Virus record (IMG/VR): IMGVR_UViG_3300017917_001342
Coordinates: 62,001-126,000 of that record
Strand: one strand, 5' to 3'
Length of the DNA stretch: 64,000 bases
Made by a program: the position numbers and the translations under genes. Positions 1 through 64,000 of this stretch are shown here, piece by piece. Positions within the stretch are counted from its first letter, which is position 1. The number at the start of each line of letters is the position of its first letter. Under the pieces are notes generated by a model. The model was given only the letters and a program-made list of their open reading frames with translations. It was not told the origin of the DNA and searched no databases.

Positions 1-831
1 CATGCCATCGACCATGCAGCCTAGCAGTGCAAGTCGCAGCAGTTCTGCCATAGCAGCACGATCGTCTGCATCTGCTGCACATTCCAGTGTATACTTGAAA
101 TCAAACGCATCCCAATGGTTATGGAATTCCATATGACGTAGATAACGATACAGAAGATTATCGTCTTCTTTAGGCATGATCTGCTGAGCAAGTCGGCGAT
201 ATGCAGGCGATTTCATAAATTCCCAGTATTCATCTGAAATGTTATCAGGTCGGTCTTTTGGTGCTCGCGGCATGTTGTATGCAGCAACGCAGCGATCTAC
301 ATACGCAGGAATCTGTTCAGCCAAACGTGCATAGGTCATATTACGTTCATATGCATCATTTGGATCGCTTGCTTTACCATCGCCTACGTAAACGTCAAAT
401 TTCCAATCAGTCCACAGTTGATCTACAACGTCTTTACGTACCATAGCAAAGTACACAGCTTGATTTTTCTTGCCCCAGCCTTTGACAAACATGCGATTTT
501 CATGCACTGCTTCAAAAAATTTGTCAATGTCAAATCCGTCTTTGACAACAGGAATATCGTGGTATTCGTTCTCACCCTGTTCAAGTTCGACCATACGCTG
601 TTTCAAACCTTCAACAAACAGCGGCAGTGCAGCACCAGTGCAGTCTTCGCCCGCACCATAGTCATTGTACACAGCTTCAAATGGTGTCAACACAGGCTTG
701 TACAATGCATGAGTTTCGCAATGACTGCGATAGTCGCTAAGGTCTTCTTCCTTTACAGGGAACACATATACAGCTTCGCCTGAAATGATAGGAAGGTTAG
801 TAAGTCCGCAAGTGTTATTCCAGCAGCCCAT
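1..831 (-). CDS. Hypothetical phage protein, 3' end runs off the window (MGCWNNTCGLTNLPIISGEAVYVFP...)
   Basis: Read manually: ATG at 831 on the minus strand, open to position 1. Missing from the ORF track because it is truncated. Confidence 0.75.
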   Translation of the reverse strand, partial: MGCWNNTCGLTNLPIISGEAVYVFPVKEEDLSDYRSHCETHALYKPVLTPFEAVYNDYGAGEDCTGAALPLFVEGLKQRMVELEQGENEYHDIPVVKDGFDIDKFFEAVHENRMFVKGWGKKNQAVYFAMVRKDVVDQLWTDWKFDVYVGDGKASDPNDAYERNMTYARLAEQIPAYVDRCVAAYNMPRAPKDRPDNISDEYWEFMKSPAYRRLAQQIMPKEDDNLLYRYLRHMEFHNHWDAFDFKYTLECAADADDRAAMAELLRLALLGCMVDGM

Positions 832-834
832 GAT

Positions 835-990
835 TTAATCCTTTTGAAAAAATACAGAATATCCAACCTGTTTACCTTTGTAGTAAAGAGGTTTGACAGT
901 GACGGCTTTGCAGCCTTCTGCACGTTTTTGTGCAGCGTATCGGTTTGCTTCAGGTAACGTGTTTAGTGAGTATCGTGATATGTTAATCAT
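835..990 (-). CDS. Small hypothetical protein (51 aa, MINISRYSLNTLPEANRY...)
   Basis: Manual translation; fills the gap between neighbouring minus-strand genes. Confidence 0.55.
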   Translation of the reverse strand: MINISRYSLNTLPEANRYAAQKRAEGCKAVTVKPLYYKGKQVGYSVFFQKD

Positions 991-1186
991 TTGTTTTACA
1001 CAACATCATAGCGAAAATTACTATCAGTACAGGCCAACTAAGTGCCAACTTCAATTTATTACTATATTTGATAAATTCGTCAGTTTTGCTCATTGCCAGC
1101 ATCTTTATGTAAAGAACCGCTGCAATTACGATGTATACGACTACAATTATAGCCGCTGTTATTGCTGCTGTGATCACGGCGCCCAA
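983..1186 (-). CDS. Small membrane protein with two hydrophobic segments
   Basis: ORF track; hydrophobic stretches; operon context. Confidence 0.6.
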   Translation of the reverse strand: MGAVITAAITAAIIVVVYIVIAAVLYIKMLAMSKTDEFIKYSNKLKLALSWPVLIVIFAMMLCKTND

Positions 1187-1497
1187 CCTTCATCATATTC
1201 ATATTCGTATTCATCATTTTCTTCGTCATACTCACCGCGAGCTTCTGCAACCCAATCTCTATAGCTTTGTGTGGGTTCACCTGTGGTAAATCGCAGTTCG
1301 GCATGGCCATTGTCCCAGCGTGCTTCTTTACAAATCACAGGTGTACCATGCAGGATACGAGCAACTTGATCCAGCACCCATGCTTTATGATGAGCACCAT
1401 CGATACCACCGTAATACATAATATACTTTAGAGCCCATTGCTCTCGAGTTAGATCGTTACCTTCGGCTGTGTCAAATTCGCCTAGATAGCCTTGCAT
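1174..1497 (-). CDS. Hypothetical phage protein (GIDGAHHKAWVLDQVARIL motif)
   Basis: ORF track; GAGG RBS; sigma70-like promoter upstream at ~1527-1557. Confidence 0.75.
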   Translation of the reverse strand: MQGYLGEFDTAEGNDLTREQWALKYIMYYGGIDGAHHKAWVLDQVARILHGTPVICKEARWDNGHAELRFTTGEPTQSYRDWVAEARGEYDEENDEYEYEYDEGWAP

Positions 1498-1567
1498 AGT
1501 TGTGCCTCGTGATTGTTATTCAACTGTGACACTAGCAGACTGTTTTGAAAATGTCAATGTCTGCTAC

Positions 1568-1573
1568 TAAATA
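1568..1573 (+). promoter_or_regulatory. T4 gp55-type late promoter core (TAAATA)
   Basis: TAAATA just upstream of ATG 1579. The same element precedes many structural or late genes (13644-, 19146-, 19808+, 42600-, 45153+, 54845-, 54884+, 56579+, 60842+). Confidence 0.6.
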
Positions 1574-1578
1574 TTCCC

Positions 1579-2729
1579 ATGCGTGTAGATGAATTTTTCA
1601 ATCCTATAATAGCGTTGCTGCATGGTAACATGCTGCTTAGCGAAGCCCCTATTGGCACTGCGATAGTAAATCGCAATTGGCGAGAGTATGACCTAGGTGG
1701 GAAACCCGATCGTGATTTTAAACTGTTAGGAAAACTTGGTAGATTTAAGATCGGTGTACAGCCCGAATGGAGTGATTCCATAGACTATGCAGTTGATGTG
1801 TTGATACTTGGTTCTAAAAATACTGTAGTTGGCAAAATCAACATTACTCGAGACGACCGATCGAATAGAAAGATTGCATTTTGGTCTATACACCAATCAA
1901 TACTACACAAAGACCTGCAAGGTCGAGGCATAATGCCTAAAGTCTATGCGTTTTTAGTAAACCACGGCTATAACCTTCGTGCTGACAGTGAACAAAGTGC
2001 AGGTGGACAAAACATCTGGGCTAAGCTAGCAAGGGATCCCAGTGTCAATGTCTATGCTGCATTGTACAATGAAAAAACAGGTGAAACTGAATTTTCTGAT
2101 GTAGATGGTGCTAGACAGCTACAGGCTAATTTTTATCTCTATCAGGATGAAATGGATGAAGAACTCAAATACATTGAGCACGAAATTGATTCGCTACGTG
2201 ATATCAGAGATCGCATCAATGATGATTATTTGGCTTTACCGAAAGATGATGAAGAAGCTGAAAAAAACTAAGTGACGAATACAATAGACTCACTGACCAG
2301 CTAGACAAATTAGACTCTGAATACAGCGAACTGAAATATAAACAGCGCGACGAAGCTCGTAAACAACTCTATCTCTTAGCTATACCCGCAGAACAATCAA
2401 TACCTGTAAATGAAGACGACGACGAAGATGAAGAACTACGTCGCGAAAATCAAAGTGATTTAGAAATGGTGCAAATAGATGGTATGAATATCATGTACCT
2501 ACACAACCCTAGAGAAATCGTACAGCTTGCCGCAGTAAAACAAAATCCCTACGCTATCTATGAAATTGATAATCTAAAATCCAAAACAGTGATATTAACA
2601 GCCATCTTAGGTTTACTAAGACGCGACAGCCTTAGAAATGCAAAACGTCTAACAGTGGAATTTCGTAAGAAATACCCCGATTGGCCAGAATGGGAAACCA
2701 TTACTCGCAGTTTGAAGGCTATACAATAA
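1579..2729 (+). CDS. Putative head-packaged protein: GNAT-like domain, coiled coil, DUF4116-like repeat and C-terminal WPE module; interrupted by a -1 frameshift at 2261-2268
   Basis: ORF 1579-2271 has an LQGRGIMPKVY acetyl-CoA-binding-like motif. The -1 frame is open from 2268 and runs into ORF 2466-2729. Confidence 0.65.
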
Positions 2730-3340
2730 TGCGTATAAATGAAATCAACTCCCACAATTTGAATACTGCAAGTGAAGCCGAGCAATTGGCTGCGGTAAAA
2801 AAGGATGGATATGCAATTCAATGGATACACGATCCCAGTGAGGCAGTGCAATTAGCTGCGGTGCAACAGAATGTACGGGCAATCCAAAACATCAAAAATC
2901 CCAGTGAGAGTGCGCAATTAGCTGCTGTGAATCATAATGTATGGGCAATACAAGGCATCAAAAATCCCAGTGAGAGTGCGCAATTAACTGCGGTGCAACA
3001 GAATGTACTGGCAATCCAATACATCAAAAATCCCAGTGAGAGTGCGCAATTAGCTGCTGTGAATCATAATGGATTGGTAATAAAATTCATAAAAAATCCC
3101 AGTGAGGCAGTGCAATTAGCTGCGGTGCAACAGAATGGCGCAGCAATCTTCCACATACTAACTCTCAATTCCACACAGTTAGATGATGCGGATACCAAAC
3201 GCATCATTATGGTTGCAGTTTTAAAATTGATAAAAAGTAATAAGTTATCTGATGCTAAACTACTTACTGACTATCTATCCGAACACCACGTCGACTGGCC
3301 GGAACTGGCAGTAATAAATCGTAGCTTAAAGGCGATATAG
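2729..3340 (+). CDS. DUF4116-like 22-aa repeat protein with C-terminal WPE module
   Basis: Repeats of NPSE(S/A)(A/V)QLAAV.....AI..IK; start reassigned to MRINE at 2729 (TAATG overlap). Confidence 0.8.
   Translation: MRINEINSHNLNTASEAEQLAAVKKDGYAIQWIHDPSEAVQLAAVQQNVRAIQNIKNPSESAQLAAVNHNVWAIQGIKNPSESAQLTAVQQNVLAIQYIKNPSESAQLAAVNHNGLVIKFIKNPSEAVQLAAVQQNGAAIFHILTLNSTQLDDADTKRIIMVAVLKLIKSNKLSDAKLLTDYLSEHHVDWPELAVINRSLKAI
2833..3135 (+). repeat. Intragenic 66-bp tandem repeat (~4.5 units)
   Basis: TCCCAGTGAG(AGTGC/GCAGT)GCAATTA(G/A)CTGC recurs every 66 bp and encodes the 22-aa repeats. Confidence 0.85.
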
Positions 3341-3342
3341 TA

Positions 3343-3948
3343 ATGCGTATAAACGAGTTAACACCTTATCGCAGAGATCCAAACTACAAAAAGGCTCAGG
3401 AAATATTTGCAGATCCTGAAACTGGATTACCACCTAGACGCAAATCCAAGCTTGCAAAACTAACTGCATGGTTAGATTCGCATGGCTTTAAAGTAGTAGG
3501 ACAAGGTTCGTTCGGTGCTGTATATGAAAAGCCTGGTTACCCTTGGGTATTCAAAGTATTCAACAAAGATCCTGCATACATGCATTTCCTACGTTATGCA
3601 ATGGCACATCAAGGCAACCCACATTTGCCTAAGATACGCGGTGTGATGAAAATAGACAACAACACCTATGTTGTACGTATGGAAAATCTCAAAGAAATAC
3701 CATTGGGATCAGAACCAGCTACTAAGCTGGTAAAGATACTACACAATATGGACAGCTACGGCGACATAGACGAAAAAGATGTAGACTGGATTAAGAAAAC
3801 ACTGCCTGGTATACACAACTTCTTTATGACATTTCCGCTAGGTGGTTACGAATACGATATTCACTATCAGAATCTCATGATGCGCGGCAATACCATAGTA
3901 ATAGTTGATCCACTGTATGATTGGCACGGAATGGAAGGCGACGAATGA
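3343..3948 (+). CDS. Ser/Thr protein kinase, T7 gp0.7-like (copy 1)
   Basis: Glycine loop GQGSFGAVY, VFKV lysine, catalytic DIHYQN, IVDP. Confidence 0.8.
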   Translation: MRINELTPYRRDPNYKKAQEIFADPETGLPPRRKSKLAKLTAWLDSHGFKVVGQGSFGAVYEKPGYPWVFKVFNKDPAYMHFLRYAMAHQGNPHLPKIRGVMKIDNNTYVVRMENLKEIPLGSEPATKLVKILHNMDSYGDIDEKDVDWIKKTLPGIHNFFMTFPLGGYEYDIHYQNLMMRGNTIVIVDPLYDWHGMEGDE

Positions 3949-4580
3949 AACTCAACGACTTATTTGAACGCCATTACCGTACTGTGCCTGCATATCAAAC
4001 TGCTAAGGCTGCGTTTGAACCTGTGACTGATCCAGAGTTAACACCAAATAAACGTAGGCAAGCAGGTGACGCTGCGTTAGCAAAATTCAACAACTACATG
4101 GACGAAAACGGTTTTGAAAAACTAGGGCAAGGTGCATTTGGTGCTGTATATGAAAAGCCTGGTTATCCTTGGGTATTTAAATTGTTTGCCAATGATGCAG
4201 CGTATCTTGCATGGATTAACTACGTTGCCACTCACCAAAACAATGAGCATGTTCCTAAACTCAAAGGCAAACCTTTTAGAATAACTGACGGTGTATTTGC
4301 AGTGCGTATGGAAAAATTGAGTCGCATGCCCGACACTTGGTGGGATGACCCGCTGTTAGATATGACAGTATATGGTGGTATAACCGCAGAGAATAGAAGA
4401 AAATTAAAAGAACTAGGGCATGAAGATCTAGCCGATGTACTAAGTGCAATTCATCAGTTGGCTCACGGTAATCCTAACAATGACTGGAACACTGACATGC
4501 ACGGTGGTAATATACTGATGCGCGGTGATATACCTGTTATTACAGATCCCCTAGTTGATCGCACTACCTTTGGAAAATAG
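3945..4580 (+). CDS. Ser/Thr protein kinase, T7 gp0.7-like (copy 2)
   Basis: GQGAFGAVY, VFKL, DMHGGNIL, VITDP; start reassigned to MKLNDL (ATGA overlap). Confidence 0.82.
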   Translation: MKLNDLFERHYRTVPAYQTAKAAFEPVTDPELTPNKRRQAGDAALAKFNNYMDENGFEKLGQGAFGAVYEKPGYPWVFKLFANDAAYLAWINYVATHQNNEHVPKLKGKPFRITDGVFAVRMEKLSRMPDTWWDDPLLDMTVYGGITAENRRKLKELGHEDLADVLSAIHQLAHGNPNNDWNTDMHGGNILMRGDIPVITDPLVDRTTFGK

Positions 4581-4589
4581 GCATAGACT

Positions 4590-5291
4590 ATGATACTGGA
4601 AGAGTTATTTTTTGTAGAAAATTACATATTAGATGAGATAACTCACTACAGAAACCTACCTGCATATCAAGCAGCTAAAGACGCATTTACTGGTGTAGGT
4701 CGTACTGGTCATTACGATGCTATGAAAAAGTTCAAGCAGTTTATGCAAGACAACGATTTCAAACGTCTAGGAGGCGGTGCATTTGGTGAAGTCTATGAAA
4801 AGGAAGGCTATCCCTGGGTATTCAAAGTATTTCACGGTGATCCTGCATACTTGGATTTTATACGTTATGCAATTGCACATCAAAGCAATCCACATGTACC
4901 AAAAGTCAAAGGACAGCCGTTTCGTATAGATGATAAAACCTATGCTATACGTATAGAAAAGCTACAGCCGTGGAGTGATTATTTCGACGTTAAAAGTGAA
5001 AACGGCACAACACTAATGGATTTTCTGCGTTGGTGGAACCCGCCATTGAAACAGGAACAAATAGAATTTTTGAAACAACGCAATGTCGAAGGATTAGTAG
5101 AAGTGCTTAACGGGCTCGCAGCACTGTGTCGTAGTAAAAATTACAGATTAGATCTACACTACGGTAATGTCATGCGACGAGGCAATACACCAGTTATTGC
5201 AGATCCTCTGGTTGATGACAAGAGTATGGAAAAAAGCAAGCCGCCGATGACTATGCCTGCAAGACCTGGCCGTGCTACTAGATCTGGATAA
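4590..5291 (+). CDS. Ser/Thr protein kinase, T7 gp0.7-like (copy 3)
   Basis: GGGAFGEVY, VFKV, DLHYGNVM, VIADP. Confidence 0.82.
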   Translation: MILEELFFVENYILDEITHYRNLPAYQAAKDAFTGVGRTGHYDAMKKFKQFMQDNDFKRLGGGAFGEVYEKEGYPWVFKVFHGDPAYLDFIRYAIAHQSNPHVPKVKGQPFRIDDKTYAIRIEKLQPWSDYFDVKSENGTTLMDFLRWWNPPLKQEQIEFLKQRNVEGLVEVLNGLAALCRSKNYRLDLHYGNVMRRGNTPVIADPLVDDKSMEKSKPPMTMPARPGRATRSG

Positions 5292-5295
5292 GTTT

Positions 5296-5511
5296 TTATT
5301 TTAAGCCGTGCAGTCTACAGAGGCTTTTATGTCCATCTTCGGCTGCGTCTTGAGACTCGTAAAACGCCAAGGTTTCAGTTCCGTTTTCGCTGGACATCAC
5401 TGTGGTATATTTGCCATGTCTGCTAGTAAACTGTAATTCGTAAGTTGATAAACGTATAGTTTCTAAATTAGATAACCCGCCATCACTCGAAGATATTTGC
5501 CACAGTGCCAT
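5296..5511 (-). CDS. Small hypothetical protein, paralogue of the next gene
   Basis: Shares the I(R/V)(L/V)ST.E ... Y....A..GH.S.C pattern with 5535-5801. Confidence 0.6.
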   Translation of the reverse strand: MALWQISSSDGGLSNLETIRLSTYELQFTSRHGKYTTVMSSENGTETLAFYESQDAAEDGHKSLCRLHGLK

Positions 5512-5534
5512 GTCAGACCTTTCTTAGTACATGC

Positions 5535-5801
5535 TCAGGGATATTTAACACCGTATTCACGACAGATACTAGCATGTCCGGCTGCTGCTTCTGCAACAGT
5601 ATCATAACGTTCTACAACATCACTGTCAGTGACAGTGTAAGTTGCAGCGGTGTCATCAAACTTCAAACCAAACACACAGGTTTCGTAACGGTATCCAAAA
5701 TCAAAATCTTTGATCTTAGGCATTTCAATTGTGCTTACACGAACTGTTGCAGGACGAAGCAGTCCGCCATTGTTAGAATCCAAGTGCCAACGATTATCCA
5801 T
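5535..5801 (-). CDS. Small hypothetical protein
   Basis: ORF track; GAGG RBS; paralogous to 5296-5511. Confidence 0.7.
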   Translation of the reverse strand: MDNRWHLDSNNGGLLRPATVRVSTIEMPKIKDFDFGYRYETCVFGLKFDDTAATYTVTDSDVVERYDTVAEAAAGHASICREYGVKYP

Positions 5802-5815
5802 CTCAGTGTCCTCAG

Positions 5816-6124
5816 TTAGGTGTGTACAACTTCTTTGATACCTGCTGCACGAATTGCACTTTCACAAACCGGGCAGGGTTTCGCATTCTTAGGATTGCCT
5901 TCACTGTCATAACGCATTACAACAATTCTGTGTGCTTTGTCAAGACTGCGACATTTAGCAATGGCGTGAATTTCTGCATGAAGAAAAATCTTGTCGCACA
6001 GCCCTACAGCATCTGCATGTTTCTTTTGCAGCGGATGAGTTTTCACATAGGAATTCTTACCTACGCTGATAATACGACCGCGCTTGTCGTAGATAAATGC
6101 AGTGATTTCAAAACGTTTTTTCAT
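5816..6124 (-). CDS. Zn-dependent cytidine/dCMP deaminase-like protein
   Basis: HAE...PCPVC motif; start reassigned to MKKRF. Confidence 0.8.
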   Translation of the reverse strand: MKKRFEITAFIYDKRGRIISVGKNSYVKTHPLQKKHADAVGLCDKIFLHAEIHAIAKCRSLDKAHRIVVMRYDSEGNPKNAKPCPVCESAIRAAGIKEVVHT

Positions 6125-6184
6125 GTTGCACAATATTGTTGACAGCGTTGCTAATAGCATGTGTGTGCAACGCTGTCAACCAAA

Positions 6185-7381
6185 TTAGTTATCACCCTCA
6201 AAGTGATAGGACCATGCATACCCTCCCCACAGGTGACGCACAGCATCAACTTTGGTTTGAGTATTACAGTTCTTGCGGATAATGTCCAGCAGCATATCCG
6301 AAACCTTACGGCCTTGGAAGCAGCCAAACACAATCTGCGGCGCAACCGGATCATTCTTTTCGATCGTCGGTTTCCATTCAAGTGCATAACGCTTGCGGTC
6401 AAGCCCGCTGGCAACAACAGTGTTGAAGTAGCGTTCGTAGCTATGAACCGATTGGTTAAATCCGCTCCAAAACTCAGCTTCAAACTGTTCAACACGGTGA
6501 CGATCTTCTTCGAGCATGAACGACTTGGTATCGTCAAGTTTTTCGTTGACGATCAAATCGATTACGTTCTTTTCCATCGTGATGTTGTCTTTGGTCTTGT
6601 GGATACGACAGTACCAGTCGCCTTTGACTTTGAGCATTTGCCCATTGTCGAAGCGAATGATCCAACCTTCCATGCCTTCAGTTTCGCGAGTTTCCGCAAT
6701 CAGCATAGCCATGTTAGCAGCAGTGCCTTCATATGCACGGACAATGTCCAAGTCATACTCAGCAGCCACAGCTTGCATGGTTTCATAGCTATCGTAGCTA
6801 CCATTAACATTGTTGCGGATCGCAATCAACACCAACCGATCAGTCGGGTAGTCAATCACAATACGTTGCTTACGGCTGCACCATTCAAATACCATGGTTT
6901 TATCCAGGTCTTGCATTGCTTTAGCAGCACGTTCGTAGTTGACGTGATTAGCTACAAACAGTTCAGCACCCATGCTAACGTCGGTGATGCCCATCTTGGT
7001 ACCCCAACGGATACCAGCAGCAGTGAACACCGGCGTGATCATCGATCCATCCAGCTTTTCAAGAATCACATGCGGCGCAGACCAATCAATTTGATTTTCC
7101 TGCGTTTCATCGCGTTCGTTAACGTTGAAAAACTTGTGCAGTCGACGCGACATCAGTGAGCCATCTTTGTAGAACAGCATCCCGCGGCATTCACGACGAA
7201 TAGCAGCATGCAGGTCGTAAACACCGTCTACAACGACTTGCGGAAAAGTGTCGGGCATGTTAACCATATAGTTAACAACGTAGCCCCAATCACGTTCGGC
7301 AACGATAAATTCGTCGCGACCTTCAATAGCCGGACGCACATCATCAAGATGCTTAATCTTCGGAAATTCATAGTGCAACAT
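6185..7381 (-). CDS. rnlA: RNA ligase, T4 Rnl1 family
   Basis: ECRG, KFFN, motif I EKLDGS, FEW, EGWII, KVK. Confidence 0.88.
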   Translation of the reverse strand: MLHYEFPKIKHLDDVRPAIEGRDEFIVAERDWGYVVNYMVNMPDTFPQVVVDGVYDLHAAIRRECRGMLFYKDGSLMSRRLHKFFNVNERDETQENQIDWSAPHVILEKLDGSMITPVFTAAGIRWGTKMGITDVSMGAELFVANHVNYERAAKAMQDLDKTMVFEWCSRKQRIVIDYPTDRLVLIAIRNNVNGSYDSYETMQAVAAEYDLDIVRAYEGTAANMAMLIAETRETEGMEGWIIRFDNGQMLKVKGDWYCRIHKTKDNITMEKNVIDLIVNEKLDDTKSFMLEEDRHRVEQFEAEFWSGFNQSVHSYERYFNTVVASGLDRKRYALEWKPTIEKNDPVAPQIVFGCFQGRKVSDMLLDIIRKNCNTQTKVDAVRHLWGGYAWSYHFEGDN

Positions 7382-7467
7382 GTTATCGCCTTTCGGTGTC
7401 TGTGTGTATGATTGACAATAGCAGAAACACTGCTACTGTCAACCAAGTTTTTAAGGGGGTTTAGTGA

Positions 7468-7941
7468 TTATCGACCTGATTTACCAGATACTTTAGGAAT
7501 CTTAGACATAACCTTTTTGCAATAACTGCTAGGCTTTTTGCCTACTCTGGCATTGGTCCCGCGGTTATAGAGTGTAGCAGCCTTACAGAAATCACCCTTG
7601 GCAGTGTCAAGAGCTAGTTTAAGGTATTGCATACTCCAGGTTAGGTTTATTTCTGGGTTGAGCAGCGCCGAACACTTACCCTTAAATCCCAGACCCCTAG
7701 CAGTGCCACAACGGATCTGACCCAGACCGTAGTTACCACTACTATATGCTCGCGGATCGAAATTACTTTCGACCGAAACGATAGCGTATGCCAGCGAGAA
7801 TGGCACGTTTTGGTCCTTGGCCTTGTCAGCTAGAAGCTGAACCAGTGTTGACTTGCTATCATCTTTTTCAACACTGGACCCCCACGCCTTGCAGCTAACG
7901 CATGCAAGTAGCAGGGCTACGACCATGATCTTCAACTTCAT
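7468..7941 (-). CDS. Lytic transglycosylase (SLT domain) with N-terminal signal peptide
   Basis: AIVSVES catalytic Glu, GLGQI, LLNPEINL, LYNRG. Confidence 0.85.
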   Translation of the reverse strand: MKLKIMVVALLLACVSCKAWGSSVEKDDSKSTLVQLLADKAKDQNVPFSLAYAIVSVESNFDPRAYSSGNYGLGQIRCGTARGLGFKGKCSALLNPEINLTWSMQYLKLALDTAKGDFCKAATLYNRGTNARVGKKPSSYCKKVMSKIPKVSGKSGR

Positions 7942-8013
7942 GGTAGTCTATTTAACTACCAAACCGCCACCATTGTCAATACAGTTAATTGTGGCTCAAA
8001 CCACAACATATAG

Positions 8014-8520
8014 TCACTTTGCGAATTTAAAGTAGCAATCTACAGCCTCTTGGTACTTCGGTTCCAGGGTTTTATAGTACTCTGGATCCTTGATACCACG
8101 TAGAATTATCCTTATTTCTTCGTCGGTTATGTCAATTTCGCGCAATCTTGCTTCAAACATTTCCATAAACGGATTGGGAACTGCTTTTGCTTTGGCCACA
8201 AAATCTACTCTGATGACATCAGCGGAATCTTGCTTCTTTGACTTTTGATCAGCGTAATACCGCTTCAAATTGGGAATTCTTGGTACAGAATTAGGATCAT
8301 AACCGATTTTTTCAACAAGATTGTTTTGCGGAACTTCTACAGTTTCCACAGTTACAATTTCAGCTTGCACTTCTACAGTTTCAATTGGTTTAGGAAACAG
8401 TATTGAGCCTTTACGTTCAATACGCTTTTCCCATCGTGACAATCGGTCAAGAGCAATTTTGCTGACGTCTGCCAGCAATTGCTTTTCAAATACAAACAAT
8501 GCTTTTGTAAGCCAACCCAT
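8014..8520 (-). CDS. Hypothetical protein
   Basis: ORF track; AGGA RBS. Confidence 0.7.
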   Translation of the reverse strand: MGWLTKALFVFEKQLLADVSKIALDRLSRWEKRIERKGSILFPKPIETVEVQAEIVTVETVEVPQNNLVEKIGYDPNSVPRIPNLKRYYADQKSKKQDSADVIRVDFVAKAKAVPNPFMEMFEARLREIDITDEEIRIILRGIKDPEYYKTLEPKYQEAVDCYFKFAK

Positions 8521-8606
8521 GTTTTATTTCCTGTTTAAAGTAGTAGAATGCACTGTGCCGCAAAGCGACACAGTACACATTACTTAACACGATTACGATG
8601 CGTTGT

Positions 8607-9083
8607 CTATGGATGAAGTGGGAATTGACCTACAATAGTAAACAATTCTTCTTTGTATCCAAAGATGTAGGCCGCAGTTGCTTCTTTACGGAAGCAGGTA
8701 TAACCACCACTTGCATTAGGAATAGGCTGTGCAGTGTGATTGGTAGGATAGATCAAACTGAAAATTTCAGCATCAACAGTATAGGGATATGTAGGATCGA
8801 TTACTACACCCTGTGCAAATCCCATTTGTTCAGCTTGGTTAACCGCATCTACTACTGCTGCCCATGGCGCTTTGAGGTTAATCTGTGTACCAAATCCTTG
8901 TGACGTAGCAGACATCCATTCTTGTACCAATGGATTGATGTCATCGCCGTGCTTCATAGGTTCGATTACGTTGCGTTGCACAAAAGCATTAGCAGCATGT
9001 CCGCTGTGTGCTTGCGCTTTGCCAGGAGTCATACTGTTCATATCAGTGCGAACAAACACATAGAGGACAGGAATATCTGCCAT
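8607..9083 (-). CDS. Peptidyl-tRNA hydrolase type 2-like protein
   Basis: YVFVRTDM.MTPGKAQAHSGHA resembles the PTH2 N-terminal motif (VRxDL.M..GK.AAQ.xHA). Confidence 0.7.
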   Translation of the reverse strand: MADIPVLYVFVRTDMNSMTPGKAQAHSGHAANAFVQRNVIEPMKHGDDINPLVQEWMSATSQGFGTQINLKAPWAAVVDAVNQAEQMGFAQGVVIDPTYPYTVDAEIFSLIYPTNHTAQPIPNASGGYTCFRKEATAAYIFGYKEELFTIVGQFPLHP

Positions 9084-9112
9084 AGTTATTTTCCTTGTTA
9101 AATCAGTGCAGG

Positions 9113-9496
9113 TCAGTAAACCCGCACAATGAGGTGTCCGTTGTCAACTTTAACTTCTACTTTGCCGAGTGCAAGCAACGGTCCGTAGAGTTTAGCATTT
9201 TTTTCTGCAAGCGAAACTCGACGAAGTTTGATGCCTGCATCGCTGACTTTCACAGCTTCGAACGGAGTGCGCGAACCAAGACCACGCTTGGTGTAGTAGT
9301 TAGGACGATGCCCAAAAAAGTCTTTGATGATATCGCTCACAGCATTGATACGATCAATATGCGCATCAGTATCAAAAAGCTTGTGGTGTTTTTCGCCTGC
9401 TTCTTCGCTGCGATAGGTTGCATTGAGATACGCACCCAATCCATTACCCATTTTGCGAGTGTTGTTGAGATCTTCTTGAACAAGCTGTGCGGTCAT
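9113..9496 (-). CDS. Hypothetical early protein
   Basis: ORF; start reassigned to MTAQL, downstream of a TTGACA promoter. Confidence 0.7.
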   Translation of the reverse strand: MTAQLVQEDLNNTRKMGNGLGAYLNATYRSEEAGEKHHKLFDTDAHIDRINAVSDIIKDFFGHRPNYYTKRGLGSRTPFEAVKVSDAGIKLRRVSLAEKNAKLYGPLLALGKVEVKVDNGHLIVRVY

Positions 9497-9567
9497 CGGT
9501 TTGATCCTTTTGCAAATGTTAGTGTGATGCATACATAACATGAGTATGCATCACTGTCAAGTCTATA

Positions 9568-9855
9568 TCAGTTGCACCAGTAGCTTTCGCTAGCAACCGA
9601 GCAGTGCCACGGCGTGTTAACGGATTCTTCAACCAGTTCGCCAGTAAGAGCGTGACGAACCATGTGCGTACCAGCAATCAACATGCTGTACATCTTGTTG
9701 TCTTGCACAGCAAGTTGGTCTTCGGCAATGTTCTTTTTACGGCAAATACGAGTCTTTGCTGCTTTTGCAGCAGCTTCGGTAGCATAGTACTGCTTACCAT
9801 AAGCACGTTCGGTAACAATTGCAGTAGTGTTGACATTGTAAACCACGTAAGCCAT
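9568..9855 (-). CDS. Hypothetical early protein
   Basis: AAGGAG RBS before MAYVVY; TTGACA-N14-TGCTATGT promoter upstream. Confidence 0.75.
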   Translation of the reverse strand: MAYVVYNVNTTAIVTERAYGKQYYATEAAAKAAKTRICRKKNIAEDQLAVQDNKMYSMLIAGTHMVRHALTGELVEESVNTPWHCSVASESYWCN

Positions 9856-9927
9856 GTTGTGCGCTCCTTGCTGCGTTATGTTTATATACATAGCATAGGC
9901 ACAGGCAGTGTCAACCAAAATTTTTGG

Positions 9928-10269
9928 TTAACTTACAGATTCTGTAAAAATAATATGGCTGTCGTATTTGTCTAAAAATCTACTATAATCTTCAACATTA
10001 TCAAAGTAATAGATCACTCGATCGTTGTATGCCATACTGCTGGTAAATCTCACTGCTATGTCACCAATGAGATTGCGTTCACACCATCGACGTATTTCAA
10101 ACATTGTGTTGTGAGTAAACCATTCTGTTTGTGTGTCCATAGATGCAGCATGTGGCCACATGCGATTGGGCCACGGTGGATCCCGCTGATCATACTTTAA
10201 TAGATCAGCGGGCATAATCCACAACACTGTGTTTGGATCTAGACTATCTAAATCAATCCAACGTGCCAT
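9928..10269 (-). CDS. Small hypothetical protein (W..N..G...F...D...F family)
   Basis: ORF track; pattern shared with neighbours. Confidence 0.7.
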   Translation of the reverse strand: MARWIDLDSLDPNTVLWIMPADLLKYDQRDPPWPNRMWPHAASMDTQTEWFTHNTMFEIRRWCERNLIGDIAVRFTSSMAYNDRVIYYFDNVEDYSRFLDKYDSHIIFTESVS

Positions 10270-10271
10270 TA

Positions 10272-10589
10272 TTACATAGGACCGTCATATTCATATTCAT
10301 TTGGTAATGGTACATTATGACACAAACTAAACAATAGTGCATCAGATTTGTCATACAGTTCTATGTATAGGAATTCTCCGTTTCTTAAAGAGAACATAAA
10401 ACTGTCAGTGTCCCATCTACCTGTGCAGTTATCAACTAGCCATTTATACATTGTTGATTGTGTATAGTTTTTATTATCACATTCGCATTCTATCAGCCAT
10501 TTACTTGTATCAGTAATATCGAATGTACCATCTGACCGCACATCGGCGGGTTGGTAGAAGAATTGTTTAATTCTCAAGTTATTATCCAT
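10272..10589 (-). CDS. Small hypothetical protein (same family)
   Basis: WLVDNCTGRW...DALLFSL. Confidence 0.7.
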   Translation of the reverse strand: MDNNLRIKQFFYQPADVRSDGTFDITDTSKWLIECECDNKNYTQSTMYKWLVDNCTGRWDTDSFMFSLRNGEFLYIELYDKSDALLFSLCHNVPLPNEYEYDGPM

Positions 10590-10908
10590 GTGTTAAAATG
10601 TAATATAGTTTTACTTCTTCAAAATCTTCGTACTTTTTAAAAAACACTTCGTAGTCTTTTGAACTGCATAGCCAACTGGTAAATTTTTCAGGTTCTTTTT
10701 CGTGTTGATACCATTCAAGTGTATATTTGTAAGAACCTTTACCAAGCAACATCTCACAGGATTTTACAAAGCTATAATAACGACCTTTTGGTACAGTTAA
10801 GCGAAATTGATAGCCTCGACCAAATGCAGGATTGCGTTGGTTAATTCTACAGAATGTACCAAATTGGTACCGAGTATTTCGATATGCAATGTTGCTAGGT
10901 TGCATCAA
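10582..10908 (-). CDS. Small hypothetical protein
   Basis: ORF track; overlapping start and stop codons. Confidence 0.65.
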   Translation of the reverse strand: MMQPSNIAYRNTRYQFGTFCRINQRNPAFGRGYQFRLTVPKGRYYSFVKSCEMLLGKGSYKYTLEWYQHEKEPEKFTSWLCSSKDYEVFFKKYEDFEEVKLYYILTHG

Positions 10909-11411
10909 ATAGTAACTGATTGTGTTAAAGCAAAATTCAATGCTTTTTTATGATTGTCTATTAGTACTTCACATTTTCCGGAACCAATTGGCAATATTTC
11001 CCAACCATTGCCCATGTATGCATTAACTTGTTCGTCGAGTTCTATTTCTCGGCCTACATTTTTCTTTAACCATTTGATTGAATTAATGAGGTCGCTTGAA
11101 TTGATCACTATTCGTTTAGCATTGCTCCATTTTTTCTTAAATTTTGTGTAGTCTAGTTCTTTAAGAAAAATAAAGCTGAATATCTCATAAAAACAATATT
11201 CTTTTTCTGTAGAATCAGTGTCACTGGATTTAGAGATCTCATCTTCCCAAAGTAAAAAGCATTTGTCAGCTTTAAGCTTTTTTGTAATATAATCTCTATG
11301 ATTTTTATATCGTTTATAATGTTTTTTGTTAGGCCACTCTTTGTTGTATTCAGCAACAGCATTTTCAATATATTTTTGAATTAATTCCGGGTGTGCATAA
11401 AAATTGCTCAT
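10905..11411 (-). CDS. Hypothetical protein (same family)
   Basis: WLKKNVG...ALNFAL; ATGA overlap with the DNA ligase gene. Confidence 0.65.
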   Translation of the reverse strand: MSNFYAHPELIQKYIENAVAEYNKEWPNKKHYKRYKNHRDYITKKLKADKCFLLWEDEISKSSDTDSTEKEYCFYEIFSFIFLKELDYTKFKKKWSNAKRIVINSSDLINSIKWLKKNVGREIELDEQVNAYMGNGWEILPIGSGKCEVLIDNHKKALNFALTQSVTI

Positions 11412-12754
11412 TCATCATCTTTCTTTTTGTCGTTACGGAAGCCCATGAATGTAGGAAATCTCACGCTCCATACATCATCGCTATCTTGATTCTTAGTCAG
11501 CGCATCGCCTTTGATTTCAACAATGCGGCCAATAACTGCGTTGCGATTACGCCAAATTTCATCACGCAGCTCTTCACTAAAGCCACTGCCTACACTGACT
11601 TCAATCAGCTTGTCTTGATCAACTCCGCGGCACACAAGGTTACCAAGTGTATGCTTGAAGCGGCTGTCTTCTTTACCAGGTTCAACACCAATCACTTCGA
11701 GATCAACTGTGATAAAAGGCTTCATCTTAAGCCATGCATCGGTGCGCTTAGTACGATAGGTAGCAGCAGGGTCTTTGATCATAATGCCTTCGTAGCCAGC
11801 AGCAACAGTTTCGTTGTTAAACTGTTTGAACTCTGCTTGACCTTCCGGTGTGTCAAGGTCAATGGCTTTTTTAGGAATCACATAAACACGTTCACCGCAG
11901 TGTTCTTTCAGCAGTGGCATGAAACCAACCAGCACATCTTGTCGATCTCTCTGTGACATTTTGCATTCGCCTGCAAGAAAGTCAACCAATGGCACAATAT
12001 CAAACAGCGCCAGTTTGGCATCGCTAGTGTCAACGTTTTCTTTGCGGTTTAGCTGCTTCATTAGATCTTGGAAATTGCGGCTAACCATTTCTCCATCAAG
12101 CACAATGCTCTGCTTGAGGTGCGGAATCAGTTTGGCAAGATCGCTGGAAATCTTATCAAAGCGATCGTTCTGCCGACCATCACGGCTGTATTGCGTAACA
12201 GTTTTGTTGTCGATGTTAACAATGCTGATAATACGAACACCGTCAAGCTTGGGATCGAGATATTTCCAACCTTTCATCTTCTTAGGATGATCATCTGCGT
12301 TCTTAGCAAGTTGGCAGCTAAACACAGGAATAATATAGTCTTCAGTGCCTTCAAGGCTTTCAAGCACTTTGTTAACAGTGCTTTCGGTAATGCCACACTT
12401 GAGATCTTTAAGCAATATGCGACGATACCACCCGTTCCACTCGTCAGTACTTGACACATTTGCAGCATCGCGCAGTGCGTCACGAGCAGCATTGCCTGTG
12501 AGTTCACGTAGTCGCAAACGTTCAAGCAGTGCAGTAAACTTTTCCCAGTTCATACCGCTTACAAAGCCTGGCATGTCAGGATCTTCAATCTGAGGCGCTT
12601 TCTTAACACCAAAGGTAACCATAGCATCATATGCTAGCTTGGCACCTGCAAAAAATTCTACACAACCCTGCTCCCAGGCATTGCGAATGATACGTTCTTT
12701 ATCCAAACGCCCGCTGGTGGATTCAAGCTGGGCAATGACTTCGTAGGGTTTCAT
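11408..12754 (-). CDS. lig: ATP-dependent DNA ligase
   Basis: KLDGVR adenylation motif, LDGEM, EGIMIK, WLKMK, OB-fold GSGFS...RFPTF. Confidence 0.93.
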   Translation of the reverse strand: MKPYEVIAQLESTSGRLDKERIIRNAWEQGCVEFFAGAKLAYDAMVTFGVKKAPQIEDPDMPGFVSGMNWEKFTALLERLRLRELTGNAARDALRDAANVSSTDEWNGWYRRILLKDLKCGITESTVNKVLESLEGTEDYIIPVFSCQLAKNADDHPKKMKGWKYLDPKLDGVRIISIVNIDNKTVTQYSRDGRQNDRFDKISSDLAKLIPHLKQSIVLDGEMVSRNFQDLMKQLNRKENVDTSDAKLALFDIVPLVDFLAGECKMSQRDRQDVLVGFMPLLKEHCGERVYVIPKKAIDLDTPEGQAEFKQFNNETVAAGYEGIMIKDPAATYRTKRTDAWLKMKPFITVDLEVIGVEPGKEDSRFKHTLGNLVCRGVDQDKLIEVSVGSGFSEELRDEIWRNRNAVIGRIVEIKGDALTKNQDSDDVWSVRFPTFMGFRNDKKKDDE

Positions 12755-12822
12755 GTGATGTCTCAACAGTGTTGGTTACTGTTGAGTTATAGCATGCAGA
12801 TCAATGTCTGTCAATACTGTGT

Positions 12823-13644
12823 TTATTTCTCTATCGGCTGTGCTGCTAAGCTGCGTTCAAATGCAGACAGTTCAGGCCAATTTGCACTGTGCTTGCGCAA
12901 GTGATCAAGTATTCTGGTAACATGGTACACTGCATTTATCTTCATACGTTCTAACATGTATTTGATAATGTAAGGCTTAACTTCTGGATTGTTTAGAATG
13001 GTTGGGTTTTCAATGTAGGTTATGGTTGCAGGATTATCTTTAATAACTGCCCATTGTACAGATTCTGTAGGATTTACTATATGTTGTATACTATATGGAT
13101 CACGGTTAACTGCGGTCATTTGCAGTGTTTCATCAGGATCATCTATATAGCGTATATAATCTGGATCACTCTTTATAGCTTTGAGTTTGGTTTCGTAATC
13201 CATCTTGCCCAAATAATCAAACCAAGCAGCTTCTGCTTGCCCACTGAGATAGTAGCTGCCATAGGTTACATAGACTTCATTACCAGTATATCTGATAAAA
13301 TCTGTAACAGTGGAACGCCGTACATCACCTATATCAAATGGTGCAAACAGTTCTGTAAACAATGGGATTAATGCTGCATCTAAACCTTTAAGTTTATTAT
13401 CAGACGCAATTATACCTGTATCACCTGTGCTAAAGTAAACACGTATAATACCAGTAGCTACATCAAATTCCACTCGCACTACTAGTAGAGTGTTGCCGTT
13501 ATGTAGTTTTACTTTGTAGTTGAGATGATCAAAATACGCAACAGGTCCATTTTCTGACGGAGTAACTAATTCTATCCATTCAGGAGTTGAATCTGAGTTA
13601 TTCATTGATTCTATGAGTTTTATATGATGTCTGATATCTTGCAT
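12823..13644 (-). CDS. Putative head protein with DUF4116-like repeats and C-terminal WPE module
   Basis: Repeats DPDETLQMTAV / NPTESVQWAVI; C-terminus NWPELSAFERSL; ATAAATA late promoter upstream. Confidence 0.75.
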   Translation of the reverse strand: MQDIRHHIKLIESMNNSDSTPEWIELVTPSENGPVAYFDHLNYKVKLHNGNTLLVVRVEFDVATGIIRVYFSTGDTGIIASDNKLKGLDAALIPLFTELFAPFDIGDVRRSTVTDFIRYTGNEVYVTYGSYYLSGQAEAAWFDYLGKMDYETKLKAIKSDPDYIRYIDDPDETLQMTAVNRDPYSIQHIVNPTESVQWAVIKDNPATITYIENPTILNNPEVKPYIIKYMLERMKINAVYHVTRILDHLRKHSANWPELSAFERSLAAQPIEK

Positions 13645-13830
13645 GTGATATTTATTAGTTCGGCGTAAGCCGAACTGCGCCTTTCGTTTATTTCGTTTCG
13701 CAGGCTACACTCATAAACTCAATCGCTGGATTAATATTCTATGATCTTTTATATTTCGCTAGATTCTGTGCTCACAAGACGACAGTGTTGCCGTCTTGTA
13801 AAAAAAGGTCCAACATTTCGCTGAGTTCCT

Positions 13831-14185
13831 TAGCTTGTCCAACTGATCGCAACCTGGTTACAGGAAAGGGGCTGTCATGATTTCCTCCCTTTTACGTTGA
13901 TTTCTGCCCATCTCGTTCAATAGCCTTCGGACTAACAATACCATTGAATGTCATAGATGTAGGGTTACCGTCTACTACCCTAAGTGTCATGTAAAATGAC
14001 TTCGACCGTTGATTGCTTATTCTGATATGCAAAGCTTTTTATTTCAGTCATGAGACTACGGAACCGGAACGCCGGAAGCTACACATCCACCATCAGTGGG
14101 TAGTGCATACCAGTCATGCTGCCGCCCATGTGCATCCCTCCCTGTCCGAAGGTGAGCAGTCCTAGTCGATCGCTTGGACAAGCTA
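13831..14185. ncRNA. Candidate large structured ncRNA (~355 nt)
   Basis: Lies in a ~600-bp gene-free gap; closed by a perfect 12-bp inverted repeat TAGCTTGTCCAA/TTGGACAAGCTA; many internal hairpins. Confidence 0.5.
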
Positions 14186-14206
14186 TCGGCAGTGTTCGTA
14201 CATAGT

Positions 14207-14234
14207 AAAAAAGGGCAAGTAAACTTGCCCTTTT
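14207..14234. terminator. Intrinsic terminator
   Basis: AAAAAAGGGCAAGT-AA-ACTTGCCCTTTT hairpin with U-tracts on both strands. Confidence 0.8.
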
Positions 14235-14239
14235 GATGG

Positions 14240-15007
14240 TTATGGTTGCCAGCCAGGCGGCGGCGTTGCACCGCTAGTATAAGCAGGGAATGCACTGTTT
14301 GATGTGCTAGCTGTATATCTGCTCTTTAACACAATGCCTCTACGTTGTAGGTTTTTGCTACTGTCGTAGTATATTGCCATAATAGCATTTGGTATACTGT
14401 GATTTTCGCGTACAAACTGTGTTGGCACTGTATTCCATTGTGTTGCTTGTCCGAAACCTGTGCCAACATTTTGAGATACTGCATTTGTTACTGCTATGTT
14501 GTTTAAACTAGCACTAGATGCAACACCACTTGATATGCTCAGTCCTCGCAGTGCATTTGGATTATATCCACTGCTATGAGGATCTGCTGCATAGGTGTAG
14601 GTGGTATAAACAGGCTGTTGCCATTCTTTAAACACCATAGCACCTATTACACCAGTGTTGCTGACATTGCCACCTATTTTAGCCACATAGCTTTTGTCAC
14701 TGCGACTAAAGTAAAACTCCGCAGCAGTTTGGTTATCTAGCTTCCAACCTGGTATGTCAAGTGTGCTGTTGCCATTTACAACATAGCCTTCACTGAGATG
14801 TCCAGCAGGTTTGCCTTTTAAAACATCTAAGCCGTCTACGCTGAAGATTGCCAGTACTCTGTTAGGACTTCGGTTGGTAAAGCGGATAGTGTAATTACTA
14901 CCCTCTCTACCTTCTATCCAGACCTGACCTTGATGATAGTATTCATCTGCAGGTCTACGTCCTAGTGGGCAGATCTCCAGCTGATATTGTGCGCTGGGAT
15001 CGTACAT
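14240..15007 (-). CDS. Conserved hypothetical protein coupled to the vWA gene
   Basis: Y.IR..N....RV....SVDGLDV...GY......I.GW motif; 1 bp from the vWA gene. Confidence 0.75.
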   Translation of the reverse strand: MYDPSAQYQLEICPLGRRPADEYYHQGQVWIEGREGSNYTIRFTNRSPNRVLAIFSVDGLDVLKGKPAGHLSEGYVVNGNSTLDIPGWKLDNQTAAEFYFSRSDKSYVAKIGGNVSNTGVIGAMVFKEWQQPVYTTYTYAADPHSSGYNPNALRGLSISSGVASSASLNNIAVTNAVSQNVGTGFGQATQWNTVPTQFVRENHSIPNAIMAIYYDSSKNLQRRGIVLKSRYTASTSNSAFPAYTSGATPPPGWQP

Positions 15008-15008
15008 C

Positions 15009-15767
15009 TCACTTTACCTTTGCACGTTCTTCGTCTGTGAAGCTAGCACTGGCGTAGACAGCTTGGGTATCCATACCAGCCATTTTAGCACTGCGCATAC
15101 GAACAGTAGTTGCACTAAGCACATCCATGGTCTGAGCCATGTTAGCTGTGCTGTAGTTAACACTGTTAGACACGTTCATACCAAAACTTGCACCTACAGA
15201 GAACGCATCAATGTTTGCACCTAGGAATACAAAACTCCAGTCTGCTTTTTCAGCAGCAGCAACCATAGCTTTGATCTGCTCGTTGTTGTATTTGCGGCTG
15301 GAATTTTCCTCACCGTCGGTCATAATCAACACGATTACACCCGGACGATCTTTCTTCTTAGACTTCTCAAGAGTAGTGTTAACTTGCTCAATTGTATAAC
15401 CAATGCAGTCAAGTAGGTTGGTACCACCATTGGGTGTGTAGTTGGTTTTGTCAAGTGCAGGTACTTCTGCAAGTGGACGATCAGCAAATACAGTTTTGAT
15501 CTGAGGTGCATCAAACTTGTTCAGCGTAAGCACAGCATCGCCTGCATCTTTTGCAGCACGCTGGCCTTGTACGAATTCATTGAATCCACTGATAGTCTGT
15601 TCCCAGCAGCTATTCATACTGCCGCTTTCGTCTAGTACAACTGCGATAAGGTTACCGTTGGTACCAGCTTTTTTAAATTTGTATTTGGGAGTTGTAGTTG
15701 CAACTGTGGTTGTTACAGTTGTCTGTGCGAGGCCGAGGCCAGGAAACGGATTGGGTAGTGTAGCCAT
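15009..15767 (-). CDS. von Willebrand factor A domain protein
   Basis: MIDAS motif DESGS, GGTNLLD, MTDGEEN, FLGAN. Confidence 0.88.
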   Translation of the reverse strand: MATLPNPFPGLGLAQTTVTTTVATTTPKYKFKKAGTNGNLIAVVLDESGSMNSCWEQTISGFNEFVQGQRAAKDAGDAVLTLNKFDAPQIKTVFADRPLAEVPALDKTNYTPNGGTNLLDCIGYTIEQVNTTLEKSKKKDRPGVIVLIMTDGEENSSRKYNNEQIKAMVAAAEKADWSFVFLGANIDAFSVGASFGMNVSNSVNYSTANMAQTMDVLSATTVRMRSAKMAGMDTQAVYASASFTDEERAKVK

Positions 15768-15883
15768 TGTTTTCTCCTTTAGGGTCTTAACTGCCTAGAA
15801 TCACCTCTAGGTCTTTACCGCCCTATTACTGCACCCTGTGTGCATTAAAACTATTTATAGTGCCTAAAAGCGCAAAACTCAAA

Positions 15884-16201
15884 TCATCCTTGTTCTTTTT
15901 TAATCTGCTGTATACTATTTCTTATAGTATCAATTTCTGGCCAGGCTACACCTAATTCGCTAACTTGCCACGCTAATGCATCTGCTAGATAGAAAGCTTC
16001 TCGTTTAAAGTATGTTAAAATCATACGTATAATTTGCGTTTTATGTGGATCTAACAGTTCTGCATGGTTACCTCGATAACCAATATCTAACAGTTCTAAC
16101 AGAGCAACCCTCACGCCACCCATGTTATCATCGTCAAGAAATTCTTTGAGATATTTCAAATGATTCTTTGGATTGCGTTCTTCAGTGAGTTTGTATGTCA
16201 T
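15884..16201 (-). CDS. Small protein consisting mostly of the WPE module
   Basis: KTQIIRMIL...AWPEIDTIRNSI; ATGA overlap start. Confidence 0.7.
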   Translation of the reverse strand: MTYKLTEERNPKNHLKYLKEFLDDDNMGGVRVALLELLDIGYRGNHAELLDPHKTQIIRMILTYFKREAFYLADALAWQVSELGVAWPEIDTIRNSIQQIKKEQG

Positions 16202-17463
16202 TGAGTATCCTTTAACCATTGTTCAAGTTTTGTAGCATTAACTGAATTTAAATCTCTAAATATCATTATCAGTTTTTGTCTGTTTGATATTAATCTATCC
16301 CAATGTTGTGATCGTAATGCTGCAATATCTGTTATGTTACATATCGTTTCTAATTGTTCGCCTATCATGTGTATTCTCTGCCATGGATCTAATTCGGTAT
16401 CGTAAGAATGATCTATTATATCGTCAAACATATCAAATCCATGCCGTCTAAGTTTGTCAACCATACCTGGTACACTTACCATTAATGGGAATTGGCATAG
16501 TAAAAATGCCTTAGATGTTTTTTCTGTGATAAAAGGTTTAGACCATAATATTACACCATCTAACACTTCGTCCTGACTGGTTTCACAAATGACATTGATT
16601 GCAGCTTTGTTAATTTTATCATCGCTTACATCATATTGACGTTTATCTGTGTAATGGACGAAGCCGTCTAATAAAAATGGAAATCTCTGTTTGTGTTTAA
16701 GATCTATATAAGGTGTATTATAAAAATCGTAATCTGGTTGTCCTGCACCACAGCTTAGATTCCCGTACAGTTCTAATTTGCGATTTAAAATTTCGTTTGC
16801 CATCATTAAACGCAATGGCCTTGGATTTTTTGCTAGCATTATAAAATGATACAGTGTTTCATATTCCTGACTGGGTATATTACGTAATCCTATGGTGTAT
16901 CCGCATTTTGTATCTATATTACTAACAGGTATGTCTGGTTCTTCTATACATGCCCAAAACAATATGTCTTTTGAGCGTATACCAGATTCTATCAATTGAT
17001 CACACAGCGGTTTAAGATGATTATAATAATCTGGTGCTTCTAAACTGTTGTCGAGTATTACACTCATACGATCATTGGGATGAGTATTGCGCACTTTATT
17101 GAATTCTTCCCATGGAAATGCACCTGCTATTTCGTAGCCGTATCTATGTCGCCAATCCCAGATAAAAAAATGTCGATTATGTAATAGAGTTTTGTCGTTT
17201 ATTGCACCGAATAAATTGTATTCCCATTGGGGTAAATGTACATATTCACCATATCCGGTTAGATATTGATTAACTGGTATTGGTAATTCAACCGCAGCTC
17301 TTCCGTGATTCAGTTCATGTATAGTACGATGTCCAGTGAATATGTCTCGACACAGGTCATCTGCAAGTTCCGCTATTGATATGTCTGTACCAGTTGGTAA
17401 TTGTGTAGCATTAAATGCCACTGCAATTATAATGTCATTGCGTTTAGCTGCCCATGCCATCAA
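16198..17463 (-). CDS. Putative glycosyltransferase-like protein (paralogue 1)
   Basis: C-terminal ITEKTSK...LRRHGFDMFDDIIDHSYD motif, shared with 22863 and 32909. Confidence 0.55.
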   Translation of the reverse strand: MMAWAAKRNDIIIAVAFNATQLPTGTDISIAELADDLCRDIFTGHRTIHELNHGRAAVELPIPVNQYLTGYGEYVHLPQWEYNLFGAINDKTLLHNRHFFIWDWRHRYGYEIAGAFPWEEFNKVRNTHPNDRMSVILDNSLEAPDYYNHLKPLCDQLIESGIRSKDILFWACIEEPDIPVSNIDTKCGYTIGLRNIPSQEYETLYHFIMLAKNPRPLRLMMANEILNRKLELYGNLSCGAGQPDYDFYNTPYIDLKHKQRFPFLLDGFVHYTDKRQYDVSDDKINKAAINVICETSQDEVLDGVILWSKPFITEKTSKAFLLCQFPLMVSVPGMVDKLRRHGFDMFDDIIDHSYDTELDPWQRIHMIGEQLETICNITDIAALRSQHWDRLISNRQKLIMIFRDLNSVNATKLEQWLKDTQ

Positions 17464-18083
17464 ATATCAACCGTGGGAAACAATACTGTAGTTATAAATT
17501 CTTCAGCTAGTTCGTCGCCTAACAGATTTTTAATAGCTTTAACTGTGTGTTCATTTCTGCGTTGTTGTAGACAATAATGATTTTGTGCGGCAACGACATC
17601 CACAGCATCAGATGTTGCAAATCCTAACGTAGTAAGGTAATTGGTTAATACACGCTTTGCATCGTCTGCAATAGCGTAGAGTTCTTCTCCAGTTGGACGA
17701 CAAGCAATCCAGTGTTCGCCAAATATATCTCCCCATTCAGGTCGCTGCCTTGGACGTTCAATTGGCAATGCAGTAAATGGCTCGCTTGGTAATACTGTGG
17801 GACTTAGATCCCAAAACAAACCTGTGACTTTAGATTCGCCTGCTATCACGTCAAAACCAAATATTGGACTGGGATCTGTTATGTGCGGAAACACGCAACA
17901 GTGAACTACCATAAAACGGTCTTGATTGAAAATTTCCACATGACCTAATCTAAAATTAGGACTTGTCCAACGATGATTTTCCCAACCGTAGTCTTTGGTA
18001 TAGATCGGTGTACTGCTAGGTTGGGAAGCAATTATGCTACAAAAATCTCTTGCAACACTATCCAAATAATCTATGTATGTCAT
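17460..18083 (-). CDS. Ferredoxin-dependent bilin reductase (PcyA/PcyX family)
   Basis: GHVE, HCCVFP, PIFGFDVIAG, DLSP, EWGDIF, QNHYC.QQ..NEHT, LFP. Confidence 0.85.
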   Translation of the reverse strand: MTYIDYLDSVARDFCSIIASQPSSTPIYTKDYGWENHRWTSPNFRLGHVEIFNQDRFMVVHCCVFPHITDPSPIFGFDVIAGESKVTGLFWDLSPTVLPSEPFTALPIERPRQRPEWGDIFGEHWIACRPTGEELYAIADDAKRVLTNYLTTLGFATSDAVDVVAAQNHYCLQQRRNEHTVKAIKNLLGDELAEEFITTVLFPTVDI

Positions 18084-18567
18084 CGTAGATTTTCATGGTC
18101 CATTCAAATGCAGCATTGGCTTCGTCGTGGCTTATATCAGTGATATTGCTGCGAACATAACCAATGCAGTCTTTAAGATTTTCAAATTTCAAATGTGCAT
18201 GCGGGCCTGGCAATGATTTACCAATCATCTGTCCACCATACATATTTCCTAGATAATGAACGTAGATGTGCGCCCAGCGATCCTTCTCAGATAACGCACT
18301 GAGATAATTAACATAATTTTTAACTTCTGGTGCAATTTCTGTGTGTTTAACTTCGAAACTATCAATGTCATGAAGTATTAAACTACAACGCAGTACTTCT
18401 ATTTTTTTGATTGTGTCGGTTCTTTCAAGCTCGGCGTATACTTCCAGCATGTTTTTTAAAAACGCTGCATAGAGTTGCTTGCTCATACCACCAGTTATCA
18501 TCAACTGGCTCAGTGCTGTTTGTTCAGCGCGAGTATGACTTTCGCGCACTGCTTCACGTAATTCCAT
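18058..18567 (-). CDS. hemO: Heme oxygenase
   Basis: LRE...H..AE, AHIYVHYLGNMYGGQMI, EAN.AF. Confidence 0.88.
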   Translation of the reverse strand: MELREAVRESHTRAEQTALSQLMITGGMSKQLYAAFLKNMLEVYAELERTDTIKKIEVLRCSLILHDIDSFEVKHTEIAPEVKNYVNYLSALSEKDRWAHIYVHYLGNMYGGQMIGKSLPGPHAHLKFENLKDCIGYVRSNITDISHDEANAAFEWTMKIYDDIHRLFG

Positions 18568-18570
18568 AAC

Positions 18571-19146
18571 TTATCCTCGAGAAAGTTTAAGGTTTAAGCC
18601 TTCTAATACTCTCAACAGTGTACGGAATCTTTCGCGTTCTTGCACTTTATATTTTTCTGGTAAACTGTCCCAGGGTTGCAGCATAGGATGCTTGCGATTT
18701 CTAGCATCTAATCTATGTCCAAAACTCCAGCCTTCGTTTATCTTGTCTTGTTGCCAACGATTATGATAGGTTTTAGCTGCAACTTCTACAATGCCATCGG
18801 TTATGCGATGCTGTACAGTTTCAATCTTATGGTCTACGCTGTCGCGCTGACTCCAATTGATTACAAAATCACCTTCTGGATATGCTGCTGCCCAGGCTTC
18901 GGCGATTGCATCAGCTTCGCTTTCTTCTAGATCACGACTGAGTGGTATAACATAGTGACAACCGCTAGTGCCTTTTACACAGTAGAACTTTACGTTGCGT
19001 AATTCTCTGCCTTGCAGTATGTCTATTTCGCTCATGACACCATTAGGGCCGTGGTCTTGAACAGTTCTAGCCCACAGGCCCGGAATGCCTTTTGGTAAAG
19101 GTTTTTTGGTTTTGAGTTCTATATGGTGTTGTGATCGATGTTGCAT
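18571..19146 (-). CDS. RyR-domain protein
   Basis: HNRW..DK..EGWSFG...HPML.PWD.L; late promoter upstream. Confidence 0.75.
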   Translation of the reverse strand: MQHRSQHHIELKTKKPLPKGIPGLWARTVQDHGPNGVMSEIDILQGRELRNVKFYCVKGTSGCHYVIPLSRDLEESEADAIAEAWAAAYPEGDFVINWSQRDSVDHKIETVQHRITDGIVEVAAKTYHNRWQQDKINEGWSFGHRLDARNRKHPMLQPWDSLPEKYKVQERERFRTLLRVLEGLNLKLSRG

Positions 19147-19167
19147 GAAATATTTATCAATGCAACC

Positions 19168-19746
19168 TCACCATTCCCAGATCCATTGATAGCCGCGATG
19201 TATTTGACGTTTACCCACCATGTTCATCCACTGTGCAACATATGTACCTTTGCCTACATGTTGACCGTTGTCCATTACAAGATTGTCATCGACTGCAATC
19301 AGTGTGCCAGGTGCCAACACACCCTTGACAGCTAGCAGTTCGTAGATGTGATGCTGTGCGCTGGGATGCCAGTTGTTAAGGTCTAGGTCAAAACTGTCTA
19401 GATACAGCACATCAATTTTTCTACCAAGCTTGTCAAAATTAATTTCTGCTTGTTGTAACCAGCGAACACTGTCGCTACAGAATATCTGATGTCGTGGTCC
19501 TGTTAGTGTTTTTGCAAATCTACAGTTGTCTGGATTTATGTCTACACTGTACAGTGTGCCTTCGTGCATCTCAGCCATTTTGTTAAACACCTGTGTACTT
19601 TGTCCGTCGCCGAACCAGTTGTCAGGCTGTCTAGTACATCCAGTTTCTACAATCAACGGCATTTGACTGTTTTTGACTTTTTCGTATAGTATTTCAAATC
19701 CGCTGCGCCGTTTGTCTAATTTGGCGAACATTTCGTCTAATGTCAT
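19168..19746 (-). CDS. Class I SAM-dependent methyltransferase
   Basis: IVETG, YSVDINP, SDS, LYLDS, IAVDD, GKG. Confidence 0.75.
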   Translation of the reverse strand: MTLDEMFAKLDKRRSGFEILYEKVKNSQMPLIVETGCTRQPDNWFGDGQSTQVFNKMAEMHEGTLYSVDINPDNCRFAKTLTGPRHQIFCSDSVRWLQQAEINFDKLGRKIDVLYLDSFDLDLNNWHPSAQHHIYELLAVKGVLAPGTLIAVDDNLVMDNGQHVGKGTYVAQWMNMVGKRQIHRGYQWIWEW

Positions 19747-19807
19747 GTGTTTACTCCTAGATAACACAATATTACCGCAGTTGTGTCAAAATGCAATTAA
19801 ATACTGT

Positions 19808-19921
19808 ATGGAAGATAATGTCGTTATCGAAGAATCAACTGTCGCAGTCGATGACAGAGAATTAGAACAGCAAAAAGAACAGCAAACTATTTTGTTATTG
19901 CTGTTGGATGTAATAGAGTGA
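19808..19921 (+). CDS. Small acidic protein (37 aa)
   Basis: ATG follows a TAAATA late promoter; heads the lysis cassette. Confidence 0.4.
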   Translation: MEDNVVIEESTVAVDDRELEQQKEQQTILLLLLDVIE

Positions 19922-19928
19922 GTGTGCA

Positions 19929-20378
19929 ATGGGACTTAAAGTAGCAGGAATAGTGAGTATAATACTGTTGGTAGTCGGTGGACTATTTTATTGGTACTTT
20001 GACCATAGCCAAAAAACGATTAGACAGCTCGAAGCCAACGTTGCCAAACTTGAATTGTCTATTAGCGAGCAAAAAGACACAATCAATGCATTGGAAAAAC
20101 ATGCAGAAGATCAAGCTCAACAGGTTGTAGAGTTACAGACTAATCTCAATGCTGCAAATGAGTACAGATCAACTCTAGAAAAGCTGTTAAGGGAACATGA
20201 CCTTACTGCACTTGCTAGATCTAAGCCTGGACTTATTGAAAACCGCATGAACACTGCTACTGCAAAACTCTGGGATGATTTAGAAGCTCTCACTGGCAGT
20301 AAGACAACTGACAATACCACAGAAAACAAATCAACATTTAAAAGTTTGGATGAAGTAAATGCGCAGCCTCTACAGTGA
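19929..20378 (+). CDS. Putative inner-membrane spanin (Rz-like)
   Basis: N-terminal TM helix plus long coiled coil; overlaps a lipoprotein gene. Confidence 0.65.
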   Translation: MGLKVAGIVSIILLVVGGLFYWYFDHSQKTIRQLEANVAKLELSISEQKDTINALEKHAEDQAQQVVELQTNLNAANEYRSTLEKLLREHDLTALARSKPGLIENRMNTATAKLWDDLEALTGSKTTDNTTENKSTFKSLDEVNAQPLQ

Positions 20379-20727
20379 TATGTTCCCTCTTTACGCAGTA
20401 TTAGTTACATTTATGTTGGCTAGCTGTGCAAGTACTACACCAGTTCAAATAGAAACTAAACCGGTCCAGTTAACTGTAATACAACCACCGCCACCTGCAC
20501 CATTGTCGCTCAGTGACGTAAAAGTATCGGTTGTAACTGCTGAAAATATAGACGAGTTCATTTTAGCAGCTAGCAAAGAACAAGGTACAGATAATCCTGT
20601 ATTTGTTGTAGTCAGTATACAGGGCTATGAAAATCTCAGTTTAAACATTGCTGAATTGAAACGCTACATACTGCAACAGCAGGAAATCATTGCGTATTAT
20701 CGCAAAGCTACTACAAAAACCAACTAA
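20359..20727 (+). CDS. Putative outer-membrane spanin lipoprotein (Rz1-like)
   Basis: Lipobox LASC; proline-rich segment. Confidence 0.65.
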   Translation: MRSLYSDMFPLYAVLVTFMLASCASTTPVQIETKPVQLTVIQPPPPAPLSLSDVKVSVVTAENIDEFILAASKEQGTDNPVFVVVSIQGYENLSLNIAELKRYILQQQEIIAYYRKATTKTN

Positions 20728-20761
20728 CAATAAATATCATACATATTAACTGTGTGATATT

Positions 20762-21316
20762 ATGGCTCAATCAGATTCTGACTCAACTGGCGACACTGAC
20801 TTTTATCAAGGATCTGACCAAACTGGTACTGATACAACTGCACCTGCTACTGCAACACCAAGACCGCTGGTTACTACTAATCTAGATTCTATACCAAATA
20901 CCAGCAAAAGTATTGTTGCTAGAAAAATGGCGTTGGAAGAAGCTAAATTCAGATTAGAAGAGTCTAGGGCTAATCATGACATGTTTATGGAACTGCGTCG
21001 AGAAGATTTTCGCGAACGTCAAGTATTAATAGAACAAGAAATCAACAATAGCAAATCTTCCGAACATTGGATGAAAGCCTATTGGCGTCCTGCAATGGGA
21101 TGGCTATACATGGCAATCTGCGCATTTGATTTTATAATAGGCCCTGTACTATCTTTGACTATGCCAGCAGTTCTTGCAGCTATCGGTGTAGATAGTGTTA
21201 CCTACACTCCTTGGGAAAGCCTTACATTAAGCAACGGCGGACTTATACATCTTGCATTTGGTGCAATATTAGGTGTTGCAGCATGGACAAGAGGTCAGGA
21301 AAAAATAAACAAATAA
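20762..21316 (+). CDS. Holin-like membrane protein (3TM holin family)
   Basis: WRPAMGWLY...DF and LAFGAILG..AW.RG.EK motifs. Confidence 0.65.
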   Translation: MAQSDSDSTGDTDFYQGSDQTGTDTTAPATATPRPLVTTNLDSIPNTSKSIVARKMALEEAKFRLEESRANHDMFMELRREDFRERQVLIEQEINNSKSSEHWMKAYWRPAMGWLYMAICAFDFIIGPVLSLTMPAVLAAIGVDSVTYTPWESLTLSNGGLIHLAFGAILGVAAWTRGQEKINK

Positions 21317-21317
21317 C

Positions 21318-22811
21318 TCAAGCGTTGGTAAAAACTTTTATGCCGTATTCTTTTTCAAACGCCGCAGCATCGGCTTCGTCATTTACTATAGGTTGGCCTT
21401 TGATATTGAGACTGGTGTTTACCAGCATCGGGCAACCAGTTTCGCTATACCAACGCCGTAACAATTGATATAATCCCACATGCTGTTTGACATTTACCGT
21501 TTGTACTCTGCTTGTTCCGTCTACATGCACTATACCTGGAAAACGTTCTGGGTATTTACATTTAAGAGTGTATTGCATATAGCTAAGATCTTGTCCGTTG
21601 GTTTCAAAGTATTGATCAACATACTCTTCAAGAATCACCGGAGCAAAAGGTCTGAATGACTCGCGCTTTTTGACCACGTTGAGACGATCTTGAATATCTA
21701 CTATTCGCGGATCAGCTAACAGACTTCTATTACCCAATGCACGTGGTCCAAATTCTGCTCGACCGTTTGCTACACCTACAATGCCAGTTTGGTGTAGTTG
21801 ATGTATCACAGCACCAACTGGATACAGACCTTTGATATTGTGTCCTAGATAAGGGCCTTCCCATTTAACTGGTGTTTTTAAATAGGCCAATGCTGCACCT
21901 AGACTGTTTCCTGCATCACCAGGGTTTGGCATTATCCATATTTTATCCCATATGCCTTGTTGTGCAATAGCAGTGTTGGTTACGCAATTCAATGCACACC
22001 CTCCGCTTAATACAAGATTACTAGACTTTGCTGTAGCTTTTAGCCATTTACTGAGTTCCAGCATAATATCAGTAAACACTTCTTGTGCTGCTGCTGCAAG
22101 GTTTTCTACATCTGTTATTTCTGGATGCCAATTGATTATACCACGATGCATGTTAACTCGGCAACGGTAAAACGGCCATGTTGGTAAAACTTCTATCAAC
22201 TCATCTAAGATGAGATGTTTGTATTTCCATGAATAGCCGCATGCAGATAAACCCATCATAATGTATTCTTCTTCATTGGGTTTAAATCCGCAACGCTGTG
22301 TCATTGCAGTATAAAACAATCCTAGACTGTTTGGATATCTAGCACTAGCTATTTTTTTAAGGCTGTTACCCTGTCCTTTCCATGCAGTAGTAGTATCCCA
22401 TTCTCCGATTGCATCTATTACCAATATTGCAGCAGAATCGAATCCGCTTGTGTAATAACCACCTGCTGCATGACTGTGATGATGACTAACTGTGTGTACT
22501 GGTACATTGATAAAACCAATGTTGTTTAATAGTTTCTTAGGATTTGGCTCAAATACATCTCGCCACTGTCCTGCCCAGAGTTCTCTAGTGCGTTTTAAAA
22601 ACGGTTTTTCATGCCACACAATAACATTAGGATAACCAGCCGACCTGATTGATAATGCATCAATTAGCATTTGACGATTTATAGTATCGTCATTTTTAAT
22701 TTTACTGTAGCGTTCACTGTGACTGGCCCATTGTATTTTACCATTTTTAACAACGCTTACAGCAGCATCGTGACCGCCAGCGGAAAACCCCCAAACATTG
22801 ATATTTTGCAT
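21318..22811 (-). CDS. Carbamoyltransferase (NodU/CmcH family)
   Basis: HDAAV, ERYSKIK, HHHSHA, GGCALNC, GDAG, EFGPRALGNRS, FRPFAP, VHVDGTSR, NTSLN. Confidence 0.93.
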   Translation of the reverse strand: MQNINVWGFSAGGHDAAVSVVKNGKIQWASHSERYSKIKNDDTINRQMLIDALSIRSAGYPNVIVWHEKPFLKRTRELWAGQWRDVFEPNPKKLLNNIGFINVPVHTVSHHHSHAAGGYYTSGFDSAAILVIDAIGEWDTTTAWKGQGNSLKKIASARYPNSLGLFYTAMTQRCGFKPNEEEYIMMGLSACGYSWKYKHLILDELIEVLPTWPFYRCRVNMHRGIINWHPEITDVENLAAAAQEVFTDIMLELSKWLKATAKSSNLVLSGGCALNCVTNTAIAQQGIWDKIWIMPNPGDAGNSLGAALAYLKTPVKWEGPYLGHNIKGLYPVGAVIHQLHQTGIVGVANGRAEFGPRALGNRSLLADPRIVDIQDRLNVVKKRESFRPFAPVILEEYVDQYFETNGQDLSYMQYTLKCKYPERFPGIVHVDGTSRVQTVNVKQHVGLYQLLRRWYSETGCPMLVNTSLNIKGQPIVNDEADAAAFEKEYGIKVFTNA

Positions 22812-22862
22812 GCAATGTATCTCCAGTTACACTAGCTATATATTACAGTAATAGCAGCAGTT

Positions 22863-24098
22863 ATGACAATTTATATTCTTTATCACAACACTAGAAATAA
22901 CAGTGTACCGCAGTGGAATTACATACCAACTCCGGACCTAGCTAGAAGCTGTGATGATGTAGATGATCAATTTGATTTAACGTTAGTTGAATCTATGCCA
23001 AACACTGACATAGCCTATGCAAAAATAGAAGCTGTGCCGCAAGGTAGCAAATGGCTATATGCCATTAACAATCTCTACAGTAACGATGTCTATACACAAA
23101 ACGGGTTGGATGTGTTAGATCATTTTTGCTCGGATGAGAGACTTATGTCGGATTTACTATCGGGCCATGGTCGAATACTATTTGATGACAGACGAGAAGG
23201 GTACTTGTATGACAATTATATTGGTGGACAAATCAGTCAGTTCTTCTCTAATAGAAACATACCGTTGGATAAAGTTGTATTTGCTACGGGTACAGCCAAT
23301 GCCGAACAGATTTTCAATTATAGAAACTATGAGATTAAGCCATTTTATGTAAGACAGTTTGAGTTAGAAGCCAGTAAACTCTGCGACACTGTACCTTATC
23401 AGTCAAATAGATTACCTGTTAAACGTTTTTTATGTTTCAATCGCAGATATGCTTATCGACTACATAGATTACAATTTTTATCATTGATATATCAACACAA
23501 CCTATTACCACTGTTTTATTACAGTATGCTGGATGGTGTTGATCATGTAAGTGTAGTAGATGCTGCAAAAAGTCTAATAGGCAATGAACCACAGCATTTT
23601 AAAACCTATGAAACTATGTTAAAGTTACATGATAAAATGCCAATGTCGATAGATACAGATGACCTGCAAACAAATTTAGCAACTACACACTATTTGCCAA
23701 CTGTACAGGATTTTTACAATCAATCTGCAATCAGTGTAGTAGTAGAAACACTGTTTTATGACAGTGAAATATTTTTAAGTGAAAAAATTTGGCATCCTAT
23801 TAGAATGTCGCAGCCCTTTATTTTAGTTGGTGGTGCAGGATCTCTACAGCATCTGCGTGATTTAGGATACAAGACCTTTGATCATTGGTGGGACGAAAGC
23901 TACGATAACATCGCTGATCCATACGATAGAATGATGTCAATCGTGTCGATTATTAAACAGATATCAAATTGGTCTGAATTCCAACTGTCTTTATTTTTAA
24001 TAGAATCGGCAGAAATATGTAAACACAATTTCAATCATTTAATGTCTGCAAAACATAGAATATCGTATGATTCACAAATAACACAGTTATTTTTATAA
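22863..24098 (+). CDS. Putative glycosyltransferase-like protein (paralogue 2)
   Basis: FLCFNRR...HR, VVVET, SEKIWHP, LGYKTF..WWDESYD. Confidence 0.55.
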   Translation: MTIYILYHNTRNNSVPQWNYIPTPDLARSCDDVDDQFDLTLVESMPNTDIAYAKIEAVPQGSKWLYAINNLYSNDVYTQNGLDVLDHFCSDERLMSDLLSGHGRILFDDRREGYLYDNYIGGQISQFFSNRNIPLDKVVFATGTANAEQIFNYRNYEIKPFYVRQFELEASKLCDTVPYQSNRLPVKRFLCFNRRYAYRLHRLQFLSLIYQHNLLPLFYYSMLDGVDHVSVVDAAKSLIGNEPQHFKTYETMLKLHDKMPMSIDTDDLQTNLATTHYLPTVQDFYNQSAISVVVETLFYDSEIFLSEKIWHPIRMSQPFILVGGAGSLQHLRDLGYKTFDHWWDESYDNIADPYDRMMSIVSIIKQISNWSEFQLSLFLIESAEICKHNFNHLMSAKHRISYDSQITQLFL

Positions 24099-24995
24099 AT
24101 TGAAATTTGTCTTTATATATGGAATTAGATATTCACTTGCAAAATGTTCGTGTGAATATCTAGATGGATGGCCTAACAATGCTCTACCATAGACATTGTT
24201 TTCTTTTGCGTGCAATAGAGAATGATTCATAGTATATGCAAATGTGTTGGCATTAAAAAAGTCTTGCAAATCTTTTACTATACTTGGATAGTATATGTTG
24301 TCTCCAATTTTTTGTATAGCTCGTTCTATAGTGTCGTCTAAAACCCAATCATCTAACAGTTTACGGTTCAGTTCAGGATTTTCTCTGTATATGTTTACAG
24401 GGTCAATGATAATATGAGGCACATCCTTAAGGATCTGTTTTATTGCAATGATGTGATTTTTTACATGCAGGTATTTGGTCAGCACATCATCACCATACAT
24501 ATCAGACAACTCTATATACTGTTTGTGCAATTTACTTTTGTTATGTGGTGCATAATTGTTATGCGTTCTAATCTTGTCGTGCCCTGTTTGTTCATTTAAT
24601 TTTGTAGTCCTATATGGAAAAGTAAGACCTACTATAACCAATGTGTCTGACGATATGTCATTTTTATGTAATATAAGTTCTGACATTATTGCATCGTTAC
24701 TGTATCCAGCCCACGCATAATTTTTGTAACTACTAAATTTAAAATGCCTTGAAATAATACCAGATATGCAGTAGCTATGGCAACGTTCTTCATAGTCTGC
24801 TGTTTGCATCTCAATGTCCCATAGTGCGTCAAAATGTGAACCTTTTAAAAGTTCAACTGGCACTGCACCAGAAATTTTATCTCTAGGTAAATCTTTAACT
24901 ATATGTTCTATTCTATGTTTTAAATCAGCATCGTCTTGTGGTAATTCAGTGCCGTACATATAACTGTCGCCAAATGTCAATAGCTTAGTAATCAT
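24093..24995 (-). CDS. SGNH/GDSL-like hypothetical protein
   Basis: FGDSYMYG, N.A..G.SN, GHPS...H. Confidence 0.55.
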   Translation of the reverse strand: MITKLLTFGDSYMYGTELPQDDADLKHRIEHIVKDLPRDKISGAVPVELLKGSHFDALWDIEMQTADYEERCHSYCISGIISRHFKFSSYKNYAWAGYSNDAIMSELILHKNDISSDTLVIVGLTFPYRTTKLNEQTGHDKIRTHNNYAPHNKSKLHKQYIELSDMYGDDVLTKYLHVKNHIIAIKQILKDVPHIIIDPVNIYRENPELNRKLLDDWVLDDTIERAIQKIGDNIYYPSIVKDLQDFFNANTFAYTMNHSLLHAKENNVYGRALLGHPSRYSHEHFASEYLIPYIKTNFNL

Positions 24996-26115
24996 TTAGA
25001 AACTCTTTTAATTTTGGAAATGTTGCAGTGTAATCGGTTTTTCTAATGCTATCTAACGCAGTCAGATAATCTTTCATTTTACGTGCAAGCTGTTCGCTGT
25101 CGTCTGCTGTATCATATTGCATTATAGTGTCAAGTGTTACGCCGTTGAATTTAACACCTGTACAATCAATTGCAGACAGATATTCGTGTAATTGGTCTTT
25201 TGGTAATATATTAAATTTCAAAAAATCTGGCGATACTAATAGATTCAAATGTAAAAACAAATCATGGTCTTTAGAAAATTTTACAGCATCACCGATATTA
25301 AAAACGCTCATTGCATTTACTGTGTAAGTTAATGACAATGATACACTAGACGGTTTGTTACGAATTACATATTGCAAATTATCCATTACAGAATCGAAAT
25401 TTGCAGGGAATCGCTGGTATTCAAATTCTTCTTTAACTAAACTGTCTATACTCCAATTTAAACCTACATACTTAAATTTAGAATACGTATCTAATAATTC
25501 GTCTGTGATTTTAACTGTTCCGTTAGTATTAGTTCTTATCTTTTGATTTTTGCTTGTGCCAATATCAACGCAAAAGTTTAATATATCGTAATGATATTTG
25601 ATTAATAACGGTTCGCCGCCGTAGAATTCTAATAGTTCTACTTCCTGTATATAGGGTTTAATAGTGTTGAATACATCGACATTGTGTATCCATTTATATT
25701 TTGATGTATTGAATTTATAGCCATTCAATTTTTCAAAATCTGAATACCACATACTACTATTACCGGGAGCACACATAACACACTTTAAATTACAAACGTT
25801 GTTAAATTTAATGTCTAAACTGCGAGGTGTTGATTTTACTAATAGTCCTCGATCATCTTGTTCAAACAAACGCTTACTGTAGCCATTGTTGGCTTCTACT
25901 TCCCAGCAGTGATTACAACTTGGTATATTATAGCTGTCAACATCATTTGCATGACGTATACGGTCAGTTGAATTCCATACAGATTCTGGGGTATCTGTTG
26001 CAATATTATATTCGGTGCCGTCATCTTTTACATAGACATGTGTACTGAGACAGCAAGGCGCAAATGTGCCATCATTTCGTATTTCTAAATTAGTATGAGG
26101 CATGATGCAGCGCAT
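24985..26115 (-). CDS. Radical SAM protein with N-terminal Cys-rich (twitch-like) domain
   Basis: CNLKCVMC, GGEP; N-terminal C..P...PCC...CNHC. Confidence 0.9.
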   Translation of the reverse strand: MRCIMPHTNLEIRNDGTFAPCCLSTHVYVKDDGTEYNIATDTPESVWNSTDRIRHANDVDSYNIPSCNHCWEVEANNGYSKRLFEQDDRGLLVKSTPRSLDIKFNNVCNLKCVMCAPGNSSMWYSDFEKLNGYKFNTSKYKWIHNVDVFNTIKPYIQEVELLEFYGGEPLLIKYHYDILNFCVDIGTSKNQKIRTNTNGTVKITDELLDTYSKFKYVGLNWSIDSLVKEEFEYQRFPANFDSVMDNLQYVIRNKPSSVSLSLTYTVNAMSVFNIGDAVKFSKDHDLFLHLNLLVSPDFLKFNILPKDQLHEYLSAIDCTGVKFNGVTLDTIMQYDTADDSEQLARKMKDYLTALDSIRKTDYTATFPKLKEFLNDY

Positions 26116-27587
26116 TATTGTTCAGCTTCTCTTTTTGTATTGTAATAATGCAACAGCTCGCGTTCCATGTAACTCATATAGGCTTCTTCGTTGAATGTTT
26201 TCCAATTCAATCGTTTACATTCTTCACTCATACGCTGTCGTCGACGAAAAATTTCTGGGAAGTCTAACGTGCTGATGTGTTTACTTTTCCAAAACGTGCC
26301 AACATCGTTTACTACTAACTCGTCTTTTTGATCTGCAAAATCTGTTCCCGGTAAAAATGCAATATAGTGTTGCAAATTCAATGATGCAATCGTACCGTCA
26401 TCACTTGCCCATTTGTAATCATGTAGAAACTTGATGTTTTCTTCGAAATCTTCTTCGGTTTCTAATGGGTGGCCAAACAGCACGTTGAACATTACAAAAA
26501 TACGACTTTTACTTAGATTATGAATAGTATCACGCAGAGCTTCATTATCAAACCCTTTTCTCATAATTTTACGCATACGTTCACTTGCATGTTCGAGTCC
26601 AATGCCCACGTTTTCTAAACCGGCTTCTGCTGCTCGCATATAATCATCTAGTGACATCTGACTGTTTGATCGTGCTATGAACTGGCCGCCCCATCTAAAT
26701 TTCACACCGTTGCGACTTTGATAATCTAACAGCACATCGACTAGTTCTCTAAATGCTTTCATGCTGCCATTGATTAAACTGTCACTTAGATAAAATGTGT
26801 CAACACCTTTCTGCTCATAGTGATATATCATTTCCATTGCAATGTGTTCACCGCCACGAGTTTTAAATTTGGGCCATAGTCTGTACACATCGCAGAAATC
26901 GCAGCGTCTAACGCAACCGCGACTACCAGTTAATATATAAGTCGGCTTGCCAGAATCATATTTTTCAAACGGATATAACTTGTGATCACATTCTTCGTAA
27001 TTTGCAAATGCTAGACCTTCTAGGTTTTGTATTTGTCTATTTGCTCGATTGATGCCTACAGCAGTTGGGTTGTTTTTGCAGATTAATTCAACTACTGCTA
27101 CTTCACCTTCACCTGTTATGTAGTAGTCAATTAATCCGTCGTCTAGCAGTTTTTTAGCAAACTCGAATGATGTATCTCCCAATGCATCGCCTAGTCCTGC
27201 GCCACCTATTAGTATCTTTTTATCGGGCCAATTTGCTCTAATGAATTTGATAATATCTACACCAACTCTTCTACTGTTGAGACTGAAAATGCTTATACCG
27301 ATCCATGTTGGATTGTGTTTTGTAATATAGTCGTTGAAAATTTCTTTAAGACGATGAATTACTTTGTCATACAATTCCTGCATGGGATCATAGGTATGCC
27401 AGTGCAACATATATACGATGTCGTCCCAGTGTTCCTTAAACGAGTTGTATATCAGTATATTGGTATCAACTGCTGCACAGGTTACAGTGCCACTGGCTTC
27501 TATTTGACCTTTTAAATGGTAAATGGCCGGTGCCGGCCATTTGATTTCCATAAGAGGTATTGCAAATAATATTACGTCTTTTTTCAT
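26115..27587 (-). CDS. B12-binding-domain radical SAM protein
   Basis: N-terminal IGIS...IGG...GEGE cobalamin-binding-like domain; GSRGCVRRCDFC; IGLE; G.P.ETEEDF. Confidence 0.88.
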   Translation of the reverse strand: MKKDVILFAIPLMEIKWPAPAIYHLKGQIEASGTVTCAAVDTNILIYNSFKEHWDDIVYMLHWHTYDPMQELYDKVIHRLKEIFNDYITKHNPTWIGISIFSLNSRRVGVDIIKFIRANWPDKKILIGGAGLGDALGDTSFEFAKKLLDDGLIDYYITGEGEVAVVELICKNNPTAVGINRANRQIQNLEGLAFANYEECDHKLYPFEKYDSGKPTYILTGSRGCVRRCDFCDVYRLWPKFKTRGGEHIAMEMIYHYEQKGVDTFYLSDSLINGSMKAFRELVDVLLDYQSRNGVKFRWGGQFIARSNSQMSLDDYMRAAEAGLENVGIGLEHASERMRKIMRKGFDNEALRDTIHNLSKSRIFVMFNVLFGHPLETEEDFEENIKFLHDYKWASDDGTIASLNLQHYIAFLPGTDFADQKDELVVNDVGTFWKSKHISTLDFPEIFRRRQRMSEECKRLNWKTFNEEAYMSYMERELLHYYNTKREAEQ

Positions 27588-27590
27588 ATG

Positions 27591-28841
27591 TCATATTACT
27601 TTTTTATAGTGATCAATCAGTTCAGGGAATGTATCAGCAAAACTTTCGGATCTAATCCTATCTAGTGAATCTGTCATAAAAATAAATTTGTCATGTATTT
27701 CTTTTAGTTCTTCTGCACTTCTATCTTTACCAGTGTACATATAAGAAATTATTCCGTCGTAATAGAATTTTAGTTTTTCACGAGTTTCGACACAGTCAAA
27801 TGTATTTAAATGATTAGAAAACTTTTCTTTTACCCTAGCTTTGTAATCGTCATTTAGTGTATTGATATGATACCATTTTGGATCGGTTAATACATTACCA
27901 AGATGCATATTATGTATTTTCATCCCGCAGGAGAATAGATAGTCTAAAAAGTCTGGCAAATGTAAGATATTAAACACCTGTATAGTCGGACTAACATTAA
28001 ATTGTACGTTTGGACTTTTTATCAACAGATGAATGTTTTTATCAATTACATTCCACTTGGTACCTTTTCTAATGTATTCTGCACGACTGCCCATGCCATC
28101 TAGACTTGCCATTACCTGCACTAAATGAAAATTCTTCCATAGATCTACATTGTTCCAATGCTTGTATTTGATTTTCAATAGATTGGTGTTATAACGCAGC
28201 TTGACGTCGAATCGTTTCTTCTCTATTAACTTTTCAAGTATGTAATAGTGTTCGTCCATTATCAGCGGTTCGCCACCGGCAAAATAGATTTCTTCTACAT
28301 TGTCTATCTGATCGTCTAGAATTTTATACATGTCTTCGATACTGTGGTCTTTGGTATTGACTACAGGGACTTTTTCACTTGTTGCACCGTATAGTTCTTT
28401 TTCGTCGTTGAACCACAAACTGCTGAGATGACCACCGCACATTCTGCATTTCATGTTACAGAGGTTGCTAAATCTAAAATCCCAGTATCGCAGTTTCATT
28501 TCATCCAATGAACCATCTGGATTGGTCTTTTTAACAGACTCTTCTATATGATGTTCAAATGTCCAGTTGGCATTGTGCCTAAAACTAACAATGTCATTGT
28601 CTTCTTGTTCGAAACATTTAGTGCAGAGTTTTGGCTTTTCACCATTTAGAAACTGCAATCGTAGATTTTTCATGTGTTCGCTATTCCATAGTTCGAATAG
28701 CGTATTGTCTTTGAGATTGCCGATTGATGATTTGTAATTTGTAATACAGCATTGATAAACATTGCCATTTGGCCAAGTGTTTAAATGTATCCACGGTATA
28801 ATACAAAATGTCGGTGTTGGTATTTTATCAGTTTTGTTCAT
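27591..28841 (-). CDS. Radical SAM protein (twitch-like N-terminus)
   Basis: FCIIPW...QCC...CTKC; CNMKCRMC; GGEP. Confidence 0.9.
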   Translation of the reverse strand: MNKTDKIPTPTFCIIPWIHLNTWPNGNVYQCCITNYKSSIGNLKDNTLFELWNSEHMKNLRLQFLNGEKPKLCTKCFEQEDNDIVSFRHNANWTFEHHIEESVKKTNPDGSLDEMKLRYWDFRFSNLCNMKCRMCGGHLSSLWFNDEKELYGATSEKVPVVNTKDHSIEDMYKILDDQIDNVEEIYFAGGEPLIMDEHYYILEKLIEKKRFDVKLRYNTNLLKIKYKHWNNVDLWKNFHLVQVMASLDGMGSRAEYIRKGTKWNVIDKNIHLLIKSPNVQFNVSPTIQVFNILHLPDFLDYLFSCGMKIHNMHLGNVLTDPKWYHINTLNDDYKARVKEKFSNHLNTFDCVETREKLKFYYDGIISYMYTGKDRSAEELKEIHDKFIFMTDSLDRIRSESFADTFPELIDHYKKVI

Positions 28842-30183
28842 TTATTGTATTCCACCATTGACTGAATTCTTCGTTATTAACAGCATTTACTATATTTAAA
28901 TTTCTACGAGATGCATAGCTTTTAAAGAAATTAACAAAGTCGTTAACTTTGTCTTGATATTGATCAACATCTTCGTAACTTTTGTCTACACTACGCAAAT
29001 AAGAAACTACTCTCATAAATTGATCTAATTCGCTGGGACTTAAAAATCCTTTTCTCGTAGCTAACCAATCATCGAACTTAGTTACCAATGCTTGTTTAAT
29101 GCTCGGTGGTAATATATTAACACTTTGAAAACTTGGGAATCTTAAAATGTTAAGAGACATACTGTACAATCCGGGTGGACTATTAGCTTCTCGTCTTAGA
29201 TCTATTATGTCATCCATGAATTCAGTAATACCAAATACAGACAACGCACTGATGGTCATCATTATGGTTATGCGACGATATTTGGCATTTGCTGTAAACA
29301 GTTTAAGATTGCGTTTCCATTGTTCATAGTCTAAACCATGACGTACAAACTCTGCCAATTCTCCGGTTGCTTCACAGCTTGTATACAGATCAAAATTTTC
29401 AAACTTGTTTGTGCAGTCTATTAGATTTTGCAATCTTTGATTGTCCATGATTAGGTTAGAGTTAACTGCAAATCTAAACTTTTCACCTTGACACTTTTCA
29501 ACTAATTTCCAAAAGTCTGGGCTTCTTGTAGGTTCGCCTCCGGTGACACGAAGTTCTTGAAGATTGTACTTCAAACTGTCATCAAACCACTTAAAAAAGC
29601 TTTTCACAAAAAAGTTGTTGTCGGACTTTGGGTCAAACGCATATGCATGACTTCCGTCATTTTGATAGGTTTGACCGCCGCCTGTGTTCATGTTTTCATA
29701 AATGCCATTTGTTTTAATGTCATTTGACCATGTGCTAGAAAATTCCGGATTGCAATATGTACAACTGAGATTACATAGGTTATCAAAACTGATTTCTAAA
29801 GTCTTGGGATCTACGTTTTCTTGCCAGTTGAGTGTTTTTAGATAATTGATTTCTTCTTCTGTGTAAATTGCACTTTTGTATGTGCGATCACTGTTTACAT
29901 TACTGTCAGCATCTTCAACACGCCAGCAGTAGCTACATTCTTCAGGACGCTTGCCTTCTAGCATTAGTCTGCGCTGTTCTTTTTTGAACTCTGTATTGTG
30001 TAATGCAGTTGGATTTTTGAATAGTTCTCCAGGCGGTACATAATGTGCAGCAGGGTGGTGGCAACTAGCCGTGCGACCATTGCTTAGCCATATAGTTGCG
30101 TTGTACCATTTTGCTGCACAGAAACTTGGACTTATTGAGTTTATGTGTGTTTTTACATTATCTAAATGTTTATTATTGCTCAT
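28828..30183 (-). CDS. Radical SAM protein (CHHP subtype)
   Basis: FCAAKW...SCHHP...CSYC; CNLSCTYC; GGEP. Confidence 0.9.
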   Translation of the reverse strand: MSNNKHLDNVKTHINSISPSFCAAKWYNATIWLSNGRTASCHHPAAHYVPPGELFKNPTALHNTEFKKEQRRLMLEGKRPEECSYCWRVEDADSNVNSDRTYKSAIYTEEEINYLKTLNWQENVDPKTLEISFDNLCNLSCTYCNPEFSSTWSNDIKTNGIYENMNTGGGQTYQNDGSHAYAFDPKSDNNFFVKSFFKWFDDSLKYNLQELRVTGGEPTRSPDFWKLVEKCQGEKFRFAVNSNLIMDNQRLQNLIDCTNKFENFDLYTSCEATGELAEFVRHGLDYEQWKRNLKLFTANAKYRRITIMMTISALSVFGITEFMDDIIDLRREANSPPGLYSMSLNILRFPSFQSVNILPPSIKQALVTKFDDWLATRKGFLSPSELDQFMRVVSYLRSVDKSYEDVDQYQDKVNDFVNFFKSYASRRNLNIVNAVNNEEFSQWWNTINEQN

Positions 30184-31594
30184 TTATTTTGGCCTGTTCG
30201 CAGATATCGTAGAATCGTTTTAGATTTGGAAATGTGGAATGAAAATCTGTGTTTCGACGCTTGTCGTATTCGTCGACAAACTTCTTAAAATTGTAACGGT
30301 TTTCGTTGACATCGCCTACAGTGTCTTCGTTCATAAATTTTATAAAGCGTTCAATCTGATTGATTTCATCTTCCCATAGTATGTCAGTTGTGTCTATCAC
30401 ACCAACACGATGATTAACCATTATGTCTGTTAGACTGTTTTTTACTTCTAGTTTAGTTTCTTCATCTAAGTTGGTTACTGCTAATTTTTGAGGCCATCGC
30501 AGATAGTTTGTCATACATGGTAGTACATTGCCTTGTGTCATAGAATTAGTAATGTACTTTTTTCTTAATTTAAGTACATCATGTAAAAACAAGTTAAATG
30601 TGCCAACACTGAAAATATTAACAGTGGTCATAAAACCAAAGACCAAATTGAATTTGTTGAACAACGCTGTTAAAATTTTATCGCAGTTTTTATACCATCT
30701 GTCATAGTTCAATCCGTATCTGGTATATTCTGCTTGCGCACCAGTTGCTTCACCGCTTGTGAAGATCTGCACTTCTTTGATGTTGGGACCTATTTTACTA
30801 AGAACACGTATAAGACGATCAATCATATCATCTTGCACATCTAGGTTTGTATTGATTGCCAGCGTGAGATTTTCTCTAGGATTTTTAGCTATAGCATCAA
30901 GTACTTTCCAACAGTCTTTACTCATCAGTGGCTCACCACCTGTTAATCGTATAGTGTGTAAATTGTTATACAATTCAGGCCACCATTGCCAAAATGCATC
31001 TACATAGGGATTTTTCTCTCTATGTGGAATAGGCATCTTACCAGTTTCTTTTAAAGTGTCAAAATTGTTGTACAACGTAGTTGTTGGATAAGGACCATGC
31101 TTTTTGATTTCGTCATACCATTTGCTGCTTAGGTCCGGACTGCAATACGCACATTTCAAATTGCATACGTTACTGAATGAAATTTCCATGTATGTGGGAT
31201 TGATATCTTTTGTGCCTGTTTCTAACACATCAAACAGGTGAGGTTTACTCCATGTTACTTTGCTTTTGTAGACTCTGTCACTGAAATAGTCATCACCCAT
31301 GTCTTCTACACGCCAGCAGTAATCACACTCTGCTGGACGTTTACCATCTAACATCATTTGCATTTGCTGTTTTTTATGACTTGTGTTATGCAATGCTTTG
31401 AAATTGTTAGCAATTTCGTCAACTGGTATTTTATGAGTAGGTGGGTGATGACAACTATGGTTCATACCATTCTGTAGATAAATGGTATGCTGTAACCATT
31501 TAGCCAAACAAAAACTTGGACTTATACTGTTTAACTGGTCACGTTCTCTACGCAATTCGTCAATCTGTGATTGTTTTGTCATGTGATATACCAT
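30173..31594 (-). CDS. Radical SAM protein (CHHP subtype)
   Basis: FCLAKW...SCHHP...CDYC; CNLKCAYC; GGEP. Confidence 0.9.
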   Translation of the reverse strand: MVYHMTKQSQIDELRRERDQLNSISPSFCLAKWLQHTIYLQNGMNHSCHHPPTHKIPVDEIANNFKALHNTSHKKQQMQMMLDGKRPAECDYCWRVEDMGDDYFSDRVYKSKVTWSKPHLFDVLETGTKDINPTYMEISFSNVCNLKCAYCSPDLSSKWYDEIKKHGPYPTTTLYNNFDTLKETGKMPIPHREKNPYVDAFWQWWPELYNNLHTIRLTGGEPLMSKDCWKVLDAIAKNPRENLTLAINTNLDVQDDMIDRLIRVLSKIGPNIKEVQIFTSGEATGAQAEYTRYGLNYDRWYKNCDKILTALFNKFNLVFGFMTTVNIFSVGTFNLFLHDVLKLRKKYITNSMTQGNVLPCMTNYLRWPQKLAVTNLDEETKLEVKNSLTDIMVNHRVGVIDTTDILWEDEINQIERFIKFMNEDTVGDVNENRYNFKKFVDEYDKRRNTDFHSTFPNLKRFYDICEQAKINEQ

Positions 31595-32766
31595 TAAAAT
31601 GCTGTGTTAGTGCGACGAGTATTACCGTAATGAATTACTTTAACGGCACCTGATTTTGATATTGCAGTTCGCCATGGATCTATTACAACACTGCCATTTG
31701 CCATTGCAGTTAGATCATAGTCAACGTTGTGACCTAGCAGATACACTGCTGGTACAGCTAATGCCGTGTCATAGCTAGGTGTTGAGCCCAGTTGGTCACA
31801 GTAATATCCAACCAACATACCATAGCTACCATCTGTATATGGTACGCCTGGTTTGAAGCTTTTACCTAGTATTACAATAGGTAACTGATGCTTATGCAAC
31901 TCGACTGCTAGGTTTTTAGCTTGAACTTCTCTAGCAGTCATTATTGCATCAAACAAATCATAACCAAGATCTAAACGTTCTGCTAACCATCGCAATGCAA
32001 TATTGTCTCGTGGATGGCATGGTCCGCCGTCGCCCATGCCAGGTTTCATATATGCCGGTCCCATGATGCGATAGGTGCTGTCCGACAGCGCAGTTGCTAC
32101 TATATCAACATTCATATTGCCAATACGTTCGGCTACATCTTGAATCATATTAACAAGACTTAATTTTGCAGATATAAAAGTGTTGTAGAATATTTTGATA
32201 CTTTCGACTTCTTCCCAAGTACCTGTGATAATTCTTGGATTATTTTGCATCAATGGAGCATAGAGATTTTTCAATGCTGTAACAGCATTGGTATTTGCTC
32301 CCGTGCTGTTACCTATCATTATCATTTCTGGGTTCACCATATCAGATGCAACCGATCCCATTGCTATGAGATATGGATTGTAAATCAATTCGCCCTGAGT
32401 AATCAGGTTTGCTAGTTCTCGTCTAGTTGTACCAGGTAACACTGTGCTTATTAATACTATGATATGAGATGCAGTTGCAACACTGTTAATTTGCTGCAAC
32501 ACAGCTTTTACATAGGAATAATCAAAGTCTTTGTTATCCAAGTGACTGCTAGGTGTGCTGCCATCATATTTTGGATCATGCGGTGTTTGCACAGCTATAA
32601 AAACAATGTCACTGTTTTTCACAGTGTCCTGTACACTATCTACTATGTTAACGGTGTTGCTTTTTACAGCAGGATTTACATCGTAGCCGTATACCGTGTA
32701 GTGTGTAGCCATTGCTTCTGCAACAGGTAACCCAAGTTTACCCAGGCCGATCATTCCTATTTTCAT
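31594..32766 (-). CDS. UDP-glucose/GDP-mannose dehydrogenase family protein
   Basis: GLGKLG Rossmann motif, AVQTP, STVLPG, GGPCHPRD, SFKPG. Confidence 0.9.
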   Translation of the reverse strand: MKIGMIGLGKLGLPVAEAMATHYTVYGYDVNPAVKSNTVNIVDSVQDTVKNSDIVFIAVQTPHDPKYDGSTPSSHLDNKDFDYSYVKAVLQQINSVATASHIIVLISTVLPGTTRRELANLITQGELIYNPYLIAMGSVASDMVNPEMIMIGNSTGANTNAVTALKNLYAPLMQNNPRIITGTWEEVESIKIFYNTFISAKLSLVNMIQDVAERIGNMNVDIVATALSDSTYRIMGPAYMKPGMGDGGPCHPRDNIALRWLAERLDLGYDLFDAIMTAREVQAKNLAVELHKHQLPIVILGKSFKPGVPYTDGSYGMLVGYYCDQLGSTPSYDTALAVPAVYLLGHNVDYDLTAMANGSVVIDPWRTAISKSGAVKVIHYGNTRRTNTAF

Positions 32767-32804
32767 CAGTAAAACTCCGTTTCAACATTGTACTAGTTGT
32801 TGTA

Positions 32805-32915
32805 TTATTTGTATATAAACGGATCGCGTTTTCTAAGTTCTGCTAACCTTTTTTTGAGTTTCTTCTTATCCAAGTACCATTTAACTAGTCGTAGCTTTTT
32901 GAACCAATTTAACAT
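32805..32915 (-). CDS. Small basic peptide (36 aa, MLNWFKKLRLVKWYLDKKKLKKRLAELRKRDPFIYK)
   Basis: Manual translation; GGAG RBS; overlaps the upstream stop; below the ORF-track length cut-off. Confidence 0.65.
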   Translation of the reverse strand: MLNWFKKLRLVKWYLDKKKLKKRLAELRKRDPFIYK

Positions 32916-34180
32916 GTTGTGTCTCCGTTGTAAATTTTCATAAACTGTGAATATGCAGGTGTTTTAAACCAGTTTCTACTTAAAAACCATTGTTGGTTGT
33001 GCATACATATTTCTTTTACCTGTTCTAACCAACTCCATTTATCTCGTACAAACGATAAATTTTGCAAGTTACTTAATATAATAGCAACCCTATCTGCAAA
33101 TGGCGCAGTGTCATAACTTTCGTCGAATACAGAGTCAAATGTTTCAAACCCCCAGGACTTTAATTTTGCAAGTGTACCTTGATGACCTAATACCATGAAT
33201 GGTTGTTGCGCCCACAGGGGTTTCCATAGTTTTTCGCTAATGAACAAGTTGTAAGGCTCATCAAATGCATGAGTTTCTGTAATAACACTTGCCCAGCTTT
33301 TTAAATAAATGCTGCGATTAATTTGCATTGCTTTGTTATTGTTAAAATCAGAATCATCTATTACAAGCGGCAATACAGTTTTAGCTTTATCAACTACTTC
33401 TTGTGGTACACCATGTGCAGTCCAATTGTCGTAAACCAATGTGTTATGGCTTATCATCCCTTTTAAATGAAGGTCGTGTTCTATTAAACGCATTACCATA
33501 ACTTCTCTGTGATGGCGGCTTACTCTGTTTAGACAATTAAACAGTTTGACATTGTAGTTGTTTGATTTTGAAACTTTATGATCGTTCCATTCTACTGCGT
33601 TGCTTCTACGTAAATTCAATTGTTGCATATACATTAAATGTGGAAACCCTATTATGCTTATGCGATCATTGATTTTATGAATATCACACCATTGTTTATA
33701 ACCATCAGCATCTAATTCGTTACCAGTTAGAAACAAAAAACTTTTTGGCGGAATATGGTGTTCTGCACACAGCTTATGAAAATATTCATACAGTTTTGTA
33801 TCGTAGAATCCTTCGTTAAGGTTGTCAACTACTAATAGTGCTTTACCAGTCTTGGCATCATCTAACACGGCCGATGGTATGAAATTGACAAATGGTTCGT
33901 AACCATAGCTGTTACCGGGCCAACCAGTCCAGTAGTCTGCATCATTCCATGTGCCTATATTATACGCATATCTATCTGGTCTATTTTCCACACCGCTGTG
34001 GCACCAATTGTGATTATCTCGATTCCACCAATTTAATCGCCAATAGTGAAACATATTAGCAACGGGAAATCTACCAGACGACAACTCCCATCTTGGCCCG
34101 TGAGTTGTGTGCGGACATGCAGTCATTGTTCTGAATCTTTTTGGGTCATCAAAAACCCAATGTACATTGTCGGTGTTCAT
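32909..34180 (-). CDS. Putative glycosyltransferase-like protein (paralogue 3)
   Basis: FNCLNR...HR, VITET, ISEKLWKP, GFETFDSVFDESYD. Confidence 0.55.
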   Translation of the reverse strand: MNTDNVHWVFDDPKRFRTMTACPHTTHGPRWELSSGRFPVANMFHYWRLNWWNRDNHNWCHSGVENRPDRYAYNIGTWNDADYWTGWPGNSYGYEPFVNFIPSAVLDDAKTGKALLVVDNLNEGFYDTKLYEYFHKLCAEHHIPPKSFLFLTGNELDADGYKQWCDIHKINDRISIIGFPHLMYMQQLNLRRSNAVEWNDHKVSKSNNYNVKLFNCLNRVSRHHREVMVMRLIEHDLHLKGMISHNTLVYDNWTAHGVPQEVVDKAKTVLPLVIDDSDFNNNKAMQINRSIYLKSWASVITETHAFDEPYNLFISEKLWKPLWAQQPFMVLGHQGTLAKLKSWGFETFDSVFDESYDTAPFADRVAIILSNLQNLSFVRDKWSWLEQVKEICMHNQQWFLSRNWFKTPAYSQFMKIYNGDTTC

Positions 34181-35412
34181 GGTTTCAGCTTTGCCAAACG
34201 TGGTAGGTAATCTTGTATGTTGCGGTTCTTTAGTTTATCAACCTGTTCAACATCATACCAAAATTGGGCCCAAGAATCAGTTGGCCAGTTGTCAAATTCA
34301 TACTCTGCTCCCTGTGTAGCAGGACTGTCCATATAATTTAATGCACCTACCCAACTGTTGTAGTTTTGGTATTGTTCTAAACCTGCTATTGCAGCTTCAA
34401 CGTCTCTGCGTATTTCGTTTTTAGCATGCTGCGGCAACAATCTTACATCTTGATATGTAGGATGATAGACTAGATTTACAAATGGTAACGATGAAAAATA
34501 CGGCTGTTGAATTGTCCAGTTGATCAGTTCAGCAACATTGTAACAGTTGTACAACCCAAATGTTGTATGCAGTTCTAATTTTATGTTAGGTGCATCTAAT
34601 GCAGCAATGCGTATAAGGTTGCTGTAAATTGTGTTCCAGTCGCTGTTTTGGCGTATGTAGTCATTTGCTTCACCAATGGCTTCTATGCTGACATTTATGT
34701 TAACATGTGCAAATGATTGCCACATGTTCAGCAGTTCCTGTGGAAGAGTAGTGAGATTGGTGTTGTAGCTTATCTGCTGTTTGTTTGATAATTTTTGATC
34801 TATACACTCTCGCAGAATATCCATATGTTGTTTAACAATAAGTGGCTCGCCGCCAAGGAAGTTCATGTGTGTTACATGCTTCAAACTGTTTTTGATTACA
34901 GAGATTGCATGTGGATCTTCGAACCACAGTTGTCTTACACTGCGAGGATCTGCATTGATAGTTTTCCATCTGTCTAGTTTGCTAAGATCGTGCATCCATA
35001 GATGACTGTTCATCCAGTTGCACATTCTACAGACTAGATTGCACTTGTTACCAAATGTAATATCCAAGTATTCTATTGTTGCATCAGACAACAATGTACC
35101 ATCGGTATCTATGCTACCTGGTACACTGTTTTTGTATACGTCATTCCATATCTGTCGAAAACTTGTACCACCGCTGTCTTCTATCTTCCAACACTTGCTG
35201 CATGTTGGATGTCTTTGGCCTTTTGCTATAGCAAGTCTAACTTCTTTATGTAATTTGCTGTTTAAAACGTCAAGCGGTTCGTTGCTTTCTGTGATAAAAG
35301 GTTGACTGTAATCTTCCCAATGTCCGTGATTATTACAACACAGCCTCGGTCGTCCAGGGCCATCTAAACTAAGACTGTTGTAAGGCAATATGCAAAACGC
35401 ATCATTGGTCAT
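34177..35412 (-). CDS. Radical SAM protein (twitch-like N-terminus)
   Basis: FCILP...LCC...CSKC; CNLVCRMC; GGEP; start reassigned to the ATGA overlap. Confidence 0.9.
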   Translation of the reverse strand: MTNDAFCILPYNSLSLDGPGRPRLCCNNHGHWEDYSQPFITESNEPLDVLNSKLHKEVRLAIAKGQRHPTCSKCWKIEDSGGTSFRQIWNDVYKNSVPGSIDTDGTLLSDATIEYLDITFGNKCNLVCRMCNWMNSHLWMHDLSKLDRWKTINADPRSVRQLWFEDPHAISVIKNSLKHVTHMNFLGGEPLIVKQHMDILRECIDQKLSNKQQISYNTNLTTLPQELLNMWQSFAHVNINVSIEAIGEANDYIRQNSDWNTIYSNLIRIAALDAPNIKLELHTTFGLYNCYNVAELINWTIQQPYFSSLPFVNLVYHPTYQDVRLLPQHAKNEIRRDVEAAIAGLEQYQNYNSWVGALNYMDSPATQGAEYEFDNWPTDSWAQFWYDVEQVDKLKNRNIQDYLPRLAKLKP

Positions 35413-36395
35413 GTCATACGCCTTTTGGTAATACTCATGTCTGTGCCACAGTGACAATGTGTTCTGGGACAGACAATTGTACCAGATCTGTTGCTTAGAT
35501 TTAAATGTGAGTCGTTGATATTACCTATAACACCAGAAACACCGCAACTGCCTAGCGTTATATCGCCATTGATTGCGATGTTTATGCTTGTGCCTATATC
35601 ACAGTGCCAGTCTAAGAAAAAGTTACGGCGTTCAGCAGTTAGTCTATTGCTGTTAACTGGTTGTGTTGTACCATCATCGTATCGTTCTATTACCATGCTG
35701 TGTCCAACACGATTATCTGGCTTTGGAAGAGATTGTTTAGATCTATTGCTATTTTGCATTAACCATTCGATCTTGCTTTTGTCTTTGTAATCATAGGGAT
35801 CTGCGTTAACACTCATTTCGTCTAGTATCGGTACATACTCCATAGTGACATTTTGCATTGCTGCCCATATAACATCTGCTTTGTCAAGCATTTGATCCCA
35901 ATGGTCCTCAGCCATCATCATTCTCACAGCAAGATAATTTACTTTGTCCTGAAGAAACACAGCATTTTCTAAGAACCGATCATGCTTTACCCATCCAGGA
36001 TGATAGCTTGCAACCACATCGTCAAATAAATGATAGTTGTGTTCCCACCAGTGCAATGGTCTAGACAGGTTAGTGTTGATTGCAACAGTTACTTTGCCTG
36101 GCAGTAGAGCCGAAACATAGTTGCAAACGTCTACTAGTATTGGCCAATGTGTGGGTTCACCTCCACTTAAAAATAGTTTTACTTTGTCATAGTGTTGACC
36201 TGTAAATCCGTTTAACAGTTTGTCCAGGTTACGCTTATATACTTCTATATTTAGATTTGGTATATCCCCGCCCCAGTTACCAGGGTTGCAATAGCCGCAG
36301 CGGAAATTGCAGGTATTACTGGTTTGCCAAGTTATGTTTAGCGTTTTACCGTTTAAGGCTTCTATAGCAATTAGGTTTTTATTGTCTAGCAGCAT
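35409..36395 (-). CDS. Radical SAM protein with C-terminal Cys-rich (SPASM-like) domain
   Basis: CNFRCGYC, GGEP; C-terminal C...C...CPRTHCHC. Confidence 0.9.
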   Translation of the reverse strand: MLLDNKNLIAIEALNGKTLNITWQTSNTCNFRCGYCNPGNWGGDIPNLNIEVYKRNLDKLLNGFTGQHYDKVKLFLSGGEPTHWPILVDVCNYVSALLPGKVTVAINTNLSRPLHWWEHNYHLFDDVVASYHPGWVKHDRFLENAVFLQDKVNYLAVRMMMAEDHWDQMLDKADVIWAAMQNVTMEYVPILDEMSVNADPYDYKDKSKIEWLMQNSNRSKQSLPKPDNRVGHSMVIERYDDGTTQPVNSNRLTAERRNFFLDWHCDIGTSINIAINGDITLGSCGVSGVIGNINDSHLNLSNRSGTIVCPRTHCHCGTDMSITKRRMT

Positions 36396-37638
36396 TTTGT
36401 AACTGATCTATTAAGTTTGGCCATATAACAGTATGATCTAAATTACGTAATTTGTCATTAACTAATAGCCAATCAACTAGTCTTGATTGCAGTTCAGTAT
36501 TGGTTGGATTTTTAAGCATCGCAGTTTTCATGTAGTCTACACCGTCGTGAAAATTACACAGCGTTCCACGTGGTATAGGTCTCAGTGTATTACGTAGTTT
36601 TTTCATTGCATCCTGACGCAGTTCAATTGGAATAACATCTACGCTGAGATATTGTGGATAGTCTAATATGATAGGATACCAAATTATGTTTTTAACGTAG
36701 TCTTCGGCAAGATAAACAAGCCATTGAATCAATGAATCTATACGATCGTAGTTTAATGCATTTACAACAGTATAGACCTTTAATGTTTTAGCTACATTAT
36801 GTTTTAGATACTGTGTAAAATTATGTGTTTTAGTTTGCCATTTAGTTGGATATCTGATATATTCGTCAACTTCATTTAAACCATCTATACTTATCTGTAT
36901 TTCAGTGTTGCTAAATTGTGCAAGACGATGTAGCAGTTTGTAATTCCAAACAGTGCAATTGGTAGTGAAACTAACGTGGCAAGAGTCATTGCCAGCATCT
37001 AACAGCATATCCAAGTATTGATAGATATTTGTGTCCATAGTTGGCTCACCACCAGTTATGTACAAACGCTTCAATGTTGGTGCTAGTTTTTTAAAGTTTT
37101 CTTTGCTAGATTCGTCCACAATATAGTTTGTGTTGACAAACTCAGTGCTGAGTTCGTTACGCCATGCATCTAACAACCATTGTGGTAACTCAGCAGACGC
37201 TACAGCTTCTGCTCGTTCTTCTGCAATTTTACTGCTGCTGCCACTCCAACAACCAACACATTTCAAGTTACAAGTTGTGCTTAGTCTCAAATCAAAACTG
37301 TTTGGTAACACTGTTGCCACAGTGCTTAGATCTAACATTTGGTCTATGTTATAGTCTCGATTAGCATGTGTTCTCGGACTGGGATTGCCTGCAGATTCAA
37401 TATCGTAACAGATTTTACAGTCATCTACAGGTTCACTATTGAGCATACGTCTACGCACATTTTGCATGTATGTGCCATTCCAGATGTCTTCAATCGGCTG
37501 CTTATTCCACAATACAGGTTTGTTATCGGCATCTTTGATCACAATGTTGTCGCTGATATTGCAACAGAGTTTGCATTGCCCTTGCGGTGTAGTATTGATG
37601 TTATGCCATGCTAATGCGCACAAGCTATTAGATTGCAT
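36379..37638 (-). CDS. Radical SAM protein (twitch-like N-terminus)
   Basis: LCALAW...LCC...CKIC; CNLKCVGC; GGEP. Confidence 0.9.
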   Translation of the reverse strand: MQSNSLCALAWHNINTTPQGQCKLCCNISDNIVIKDADNKPVLWNKQPIEDIWNGTYMQNVRRRMLNSEPVDDCKICYDIESAGNPSPRTHANRDYNIDQMLDLSTVATVLPNSFDLRLSTTCNLKCVGCWSGSSSKIAEERAEAVASAELPQWLLDAWRNELSTEFVNTNYIVDESSKENFKKLAPTLKRLYITGGEPTMDTNIYQYLDMLLDAGNDSCHVSFTTNCTVWNYKLLHRLAQFSNTEIQISIDGLNEVDEYIRYPTKWQTKTHNFTQYLKHNVAKTLKVYTVVNALNYDRIDSLIQWLVYLAEDYVKNIIWYPIILDYPQYLSVDVIPIELRQDAMKKLRNTLRPIPRGTLCNFHDGVDYMKTAMLKNPTNTELQSRLVDWLLVNDKLRNLDHTVIWPNLIDQLQNAARQ

Positions 37639-38836
37639 GATCTATACCTCTGAGTTCAGGAAACACATCTCTCCAACTTTCTTTGCGTATCTTGTCTAGT
37701 TTTGCAGTTTGGTGTGCCCATAATGGTAATAGGTCACTGTCATCGCTTTCATTCATAAATGAAACAATACCTTTAAATGCAGATACTGTATTGGAATTTG
37801 CATGGTTTTCTGTTAGCCATTCACAGTGTTTTTCAATTTTATCTGTAATTCGTTGTTTTATAGAAACAGGCAAAATTCTAGTACTGAAGTATTTTGGACT
37901 GGTTAGTTGATTAATTCTAATATTGTCAATATCCACATAGTCGTGCTGTACCCAGTCTTTGTGAAAGTCAGATAAGTGTTTGGCATTCCACATGCTTACG
38001 GTAGGTGTTATTTCAAAATACGCATTGGGCAATTCCTGCATCATGCGTTTTCTATTATTAACAACGTCTTTCCAAATCATGTTTTTACGAATGTATTCGC
38101 CGCGGTCGCCCATACCATCTAAACTAGCTGCGACTCGCAAATTTGGAAACTGTCTCCACAACTCAAAGAGATTACGTTGCTTGTAATCTAACTTTGTAAA
38201 ATTTGTAGTGTAGTTCAATTGTACGTCTGTTTTACCTATGCTTATCCAATAGTCTAATATGCGATAATGTTCATCTGTCATTAGACTTTCGCCGCCTGCA
38301 AAGTACACTTCTTCGGTATTTTGCAAATGCGGTAACAGTTGTTCCCAAAAATCGCCTGATTGATTTATGTTTAAAATTCTAGGCGATTTATAACTTGCAT
38401 CCATCATTAGTGAATCATCATACCAACTGCTGCTCAATTGTGGTCCGCAGGTTCTACAACGCAAATTGCATATGTTACTAAAACGAACATCCAGATAAAC
38501 CAAATTGACTTTTTCAACTGTGCCGTCCATTTGAGTAGTGTTTACTAAATTGCTGTGATGTGCATAGGCTTCGTTGGCATGATTTCTCAGGGTAAATGTG
38601 CCGTGCCGCTCAACATCGTAACATCTACTGCATGCAGGAGTTTCTTTACCTTCTAACATATTTTTACGCAGCTCTCGCATGCGTTCGCTGTTCCAAATTT
38701 CGTTTAAACGCTGTTGGTTGGTATTGCCAACAGTCCAATTGGTATCACTCATACAGCAGGGAAACACATCACCATTTGGCCACATATGCATGTGTACCCA
38801 TGGCATCATGCAAAATACTTTATTGTCGGGTATCAT
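37628..38836 (-). CDS. Radical SAM protein (twitch-like N-terminus)
   Basis: FCMMPW...PCC...CSRC; CNLRCRTC; GGES. Confidence 0.9.
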   Translation of the reverse strand: MIPDNKVFCMMPWVHMHMWPNGDVFPCCMSDTNWTVGNTNQQRLNEIWNSERMRELRKNMLEGKETPACSRCYDVERHGTFTLRNHANEAYAHHSNLVNTTQMDGTVEKVNLVYLDVRFSNICNLRCRTCGPQLSSSWYDDSLMMDASYKSPRILNINQSGDFWEQLLPHLQNTEEVYFAGGESLMTDEHYRILDYWISIGKTDVQLNYTTNFTKLDYKQRNLFELWRQFPNLRVAASLDGMGDRGEYIRKNMIWKDVVNNRKRMMQELPNAYFEITPTVSMWNAKHLSDFHKDWVQHDYVDIDNIRINQLTSPKYFSTRILPVSIKQRITDKIEKHCEWLTENHANSNTVSAFKGIVSFMNESDDSDLLPLWAHQTAKLDKIRKESWRDVFPELRGIDHAI

Positions 38837-40212
38837 ATCAATTTTCCGCATTCGTTATAGAACTCAATTAGTTCTGGGAATGTCTTTACAAAATCAGTGG
38901 CCCTACGACGGTCGTGTTCGTTGAACCATGCGTAAAAGTCTCTGCGTCCTGTATACAATTTATCATTGTCGTAGTGTGTGGTTTCCATGTAGTGTACAAC
39001 ACGCCTAAACTTGTCTACTTCTAAACTACCAAAGAGATTCTTATCTAAATCATCTTCGTTTACTTCCATAAACTCTAGACATTCTTTGAGATAAGGTAGA
39101 AACTGTTCTTTTGGCAATAGATTTATGTCATACTGCAATGGTTCTCTTAGATACGGTGTGTCGAATCGCACGTTGCGCATAGTGCGTCTTTCACCAGATG
39201 GCTTTGGTGCAAAACGTTTACGCCATTCCAACATTTTGATCAACAGCAATTTAAAGTTGGGAACACTGAGTATGTTATAGGTCATCATCATACTAACTGA
39301 TTGTCCACTCAGTGTCATGTAAGTATCTAGGTTTTTCTCCCATTGACCAAGATCAAGCCCGGTTCGTATGTACTCGGCCTGCGGTCCCCAAGTGTCAATA
39401 CTGGTGAACAGTGTAAAATCTTTAATACACTTGTTGTCTATAAGTTCTCGTATCTTAGTAGCAAGGCGGTTGACAAGTATCGGCTTAACGCCTAAGTTGC
39501 TGTTTATGTTAAGTTCCAGTTTTGGCATAGGGTTAGCAGCGAGGTCGTCAAGCAATGTCCAGGTACTTTTATGTAGCAGTGGTTCGCCGCCAGTTATGCG
39601 CAGTATGTTTACACTGTCTCGCACAGTTGGCCACCATCGCCACCACGCATCTACAAATGGGTTATCAGCTTCTTCATAGATTTTTAACCAATCTATATCA
39701 CATTTGTGATTCACAACCATGTCATACGGACCGTGATCGCGTATTTCATTATAGAATTTGCTAGATGCTTTGGGATGGCAGTATCCGCATTTGAAATTGC
39801 ATTCATTGCCGAAACTGACTTCTATGTATTCTGGCGCTACTGGAAAATCTGCACCCTTGGCTTTGATTTCATCATATCGGTCTTGTCTAAAAATACTGCT
39901 GTTACGTATATGTCTATCGCTTATTAAATCTCTGTTGAGATTTTCAATGTTCCAGCAGTATTGGCATCCACTAGGCTGTCGACCATTTAACAATGCTCGT
40001 CGTTCTGCTTTTTTGTGTTCAGTATTGTGTAATGCACTGGGATCCCAACCTATACGCTTTTCGTCTATCTTATGCGGAGCAGGATGATAACAGCTATGTG
40101 TTTCACCAGTTTGAAGATATATAGTTGTATGATGCCATTTAGCCATACAAAATGTAGGACTAATAGCATCCATCAACGGTCTGAGTTCATCTATTTTTTT
40201 ACGATCTACCAT
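38833..40212 (-). CDS. Radical SAM protein (CHHP subtype, here CYHP)
   Basis: FCMAKW...SCYHP...CQYC; CNFKCGYC; GGEP. Confidence 0.9.
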   Translation of the reverse strand: MVDRKKIDELRPLMDAISPTFCMAKWHHTTIYLQTGETHSCYHPAPHKIDEKRIGWDPSALHNTEHKKAERRALLNGRQPSGCQYCWNIENLNRDLISDRHIRNSSIFRQDRYDEIKAKGADFPVAPEYIEVSFGNECNFKCGYCHPKASSKFYNEIRDHGPYDMVVNHKCDIDWLKIYEEADNPFVDAWWRWWPTVRDSVNILRITGGEPLLHKSTWTLLDDLAANPMPKLELNINSNLGVKPILVNRLATKIRELIDNKCIKDFTLFTSIDTWGPQAEYIRTGLDLGQWEKNLDTYMTLSGQSVSMMMTYNILSVPNFKLLLIKMLEWRKRFAPKPSGERRTMRNVRFDTPYLREPLQYDINLLPKEQFLPYLKECLEFMEVNEDDLDKNLFGSLEVDKFRRVVHYMETTHYDNDKLYTGRRDFYAWFNEHDRRRATDFVKTFPELIEFYNECGKLI

Positions 40213-40328
40213 CTTGTTAGTATAAGAAGTTATTGCGGTTTACGCTAGTCTGTTAATAATATTTTAACAGCACCCTTGAAAAAACATAGTTATATATGCA
40301 TATATAGTATGTAGAAATGGAGTTTGCA

Positions 40329-40499
40329 ATGAGTGACGGCACTGCGCCAACTGGCAAGTCAAAAGCTACTATCATACTTCCGCAAGTCAAAAAACCAAAC
40401 CTTGCAGAAATTCGCAAAGGACCAAATGGATTTGGTCAAAACAAACCCCAACAGACATTTAAAAATTCTATACGGCGGTCCGGACCGCGCGGCGGTTAA
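40329..40499 (+). CDS. Small basic hypothetical protein
   Basis: GGAG RBS before MSDG; ORF track. Confidence 0.5.
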   Translation: MSDGTAPTGKSKATIILPQVKKPNLAEIRKGPNGFGQNKPQQTFKNSIRRSGPRGG

Positions 40500-40574
40500 T
40501 TTACTTGACAGTACCGTAAAGGTATGTTAATGTGTCTTCGGCTATATCTCTCACCAACAATGGAGCAACGTTAC

Positions 40575-42029
40575 ATGATAAAGAGCAATAAATCCAAACC
40601 TATTGAACAGCAAACAATGAAAGATTTAGACCCTGTACGAATTTATCTAAAGGACGTTGGTAAAACTCCTCTGCTAAATCACGCTAAAGAAATTGAACTT
40701 AGCAAAACTATTGAAAGCAGTAACCAAACCATTATGGATACACTGTTTGCTATTCCGATGTCTGCGCAGACTGTTAACGATTGGATTACAGAAATTCTCA
40801 ATGGTGTTAAAACCGCAGATGAAGTATTTGATATTGAACTTCAAAGCGATGGTACCATACCTGATTCATTAATGACTAATCTGCAAGATATTAAAAATAT
40901 CTGCGACGCATATGTAAAAAATACCTCTGACAAACAACTCAAAATTCAATTGATTGATGCATTTAACAACACACCACTGTTGACATCTAGTATTGCAATT
41001 ATGATGGACAAAATCCAAGAAATTAACAAAAAGCTACTAGAAGGCGACGGTGCAATTATGCGCTTAGCAATTGATAGCGGCATTAATCGCAATGAATTTA
41101 TCAATTGCTATGTTGGACACGAAGATCTATTGTGGCTTGGTGATAAACAGGGTCCTGCTTGGGAAAAACTACAACGTAAACACAATCAGTTGATGATGCA
41201 TGTGGGTGCAATGCAAGAGCAAGCTGCAAACGCAGGTCTTACTATTAATGAATTGCGTACAGCAGTGAGAGTACTTCGCGCACAGGCAAAGATAAAAGAA
41301 GAAGCAATCAGTCATATGGTAAATGCAAACCTGCGACTGGTAGTTAGTATTGCTAAGAAATATAATCAAAATGGCAATACACAACTGTTAGATTTGATTC
41401 AAGAAGGCAACATCGGTCTTATCAAAGCAGTTGAAAAGTTCAAGTGGCAACTTGGCTATCGCTTTAGTACCTACGCAACTTGGTGGATCAGGCAAGCAAT
41501 TATCAAAACTGCAACTGAAAATAATCGTACTATTCGTATTCCAAGTCATGTGCTTGACACTATCAAAAAGATCAACACAGTCAGCAAAGAGTACATGTAC
41601 AGAACTGGTCGCGAACCGAGCAATGCAGAACTTGCAAAACTGTTGGATTGCGATGAAGAAAAAATTGCAAGAACTATGCGTGTTGCAAAAGATCCAATCA
41701 GTTTAGAAACACCAGTTGGCAACGACGAAGAAGGCAAACTTGGCAATCTCATTGAAGATGTTGAATCAGAAAACGCATTTGATCAAATTTCTCGTGCAGA
41801 TATCAACAAAGTTATCAGTGATGCACTTGAAGGTCTTAGCAGCCGTGAAGAACGTGTATTGCGTATGCGATTTGGCATCGGTACAATGCGCGAATACACA
41901 CTAGAAGAAATTGGTAACAAATTCAATGTTACCAGAGAACGTGTGCGTCAAATTGAAAACAAAGCACTTAGCAGGCTTAAACATCCGCAACGTGCTAAAG
42001 AGTTGCTAAACGCAATAACAGATCAATAA
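40575..42029 (+). CDS. rpoD: Primary-type RNA polymerase sigma70 factor lacking region 1.1
   Basis: Region 1.2 DPVRIYL, non-conserved region, region 2 [12 protein letters not shown]...[12 protein letters not shown], region 4 [18 protein letters not shown]. Confidence 0.93.
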
Positions 42030-42033
42030 TAAC

Positions 42034-42062
42034 AAAAAAGCCCTGCATTGCAGGGCTTTTTT
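42034..42062. terminator. Bidirectional intrinsic terminator
   Basis: AAAAAAGCCCTGCA-T-TGCAGGGCTTTTTT between the convergent rpoD and sod genes. Confidence 0.85.
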
Positions 42063-42600
42063 ATGTACCAGCTAGTCTGTGATTTATCACTGACCAATCT
42101 ATTATTTGCCAAATCTTTTTGAGATATTCGTCTTTGTCCCACTTGTAATCCAACGCCCAACTGTGTTCCCACATATCAATTGGTAACAGTACATCTTTGA
42201 CTATCTTGTGGTTTTTTATAGTTTTTATCTCGCCATTCTTAGCAAGATACACCCAGCCGGAACCTTGTATAGTTTTTGCAGCAGCAGTTACCGCACGCTT
42301 AAAGTCTGCAAAATCGTTGTGTTTGTTTTCAATTAATTCCAAGCTAGCACCGTGCGGCTTGTTATTTGTTTTTGGTGCAGCAAATTGTGACCAATAGATG
42401 GCATGTAAAAATGCACCTGCTTCGTTGAAGTCTGGATCACCTTCACCTTTGTTAAATTTGTCTACATAGGCCTTGGTAAGATGATCATAATGATAAACCA
42501 CGGTGTCTTTACTCAACACAGGTTCAAGTGCATCTCGTGCATATGGTAATGGATCTAGTGTTAATTTTTTATTAGATTCTGTTAATTGTGCAAGTTTCAT
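42061..42600 (-). CDS. sod: Fe/Mn superoxide dismutase
   Basis: LPY..DALEP, metal-ligand His residues, GSGWV, DMWEH; TATAAATA late promoter; start MKLAQLTES. Confidence 0.88.
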   Translation of the reverse strand: MKLAQLTESNKKLTLDPLPYARDALEPVLSKDTVVYHYDHLTKAYVDKFNKGEGDPDFNEAGAFLHAIYWSQFAAPKTNNKPHGASLELIENKHNDFADFKRAVTAAAKTIQGSGWVYLAKNGEIKTIKNHKIVKDVLLPIDMWEHSWALDYKWDKDEYLKKIWQIIDWSVINHRLAGT

Positions 42601-42682
42601 AACAATATTTATAAACAAAATTTGGCATTATGCAAAGTCATCTAACATAATGATTGCAATGCAATATTTTGGAGACCCTTGC

Positions 42683-42898
42683 ATGATAAAATCACAGACT
42701 AAAAACAGAGTTTATGTTGAGTGCAGTGAAACAGAACGCAAAGTAAAAGGTCGTATCATACTAAAAGAAGACGCTAAGCTTGAAGTAGAAATGCCAACTG
42801 GACATGTGTTAGTTATGAATCGTAAAAACAAACGCAGCCCGTTTGTTATGCGAATGGGACAGTTAGAATTTTACAGCGACGGTAAAGAAATCAGCTAG
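42683..42898 (+). CDS. Small hypothetical protein
   Basis: GGAG RBS before MIKSQ. Confidence 0.65.
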   Translation: MIKSQTKNRVYVECSETERKVKGRIILKEDAKLEVEMPTGHVLVMNRKNKRSPFVMRMGQLEFYSDGKEIS

Positions 42899-43256
42899 GA
42901 TTATATGCGAATCCGGTGAACACAAAACTGCATTGACCTTTTTTGCTTTCGACAATAATAGTTTCACCAGTTGCTATACAGATTTCCTGCCACTGAGCCA
43001 TATGGTTCGGTGGCATTACTGTTTCGTATGAAATATAACTGGCAATACCAGAACCCGTAGTTTGACCTAATGCAATAGTAACAAAATCAGTGTCGCGTCC
43101 GTAATCTGCTACAATGTTACCAGAAATAACTTCTGAGTTGCCTTGATTAACAACTAACAACTGACCCATTACACCTACATTAGATGCAGGTACAGTGTAC
43201 ATAATAGTAGGGTCTCTTGGACTTGGTTTATTTTCTATTAGAACAGCCTGTGACAT
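42891..43256 (-). CDS. Putative small structural protein
   Basis: Late promoter; GAGG RBS; beta-rich composition. Confidence 0.6.
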   Translation of the reverse strand: MSQAVLIENKPSPRDPTIMYTVPASNVGVMGQLLVVNQGNSEVISGNIVADYGRDTDFVTIALGQTTGSGIASYISYETVMPPNHMAQWQEICIATGETIIVESKKGQCSFVFTGFAYNPS

Positions 43257-43283
43257 GTGTATCCTCTACTATATTTAACACAG

Positions 43284-43946
43284 TTAAATCAATCCAGGCT
43301 TTACCAAATCATGTGTAAATGCAAATGTACCCAGGTGTGATAGTTTGTCACTTAACTCTGTATCAATCCAAACTTTATGACCCAGAGATCTAGCTTGTTT
43401 ACAAAAATAAAAATCCTCGCCCATATGATCTTGTGTTTCGGCAACCCATACTGTTTGAAAATATGGTTTTGTCATTTGTTTAAGAACTTGTATTTCTACT
43501 AACATACAACCCATGCCAACTGCTTCCACTTCTACTAGATCTCTAGATGTGTCATTGATCAAATAGCTGCGCCAGTCGTGAAGTTTAGAATACGCAACAG
43601 TTTTATGAGGATATTGCCTTGTTACATAATTGCCAGCTACGATTGACTGGTTGTGATTTAACAACCGCTGTATTGTGTCAGGTGGGAACATCATGTCACT
43701 ATCCAACCATAATGCATGAGTACTACCAGCTTCCAATGCCATATCGGCTAGCTGATCTCTTTGGTTAACAATTAACGTACCCATGCAAAAATGTGGCAAC
43801 ACATCAATACCTATAGATTGACTGTATTGTATAAGCTTTGACAAATCAAACGCAAATGCACTGTGTACCATATCTCTACACGGTACACAGATACTGACCT
43901 GTGCATTTTTTGCCTTGGCAGTGGCTTGTTTTAACATACTGCTCAT
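43284..43946 (-). CDS. Glycosyltransferase, GT-A fold (family 2-like)
   Basis: LDSD DxD motif, GMGCMLV, GEDFYFC. Confidence 0.8.
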   Translation of the reverse strand: MSSMLKQATAKAKNAQVSICVPCRDMVHSAFAFDLSKLIQYSQSIGIDVLPHFCMGTLIVNQRDQLADMALEAGSTHALWLDSDMMFPPDTIQRLLNHNQSIVAGNYVTRQYPHKTVAYSKLHDWRSYLINDTSRDLVEVEAVGMGCMLVEIQVLKQMTKPYFQTVWVAETQDHMGEDFYFCKQARSLGHKVWIDTELSDKLSHLGTFAFTHDLVKPGLI

Positions 43947-44530
43947 GTGTTATTCGTATCTTCCGCAGGTTGATTTTCTGCATCTTCTGTTACAGATTTA
44001 AGAAAGTCTGCAAATTTTGTCGCAGCGATTACAGTATTTTTATAATCGTTTAATGGCAATAATGCAAGCTTAGACATGGTTTCTTTACTGGATTTGCCAT
44101 CTACTAACAGTTCTATACCAAGTTCTCTACCAAGAGTTTCACACCAGTGTGCGTCTTCTGCAACATCAACTGTATTGATAGTATCTTCTAACTCTTCATC
44201 TGAAAACGCCGACAACCAATCATTGATCTGTGCTTGCATGGCTTCTAAATCTTTGATTTGACGTTCTAGTTGTTTGATTTTAGAAAATGCAATGCGTTGT
44301 CTGATTGCCAATTCTAAATGATCATCATACTTTGTCAGTTCGTGATTTATTAGATCTATTTCGGCGTGTAGTATCTGAGTTTGGTCATGCAGTTCTTCTA
44401 GTTGTCGAAGTGCATATCGCAACTGACGGTGTAATTTGCCCTGCATATCCAACTCAAAATGCACAAACTCATAGTGAGTACGCACTGGCATTTTATTAAT
44501 AAGTTGTCTGACTACATTGATGTTTAACAT
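43943..44530 (-). CDS. Coiled-coil hypothetical protein
   Basis: ORF track. Confidence 0.7.
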   Translation of the reverse strand: MLNINVVRQLINKMPVRTHYEFVHFELDMQGKLHRQLRYALRQLEELHDQTQILHAEIDLINHELTKYDDHLELAIRQRIAFSKIKQLERQIKDLEAMQAQINDWLSAFSDEELEDTINTVDVAEDAHWCETLGRELGIELLVDGKSSKETMSKLALLPLNDYKNTVIAATKFADFLKSVTEDAENQPAEDTNNT

Positions 44531-44584
44531 GATGCGATTCCTACTAGGTTAAAATTGTGTAGCAGAAATACTGTTGGTTCAATA

Positions 44585-44794
44585 TCAAACGTAGTTTGCA
44601 GGACCAGTTCTACCACCAAATGTACTGCTAAGTGGTGTAATTTGACCGGCAGTTCGTAAACCAGATTTAGTAACACCTAGCACTGAGTTCAAGCTAACAG
44701 TTGTACCTGCAGGTGGTTCTACACCTGCTGTATACGCAGCCCAGACACCGCCCATCTTAATGGCCGTACCTGTCGCTGGGATTGCTGTTACCAT
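44585..44794 (-). CDS. Small putative structural protein
   Basis: Gly/Thr-rich; GAGG RBS. Confidence 0.6.
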   Translation of the reverse strand: MVTAIPATGTAIKMGGVWAAYTAGVEPPAGTTVSLNSVLGVTKSGLRTAGQITPLSSTFGGRTGPANYV

Positions 44795-44864
44795 TGATGC
44801 CTCGTGTTGTGCTAAGCTCTAGCATACTTAGTTGCGTCGTAAAAGTCTACTTTTAACTGAGATT

Positions 44865-45101
44865 TTACCAAGATGATAGACTTACACGTCTCCAAGTGTT
44901 TGTTGCAATACAAACATAAAGATATGTGCTGTCGTAGGCTAATTCTCCAGGTATACCTGGGCTAGAAGTGTTTAACGGTGCATTATTTGATATTGCGCCA
45001 GTTGGCCCGATAGGACCAGTTGCGCCAGTTGGTCCACCGTTGGGACCAGTTGGACCCGTAGGGCCTTGTAAATCTACTACAGGATACGTATACACGCTCA
45101 T
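44865..45101 (-). CDS. Small collagen-repeat fibre-like protein
   Basis: GPT repeats plus GELAYD..YLYVC..NTW domain. Confidence 0.7.
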   Translation of the reverse strand: MSVYTYPVVDLQGPTGPTGPNGGPTGATGPIGPTGAISNNAPLNTSSPGIPGELAYDSTYLYVCIATNTWRRVSLSSW

Positions 45102-45152
45102 ATCTTGCTCACTAAGTTATAAAATGCTGTGATATTTAGCCATAAATACTGT

Positions 45153-45641
45153 ATGGCACTTTACAACAATCTTATCACTCCATATGGTGTAAACATTCGC
45201 ACTGATTACAGTGCAACGTACAATTATGCCATTCCGTTAATGCAAACAGATTGCTGGCCGATGCAGTTGCAGATGCCTAATCTGTTGCCATGGCAACAGG
45301 TTGTAATTACCAGTCAACAAAACTCCTTTTGGTCACAACAACAGGGTACTATGCGTGCTTGGTTAAGTATCAATCCCAATGGTATTAATGTTATACCAAG
45401 TGTTATTAGAAACAGAACTGTGAATCTGCAAGGTATTGGTACAAGCTGGTGTTTTTATGATGTCAACTTGCCTCAGGATCAAATCAAACCAGCACAACTT
45501 CAATTTGGTATAGATCTCAACGTGCAAGGTGATGGTGGTAACCAAGGTTATTTCTTTAACATTCAAAATCTAAGCGGCCAGGAAAATGCATATTATCTGC
45601 GATTTGAATACAGTGGCCACGGTGGCACATACATAATCTGA
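45153..45641 (+). CDS. Hypothetical late protein
   Basis: ATAAATA promoter just upstream of MALYN. Confidence 0.7.
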   Translation: MALYNNLITPYGVNIRTDYSATYNYAIPLMQTDCWPMQLQMPNLLPWQQVVITSQQNSFWSQQQGTMRAWLSINPNGINVIPSVIRNRTVNLQGIGTSWCFYDVNLPQDQIKPAQLQFGIDLNVQGDGGNQGYFFNIQNLSGQENAYYLRFEYSGHGGTYII

Positions 45642-45682
45642 TTTAGGTTGACTGATTGCGTATGATGCAATACAGTTGCATT

Positions 45683-46498
45683 ATGACAAATATAAACACA
45701 TTTTTAGAAACCGTAACAGTATTAGATACTGAAACTACACATCTGCTACCAGAACAAGCAGAGATTGTGGAAGTAGCAGGTGCTAGATTTGATAATAATC
45801 AATGGGTAGTAGAATCTAAACTGCTAAATGCACGAAATGGTATACCACCAGAAGCCAGTGCTAAAAACAATATTGGTCCCAGAGACATACAAAATCAGCC
45901 ATATTGGGATCAATACAGCAATGAAATCAAACAGTTACTAAACTGGAATACCAGCAAGTACTTCGTAGCACATAACGCAGCTTATGACAGGGCTGTTATT
46001 GCTACTGCATGGCGCAACATGGATAGTGCAAGCGACGTAGCGATTTGCGAAGACCAAAATCGTTGGATTTGTACATGGCGTCTAAGTAGGCAGATCTTAG
46101 GTCATACATTTGGCGATATCGAATACGGCCTCAATTATCTGCGCTTTTTGCTTGACTTAGATGTTCCATCTGGGCATGGTGTACATAGAGCAGGCGATGA
46201 CACACTTACCTGTGCGCTGTTGTTTCAAACACTCATATACTTTGCATTAGAGCTTGAACTAGTAACAGATGATGCAGACCTAGGTGATCAAATTCACGCA
46301 CTGTGTTGGAAACCCATTGACATTAAAACTTGGCCATTTGGTAAACACAGAGGAACACTGCTTGAAGACATACCAAACGATTATTATGTTTGGGCATTGA
46401 AAAATGTAAACAGTCTGCAAGAAGGAACATTGGATTTTGATCCTGATCTTGCAGACAGCGTTACGCGACTTCTAGAGAAGCGACTCCAACAGGCATAA
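45683..46498 (+). CDS. DEDDh 3'-5' exonuclease (ExoX/DnaQ-like)
   Basis: LDTETT, VAHNAAYD, HRAGDD; C-terminal PFGKHRG. Confidence 0.87.
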   Translation: MTNINTFLETVTVLDTETTHLLPEQAEIVEVAGARFDNNQWVVESKLLNARNGIPPEASAKNNIGPRDIQNQPYWDQYSNEIKQLLNWNTSKYFVAHNAAYDRAVIATAWRNMDSASDVAICEDQNRWICTWRLSRQILGHTFGDIEYGLNYLRFLLDLDVPSGHGVHRAGDDTLTCALLFQTLIYFALELELVTDDADLGDQIHALCWKPIDIKTWPFGKHRGTLLEDIPNDYYVWALKNVNSLQEGTLDFDPDLADSVTRLLEKRLQQA

Positions 46499-46985
46499 TA
46501 AAATCTGTATAGCGTGTTAACAGCTTATGCATGTGAACACGCTCTCCCCACGGATACAGTTCTCGATGTGTTTCATCAAACCCCCATTGAGAATATATGC
46601 GTAGGTTGCGTTCCATTAAACTATTGGTATATAGACGCAATTCTGTTAGGTTCAAACTGTTTGCATAATCCTCTGCAAACTGCAATGCCATGCGACCCAA
46701 TCCCTGACCTTGAGATCTAGGATCTACACACAACGCTTGTATTGTAACAGAATCATTAGCAGGTGTTAACACTACCATTGCATTGGGTTCTTCGCAGTTG
46801 ATTAACCATAGATTACCTTTGGCAATGTGACTGTCAAAATCTTCAAAAAATGTAGGAGGTGTACGTCCTAACAATGGGATATATGCACTATAGGCGTGAT
46901 AAACTATACGCCAGACATGTGTTATATCAGCTGCGGTTGCCCTACGAAATTGTGAGAAAGAGTTAGATAGAGGTATGTTGTACAC
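46461..46985 (-). CDS. GNAT N-acetyltransferase
   Basis: VDPRSQGQGLG, LYTN.LM..N..IY...GF. Confidence 0.85.
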   Translation of the reverse strand: MYNIPLSNSFSQFRRATAADITHVWRIVYHAYSAYIPLLGRTPPTFFEDFDSHIAKGNLWLINCEEPNAMVVLTPANDSVTIQALCVDPRSQGQGLGRMALQFAEDYANSLNLTELRLYTNSLMERNLRIYSQWGFDETHRELYPWGERVHMHKLLTRYTDFIMPVGVASLEVA

Positions 46986-47091
46986 GGCATAATAAACCCC
47001 TTATCCTGGATCACGCTTATACCCAGGTCCTATTAAATTGATCTATTTATAATAGATCATACAATATAATGCTGTACAAAAGAAGGTCAAT

Positions 47092-47757
47092 ATGTCTGAT
47101 CGAAAATTAAAAGTTGCTGTGTTGTTTAGAGGACCTGTTAGGCCGGACGTACAAAATGCATCTGCTCGCTGTAGAGAATTTATGAGTCAATTCGGCAATG
47201 TACAAAATGTAGAATTCACTACCTATCTTGCAACATGGCGCAACTGGAAAGATCAAAAAGCCAGTGACTTGCTTGCATTGGATCAGTTTGATAATGTAAT
47301 CATGCAAACCGAACCAATTGATGCACAGATAGAACGTTGTACTAAAATTAAAAATCTGCCAAACGGCGCACAGATAAGACCTGTGTTTAACATGTATTAT
47401 CAAAGCAAAACTGCGTTAGACGTAATACATGCCGCAGATGATTACGATTACATCATACATAGCAGAACCGATATACGCATGTTCATGGGGCAACATATGC
47501 CACAGTGGTTTGATCCTAACGCATACACTGCGCCACATGTGCATCCTCATCCTTGGATGTGTGATCAATTTGGTATTGCACCCGCAGCAATGATGTATGC
47601 AGCGTGGAACTATGGTAGTATTGTGCAGTTAGGTCGAGATATCGAAGCCGCAGACATACCCGAACGAGTATTACAAAACCGTATGGATCTGTTAGGTATT
47701 CCTGTTAAGGCACCACAGTATATAATTTGGGACTTAGATCCCCGCCGTAATCATTAA
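47092..47757 (+). CDS. Hypothetical protein, possibly nucleotide-sugar related
   Basis: YDYIIHSRTD...CDQF. Confidence 0.6.
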   Translation: MSDRKLKVAVLFRGPVRPDVQNASARCREFMSQFGNVQNVEFTTYLATWRNWKDQKASDLLALDQFDNVIMQTEPIDAQIERCTKIKNLPNGAQIRPVFNMYYQSKTALDVIHAADDYDYIIHSRTDIRMFMGQHMPQWFDPNAYTAPHVHPHPWMCDQFGIAPAAMMYAAWNYGSIVQLGRDIEAADIPERVLQNRMDLLGIPVKAPQYIIWDLDPRRNH

Positions 47758-48215
47758 CCATAACTGTGCTTTCTGGTATTTTCATCTGTATGGTAATCGT
47801 AGTCTGGACGAAATTTGCTCATTTCTGTTACAACATATTCAGGGTTGATCAGTTTGAACATGGCCATGTCTGATTCCAATTCAAAATTGATAATCCAATA
47901 GTGGTGCTGAACCTGTTTATAATCCAACTCATATTGGCTTTTAACTAAGCCGTGATTCCATGCATACCAATAATTCTTTTCAGCTTTACGGTATACTGCA
48001 TCACCGCTGGCTTGTCGTTGCACGAACCGGCGAAGCTCAAGTATAAAAGACGGGTTGAGTTCATCTGTTGTTTCTACATGAACATACACTTCGAACGGAT
48101 AAGTTTCTTCTACCTTATACACATAACGTTGCCTACTACCATCGTAGTAAACATCGTGGAAATACTCTCTAGCTGGAAAGTCTGGCCCATTGTATAGATT
48201 TAGAAGAACTGGCAT
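47754..48215 (-). CDS. Hypothetical protein (F....D...FKL family)
   Basis: GGAG RBS; resembles the 9928-11411 genes. Confidence 0.65.
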   Translation of the reverse strand: MPVLLNLYNGPDFPAREYFHDVYYDGSRQRYVYKVEETYPFEVYVHVETTDELNPSFILELRRFVQRQASGDAVYRKAEKNYWYAWNHGLVKSQYELDYKQVQHHYWIINFELESDMAMFKLINPEYVVTEMSKFRPDYDYHTDENTRKHSYG

Positions 48216-48332
48216 GTGTCACTCCGATGAATCGCAACAGCAATACTATAAACAAATCACAATGTCAACTCACTTGATAAAACAGCTATATAGCAGTATA
48301 CTTGCACTATTGATAACAAGGGATTTCTATTC

Positions 48333-48677
48333 ATGCCATATGTGGTAACAGATAATTGCATTCGTTGCAAATACACTGACTGTGTCGCAGTATGTCCAGT
48401 GGACTGTTTTTACGAAGGCGAAAACATGTTGGTCATTGATCCTGTACAGTGCATTGACTGCGGCGTATGTGAACCCGAATGCCCAGCTGATGCAATCAAA
48501 CCTGTTACAGAATATACACCAGAATTAAAACCATGGCTAGCACTTAACACCAGATACAGTGCAATCTGGCCCAATATTACAAAGATGCGACCACACGCCC
48601 CAGACGCAGAAGACTATGATGGTGAACCAGGTAAGCTCAACAAGTACTTTTCGCCTAAGCCAGGAACTGGAGATTAA
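48333..48677 (+). CDS. fdxA: 7Fe-type ferredoxin
   Basis: [21 protein letters not shown]...[12 protein letters not shown]; ends PGTGD. Confidence 0.92.
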
Positions 48678-51600
48678 CTCCAGTTCCCAATCGACACATT
48701 GCTGCCTACTACACTGATATTACCAATCGGATACAGTTTCATCCATGTACCAGGTGTTACGTTGTATACAGTAGGCGTACCAGTATCTAAACTGATCTGT
48801 GGTGTCAGTGTGCCACCTGTACCTACTCCGATTGTACCAACAATACGGAACATAAAGTTATATGGACCGTTTCCTGGGTTAGCAATGAATGTTGTCAGAG
48901 TACTAAAGTTTGAGTATATTGTAGCACCCATCATTGTTGCAGTTGCAATAACAACATTACTAGCTGCTACCTTACCTGTTGTGATATAATCGTGTTCTGT
49001 CAACACTGCTGTACCACCTAATGAAAACTGCAAACCGGAACCATTTGCACCATCTCTGTTAACACTGCCTGCAATTTCATACTTGTATCTGGTACCACCG
49101 GATACTGCAACACTTTGTCCAAACAAACTCACTGCACTTGGTTGTGCGACTAGCGGTAGATTGCGAACGCTGCCTAATTGGAATATCTGCTCTGTTGGTA
49201 TAACACCGCGTTGACTGTCGCTAGGTGTACCATAGAACATGTAACCATCATAGTTAACAACCCCTGCTTGAGTTGGAGTAAGTAATGAAGTTGCTGCTGT
49301 AAACTTCAATGGATACTGCGACGCAGTGCCTGCACTTAATGTAATTGACTGTGCATAGACATTGCCACTTATACCAACACCGCCGGCAACTGTTAATGCA
49401 CCTGTTGTAGTAGATGTTGCAGTATTTGTGCTATTGATAACAACATTCTGACCAAATACACCATAGACATTTGATACTAGTGCATTTACTGTTGCAGTGC
49501 CTATGGAATTAACAGTACCACTAGTGATAATAGTGTTACTGATCATACTGCCAGCTTGAACAAATGTACCAACAGTTACATTGTTTGCATATGCGCTGGC
49601 ATTGGTTACTAAGCTATTGACTCTAGCTTGACCTACGGCTTGTATTGTACTGTTACTGTTAACTACTGCACCTTGCAGTATAGTAGTTGCAGATACAGTT
49701 GGCGCAGTAACGCTGGTATTTCCTGTGACTGAATCAGCAATAACACTACCAACAGCTTGAATGCTAGTGTTGCTGTTAATCGCAGCACCAACTATTCTAG
49801 TAGTACCTTGAACTGTTGTACCAGTTACAACACCGTTGCTTATCACACTGGCAAACTGTGCAACGCCACTGGTATTAACTGTTGAACCAAATATATTTGC
49901 ATTGCTTATGAGACTTGCAACTGTTGTTAAGCCTGTTGATTGCAAGTTGGTTGCAACTACATTGGTGTTGCTGTTCAAACTGTTTACAACTGCAATACCA
50001 GTTACATTTAAGCTTGGAGTTGTAACAATTGTATTACTTACAAAACTATCCACCAACGCTAAATCAGTTGTATTGAGAGTTTGAGTTGTAATACCCAGAT
50101 TATTAACCATTGTGCTGATTCTAGCAATGCCTGTTACTTGCATTGTAGATGTAGTAGCAGTTGTATTAACAACCATACTCTGTGCAGTCAGTGTTGCAAT
50201 GCTCTGTATTGCAGTATTAGCAACGAGTTTATCGGTTCTAACTGTATCTAGTATGTTGACCCTTGATGTAGTAATATCTAGATTACTGACAATACTGTTT
50301 GCCTGTGCAGCACCTGCTACGTTGAGAGTTTGACCAAATATAGTGCTGTTTGTAATAGAATTTTGCGCATAGGCAACACCTATCACATTTAAATTATTCT
50401 GAATGCCTGCACTGCCTGCAACATTGAGATTAGTCAATGCACCTAATGTAGTAATACTAGTCTGGCTAGCTTGTGCAACAGTACCGTTAAATCTTAACGC
50501 TGTTACAGTAACAGCATTTAAGTTACCTGCGTTGACATTGCCAGTAGCAGACACTGTACCTGATACTTGTACTTTGTCTGTACCATTATCTGCGCCGCCA
50601 AATACCCAACGACCACCTTGTGTAACAAACGCTGCAATATTACCTGCATAGGATCCGCCTGTGTGGAATTTTATCTGCTTGCCTACAGTATCAGTACCAA
50701 TTGTTAGGTTACCGCCGTTATTATAAACATATGCATCTAACGGACCACCTATACCATATTCTGTGACGTTATAGGTACTGCTGTTAACACCTATGTCTAT
50801 ATAGTTAACAGTGTCATCACCAGTATCTGCGGTTGCAACAATGTCAGAACTAGACTGGCTATCGTTACTGATATTTTGTATTGTAAGCTGTTGTGTACCA
50901 ATAACATCGCCTGTTATCTGTAATAACGCATTTTGGAATATAACCGGCGGTGCTGTGCCTATTAACACATTGCTAGATACATATGCAGTAGTACTATGTA
51001 AATCACCAGATACAAATATGTTACCCGGTTCTATAATGTCTTTGTTAAAGTTCCAGCTATCGTTGCTAGCAGTATACAGCATGCTAGCAGCAACTTGGCT
51101 ATTACCTAGCACAAATCCGCCTAAATTCATAGAGCTTGTGTTAGTAGCGCCGTTTGCTGCGTAAATTACTCGGTTAGTAACTTGCAAATCTGTAGATGTT
51201 GTAGCGGTGATGTTACCAGTTACTGTAAGGTTGCCAACTGTTAAGTTTCCAAAGAATGGATTACTAGTTGGTGCAAGATCCTGTGGTAGACTAAGTTGTA
51301 CGTTGCCAGTATTACCACTTACTGTGATTTGATTAGGTGCACCGTATATCTGTCTGACACCTGTGTTGTTAATACTAACTGAATAATTTGGTCCTGGAAT
51401 TACACTGATACCGGCACCCGCCGAAACATTACTGACCCCTGCTGTGGTAATGTTACTACCGTCGCTGAACACAATGCCTTTTAGTGCAACAACATTACCT
51501 GAGAACTGTGTAGCACCATATATCTGCGTGTTACCATATGTAGCAAGTGAACCTTGAGTAACAGTGTTACCGTAGCTAATTAAATTACCAAACGTAATTA

Positions 51601-52414
51601 AATTACCATAACTTGTACCAGTTCCGTATACAATAGAATTACCATTAACGGTTATGTCTGTACTAATGTTGACATTTGAAATTAATCTAATACCGTCGTT
51701 GTCAAATGCTGCAATTTTTGCAATTATGTTACTACCTTTTGGAGTAGTCCATATTTCTACATTACTACCGCGTGTAGTACCTGTTTGATTTTCACTTGCT
51801 AGAAAATCAATTCTAGCAGTGCTTAAGGGTGCAAAGCCCGGTCCATTACCCGGTCCGCCACTACTGGCATAGGGATTAGCACCAACTCTTGCAACAATTT
51901 CACCTGCTAATACCTGTAATGGTACTGTTGCTGTACCGTTAGCGCCTCGACCTATAAATGCAGAGTATGTACCAGTACCATAACTGTCGTTATAAATTCT
52001 ACTAGTAGAACCATCGTTACCTGTTACTTGTAACATAACACCTGTGTTAAGTGGTGATACAGTAGCACCGCTTTGATTTCCTATTATTGTAACGGCCGGT
52101 GTGTTGGGATTTAGTGTAACATTACTGCGAACTCTTACAGTACCAATTGGGTCAATTTGGAATATGTCATATAAACCAGTTGAATTGTTAACAGCTAACC
52201 CACCTCGATTAATAGTAAACAAGTTGCTGCTGTTTATCGATATTTCAGTTGGTGGTACAGAATTATTAGGGTTGCTTAATATTATACTATGGCTTCCTAT
52301 ATACAGGTTACCAAATGTATTTGTGTTGCTGCCTAGGTTAGCAACGTTGCTTGTTGGTACAATGTCACCGTTGAGCGAAACAGTCCCTACAAGTTTGTTG
52401 GTTATGTAGCTCAT
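48674..52414 (-). CDS. Long tail fibre / structural fibre protein
   Basis: 1246 aa; Asn/Thr/Gly/Val-rich beta repeats; [15 protein letters not shown] motif. Confidence 0.8.
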
Positions 52415-52415
52415 G

Positions 52416-54845
<2,430 letters not shown>

Positions 54846-54883
54846 GTCAATATTTATGCGGAGGACAGTTTATAAATATTACC

Positions 54884-55552
54884 ATGGCAGCTATATTCAA
54901 CGACACACAACCGCTTTATACCACTCCTGCATTAGAATGGTTAAATGAAAATCTAGACCCAACCTGGACTGTATTCGAATACGGCGGAGGTGGTAGTACA
55001 GAATACTGGAGTAAAAACTGTGCAGAAGTTTTTACTGTTGATCACAGCGACAATTGGTACAATAGTCTCTATCGAGCAGACAACACCGATGCAGCTCTAG
55101 TAAAATCTAATGAACCGATTCATCCGGACGCAGAGGAATTAGACAGACAATTCTGGGAACAGAATTTCTCATTGCCGATTAAAGAAAATGAATCTCCGAT
55201 GTACAACGAATTTCATGGTCTGTTGAATCATGAATTTCGCGGATACGCCAGCACAATTTGCCGTTTTCCACATGCGTATTTTGATGTCATAGTAGTAGAC
55301 GGCCTTGCTAGAAGTCTTTGCCTGTGGTATGCGTATCATATGATAGAATTAAGAGGCACAATAATATTAGATAACAGTTGTAGGCCAGCTTATAATGATT
55401 TACAATGCTGGTTAATACAACAGGGATTTAATAGAATTGATTTTTGGCAACCTGGTCATCACGGATACTGTACAAGCATATTCAATAGGTCATTCCCACA
55501 GACTCCGGAACCTTATCGTAGAGAACCAGGCACAGGTGACCTCGGATGGTAA
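54884..55552 (+). CDS. SAM-dependent methyltransferase-like protein
   Basis: VFEYGGGGST, FDVIVVDG..R, IILDNS. Confidence 0.72.
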   Translation: MAAIFNDTQPLYTTPALEWLNENLDPTWTVFEYGGGGSTEYWSKNCAEVFTVDHSDNWYNSLYRADNTDAALVKSNEPIHPDAEELDRQFWEQNFSLPIKENESPMYNEFHGLLNHEFRGYASTICRFPHAYFDVIVVDGLARSLCLWYAYHMIELRGTIILDNSCRPAYNDLQCWLIQQGFNRIDFWQPGHHGYCTSIFNRSFPQTPEPYRREPGTGDLGW

Positions 55553-55555
55553 TCA

Positions 55556-56278
55556 ATGATATTGATTACCAGCGGTTGCAGCTTTAGCGAGTGCATTAGC
55601 AGTCACATAACAACTTGGCCCGGACATCTTGCAGAAAAATTACACTGCGAGCATGTGTCTCTTGGGTTAGGGTCACAGGGCAACGGATTAATCAGCAGAA
55701 AACTGTTGTACCAAGTACATCAACTGCTCAAAACACACAGCCCAGACGATTTACTAGTAGGTGTTATGTGGTCTCATCCAAACAGATGGGAATATTATCA
55801 AGACGTTAGACAAGAGTTTGAGTCTAATATAGACGGCTGGCAGTACAATCCAACCAGTGTAGCTGACTACAGCAATGGCGGATGGGTTATAACCAATCAT
55901 CATTGGCGGCATAAACTTTCTAATACCTATTACAAACTATATTACAATCACGTTTATGCACAGTTGCAGACACTTGAGCATATTTTACGTGTACAATGGT
56001 ATCTTAAACAGCAGAACATTCGTTACTTTATGAGTAACATAACTTCGCATGTGTTTGATGAACAAAGTATGCAAGATACAGAATGCCAACATCTTAGAGA
56101 AATGATAGATTGGACTAAATTTTTACCGTGCGACGGTGAATACGAATGGTGTAGAGACAACACTATCTATTCATTTAAACCGGGCGACAATCATCCCACT
56201 ACAAAAATGCATGAAGAATTTGTAAACCGTATGATTGTACCGTGGTTAGATACAACCTACGATATCAAGTGTGCATAG
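55556..56278 (+). CDS. SGNH/GDSL-like hypothetical protein
   Basis: GCSFS, G.GN, VMWS...R, HPT...H. Confidence 0.55.
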   Translation: MILITSGCSFSECISSHITTWPGHLAEKLHCEHVSLGLGSQGNGLISRKLLYQVHQLLKTHSPDDLLVGVMWSHPNRWEYYQDVRQEFESNIDGWQYNPTSVADYSNGGWVITNHHWRHKLSNTYYKLYYNHVYAQLQTLEHILRVQWYLKQQNIRYFMSNITSHVFDEQSMQDTECQHLREMIDWTKFLPCDGEYEWCRDNTIYSFKPGDNHPTTKMHEEFVNRMIVPWLDTTYDIKCA

Positions 56279-56492
56279 CAACAGCCATCTTGTATGCATC
56301 GTAGGCAAGTTTAACTTCGGGATTGGAATCACGTAATAGTTGTTCTTGTAATTCGCGGGCTCGGTGATCATCAATCCATTTGATAAGATTTTTAAAATGT
56401 TCTGTGTGTGATATATTCAATGTTTGACCGCCATAGGTGTCGCTAAGAGTTACTGTTAAATATTCGTCACCGTATACAGTCTTTATTGTCAT
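56265..56492 (-). CDS. Small hypothetical protein
   Basis: ORF track; GAGG RBS. Confidence 0.65.
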   Translation of the reverse strand: MTIKTVYGDEYLTVTLSDTYGGQTLNISHTEHFKNLIKWIDDHRARELQEQLLRDSNPEVKLAYDAYKMAVAMHT

Positions 56493-56578
56493 AATGCCCT
56501 CATTGTATTACACAGTTTAAAGACTGTGTTTATGGTAGTCAATAACACTAAATATCTCACGAATATAATGGATTTAGC

Positions 56579-57550
56579 ATGCGTTACTATGAGATTGCAA
56601 CAACTGAAAGTTTTCAAGAGTTAGATGAAGACTTAAAAAGCAAACTAGCAAAGTTAGCTAAACTAGGGGCCGCTGCCGGTACAGCAGCAACTCTTGGCTA
56701 TGGTGCAGGTGTTGCCACAAACCAACCCAGAGTAATACAGCAAACTCCTGCAAGTATAATGCGTGACATGCCTGCTGGACCAGATGAACCTGCTGGCTAC
56801 ACTGTAGACAAAAAAGACACTGCATTGTCAACTTCGCTTAGACCTAAACCACGACCTGCAGATTTGTCAGCACCTGCTGGCAAAGGTACAGCAGCAAAGC
56901 CAGCAGATAACAAAGTTAACGTTCTTACACCTGGTCCGGATACCGTTCGTCCACAGCCAAGACCTTGGACCAAAGATATGATGACGGTTGATCCAAAACT
57001 ACAAGCCGCTGCCGATGCTGCAAATGCACCTAACATGGTAGATAATGTAAGCGACAATGTCGAAGTTGAAAACATGCTAAGAGACGCAGCCAAAAAAGCA
57101 GGTATGACGGACGTTGAAATACGTGCATTTTTAGCACAGGCAAATCACGAAAGCCATAATTTCAACAGTACTAAAGAATATGGCACTAAACGCTACTTTA
57201 GACACAACTATGATATCAGGCACAATCCGCGAGTAGCTAAACTATTAGGGAACACCGAACCAGGTGATGGTGTAAAATATCACGGCCGCGGATACCTACA
57301 GATCACAGGTCGTTACAACTATGCGGCTGCTGGAGAAGCACTGGGATTACCTCTGTTAGATCAACCAGAACTGCTAGAAGATCCAAAAATAGCAGCCGAA
57401 GCATCTGTATGGTTCTGGATGTGGAGAGTTCATCAAAATGTACGTAACATGTATGATGTTAAAGAAGTAACCTACATGATAAACAAAGAGTTAACCGATC
57501 TTGAGAAGCGCGAAGAACTGTTTGACCTTTACAAAAATCTCAAAGTTTGA
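56579..57550 (+). CDS. Glycoside hydrolase family 19 (lysozyme/chitinase-like), probably virion-associated
   Basis: FLAQANHES, LGNT.PGDG..YHGRGYLQITGRYNY; late promoter upstream. Confidence 0.85.
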   Translation: MRYYEIATTESFQELDEDLKSKLAKLAKLGAAAGTAATLGYGAGVATNQPRVIQQTPASIMRDMPAGPDEPAGYTVDKKDTALSTSLRPKPRPADLSAPAGKGTAAKPADNKVNVLTPGPDTVRPQPRPWTKDMMTVDPKLQAAADAANAPNMVDNVSDNVEVENMLRDAAKKAGMTDVEIRAFLAQANHESHNFNSTKEYGTKRYFRHNYDIRHNPRVAKLLGNTEPGDGVKYHGRGYLQITGRYNYAAAGEALGLPLLDQPELLEDPKIAAEASVWFWMWRVHQNVRNMYDVKEVTYMINKELTDLEKREELFDLYKNLKV

Positions 57551-57597
57551 TGTTGACATTGAGATAATATTCAACTAAGTTATACACATAACGGTTT

Positions 57598-57674
57598 GGG
57601 GGGTTAGCTCAATTGGTTAGAGCGTCGGACTCATAATCCGCAGGTTATCGGTTCGAGTCCGGTACCCCCTACCA
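57598..57674 (+). tRNA. tRNA with CAT anticodon (probably Ile2, otherwise elongator Met)
   Basis: Full cloverleaf, CTCATAA loop, TTCGA, CCA end. Confidence 0.88.
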
Positions 57675-57679
57675 AAACT

Positions 57680-57754
57680 GCGTATGTGGTCCAGACAGAT
57701 GGGCACAGGATTCTAAACCCTAGGAGGCAGGCGCAATACCTGTCATGCGCACCA
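57680..57754 (+). tRNA. Amber-suppressor-type tRNA (anticodon CTA), atypical
   Basis: Acceptor GCGTATG/CATGCGC-A-CCA; D stem GTCC/GGGC; loop TT-CTA-AA at canonical spacing; T stem GCAGG/CCTGT. The anticodon stem has only 3 of 5 pairs. Confidence 0.65.
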
Positions 57755-57787
57755 TAAATAAAACAGTGTTTAAGGAGATATAACACC

Positions 57788-58420
57788 ATGTCGTAGATTG
57801 AAATTGCCTGTAACGATTTAGTATTCCACTTTAATAAAAAACACTTAGAAGATCCCACTATTCCTATGTGGGTTGTCAAGGCCAAAGGCGAAACCTATTA
57901 CGTTCATCATGTCACTAGCGACATGCCTTGGTCTACTAAAGAAACTCCAAACAACGCCAGTACCAAAGGCAGCATCAAATTTAAAAAGTGTCATCTTATC
58001 ATTGATGACAACAACGAAGCTACAATTAAGCCGTTGACTATGCTTAATGCAATGCGCCTCAAAAAAACCGAGCCTAAGAAGATTCGGTTGATTATGGACT
58101 ATCGTAAGCACATAGACGAATTTATCGAATATTGCGACGAACAAAATATTCAACACGACGGTGTACATATACTTCCTGGCAGTTGCGGTTCTAGATACTA
58201 TGCAACAGAAATCAAAGAAGATGATCTATTGCTGTTGCGTATGTGGTTCCCACCGAAGATGTTTAGAGAATTGATGCCTAACGAGTATCTCTACAGCTAC
58301 TACGATAAGCATGCTGCGGGTGTTGAACCACCAGACTACGACGATGATGACTACGAAGATGATCTCGATGACGATACAGACGAAACGGTCACATCATACG
58401 AAGATCTCTATGAAAACTAA
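57788..58420 (+). CDS. Hypothetical protein with an in-frame TAG at codon 3 (MS*IEIACNDLVFHFNKKHLEDPTIPMWVVK...)
   Basis: TAAGGAG RBS at 57771-57777, ATG 57788, TAG 57794-57796; same frame as ORF 57866-58420. Confidence 0.7.
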
Positions 58421-58541
58421 GTAAAATCTGTCAACCAAAGAAAAAATTGTAAAAATTCCAGTATTTGGTTGACATATTTGTTATCGGCTGTATAAATAGA
58501 ATTGTTGACGCAGATAATTGCGTTGACCAAATAGGTTGGAA

Positions 58542-58685
58542 ATGAAACAAGAACTACTCATTAAAAGTTTATTGCAATGCGGTTATTGCGCCAAGCCACA
58601 GGCATGGCATGCGTATCCTCGTAGCATTATGACAAATAATGATCGCGTGGAGTTTTCAACAAGTGGGGTGGGGCGGATGGCCTAG
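58542..58685 (+). CDS. Putative leader peptide (47 aa, ends in TAG)
   Basis: Manual translation; follows promoters at ~58469-58500; precedes a terminator. Confidence 0.4.
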   Translation: MKQELLIKSLLQCGYCAKPQAWHAYPRSIMTNNDRVEFSTSGVGRMA

Positions 58686-58715
58686 CAGCGTAAGCAGCAA
58701 AGTAATCCAAAGCAC

Positions 58716-58745
58716 CCCGGGAATCGAAAGATTTCCGGGTTTTTT
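58716..58745 (+). terminator. Intrinsic terminator / possible attenuator
   Basis: CCCGGGAATC-GAAA-GATTTCCGGG followed by a T-run. Confidence 0.8.
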
Positions 58746-58987
58746 AATGAAACAAGGGAAGTATACTCCCTTCTTACTGTAGGTAAGTGTTGCGAAAGCA
58801 GCGTCCCATATAGGGAAAAAGCGTAGCTGACATTGAGTTGTGGTGATTGTATACTGTGCATGTGGATAAACCCCAGTGGCGATAACGCAGGGGAGAATAC
58901 ATGTGGTAGGTAAAAGACTACCTTGCGCCAACTCCCGAATTGCTGGGGCTTATAGGCGCGATTACAAATGGCAACCTTATTTTTTAC

Positions 58988-59071
58988 GCCCAGATGGTGG
59001 AACGGTAGACACACTGTCTTCAGGTGGCAGCGCCGAAAGGCATGTGAGTTCGAATCTCACTCTGGGCACCA
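58988..59071 (+). tRNA. tRNA-Leu(CAG)
   Basis: Cloverleaf with variable arm; TT-CAG-GT loop; CCA end. Confidence 0.92.
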
Positions 59072-59129
59072 AATTTGACAATAGCAAACACATAACACAC
59101 TATGTTAATGTAATTGCTGAGTAGATGTA

Positions 59130-59717
59130 ATGATTGAAAAATACATTCCTAAGTTTCTAGATACACTGTATGACAAACCTATACTGGATTTTTTCACACT
59201 TGAAGAGATTCGTGATGCGTTTCATTCAAATCAGATCATTAGCAAGAAACAAGCTGCAATTGCATTCAAGCATCTGCCTAAACAGACAAGAAATGTTCTG
59301 TATATAGGTTCGTGGATAGGGTTTTTAACGCATTACATTTGCGATAATTATCCGGATACATCAGTAACCGAACTAGACTTAGATGAACGGTGCAAACCAA
59401 TAAGCAAACGCTTTAATCAACAGTTTAGTAACTATATAGAATCATACACAGGTGATGTGTTTGACTTCGATAAGTTTGTTGACTATGACACAGTTATTAA
59501 CTTAAGCTGTGAACACATGTCTACAGACTGGTTTGATTTAATACCCGATGGTACAGACGTTGTGTTGCAATCAAATAACTTTGAAATACCACAACATACA
59601 AATACCTGCAAAACACTAAAAGAAATGTGTTGCAAGTATCCATTGTCGACTGTATATTACATAGACGAAATTGAACTTAACGTATACAGTCGTTTTACGT
59701 TAGCTGGCAAGAAATAA
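59130..59717 (+). CDS. SAM-dependent methyltransferase-like protein
   Basis: YIGSWIG, LDLD, INLSCEHM, LQSNN. Confidence 0.7.
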   Translation: MIEKYIPKFLDTLYDKPILDFFTLEEIRDAFHSNQIISKKQAAIAFKHLPKQTRNVLYIGSWIGFLTHYICDNYPDTSVTELDLDERCKPISKRFNQQFSNYIESYTGDVFDFDKFVDYDTVINLSCEHMSTDWFDLIPDGTDVVLQSNNFEIPQHTNTCKTLKEMCCKYPLSTVYYIDEIELNVYSRFTLAGKK

Positions 59718-59724
59718 ACAAAAT

Positions 59725-59798
59725 GGCCCGGTGGCGGAAAGGCTACGCACCGGATTGCAAATCCGAGTATGGGGGTTCGATTCCCTCCCGGGCCTCCA
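59725..59798 (+). tRNA. tRNA-Cys(GCA)
   Basis: Cloverleaf; U73; CCA end. Confidence 0.92.
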
Positions 59799-59889
59799 AT
59801 CGTACAGTAGTTGTAGAGACCATTCAGCGTATGCCGAGTAGTAAGGGCACAGCGGGAATGAGACACGGCTACTGTGCATGACGTTTTGA

Positions 59890-60089
59890 TAAGTTAAAAG
59901 CAATTTGCGTGCCGGAACTGGTATACGGCGGTGTGGTCTAAGCCAATATGGATAGGGTGTGTAATGCTAATAAACACCTTTGCGCTCGTTGATGTACAAA
60001 CATCCGATGGCGATAACTACCGGTGCTGAACAGCGCAACGTAACAGCACAGTGTTGGTTCGATCCCAACTGCAAATTGTTTTTAACTTA
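59890..60089 (+). ncRNA. tRNA-scaffold ncRNA with a ~105-nt insert and a 19-bp closing stem, no CCA
   Basis: D-arm CCGGAACTGGTATACGG; T-arm GTTGG-TTCGATC-CCAAC; stem TAAGTTAAAAGCAATTTGC/GCAAATTGTTTTTAACTTA. Confidence 0.55.
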
Positions 60090-60156
60090 ACAAAAAAATG
60101 CTGTTGACAAGCCAAACATACGGTGCTAAGTTAACAATATGAAAACAAAACAAATG

Positions 60157-60186
60157 GTTAGCAGTTGCTAACAAGCTCTTTGAAAA
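60157..60186 (+). promoter_or_regulatory. rrn-like boxB hairpin plus boxA antitermination element
   Basis: GTTAGCA-GT-TGCTAAC hairpin, then GCTCTTTGAAAA, downstream of a TTGACA promoter (~60104). Confidence 0.55.
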
Positions 60187-60208
60187 TTAAATTCGGAAAC
60201 AGATGAAA

Positions 60209-60361
60209 TAATTCTGTTTTCAACAGTACAAGGGTTTTAAATTCATACCGGCCTTGGTAAGCTTGTATGAAGACCTGCTACAACCGGACGCCTACCAAGA
60301 GGTGACAAGGGAGAAGGTGCAACATAGGTGCGTTGCAATTGTACTGCTGAAAACAGAGTTA
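60209..60361 (+). ncRNA. Structured ncRNA closed by a ~22-bp stem
   Basis: ATTCTGTTTTCAACAGTACAA/TTGTACTGCTGAAAACAGAGT; internal hairpins and a possible CTTGGTA/TACCAAG pseudoknot. Confidence 0.55.
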
Positions 60362-60788
60362 ATGGTAGTTTGCTGTTAGTTCTAACAGCATTTGGTGATT
60401 AGACCTTGTAGATATAAGGTTACTAATAGCTAAACCAAAGTTAACTATGATTATAAAAGGTAATAGAATAGACCAAAGCTTTTTTAGCATTGTCTATTTA
60501 TAGGTTCAGACAGAATGCATGAGTTCACAGCGTTCTCTAGCGTAGGTATGTGGATACTACTGTGATTACTTAACCGTTCGAATCGGTGAGTCGACTAGGG
60601 CATGCATTTTGTTTGTTAGAATTGTGAGCGAGAGAAAGGCTGCATTGAGAGAACAGTTGTCTTTTACGGCATGTGGCAACACATTAGCTTAGGTTAGGCA
60701 TATGCTGTAGAAGGTGCAGTGGCTAGCTATCGAGCAAGTAAGCCTTATAGTTCAGCTATAAGCGTTAGATAGACACATAAAAATTTGT

Positions 60789-60823
60789 TGCGGGGTAGAG
60801 CAGTCTGGTAGCTCGCTTGGCTC
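60789..60823 (+). pseudogene. 5' half of tRNA-fMet, truncated at the anticodon loop
   Basis: TGCGGGGTAGAGCAGTCTGGTAGCTCGCTTGGCTC, then an abrupt switch to the late promoter and nuclease gene. Confidence 0.8.
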
Positions 60824-60841
60824 TGAAATGATAAATACACT

Positions 60842-61378
60842 ATGAAATATACAATTTATCAAATTACAAACACATTAAACGGTAAGATTTACATAGGTAA
60901 ACATCAAACCAAAAACATCAATGATGGATATTTTGGTAGTGGTGTAGCGTTAAGGAACGCTGTAAAGAAATATGGCAAAGAACACTTTGTAAAAGAAATA
61001 CTGTTTGTATTTGATTCTGAAAAAGAAATGAATGCAAAAGAACGAGAACTTATTACAGAAGAATTTGTAAACCGTGCAGATACTTATAATTTAGGTGTTG
61101 GCGGCGAAGGTGGCCCACACTTTAAAGGTAAGTCGCATTCTACAGAAAGCATTGCCAAGAGGACTGAAAGCCGAAAAGGCTTAAAATTGTCAGACGATGC
61201 AAGACAAAAGATATCCGAGTCTAATAGGCGTAGAACTATTAGCGATGAAACTAGAAAGAAACTTGCTGAAAAAGCAAGATTACGTAAACAAACAGACGAA
61301 ACTAAAAAGAAGCTATCAGAAATAGCTAAACGCAAATTATTGCGGGGTGGAGAAGAGGTTATCTCGTCGGGCTCATAA
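60842..61378 (+). mobile_element. Free-standing GIY-YIG homing endonuclease (Seg-like) with NUMOD3 repeats
   Basis: TIYQITN..NGKIYIGKH, YFGSG, E.E, YN...GG; repeats HSTES / SDDARQKISE / SDETRKKL. Confidence 0.88.
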
Positions 61379-61416
61379 CTCGAAGATCAGTGGTTCAAAT
61401 CCACTCCCCGCAACCA
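61341..61416 (+). tRNA. tRNA-Met(CAT), initiator-like, overlapping the nuclease 3' end
   Basis: TGCGGGG acceptor; TCGGG-CTCATAA-CTCGA; TTCAAAT T-loop; CCA end. Confidence 0.88.
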
Positions 61417-61460
61417 AAGAAAACTAGCGCAGGATGATGAATCCGTAAGACGCAAGCAAC

Positions 61461-61536
61461 ACGGTACTGCATAAGCGAGGCTTAAGCATAAATGCAGTTA
61501 AATCGCTAACGGGCAGCGGTTAGTAGAGCCAAACAC
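61461..61536 (+). ncRNA. Repeated RNA motif, copy 1
   Basis: CGGTACTG-stem-CAG(T/C)TAA(A/G)TC-GC-stem-GT-AGAGCCA(A/C)ACAC. Confidence 0.65.
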
Positions 61537-61576
61537 TTAATCTATTACGTTGCCGGGTTTCCGGCCATATTTAATC

Positions 61577-61641
61577 ACGGTACTGGCCTAGACCTAGGGC
61601 GCAGTTAAATCGCAGAGTGACGGATCTGTAGAGCCAAACAC
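61577..61641 (+). ncRNA. Repeated RNA motif, copy 2
   Basis: Same conserved junction sequences with different, still pairing stems. Confidence 0.65.
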
Positions 61642-61646
61642 ATTAT

Positions 61647-61726
61647 GGGGTCGTAGCTTAACACGACAAAAGCGGGGCGCTTGCGGCCCGAGATACGGGT
61701 ATGCGTTAGTCCCGTCGATTCCACCA
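61647..61726 (+). tRNA. Atypical tRNA-like gene with Ala identity (G3:U70, A73)
   Basis: GGGGTCG/CGATTCC-A-CCA; non-canonical anticodon loop GCTTGCG; 11-nt T loop. Confidence 0.5.
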
Positions 61727-61802
61727 AGTTAGCCGAAGCCCGCCGGCATAGAAAGCGTTTAAGGTTAAGTCCGATAACGTGGACAGTACGGGCACTACAT
61801 GT

Positions 61803-61878
61803 TCCTGGGTAGCTCAGTTGGTAGAGCGGCGAGCTGTTAACTCGTTGGTCGGGGGATCGTAACCCTCCTCAGGAGCCA
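61803..61878 (+). tRNA. tRNA-Asn(GTT)
   Basis: Cloverleaf; CT-GTT-AA loop; G73; CCA end. Confidence 0.9.
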
Positions 61879-61984
61879 AAATAATGCTATACATTCTGCG
61901 GTGTGTATGGCAGGGTAGGTGACGCAACGCTGTATAAAAATATAAGAACGAATACTTATAGCGGTGTCCCTACCTATAATATAC

Positions 61985-62076
61985 GGAGCGTTGGCTGAGA
62001 GGCTTAAAGCAGCGGTTTGCTAAACCGTCGAGGGTCGAAAGGCCCTCCACTGGTTCGAATCCAGTACGCTCCGCCA
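61985..62076 (+). tRNA. tRNA-Ser(GCT)
   Basis: Long variable arm; TT-GCT-AA loop; CCA end. Confidence 0.93.
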
Positions 62077-62152
62077 ATAAAGTTGTCATTAACCGGTTGA
62101 CACTGTAACCTAAACCATATAGTAATATGGCTGTAGCAAACGGAGAACTGCA

Positions 62153-62239
62153 ATGGATATGGACTTTGAAGACTATCTGAACTATGTTCGTCAACTGCTT
62201 GAGCAAGCCGAAGAAGACGGCTTTGAGATTGACGGATAA
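62153..62239 (+). CDS. Tiny acidic ORF (28 aa, MDMDFEDYLNYVRQLLEQAEEDGFEIDG)
   Basis: GGAG RBS; TTGACA promoter upstream. Confidence 0.45.
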   Translation: MDMDFEDYLNYVRQLLEQAEEDGFEIDG

Positions 62240-62246
62240 CTGACAC

Positions 62247-62309
62247 TCGGTACTGCTTGGCGGTTAAAGCAGCTAAGTCGCCTTTGTTCCTAGAGGTAGA
62301 GCCACACAC
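62247..62309 (+). ncRNA. Repeated RNA motif, copy 3
   Basis: CGGTACTGC...GCAGCTAAGTC-GCCTTT..AGAGGT-AGAGCCACACAC. Confidence 0.65.
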
Positions 62310-62314
62310 TTAAT

Positions 62315-62398
62315 GGGTCGTACCCCGCAAGGTGCGGGAGCGGACTGTAACTCCGTCGGGGAAACCCACGCTTGGTTCGATTCCAAGACGACCCACCA
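62315..62398 (+). tRNA. tRNA-Tyr(GTA)
   Basis: Cloverleaf with variable arm; CT-GTA-AC loop; CCA end. Confidence 0.92.
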
Positions 62399-62486
62399 AA
62401 TACTAGGTAAGGCCCAAGGTTGGATACACGGTTGTGTGAAGGTTTGGGAGAAGCAGCAGAGCGAGAGGATGGGGCTGCGTGCTGTA

Positions 62487-62765
62487 TTACTTTGCTTCTA
62501 ATGTATCGAGACGATGCTCTAACACTGCAATGGCTTGTGAATTAGCTGCAATTAGTTCTTTGAGGTCAGCTCTAAGCTTTTCTCGTTCTAATTCGCTGTT
62601 AACATTCATTGCCGGTTGATTGTCGTCTGTTACTACTACAGTGACTTTTGCTTTGAGATTGAGTATTTCTTCTTGCATGCTAATCATTGAGGATATAACG
62701 TAGATAACACCCGATGTTAGCACTGGCAGAAATGCAAATACTACTTTTTCTAAAATACTACTCAT
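62487..62765 (-). CDS. Small TM plus coiled-coil protein
   Basis: GGAG RBS; TAAATA promoter; antisense to the tRNA array. Confidence 0.7.
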   Translation of the reverse strand: MSSILEKVVFAFLPVLTSGVIYVISSMISMQEEILNLKAKVTVVVTDDNQPAMNVNSELEREKLRADLKELIAANSQAIAVLEHRLDTLEAK

Positions 62766-62801
62766 GCTATGCTCCAAATTGCATACATATTTAAAGATTT
62801 T

Positions 62802-62878
62802 TGTCCCTTAGCTCAGGTGGTTAGAGCGAAGAGCTGATAACTCTTAGGTCGGTGGTTCGAGTCCACCAGGGACAACCA
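62802..62878 (+). tRNA. tRNA-Ile(GAT)
   Basis: Cloverleaf; CT-GAT-AA loop; CCA end. Confidence 0.92.
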
Positions 62879-62887
62879 AACTAGGAG

Positions 62888-63097
62888 ATGTCAATGCCAC
62901 AATTTAACTGTGATAGAGAATGGTGGTCTACTTTAACCAAAGAAGAACAAGATCACTGGCTTGATTTTGCAGAAAGTTGTGGTGCGCCTAGAGAACCGTT
63001 TTTAGTTGATCGCAATCCGGATTATCCAGATTTGGTTTGCATGCCCTGTGTTACTGTTGATATAGACGATGACGAATTAATAGAATTACTCCCGTAG
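62888..63097 (+). CDS. Small acidic hypothetical protein; its stop codon overlaps tRNA-Glu
   Basis: AGGAG RBS; ORF track. Confidence 0.6.
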   Translation: MSMPQFNCDREWWSTLTKEEQDHWLDFAESCGAPREPFLVDRNPDYPDLVCMPCVTVDIDDDELIELLP

Positions 63098-63165
63098 GAC
63101 TACTCGGTGATGGTCGCTGGCCTTTCAAGTCGGAGAAATGGGTTCGAAACCCATACGGGGGACCA
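63089..63165 (+). tRNA. tRNA-Glu(TTC)
   Basis: CTCCCGT/ACGGGGG acceptor; CT-TTC-AA loop; TTCGAAA; CCA end. Confidence 0.82.
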
Positions 63166-63177
63166 AAATTACTATGT

Positions 63178-63335
63178 GCCTGCGATGGCGAAATTGGAGA
63201 GACGCACCGGCAGGTGAGGCCGGCGGGCTCTAAGGAGTAGCAGTGAGCGAATGGGAGTAGGTCCGGAACGAAACCGCTAGCAATAGAATGCGAAAGTTAC
63301 CCCACATGTAGGTTCAAATCCTACTCGCAGCACCA
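63178..63335 (+). ncRNA. tRNA-like RNA (158 nt) with ~80-nt expanded variable region and CCA end
   Basis: Leu-like D arm; CCGGC-AGGTGAG-GCCGG arm; GTAGG-TTCAAAT-CCTAC; CTGCGA/TCGCAG acceptor. Confidence 0.6.
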
Positions 63336-63342
63336 TTATTAT

Positions 63343-63440
63343 TGTCGTGTAACCTCTGTACGCTGTCGACATACGGGGGTATAGATAGGCTAGCGCAAGC
63401 CTGAAAGTGTATGTGGGTGCAACTCCTACCACGACAGCCA
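63343..63440 (+). ncRNA. tRNA-like RNA with a 9-bp D-position stem and CCA end
   Basis: TGTCGTG/CACGACA-G-CCA; T arm GTGGG-TGCAACT-CCTAC. Confidence 0.55.
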
Positions 63441-63456
63441 AACAAAAGGTTCGAGA

Positions 63457-63621
63457 ATGAATGAAGAATTATTAAAACAAGCAGAAATTGCATTGGGATC
63501 GTCATTCCGTCTTATGGAACAATATTACTTCTTAAAAAAACGCGGCTGGCATTGTTATTGGAATCTAGATACTGCTATTGCGCATGCAGCAAAAAATGTT
63601 AAATCATTGATTTGGTGTTAA
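63457..63621 (+). CDS. Small hypothetical protein (54 aa, MNEELLKQAEIALG...)
   Basis: Manual translation. Confidence 0.45.
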   Translation: MNEELLKQAEIALGSSFRLMEQYYFLKKRGWHCYWNLDTAIAHAAKNVKSLIWC

Positions 63622-63631
63622 TACCAATCAT

Positions 63632-63707
63632 CCCTAGGTAGCTCAGTTGGTAGAGCACGTGCCTGAAGAGCATGGTGTCGGCGGTTCGATCCCGTCCCTA
63701 GGGGCCA
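63632..63707 (+). tRNA. tRNA-Phe(GAA)
   Basis: Cloverleaf; CT-GAA-GA loop; CCA end. Confidence 0.88.
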
Positions 63708-63820
63708 TTAGATCAAGTCTAGCTGATCTCGAAATAAGCTAGACCCGCTCCTGCAAGAGGATATACAGTTGTTCGAGCGACTGTATGTGGGATCGTTCCC
63801 CACCAGGAGTATCAAATATC

Positions 63821-63903
63821 GCGGGCGTGGTGGAATGGTAGACACAGGAGACTTAAAATCTCCCGCTTGATGCATGTCGGTTCGAGTCCGACCGCCCGCA
63901 CCA
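63821..63903 (+). tRNA. tRNA-Leu(TAA)
   Basis: Cloverleaf with variable arm; CT-TAA-AA loop; CCA end. Confidence 0.92.
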
Positions 63904-63948
63904 AAATATAAGGTACGATAAATACTCACATAATTGGGAGTATTGGTT

Positions 63949-64000
63949 ATGCCTAGTAGAGAATTGCCGTGGATAGCAGAAGGTAAAACTGTTTTTGGTT
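63949..64000 (+). CDS. 5' end of a late gene (MPSRELPWIAEGKTVFG...), possibly TIGR02594-like
   Basis: ATAAATA promoter; GGAG RBS; truncated by the window end. Confidence 0.45.
   Translation, partial: MPSRELPWIAEGKTVFG

What the first reader, a model, noticed from the sequence alone, without database searches (positions are those of the whole stretch)
60789..61416. GIY-YIG nuclease inserted at the tRNA-fMet anticodon and encoding a replacement tRNA in its own 3' end
Seen in sequence: an orphan 5' half of tRNA-fMet stops at ...GGCTC. A late promoter and the nuclease ORF follow. The last 12 codons of the ORF (LRGGEEVISSGS) are the 5' half of a second, sequence-divergent tRNA-Met, and the ORF stop codon lies inside the CTCATAA anticodon loop. 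Splicing is unlikely because the orphan CTTGG does not pair with the downstream CTCGA. Inference: intronless homing that replaces the target with a cleavage-resistant allele. tRNA processing would also cut the nuclease mRNA, which could limit its expression.
Basis: partly seen in the sequence, partly recalled or inferred. Interest (0 to 1): 0.6.

Follow-up and report, generated by a model that had tools for sequence, protein, structure and literature searches.

The report
Nuclease gene splitting a phage initiator tRNA
A selfish SegB-like nuclease gene has recently inserted into the anticodon loop of a giant phage's initiator tRNA gene. It brought its own replacement front half of the tRNA, so the gene still works without any splicing, and the same arrangement recurs in many uncultured phages.

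Summary
An orphan 5' half of an initiator-type tRNA (60789-60823, T1 to C34) is followed by a late-promoter-like GATAAATA. Next comes a 178-aa GIY-YIG/NUMOD3 ORF (60842-61378), then a complete tRNA-Met(CAT) (61341-61416). The first 38 nt of that tRNA encode the ORF's last 12 codons, and the stop codon is the TAA of the CTCATAA loop.

A near-identical nuclease-free genome in another metagenome (run X4) matches the window with 0 differences up to 60823, then continues with the intact anticodon loop. A more distant nuclease-free relative (L001) carries the uninterrupted tRNA at the syntenic site, with a 5' half identical to the orphan.

The nuclease is 41% identical to T4 SegB. It belongs to a well-supported subclade in which 15 of 16 sampled members are linked to a tRNA-Met. 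At least nine distinct members show the same junction (…YTC|TGA…), with different orphan sequences that keep D-stem pairing through compensatory changes.

Still untested are where the enzyme cuts, whether the replacement allele resists it, and whether tRNA processing limits its expression. It is a new variant of known kinds: SegB-type free-standing homing and fungal mitochondrial mORF gene hybrids.

The parts
60789..60823 (+). Orphan 5' half (nt 1-34 plus D-loop length variation; T1 to C34) of the resident initiator-type tRNA gene, cut off inside the anticodon CAT after C34
   Evidence: Read directly. It is 35/35 identical to the 5' half of intact tRNAs in L001:108-142, L116 and L117. The run X4 contig is identical up to 60823 and then continues with the intact loop.
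60824..60841 (+). Left end of the inserted cassette: TGAAAT followed by the late-promoter-like GATAAATA (60830-60837), 4 nt before the ATG, with no Shine-Dalgarno sequence
   Evidence: The junction YTC|TGA(A)..(T/G)ATAAATA is conserved in L002, L003, L007, L034, L036-L040 and L047. In this genome 20 of 39 (T/G)ATAAATA copies lie within 40 nt upstream of a long-ORF ATG.
60842..61378 (+). SegB-like free-standing homing endonuclease gene, 178 aa: GIY-YIG catalytic domain (aa 2-73) followed by about four NUMOD3-like repeats. This is the short variant, without the C-terminal domain of the long variants.
   Evidence: Pfam. 41% identity to T4 SegB, E 4e-34. Single copy in the 518,643-bp genome. All family-invariant residues are present. 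It lies inside the 99%-supported tRNA-Met clade.
61340..61378 (+). Overlap of ORF and tRNA: the last 12 codons plus the stop are read from tRNA nt 1-38. Anticodon CAT is at 61374-61376 and the stop TAA at 61376-61378.
   Evidence: L002, L034, L035 and L047 end in the same frame (..TCA TAA).
61341..61416 (+). Complete, CCA-encoding initiator-type tRNA-Met(CAT). Its 5' part, anticodon stem and variable loop came in with the cassette.
   Evidence: ARAGORN, Rfam 64 bits, cloverleaf minimum-energy fold, best E. coli match metY at 83%.
61379..61388 (+). Donor-derived tract to the right of the insertion point: 3' strand of the anticodon stem plus the variable loop (CTCGAAGATC here, CCAAGAGGTC in nuclease-free alleles). 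Identity to the resident allele resumes at 61389.
   Evidence: Alignment with L001 and the 13 nt that follow 60823 in the nuclease-free X4 contig.

Best explanation
The window lies in a 518-kb uncultured phage genome with 55 tRNA genes. A mobile cassette has inserted between C34 and A35 of the phage's resident initiator-type tRNA gene.

The cassette consists of a late-type promoter, a SegB-like GIY-YIG/NUMOD3 homing endonuclease gene, and a foreign copy of tRNA positions 1-34. The foreign copy came with a co-converted stretch up to about position 47. The resident 5' half is left upstream as a dead orphan. The cassette-borne 5' part joins the resident T arm and acceptor 3' strand to give a complete tRNA, so no splicing is needed.

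Inferred mechanism: in a mixed infection the nuclease cuts a naive initiator tRNA gene in or near the anticodon loop. The break is then repaired from the cassette-bearing genome, using the two tRNA halves and their flanks as homology arms. This copies the nuclease gene together with the replacement half.

The replacement half is strongly diverged from the orphan, with no identical run longer than 8 nt. This prevents loss of the cassette by direct-repeat recombination, and it may remove the nuclease's recognition sequence.

In this short variant the ORF runs into the tRNA and stops at the loop TAA. RNase P cleavage at 61340|61341 would therefore leave a stop-less nuclease mRNA (inferred).

Shown: the anatomy, the insertion into a previously intact gene, its recency and polymorphism, the foreign origin of the replacement, and the recurrence in a monophyletic nuclease clade. 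Inferred: the cut site, resistance of the replacement allele, promoter use, and any effect of tRNA processing on expression.
For: 1. **Nuclease-free alleles.** X4 contigs show 0 differences over 60000-60823 and then continue with ATAACCAAGAGGT. They have no depth over most of the ORF (60888-61035 and 61110-61331), and downstream flank contigs are present. L001 has the intact tRNA at the syntenic site, with the orphan's 5' half and a matching CCAAG strand.
2. **Polymorphism and recent spread.** In X3 the flanks have depth 30-50 while a nuclease contig has depth 4. In X2 the listed differences of the ORF-spanning contig piece fall downstream of the stop, whereas the upstream flank shows 13 differences and 7 gaps in 286 nt.
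3. **Family.** GIY-YIG plus NUMOD3, and 41% identity to T4 SegB. SegB is an experimentally shown tRNA-gene-cutting homing enzyme (PMC2330249).
4. **Recurrence.** Of about 100 homologue loci, most lie inside tRNA arrays on the tRNA strand. All 16 sampled tRNA-Met-linked members (L035 linked only through a degenerate tRNA-Met-like remnant) form one clade with SH-aLRT 99. At least nine distinct loci show an orphan 5' half ending YTC, followed by TGA(A)...ATAAATA, the nuclease gene and a tRNA-Met.
5. **Orphans come from different functional alleles.** D-stem cells are 85% paired, with changes on both sides at 3 of 4 pairs; 0 of 500 shuffles reach the covariation score.
6. **Serial invasion.** The L038 orphan resembles the window's replacement half (28/34) and the L037 orphan resembles L003's replacement half (27/36).
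7. **Not an intron.** There is no intron model hit and no room for a ribozyme.
8. **Surviving copies.** Both intact initiator-like genes of this genome share CTCGRAGATC after the loop. These are the replacement copy and the paralogue at genome 142156-142234. The invaded allele had CCAAGAGGTC there.
Against: - No cleavage data exist for this enzyme.
- T4 SegB recognises the T-loop motif and cuts at the 3' end of tRNA genes, not in the anticodon loop (PMC2330249). The assumed cut site therefore departs from the only characterised relative.
- The window's enzyme lacks the roughly 60-aa C-terminal domain of the long variants. A SegB shortened by 28 aa was non-toxic in E. coli (PMC13096335), so this copy may be weak or inactive.
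- In several loci (L002, L007, L034, L035, L037) the tRNA behind the nuclease gene is degenerate or undetectable, so the replacement is not always maintained.
- Anticodon-stem types that are replacements in one locus are orphans in another. This argues against a single simple 'resistant allele'.
- The nuclease-free evidence in X4 rests on short unitigs: 287 nt, with 13 nt beyond the junction.
- GATAAATA is one base off the T4 late consensus, and its 4-nt spacing would place the transcription start at or just inside the ATG.
Confidence: 0.7

Rival explanations
1. Fossil element. The insertion history is as described, but the 178-aa protein is a C-terminally truncated, inactive or nearly inactive remnant. 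It was produced by recombination between the nuclease gene's 3' region and the 5' end of the tRNA. The cassette now persists passively, or moves only with help in trans.
For: Long variants carry an extra C-terminal domain that the window lacks. In T6, microhomology between a tRNA 5' end and the segB 3' end yields a SegB shortened by 28 aa that is non-toxic (PMC13096335). Several clade loci show decayed tRNAs.
Against: The short form is an intact ORF in at least five distinct loci: window, L002, L034 and L035 at 56-63% identity, plus L047 at 69% over the N-terminal 98 aa. They carry 4-6 NUMOD3 repeats and keep all catalytic-domain invariants. The presence/absence polymorphism in near-identical genomes, and a near-identical ORF in more diverged flanks, point to recent movement.
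Confidence: 0.2
2. By-product of local rearrangement. SegB-type breaks within the phage's own tRNA array, followed by microhomology-mediated repair or segmental amplification, produced a partial tRNA duplicate beside a resident nuclease gene. There was no site-specific invasion of the anticodon loop.
For: SegB-dependent tandem amplification of a tRNA plus segB unit with a truncated SegB has been shown in T6 (PMC13096335). The region is rich in indels and small duplications.
Against: Near-identical genomes have no nuclease gene at the locus at all. The genome has a single copy. Orphan and replacement halves share only 23 of 35 positions, so they are not copies of one gene. The same junction position recurs with different orphan alleles in many lineages.
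Confidence: 0.07
3. An intron-like insertion that is removed at the RNA level, either as a group I intron or by another splicing route. This would join the orphan half to the downstream 3' half.
For: Group I introns with nuclease ORFs are known in the anticodon loop of cyanobacterial initiator tRNA genes (the I-Ssp6803I case; background knowledge).
Against: No intron family matched at E<=1. Only 18 nt lie outside the ORF between the orphan and the complete tRNA. CTTGG cannot pair with CTCGA. A complete tRNA already exists.
Confidence: 0.01
4. Assembly chimera formed across conserved tRNA sequence in the metagenome.
For: tRNA-fMet sequence is highly repeated across organisms in metagenomes, as shown by depth spikes at the tRNA bins.
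Against: A single 1367-nt contig from a different study (X2) spans flank, orphan, ORF, tRNA and downstream flank. The same architecture occurs in many independent contigs.
Confidence: 0.02

Closest known systems
T4 SegB and SegB-like free-standing GIY-YIG homing endonucleases of phage tRNA arrays (PMC2330249; PMC13096335)
   Same: 41% identical protein. Same catalytic domain. Located inside a tRNA array on the tRNA strand and tightly abutting the next tRNA. Absent from close relatives. Presumed double-strand-break repair homing with co-conversion.
   Different: SegB sits between intact tRNA genes and cuts at the 3' end of tRNA genes after recognising the T-loop motif. Here the cassette lies inside a tRNA gene at position 34|35, leaves an orphan half, and carries a replacement half. 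The clade is specific for initiator-type tRNA-Met.
Fungal mitochondrial mobile endonuclease ORFs (mORFs) that create gene hybrids: Allomyces macrogynus atp6; Glomus atp6, atp9, cox2, nad3 (PMC3630166)
   Same: A free-standing endonuclease ORF is inserted into a gene together with a foreign copy of the displaced gene part. The native part survives next to it as a pseudo-fragment identical to that of the ORF-less relative. The ORF may be fused in frame to the gene.
   Different: Those are protein genes in mitochondria, with the 3' (C-terminal) part replaced. Here a tRNA gene in a phage has its 5' part replaced (mirror image), and the ORF overlaps an RNA gene rather than a coding region.
I-Ssp6803I, the group I intron endonuclease of the cyanobacterial initiator tRNA gene (background knowledge; named in the papers listed)
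   Same: The target is the anticodon region of an initiator tRNA gene, and the selfish element sits in the anticodon loop.
   Different: That enzyme is a PD-(D/E)XK nuclease inside a self-splicing intron. Here there is a GIY-YIG enzyme, no intron, and function is kept by duplicating and replacing half of the gene.
Integrating elements that target tRNA genes and restore them from a copy in attP (background knowledge)
   Same: The inserted DNA carries a copy of part of the tRNA gene, so an intact gene is rebuilt at one junction and a fragment is left at the other.
   Different: Those use integrases and identical short repeats at the 3' end of the tRNA. Here a homing nuclease is used, the 5' half is replaced, and the two copies are strongly diverged.

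Membership tests
GIY-YIG homing endonuclease, SegB-like | GIY-YIG catalytic domain with conserved Tyr/Tyr/Glu/Asn positions | tested here: met
   Pfam PF01541 E 1.4e-6 and PF19835. Y6, Y17, G19, E67 and N83 are invariant in the family alignment.
GIY-YIG homing endonuclease, SegB-like | Sequence homology to T4 SegB | tested here: met
   41% identity over 171 aa, E 4e-34.
GIY-YIG homing endonuclease, SegB-like | Modular DNA-binding region (NUMOD3 or HTH) after the catalytic domain | tested here: inconclusive
   NUMOD3 E 3.4e-7, with about four repeats. The C-terminal domain present in the long variants is missing.
GIY-YIG homing endonuclease, SegB-like | Gene present or absent among otherwise homologous genomes, with the empty site intact | tested here: met
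   X4 near-identical nuclease-free contigs; L001 syntenic intact tRNA.
GIY-YIG homing endonuclease, SegB-like | Site-specific cleavage of the nuclease-free allele and nuclease-dependent unidirectional inheritance | not testable with these tools
   Needs the purified protein, or a co-infection or plasmid homing assay.
Group I intron in a tRNA anticodon loop | Ribozyme core and exon halves that form one tRNA after splicing | tested here: not met
   No intron family hit at E<=1 in 56000-64000. Only 18 nt lie outside the ORF. CTTGG and CTCGA do not pair.
mORF-type gene hybrid (endonuclease ORF plus foreign replacement gene fragment) | The native fragment is displaced and identical to that of the ORF-less relative, while the adjacent replacement fragment is diverged and completes the gene | tested here: met
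   The orphan is 35/35 identical to the L001 allele and to the X4 contig. The replacement shares 23 of 35 positions with it. The completed tRNA scores 64 bits.
Bacterial-type initiator tRNA | CAT anticodon and closest similarity to initiator rather than elongator tRNA-Met | tested here: met
   Best E. coli match is metY, between argG and rimP/nusA, at 83%, with a median of 4 places per genome.
Bacterial-type initiator tRNA | A11:U24 pair, 1:72 mismatch, and three G:C pairs at the bottom of the anticodon stem (background knowledge of E. coli tRNA-fMet) | tested here: inconclusive
   A11:T24 is present. Positions 1:72 form a U:A pair, not a mismatch. The stem has G29:C41, G30:U40 and G31:C39 (read).

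The most novel reading that the evidence does not exclude
A whole clade of SegB-like nucleases has become an 'intron without splicing' for initiator tRNA genes. The two halves of the conserved tRNA serve as portable homology arms, and the cassette carries its own diverged front half to keep the gene alive. Cassettes also invade one another's replacement alleles in series, so the replacement half of one cassette appears as the orphan of another. This would be an arms race of target and nuclease specificity written into tRNA genes. In the short variants the nuclease mRNA has no stop codon once RNase P has released the tRNA, so tRNA maturation, and possibly the phage's own tmRNA, would throttle the nuclease.
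Probability: 0.35. Interest if true: 0.75.

Novelty: new variant of a known kind. Interest (0 to 1): 0.6.

Why it matters
It shows a third way for a homing nuclease gene to sit inside an essential, conserved gene without destroying it. The known ways are splicing (introns, inteins) and staying in intergenic DNA; here the gene part it displaces is replaced.

That solution was known for protein genes in fungal mitochondria. I found no report of it for an RNA gene or in phages in the full-text library.

The case comes with a natural nuclease-plus and nuclease-minus pair of near-identical genomes, and with many diverged family members. The specificity of a tRNA-gene-cutting GIY-YIG enzyme and its co-evolution with the target can therefore be tested directly.

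It also bears on how the tRNA arrays of giant phages are shuffled and exchanged. For annotation, it shows that half-tRNAs beside nuclease genes are insertion scars, and that ORFs may legitimately end inside tRNA genes.

Tried and rejected
- **Cultured phages, DNA.** Megablast of the region found nothing. Distant blastn found only the catalytic-domain part of Seg-like genes.
- **Cultured phages, protein.** The nearest cultured-phage homologues (RB16-like, 62-64% in the N-terminal domain) lie between genes 23 and 24, not in tRNA genes. No cultured example of this clade was found, although records near the window may be masked.
- **Junction pattern scan of IMG/VR.** It gave one true hit (the L002 contig) and six chance hits.
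- **Second nuclease-plus/minus pair.** Searches using the orphan sequences of L002 and L036/L039 found only the nuclease-bearing contigs themselves.
- **Orphan allele in unrelated phages.** L116 and L117 carry the same orphan-type 5' half but are unrelated phages. Identity of the orphan to L001 alone is therefore weak evidence of recency; the X4 flank identity carries that argument.
- **RNA evidence.** One metatranscriptome (X15) held only conserved tRNA pieces and the downstream spacer 61461-61831, with nothing over the ORF. It is contig data, so it says nothing about starts, ends or level.
- **Spacer repeat.** The fold of the spacer repeat is not significant (z -0.76).
- **Other copies.** A genome-wide search found no second copy of the nuclease gene or of the junction motif.
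- **Rejected readings.** Intron, assembly chimera and local duplication; see the rival explanations.

Full report
**Setting**

The window is bases 62001-126000 of a single 518,643-bp virus contig. The contig has 40.7% G+C, 55 tRNA genes and a tmRNA. It comes from a pond metagenome. The finding lies in a long tRNA array that starts near window position 57600.

**What is in the sequence**

Reading the bases:
- 60789-60823 is the first 35 nt of a tRNA. It has a 7-nt acceptor strand, a D arm GAGC/GCTC, the anticodon-stem strand CTTGG and the loop start CTC.
- After C34 the tRNA stops and TGAAATGATAAATACACT follows.
- The ATG of a 178-codon ORF follows at 60842 (ORF 60842-61378).
- The ORF product has a GIY-YIG catalytic domain and NUMOD3 repeats.
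- A complete, CCA-encoding tRNA-Met(CAT) lies at 61341-61416. ARAGORN calls it, Rfam scores it 64 bits, and it folds as a cloverleaf.
- The ORF's last 12 codons are read from this tRNA's positions 1-35. Its stop codon TAA (61376-61378) is T36-A37-A38 of the anticodon loop.

The tRNA's best E. coli match is the initiator gene metY, at 83% identity. It has the initiator-typical A11:U24 pair, but a U1:A72 pair and one G:U pair in the anticodon stem.

The only adjustment is that the promoter-like octamer is GATAAATA rather than TATAAATA.

**Nuclease-free relatives**

*A distant relative.* An IMG/VR contig (L001, 158 kb) is a diverged relative. Its conserved intergenic stretches are 75-85% identical to the window, and it has the same downstream order: tRNA-Asn, Ser, Tyr, Ile, Glu. 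At the syntenic place it has one uninterrupted tRNA. The first 35 nt are identical to the window's orphan, and the 3' stem strand CCAAG pairs with the orphan's CTTGG.

*A near-identical genome.* This evidence is stronger. I laid contigs of other public runs on window 60000-62200. Run X4, a freshwater metagenome from a different study, gave these results:
- Its contigs show no difference from the window over 60000-60823.
- After 60823 they continue with ATAACCAAGAGGT, the intact anticodon loop and the CCAAG strand.
- X4 has no depth over most of the ORF (60888-61035 and 61110-61331). One bin, 61036-61109, has depth 6.8.
- X4 does have the downstream flank.

So a near-identical phage exists with the empty, intact site.

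*Other runs.*
- Run X3 has the flanks at depth 30-50 and a nuclease contig (61045-61367, 0 differences) at depth 4. This suggests a mixed population.
- Run X2 has a 1367-nt contig that spans flank, orphan, ORF, tRNA and downstream flank. That excludes an assembly chimera.
- In X2 the upstream flank is more diverged (13 differences and 7 gaps in 286 nt) than the ORF. The listed differences of that contig piece fall after the stop codon. This pattern is expected for a recently spreading element.

**Extent of the foreign DNA**

Compared with the nuclease-free allele, the window's complete tRNA differs in the D arm, both strands of the anticodon stem and the variable loop. After the loop it reads CTCGAAGATC where the nuclease-free allele reads CCAAGAGGTC. 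Identity resumes at the T stem, position 61389.

Orphan and replacement share only 23 of 35 positions, and I read no identical run longer than 8 nt. The replacement is therefore not a local duplicate. It arrived with the nuclease gene, together with about 13 nt of co-converted sequence to the right of the insertion point.

The opposite polarity is excluded. If the orphan had arrived with the cassette next to a resident complete tRNA, the empty sites would carry the replacement-type allele. They carry the orphan-type allele.

**The nuclease family**

- The protein is 41% identical to T4 SegB (E 4e-34).
- In T4, segB sits 41 nt after tRNA-Ile and 5 nt before tRNA-Arg.
- SegB is a proven homing enzyme. 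It recognises the T-loop motif GGTTCRANTCC and cuts at the 3' end of tRNA genes (PMC2330249).
- SegB homologues are known to be tRNA-linked across phages (PMC13096335).

I collected about 100 homologue loci from IMG/VR and JGI metagenomes. Most lie within tRNA arrays on the tRNA strand. They typically sit 50-70 nt after one tRNA and abut or overlap the next.

A tree of the catalytic domain places all 16 tRNA-Met-linked members, including the window, in one clade with SH-aLRT 99. One of them, L035, is linked only through a degenerate tRNA-Met-like remnant (Rfam 27.9 bits). The closest homologues in cultured phages (RB16-like, 62-64%) lie between capsid genes instead.

**The architecture recurs**

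Within that clade the window's arrangement appears again and again. The order is:
1. An orphan tRNA-Met 5' half ending YTC.
2. TGA(A)… followed by (T/G)ATAAATA.
3. The nuclease gene.
4. A tRNA-Met.

It occurs in the window, L002, L034 and L036-L040. It occurs in degenerate or partial form in L003/L007, L043 and L047. L048 has an orphan half but a different junction.

The orphans differ in sequence yet keep a paired D stem:
- 85% of cells are paired.
- 3 of 4 pairs show changes on both sides.
- The covariation score exceeds all 500 shuffles and all slid controls.

Drift from one ancestral pseudo-fragment would not preserve pairing. The orphans therefore derive from different functional tRNA alleles, which means the same site was invaded repeatedly.

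Two orphans resemble the replacement halves of other cassettes. L038's orphan matches the window's replacement at 28/34, and L037's orphan matches L003's replacement at 27/36. This suggests serial invasions.

**Two length classes of the nuclease**

- **Long variants** (235-256 aa) carry an extra C-terminal domain and stop shortly before the tRNA: 5-24 nt in most loci, about 50 nt in L036. Examples are L003-L007, L036, L038, L039 and L043.
- **Short variants** (166-201 aa) run into the tRNA and stop at the loop TAA in the same frame. These are the window, L002, L034, L035 and L047.

The overlap is thus a recurrent but not universal feature. It resembles the T6 escape mutants, in which microhomology between a tRNA 5' end and the segB 3' end produced a shortened SegB (PMC13096335). 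That shortened SegB was non-toxic, so the activity of the window's short enzyme cannot be assumed.

On the other side, the short form survives as an intact ORF in at least five distinct loci: the window, L002, L034 and L035 at 56-63% identity, plus L047. It carries 4-6 NUMOD3 repeats. The population data also indicate recent movement.

In several loci the tRNA behind the nuclease gene is degenerate (L002, L007, L034, L035, L037). The window's copy is among the best preserved.

**Expression signals**

(T/G)ATAAATA is not over-represented in the genome. However, 20 of its 39 copies lie within 40 nt upstream of a long-ORF ATG. This fits a T4-type late promoter.

In the clade the octamer usually ends 4-5 nt before the ATG, with no ribosome-binding site. 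By the T4 rule, recalled from background knowledge, transcription starts about 6 nt after the octamer. That would give a leaderless mRNA. This is inference.

RNase P processing of the tRNA would cut the nuclease mRNA at 61340|61341 and remove its stop codon. That too is inference. The one RNA run examined held no contig over the ORF.

**Mechanism and what is known**

The best-supported reading is a SegB-like homing cassette that sits inside the initiator tRNA gene at position 34|35 and keeps the gene functional by carrying a replacement 5' part.

Its closest analogues are the SegB-type free-standing nucleases of phage tRNA arrays and, for the logic of the insertion, the fungal mitochondrial mORF gene hybrids. 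In those hybrids an endonuclease ORF brings a foreign C-terminal gene part. The native part is displaced and remains identical to that of the ORF-less relative (PMC3630166). The window shows the mirror image, in an RNA gene, in a phage.

The cyanobacterial initiator-tRNA intron nuclease I-Ssp6803I targets the same region of the same kind of gene, but through a self-splicing intron.

Full-text searches found no description of a nuclease gene inserted in a phage tRNA gene with a replacement half.

**Open points**

- The cut site is unknown, and SegB itself cuts elsewhere in tRNA genes.
- Whether the replacement allele and the paralogue at genome 142156-142234 are resistant is unknown. Both share CTCGRAGATC after the loop, unlike the invaded allele.
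- Whether the short enzyme is active is unknown.
- The nuclease-free evidence in X4 rests on short unitigs.

Noticed in passing
window 40524-42029 (+): 501-aa ORF with sigma-70 regions 1.2, 2, 3 and 4, an RpoD-like sigma factor encoded by the phage.
   Followed up: no
window 61461-61641; also L001:200-470: The spacer between tRNA-fMet and tRNA-Asn holds a roughly 105-nt tandem duplication, each unit ending GAGCCAAACAC. A run X4 contig skips 61522->61628, so it has one copy. A contig of an RNA-seq run (X15) covers 61461-61831. The fold is not significant (z -0.76). Function unknown.
   Followed up: partly
window about 60516-60770, and 60353-60509: About 255 nt upstream of the orphan are absent from L001. 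They contain a T-arm-like ACCGTTCGAATCGGT (60573-60587), possibly another tRNA remnant. Relatives in runs X2 and X3 lack 60353-60509 (157 nt). The array is rich in indels.
   Followed up: no
window 57680-57751 and 61647-61723: Two weak tRNA-model hits (32.6 and 26.3 bits) that ARAGORN does not call. They may be unusual or decaying tRNAs.
   Followed up: no
genome C1:142156-142234 (outside the window): A second initiator-like tRNA whose last 56 nt are 96% identical to the window's complete tRNA. Its D arm differs and no nuclease gene lies beside it.
   Followed up: partly
genome C1:129519-129593 and 311343-311751 (outside the window): A tRNA with a CTA anticodon (amber-reading) and a phage-encoded tmRNA with tag ANDNVAPSYALAA. 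The tmRNA is relevant to the idea that RNase P cleavage leaves a stop-less nuclease mRNA.
   Followed up: no
L035:2025-2432: A GOLLD RNA (314 bits) lies directly upstream of the nuclease homologue in this metagenomic contig.
   Followed up: no
whole genome; window 60830-60837: 20 of 39 (T/G)ATAAATA copies lie within 40 nt upstream of a long-ORF ATG. In the nuclease clade the octamer ends 4-5 nt before the ATG without a ribosome-binding site, which suggests leaderless late transcripts.
   Followed up: partly
L038:2425-2458 and L037:1831-1866: The orphan halves in these loci resemble the replacement halves of other cassettes: the window's at 28/34 and L003's at 27/36. This would be expected if cassettes invade each other's replacement alleles.
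   Followed up: partly
window 52416-54845 (-) and 56579-57550 (+): An 809-aa ORF with collagen triple-helix repeats, and a 323-aa ORF with a chitinase class I (glycoside hydrolase 19) domain, lie just upstream of the tRNA array.
   Followed up: no

Follow-up and report, generated by a model that had tools for sequence, protein, structure and literature searches.

A structured RNA module, absent from Rfam, among the tRNA genes of phages

Three repeats in a phage tRNA array

Three short repeats lie within 850 nt of each other among the tRNA genes of a 518,643-bp phage genome with direct terminal repeats (IMG/VR record IMGVR_UViG_3300017917_001342), which raises the question of whether they are copies of a folded RNA and, if so, what that RNA might do. 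The window, i.e. the whole 64,000-nt stretch analysed (64 kb), covers bases 62001–126000 of this record. From about 57.6 kb to its end, the window contains the start of a tRNA array. ARAGORN identified 55 tRNA genes in the genome, nearly all on the + strand between 119.6 and 164.8 kb.

The first-pass annotation, made from the sequence alone, had reported three copies of an unrecognised covarying RNA motif, and this observation was confirmed. All three copies were present at the reported positions, although the reported starts included two unconserved bases. The conserved cores run from GG to GCC at 61463–61530, 61579–61635 and 62249–62303, and each is followed by a 6-nt tail ending at 61536, 61641 and 62309, respectively. 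The shared junction strings and the three stem pairs given in the annotation (GCTAAC/GTTAGT, GCAGA/TCTGT, GCCTTT/AGAGGT) were correct. The 14-mer GTAGAGCCAMACAC occurred exactly only at these three places in 64 kb, and matches with 2–3 mismatches were at chance level (13 found against 9.1 expected). Pattern, regex and covariance-model scans of the whole genome found one further copy, at 140990–141041 (G000:C1:140990-141041). The next-best hit scored 12 bits, compared to 58–71 bits for the real copies.

Copy 1 (61457..61536, + strand) consists of a 5' box (61457–61462), stem A (61463–65/61528–30), a single A (61466), hairpin P1 (61467–61497), Y (61498), UAA (61499–61501), R (61502), UC (61503–04), hairpin P2 (61505–61524), AGA (61525–27) and a 3' box (61531–36), and scored 69.6 bits with the covariance model. 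Copy 2 (61573..61641, +) has the 5' box at 61573–78, stem A at 61579–81/61633–35, A at 61582, P1 at 61583–61604, Y at 61605, UAA at 61606–08, R at 61609, UC at 61610–11, P2 at 61612–61629 (GCAGA/TCTGT), AGA at 61630–32 and the 3' box at 61636–41, and scored 70.7 bits. Copy 3 (62243..62309, +) has the 5' box at 62243–48, stem A at 62249–51/62301–03, A at 62252, P1 at 62253–62272, Y at 62273 (C), UAA at 62274–76, R at 62277 (G), UC at 62278–79, P2 at 62280–62297, AGA at 62298–62300 and the 3' box at 62304–09, and scored 62.3 bits.

Copies 2 and 3 had been reported to end 5 nt before a tRNA. This was exact for copy 3, since tRNA-Tyr(GTA), called by ARAGORN, occupies 62315..62398 (+). The element 5 nt after copy 2 (61647..61723, +) is only tRNA-like: its D, anticodon and T loops are non-canonical, it scored 26.3 bits on the Rfam tRNA model, below the 29-bit cut-off, and ARAGORN did not call it. 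Upstream of copy 1 is tRNA-Met(CAT) (61341..61416, +; called by ARAGORN, Rfam tRNA 64 bits), followed by a 33-nt module (61424..61456, +) with the layout CTAGCGC-N-GG, a 5-nt GAYRA-type loop and CC-GTAAG-N-CGCAAG. This module is optional. It was found in front of nine motif copies on other contigs, with covarying stem positions, and also occurred twice without the motif, at 1626–1656 and 3096–3126 of contig L011 (numbers with L denote the loci fetched for this study). It had no Rfam match.

A family in aquatic phages

To examine how widely the motif occurs, we scanned IMG/VR with an exact pattern and found it on 22 more contigs. Two relaxed patterns and a covariance model run over the fetched loci added divergent copies, often several per contig. 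Dropping the GGT and CC requirements mostly returned chance matches in coding DNA. A scan of metagenome contigs found 73 more stretches, with 100 model hits. In total, we collected 120 distinct copies from about 110 viral and metagenome contigs, almost all inside tRNA arrays on the tRNA strand. Most copies were found with patterns that fix parts of the core, so core conservation is overstated, while the positions left as N, the stems and the flanks are unbiased. Run labels and contig names pointed to fresh, saline and marine waters and wastewater.

Among one genome per prokaryote species, only three pattern hits were found, of which the Shewanella hit was a chance match inside an ORF and the other two were short MAG contigs that look phage-derived. 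In cultured phages, blastn with three queries found only the tRNAs, although this method is insensitive for 60-nt motifs. Two weak hits in huge-phage records were due to chance, as the covariance model found nothing in those records. Literature searches by topic and by motif strings found no description of the motif in the papers that could be searched.

Fold and covariation

RNAalifold and base counts indicated a three-way junction. It comprises stem A (GGU/GCC, 3 bp), one unpaired A, hairpin P1, the 7-nt strand Y-UAA-R-UC, hairpin P2 (closed by G.U and then C-G), and AGA leading back to stem A. P1 usually opens with CUG and closes with CAG but is fully replaceable (for example CGGA/UCCG, CAG/CUG, AUGCA/UGCAU). 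The closing stem and the Y:R lone pair had been missed in the first-pass annotation, as had the boxes on both borders and the optional module upstream of copy 1.

The covariation that had been claimed from three copies was confirmed on a far larger set, a wider alignment having been named beforehand as a test of the motif. In the viral set, 97.8% of cells paired, 114 cells changed on both sides, none of 500 shuffles reached the observed score, and sliding the partners by 1–3 columns lowered the covariation score from 0.478 to 0.11 or less. The metagenome set replicated this result (97.2%, 155 cells, 0 of 500). Y and R were left as N in every search pattern and were not part of the model, yet over the 120 distinct copies they read U:A in 61, C:G in 53, A:U in 1 and other pairs in 5, with the fourth-highest mutual information in the alignment (about 1 bit). 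They therefore form a lone pair closing a UAA triloop. No mutual-information signal was found beyond the helices and the lone pair that would suggest loop-loop or tail-core pairing.

Stem A is almost invariant, and its few changes mostly keep pairing (U.G 115, C-G 2, U-A 2, C.A 1). The G.U that closes P2 was present in 109 of 120 copies and was replaced by A.C in two copies and by A-U or G-C in eight. On the opposite strand these two conserved wobble pairs would be A.C mismatches, so the fold belongs to the tRNA-sense strand. The minimum-energy fold of copy 2 reproduced the three-way junction, but single-sequence folding energies were unremarkable (z = -0.1 to -1.5). The support thus comes from comparison between copies, not from stability.

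Position and borders

Where a tRNA lay nearby on the same strand, the upstream tRNA, most often tRNA-Asn(GTT) or tRNA-Met(CAT), ended 4–13 nt before GG in 19 of 35 cases. It ended about 46 nt before GG when the 33-nt accessory module intervened. The downstream tRNA started 9–14 nt after GCC in 18 of 36 cases. Spacers between adjacent tRNAs in this genome are 6–14 nt, so the motif fills a tRNA-sized slot. Other copies followed a promoter-like site (L024, L089), an ORF stop or another copy of a different type, and some were followed by other conserved non-tRNA elements or by an ORF.

Over 113 copies with flanks, the six bases before GG and the six after GCC shared the consensus AAACAC. C was present at -1 in 73 copies, at -3 in 60, at +4 in 71 and at +6 in 99. 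In contrast, ordinary tRNA leaders and trailers in this genome were A/U-rich, with U at -1 in 38 of 52 and C in only 5–9 of 52 at the matching places. The two boxes of one copy were no more alike than boxes of different copies (mean identity 3.12 of 6, against 3.09 for shuffled pairings), indicating that they are not target-site duplications.

Types and exchange of copies

The copies fall into types that keep their loops and change their stems by compensation, and each type occurs with unrelated neighbours. Each genome holds one copy each of several distinct types, and each type has orthologues in other phages. The core of copy 3 is identical to that of a 282,855-bp phage (L021/L066) whose flanks and neighbouring tRNAs differ. 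The orthologous site between a small ORF and tRNA-Tyr holds one type (B) in the window and a type C-like copy in L142, and no empty version of this site was found. A contig from a metatranscriptome library was 100% identical to the window over exactly 61458–61536, from box to box, and unlike it on both sides.

GIY-YIG and HNH homing endonuclease genes were the commonest neighbours. The one at 60842–61378 has GIY-YIG and NUMOD3 domains, and its end overlaps tRNA-Met. Such genes could drive the shuffling of copies, as with segB in the tRNA cluster of phage T4, but this link is an inference. No conserved partner protein was found near the arrays beyond homing endonucleases and a TilS-like enzyme.

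Comparison with known RNAs

Rfam 15 was searched at gathering score and at E ≤ 10 on 7 kb, on a 233-nt slice, on the locus of copy 4 and on 141 kb of related arrays, and no family matched the motif. The hammerhead, twister, twister-sister, pistol, hatchet, hairpin and HDV-like models gave no hit. Neither ARAGORN nor the Rfam tRNA model called the motif a tRNA. Its closing stem has 3 bp rather than the 7 bp of an acceptor stem, and its hairpin loops range from about 4 to more than 25 nt. A group I intron fragment was considered because of the GIY-YIG neighbour and a few shared short strings, but was rejected because there was no Rfam intron hit and the helix topology does not fit.

The nearest architecture is the type III hammerhead ribozyme (RF00008). 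The two share the order of elements (an open 3-bp stem, one unpaired base, a hairpin, a 7-nt strand, a hairpin and a 3-nt purine strand back to the open stem) and thus the 1/7/3-nt junction strands. By comparison of the sequence with hammerhead numbering, U and A stand at the positions of 16.1 and 17, giving a GUA triplet (of NUH form) before P1 in all but two of the aligned copies, which have G at the position equivalent to 17. U and A also stand at the positions of U4 and A6 (a UNR turn), A at that of A14, a purine-pyrimidine pair closes the second hairpin, and there is a lone pair inside the 7-nt strand. However, the core reads YUAARUC/AGA instead of CUGANGA/GAA, with G.U in 116 of 120 copies where 15.1-16.1 should be A-U. 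The residues equivalent to G5, G8, A9, G12 and A13 are absent, and the lone pair joins positions 3 and 7, not 3 and 8. The motif is therefore not a hammerhead. A search for circularly permuted forms returned only tandem copies and chance matches.

Theta (minimal HDV-like) ribozymes, reported from mammalian gut phages, also lie within a few bases of phage tRNA genes, and were proposed to cut tRNA 3' trailers (PMC10879173). These have the nested double-pseudoknot HDV fold (P1, P1.1, P2, P3, P4, with a catalytic C in J4/2) and cleave within 5 nt of the tRNA, whereas the only covarying helices of our motif are two local hairpins and the closing stem, and it lies 4–13 nt after an encoded CCA and comes from fresh, saline and marine waters. 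The species 1 and 2 RNAs of phage T4 (rnaC, rnaD) are stable non-tRNA RNAs lying 1–6 nt from their neighbours, including tRNA-Arg, in a tRNA cluster that contains the GIY-YIG gene segB. They are 119 and 139 nt long with tRNA-like 3' halves. With filters off, the covariance model of our motif found nothing at rnaC or rnaD (best hit 8.5 bits, E = 0.31, elsewhere in the T4 cluster), so they are analogous in placement but unrelated in sequence.

Type III antitoxin RNAs (ToxI-like repeats) are structured units bounded by A-rich single-stranded borders where an endoribonuclease cuts, and phages can carry mimics. Those units are 34–45 nt and form identical tandem repeats that fold as pseudoknots next to a ToxN-type toxin gene. 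Here the units are 60–75 nt, differ in their stems, are mostly single and form a three-way junction, and no such gene appeared among the conserved neighbours. The motif also does not behave as a REP- or MITE-like miniature mobile repeat, since the four copies in this genome differ throughout their stems and loops and the similarity between the two flanks is not copy-specific.

Possible roles of the module

The first-pass annotation had inferred a new self-cleaving or processing element, or a protein-binding small RNA. This interpretation was partly supported: the motif is a real, structured, strand-specific RNA motif with strong covariation and no Rfam match, while self-cleavage, cutting by a nuclease and protein binding all remain inferences. 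Our analysis establishes the fold, the family, the strand, the position, the boxes and the absence from Rfam. The evidence shows a discrete, strand-specific, strongly constrained RNA cassette with its own border signals inside a polycistronic tRNA gene array. That the module is transcribed and excised, and by what agent it would be cut, including any catalysis of its own, we infer.

Our preferred but tentative explanation, which we hold as somewhat less than even, is that these modules of about 70 nt are independent, exchangeable cassettes in the slots of tRNA genes, transcribed as part of the polycistronic tRNA precursor and cut out of it at or near the two AAACAC boxes. In this view, excision would separate the neighbouring tRNAs and release a discrete folded RNA whose invariant junction is a catalytic or recognition site. 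The weight is split between two agents, each unlikely by itself: catalysis by the junction, i.e. a new self-cleaving ribozyme with hammerhead-like architecture, is slightly preferred over a host or phage endonuclease that reads the boxes together with the fold. Self-cleavage is favoured by the small invariant junction with free stems, the conserved wobble pairs beside the junction (one with G.U to A.C exchange), the hammerhead-like layout, the precedent of theta ribozymes, and two like borders that could serve one active site. A more specific and doubtful possibility is that such a ribozyme, with a catalytic core different from that of the hammerhead, docks either border into the same active site and so excises itself, freeing the tRNA on each side.

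Several results argue against cutting, or at least against self-cleavage. No RNA ends or cleavage products were observed, as the public RNA runs consist of assembled contigs that run across the motif and show presence only. Only 4 of about 55 tRNA junctions in this genome carry the motif, so it is not a general processing device. Two copies of different types often lie in tandem with nothing between them to release, and loops are conserved within a type, both of which suggest that the RNA itself is the product, with a role beyond cutting. The catalytic hammerhead residues are absent, two copies have G at the position equivalent to 17, no permuted forms were found, and folding energies are ordinary. 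The base at -1 is mostly C, not the U that RNase P prefers, so RNase P cutting at the 5' border is doubtful.

The rarity of the motif within the array, the tandem pairs, the loops conserved within types, the lack of permuted forms and the absence of end data also favour the strongest alternative, which is possible but less likely: a stable, tRNA-sized, trans-acting RNA freed passively by ordinary tRNA processing, as the T4 species 1 and 2 RNAs are. It could act through its invariant core and type-specific loops, for example by binding, titrating or decoying a host or phage protein that handles tRNA. The presence of several distinct types per genome, each with orthologues, is consistent with this reading. 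However, no conserved neighbouring protein was found beyond those above, different types replace each other at one locus, which argues for a generic rather than type-specific role, and passive release does not need motif-specific boxes on both borders. The two readings are compatible if excision comes first.

A cis-acting transcription or folding element is unlikely. It might bind RNA polymerase in the manner of a put RNA and carry it through the array, which spans about 45 kb of mostly untranslated RNA, or might insulate neighbouring tRNAs from misfolding. The two hairpins in about 65 nt, the copies that are the first element after a promoter-like site, and the resemblance of the 5' module, a hairpin with a GAYRA pentaloop, to boxB are in line with this. 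However, the copies are clustered rather than spaced along the array, and about 25 nearly invariant junction bases and two conserved boxes are more than an insulator needs.

A DNA-level element that merely looks folded, such as a recombination or homing-endonuclease site or a miniature mobile repeat, is more unlikely still. Although identity blocks have sharp borders, cassettes are exchanged between contexts and homing endonuclease genes are nearby, copies within one genome share the junction but not the stems, the opposite of a recently spread repeat, and the strand-specific G.U pairs, the lack of copy-specific duplications and the position on the tRNA strand also argue against it. A riboswitch-like aptamer controlling the following tRNA is the least likely: a small three-way junction with an invariant core and variable stems is typical of aptamers and the position just upstream of a tRNA is fixed in half the cases, but there is no expression platform, many copies are followed by another copy or by no tRNA, the closing stem has only 3 bp, and no Rfam riboswitch matches.

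Phage tRNA arrays are known to hold a few non-tRNA RNAs (T4 species 1 and 2, GOLLD, theta ribozymes), almost none of which has a known role. The module described here is small, is backed by clean covariation, and is common in aquatic phages, including genomes of 283 and 519 kb, making it an easy target for biochemistry. If it self-cleaves, it would add a class to the short list of natural self-cleaving ribozymes and, given an architecture parallel to the hammerhead with a different core, would bear on how such folds arise. If it does not, the paired boxes point to an unknown sequence-specific processing or binding factor acting on tRNA precursors during infection.

Other non-tRNA elements in the arrays

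Besides tRNAs, the Rfam searches returned one sub-threshold YrlA hit, for which no Ro60 partner was found, as the genome has no TROVE domain, and two GOLLD RNAs (RF02032). GOLLD is an ornate structured RNA of lake phages, several hundred nucleotides long, with no sequence or structural relation to our motif. It lies among tRNAs and occurs in the same arrays as the motif, at 5692–6156 of L032 and 2809–3271 of L123.

Other elements in and around the tRNA arrays

A 33-nt module (CTAGCGC-N-GG, GAYRA pentaloop, CC-GTAAG-N-CGCAAG) with a covarying 4-bp stem was found at window positions 61424-61456. The module precedes 9 motif copies, but it also stands alone before a tRNA and before another RNA, at positions 1626-1656 and 3096-3126 of the contig sequence L011. 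Its hairpin resembles a boxB-type pentaloop hairpin. Another array module, a conserved hairpin of about 50 nt (core CAACACGGCAG ... AACGGUG, closed by a covarying outer stem), directly follows several motif copies that mostly share one P2 form. It was found after the copies at L007:2966-3037, L067:1717-1798, L010:4488-4571, L073:6382-6462, and L145:874-953 (L numbers denote contig sequences carrying the motif family or its array elements). In addition, a conserved, unannotated stretch of about 100 nt lies between tRNA-Asn and tRNA-Ser at window positions 61879-61984, and the same element recurs in another contig directly after a motif copy (after L095:371-460). This stretch had no match in Rfam.

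A small acidic ORF (about 33 aa) with promoter-like and ribosome-binding sequences was located at window positions 62139-62239, ending 9 nt before copy 3. The end of this ORF is conserved in L142, upstream of positions 3346-3421, where it is followed by a different motif type. A free-standing GIY-YIG/NUMOD3 (Seg-like) homing endonuclease gene was identified at 60842-61378. The last codons of this gene overlap the start of tRNA-Met (61341). The gene parallels segB inside the T4 tRNA cluster.

Matches to known RNA families in the arrays

GOLLD RNAs (195 bits) lie in the same tRNA arrays as the motif in related contigs (L032:5692-6156 and L123:2809-3271). Upstream of copy 4, a sub-threshold match to the Y RNA-like YrlA family was found at L004:1233-1333, which corresponds to G000:C1:140722-140822 in the phage genome (44.8 bits against a gathering score of 69). 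This phage has no TROVE/Ro60 gene.

Atypical tRNAs and tRNA-like elements

Right after copy 2, a tRNA-like element was found at window positions 61647-61723. It has an acceptor-like stem and a CCA-like end, but its D, anticodon, and T loops are odd. Its score was below the Rfam tRNA cut-off (26.3 against 29 bits), and it was not called by ARAGORN. A second stretch, at about 63179-63335 in the window, begins like a class II tRNA and ends with a canonical T arm, acceptor strand, and CCA, but carries an insertion of about 80 nt, and was called by neither ARAGORN nor Rfam. At window positions 59902-60078, ARAGORN called a tRNA-Gly(ACC) with an 83-nt intron when introns were allowed, while nothing was called there without introns. 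Outside the window, at G000:C1:129519-129593 of the same phage genome, we found a tRNA with anticodon CTA, which ARAGORN labels Pyl and which is a possible amber suppressor.
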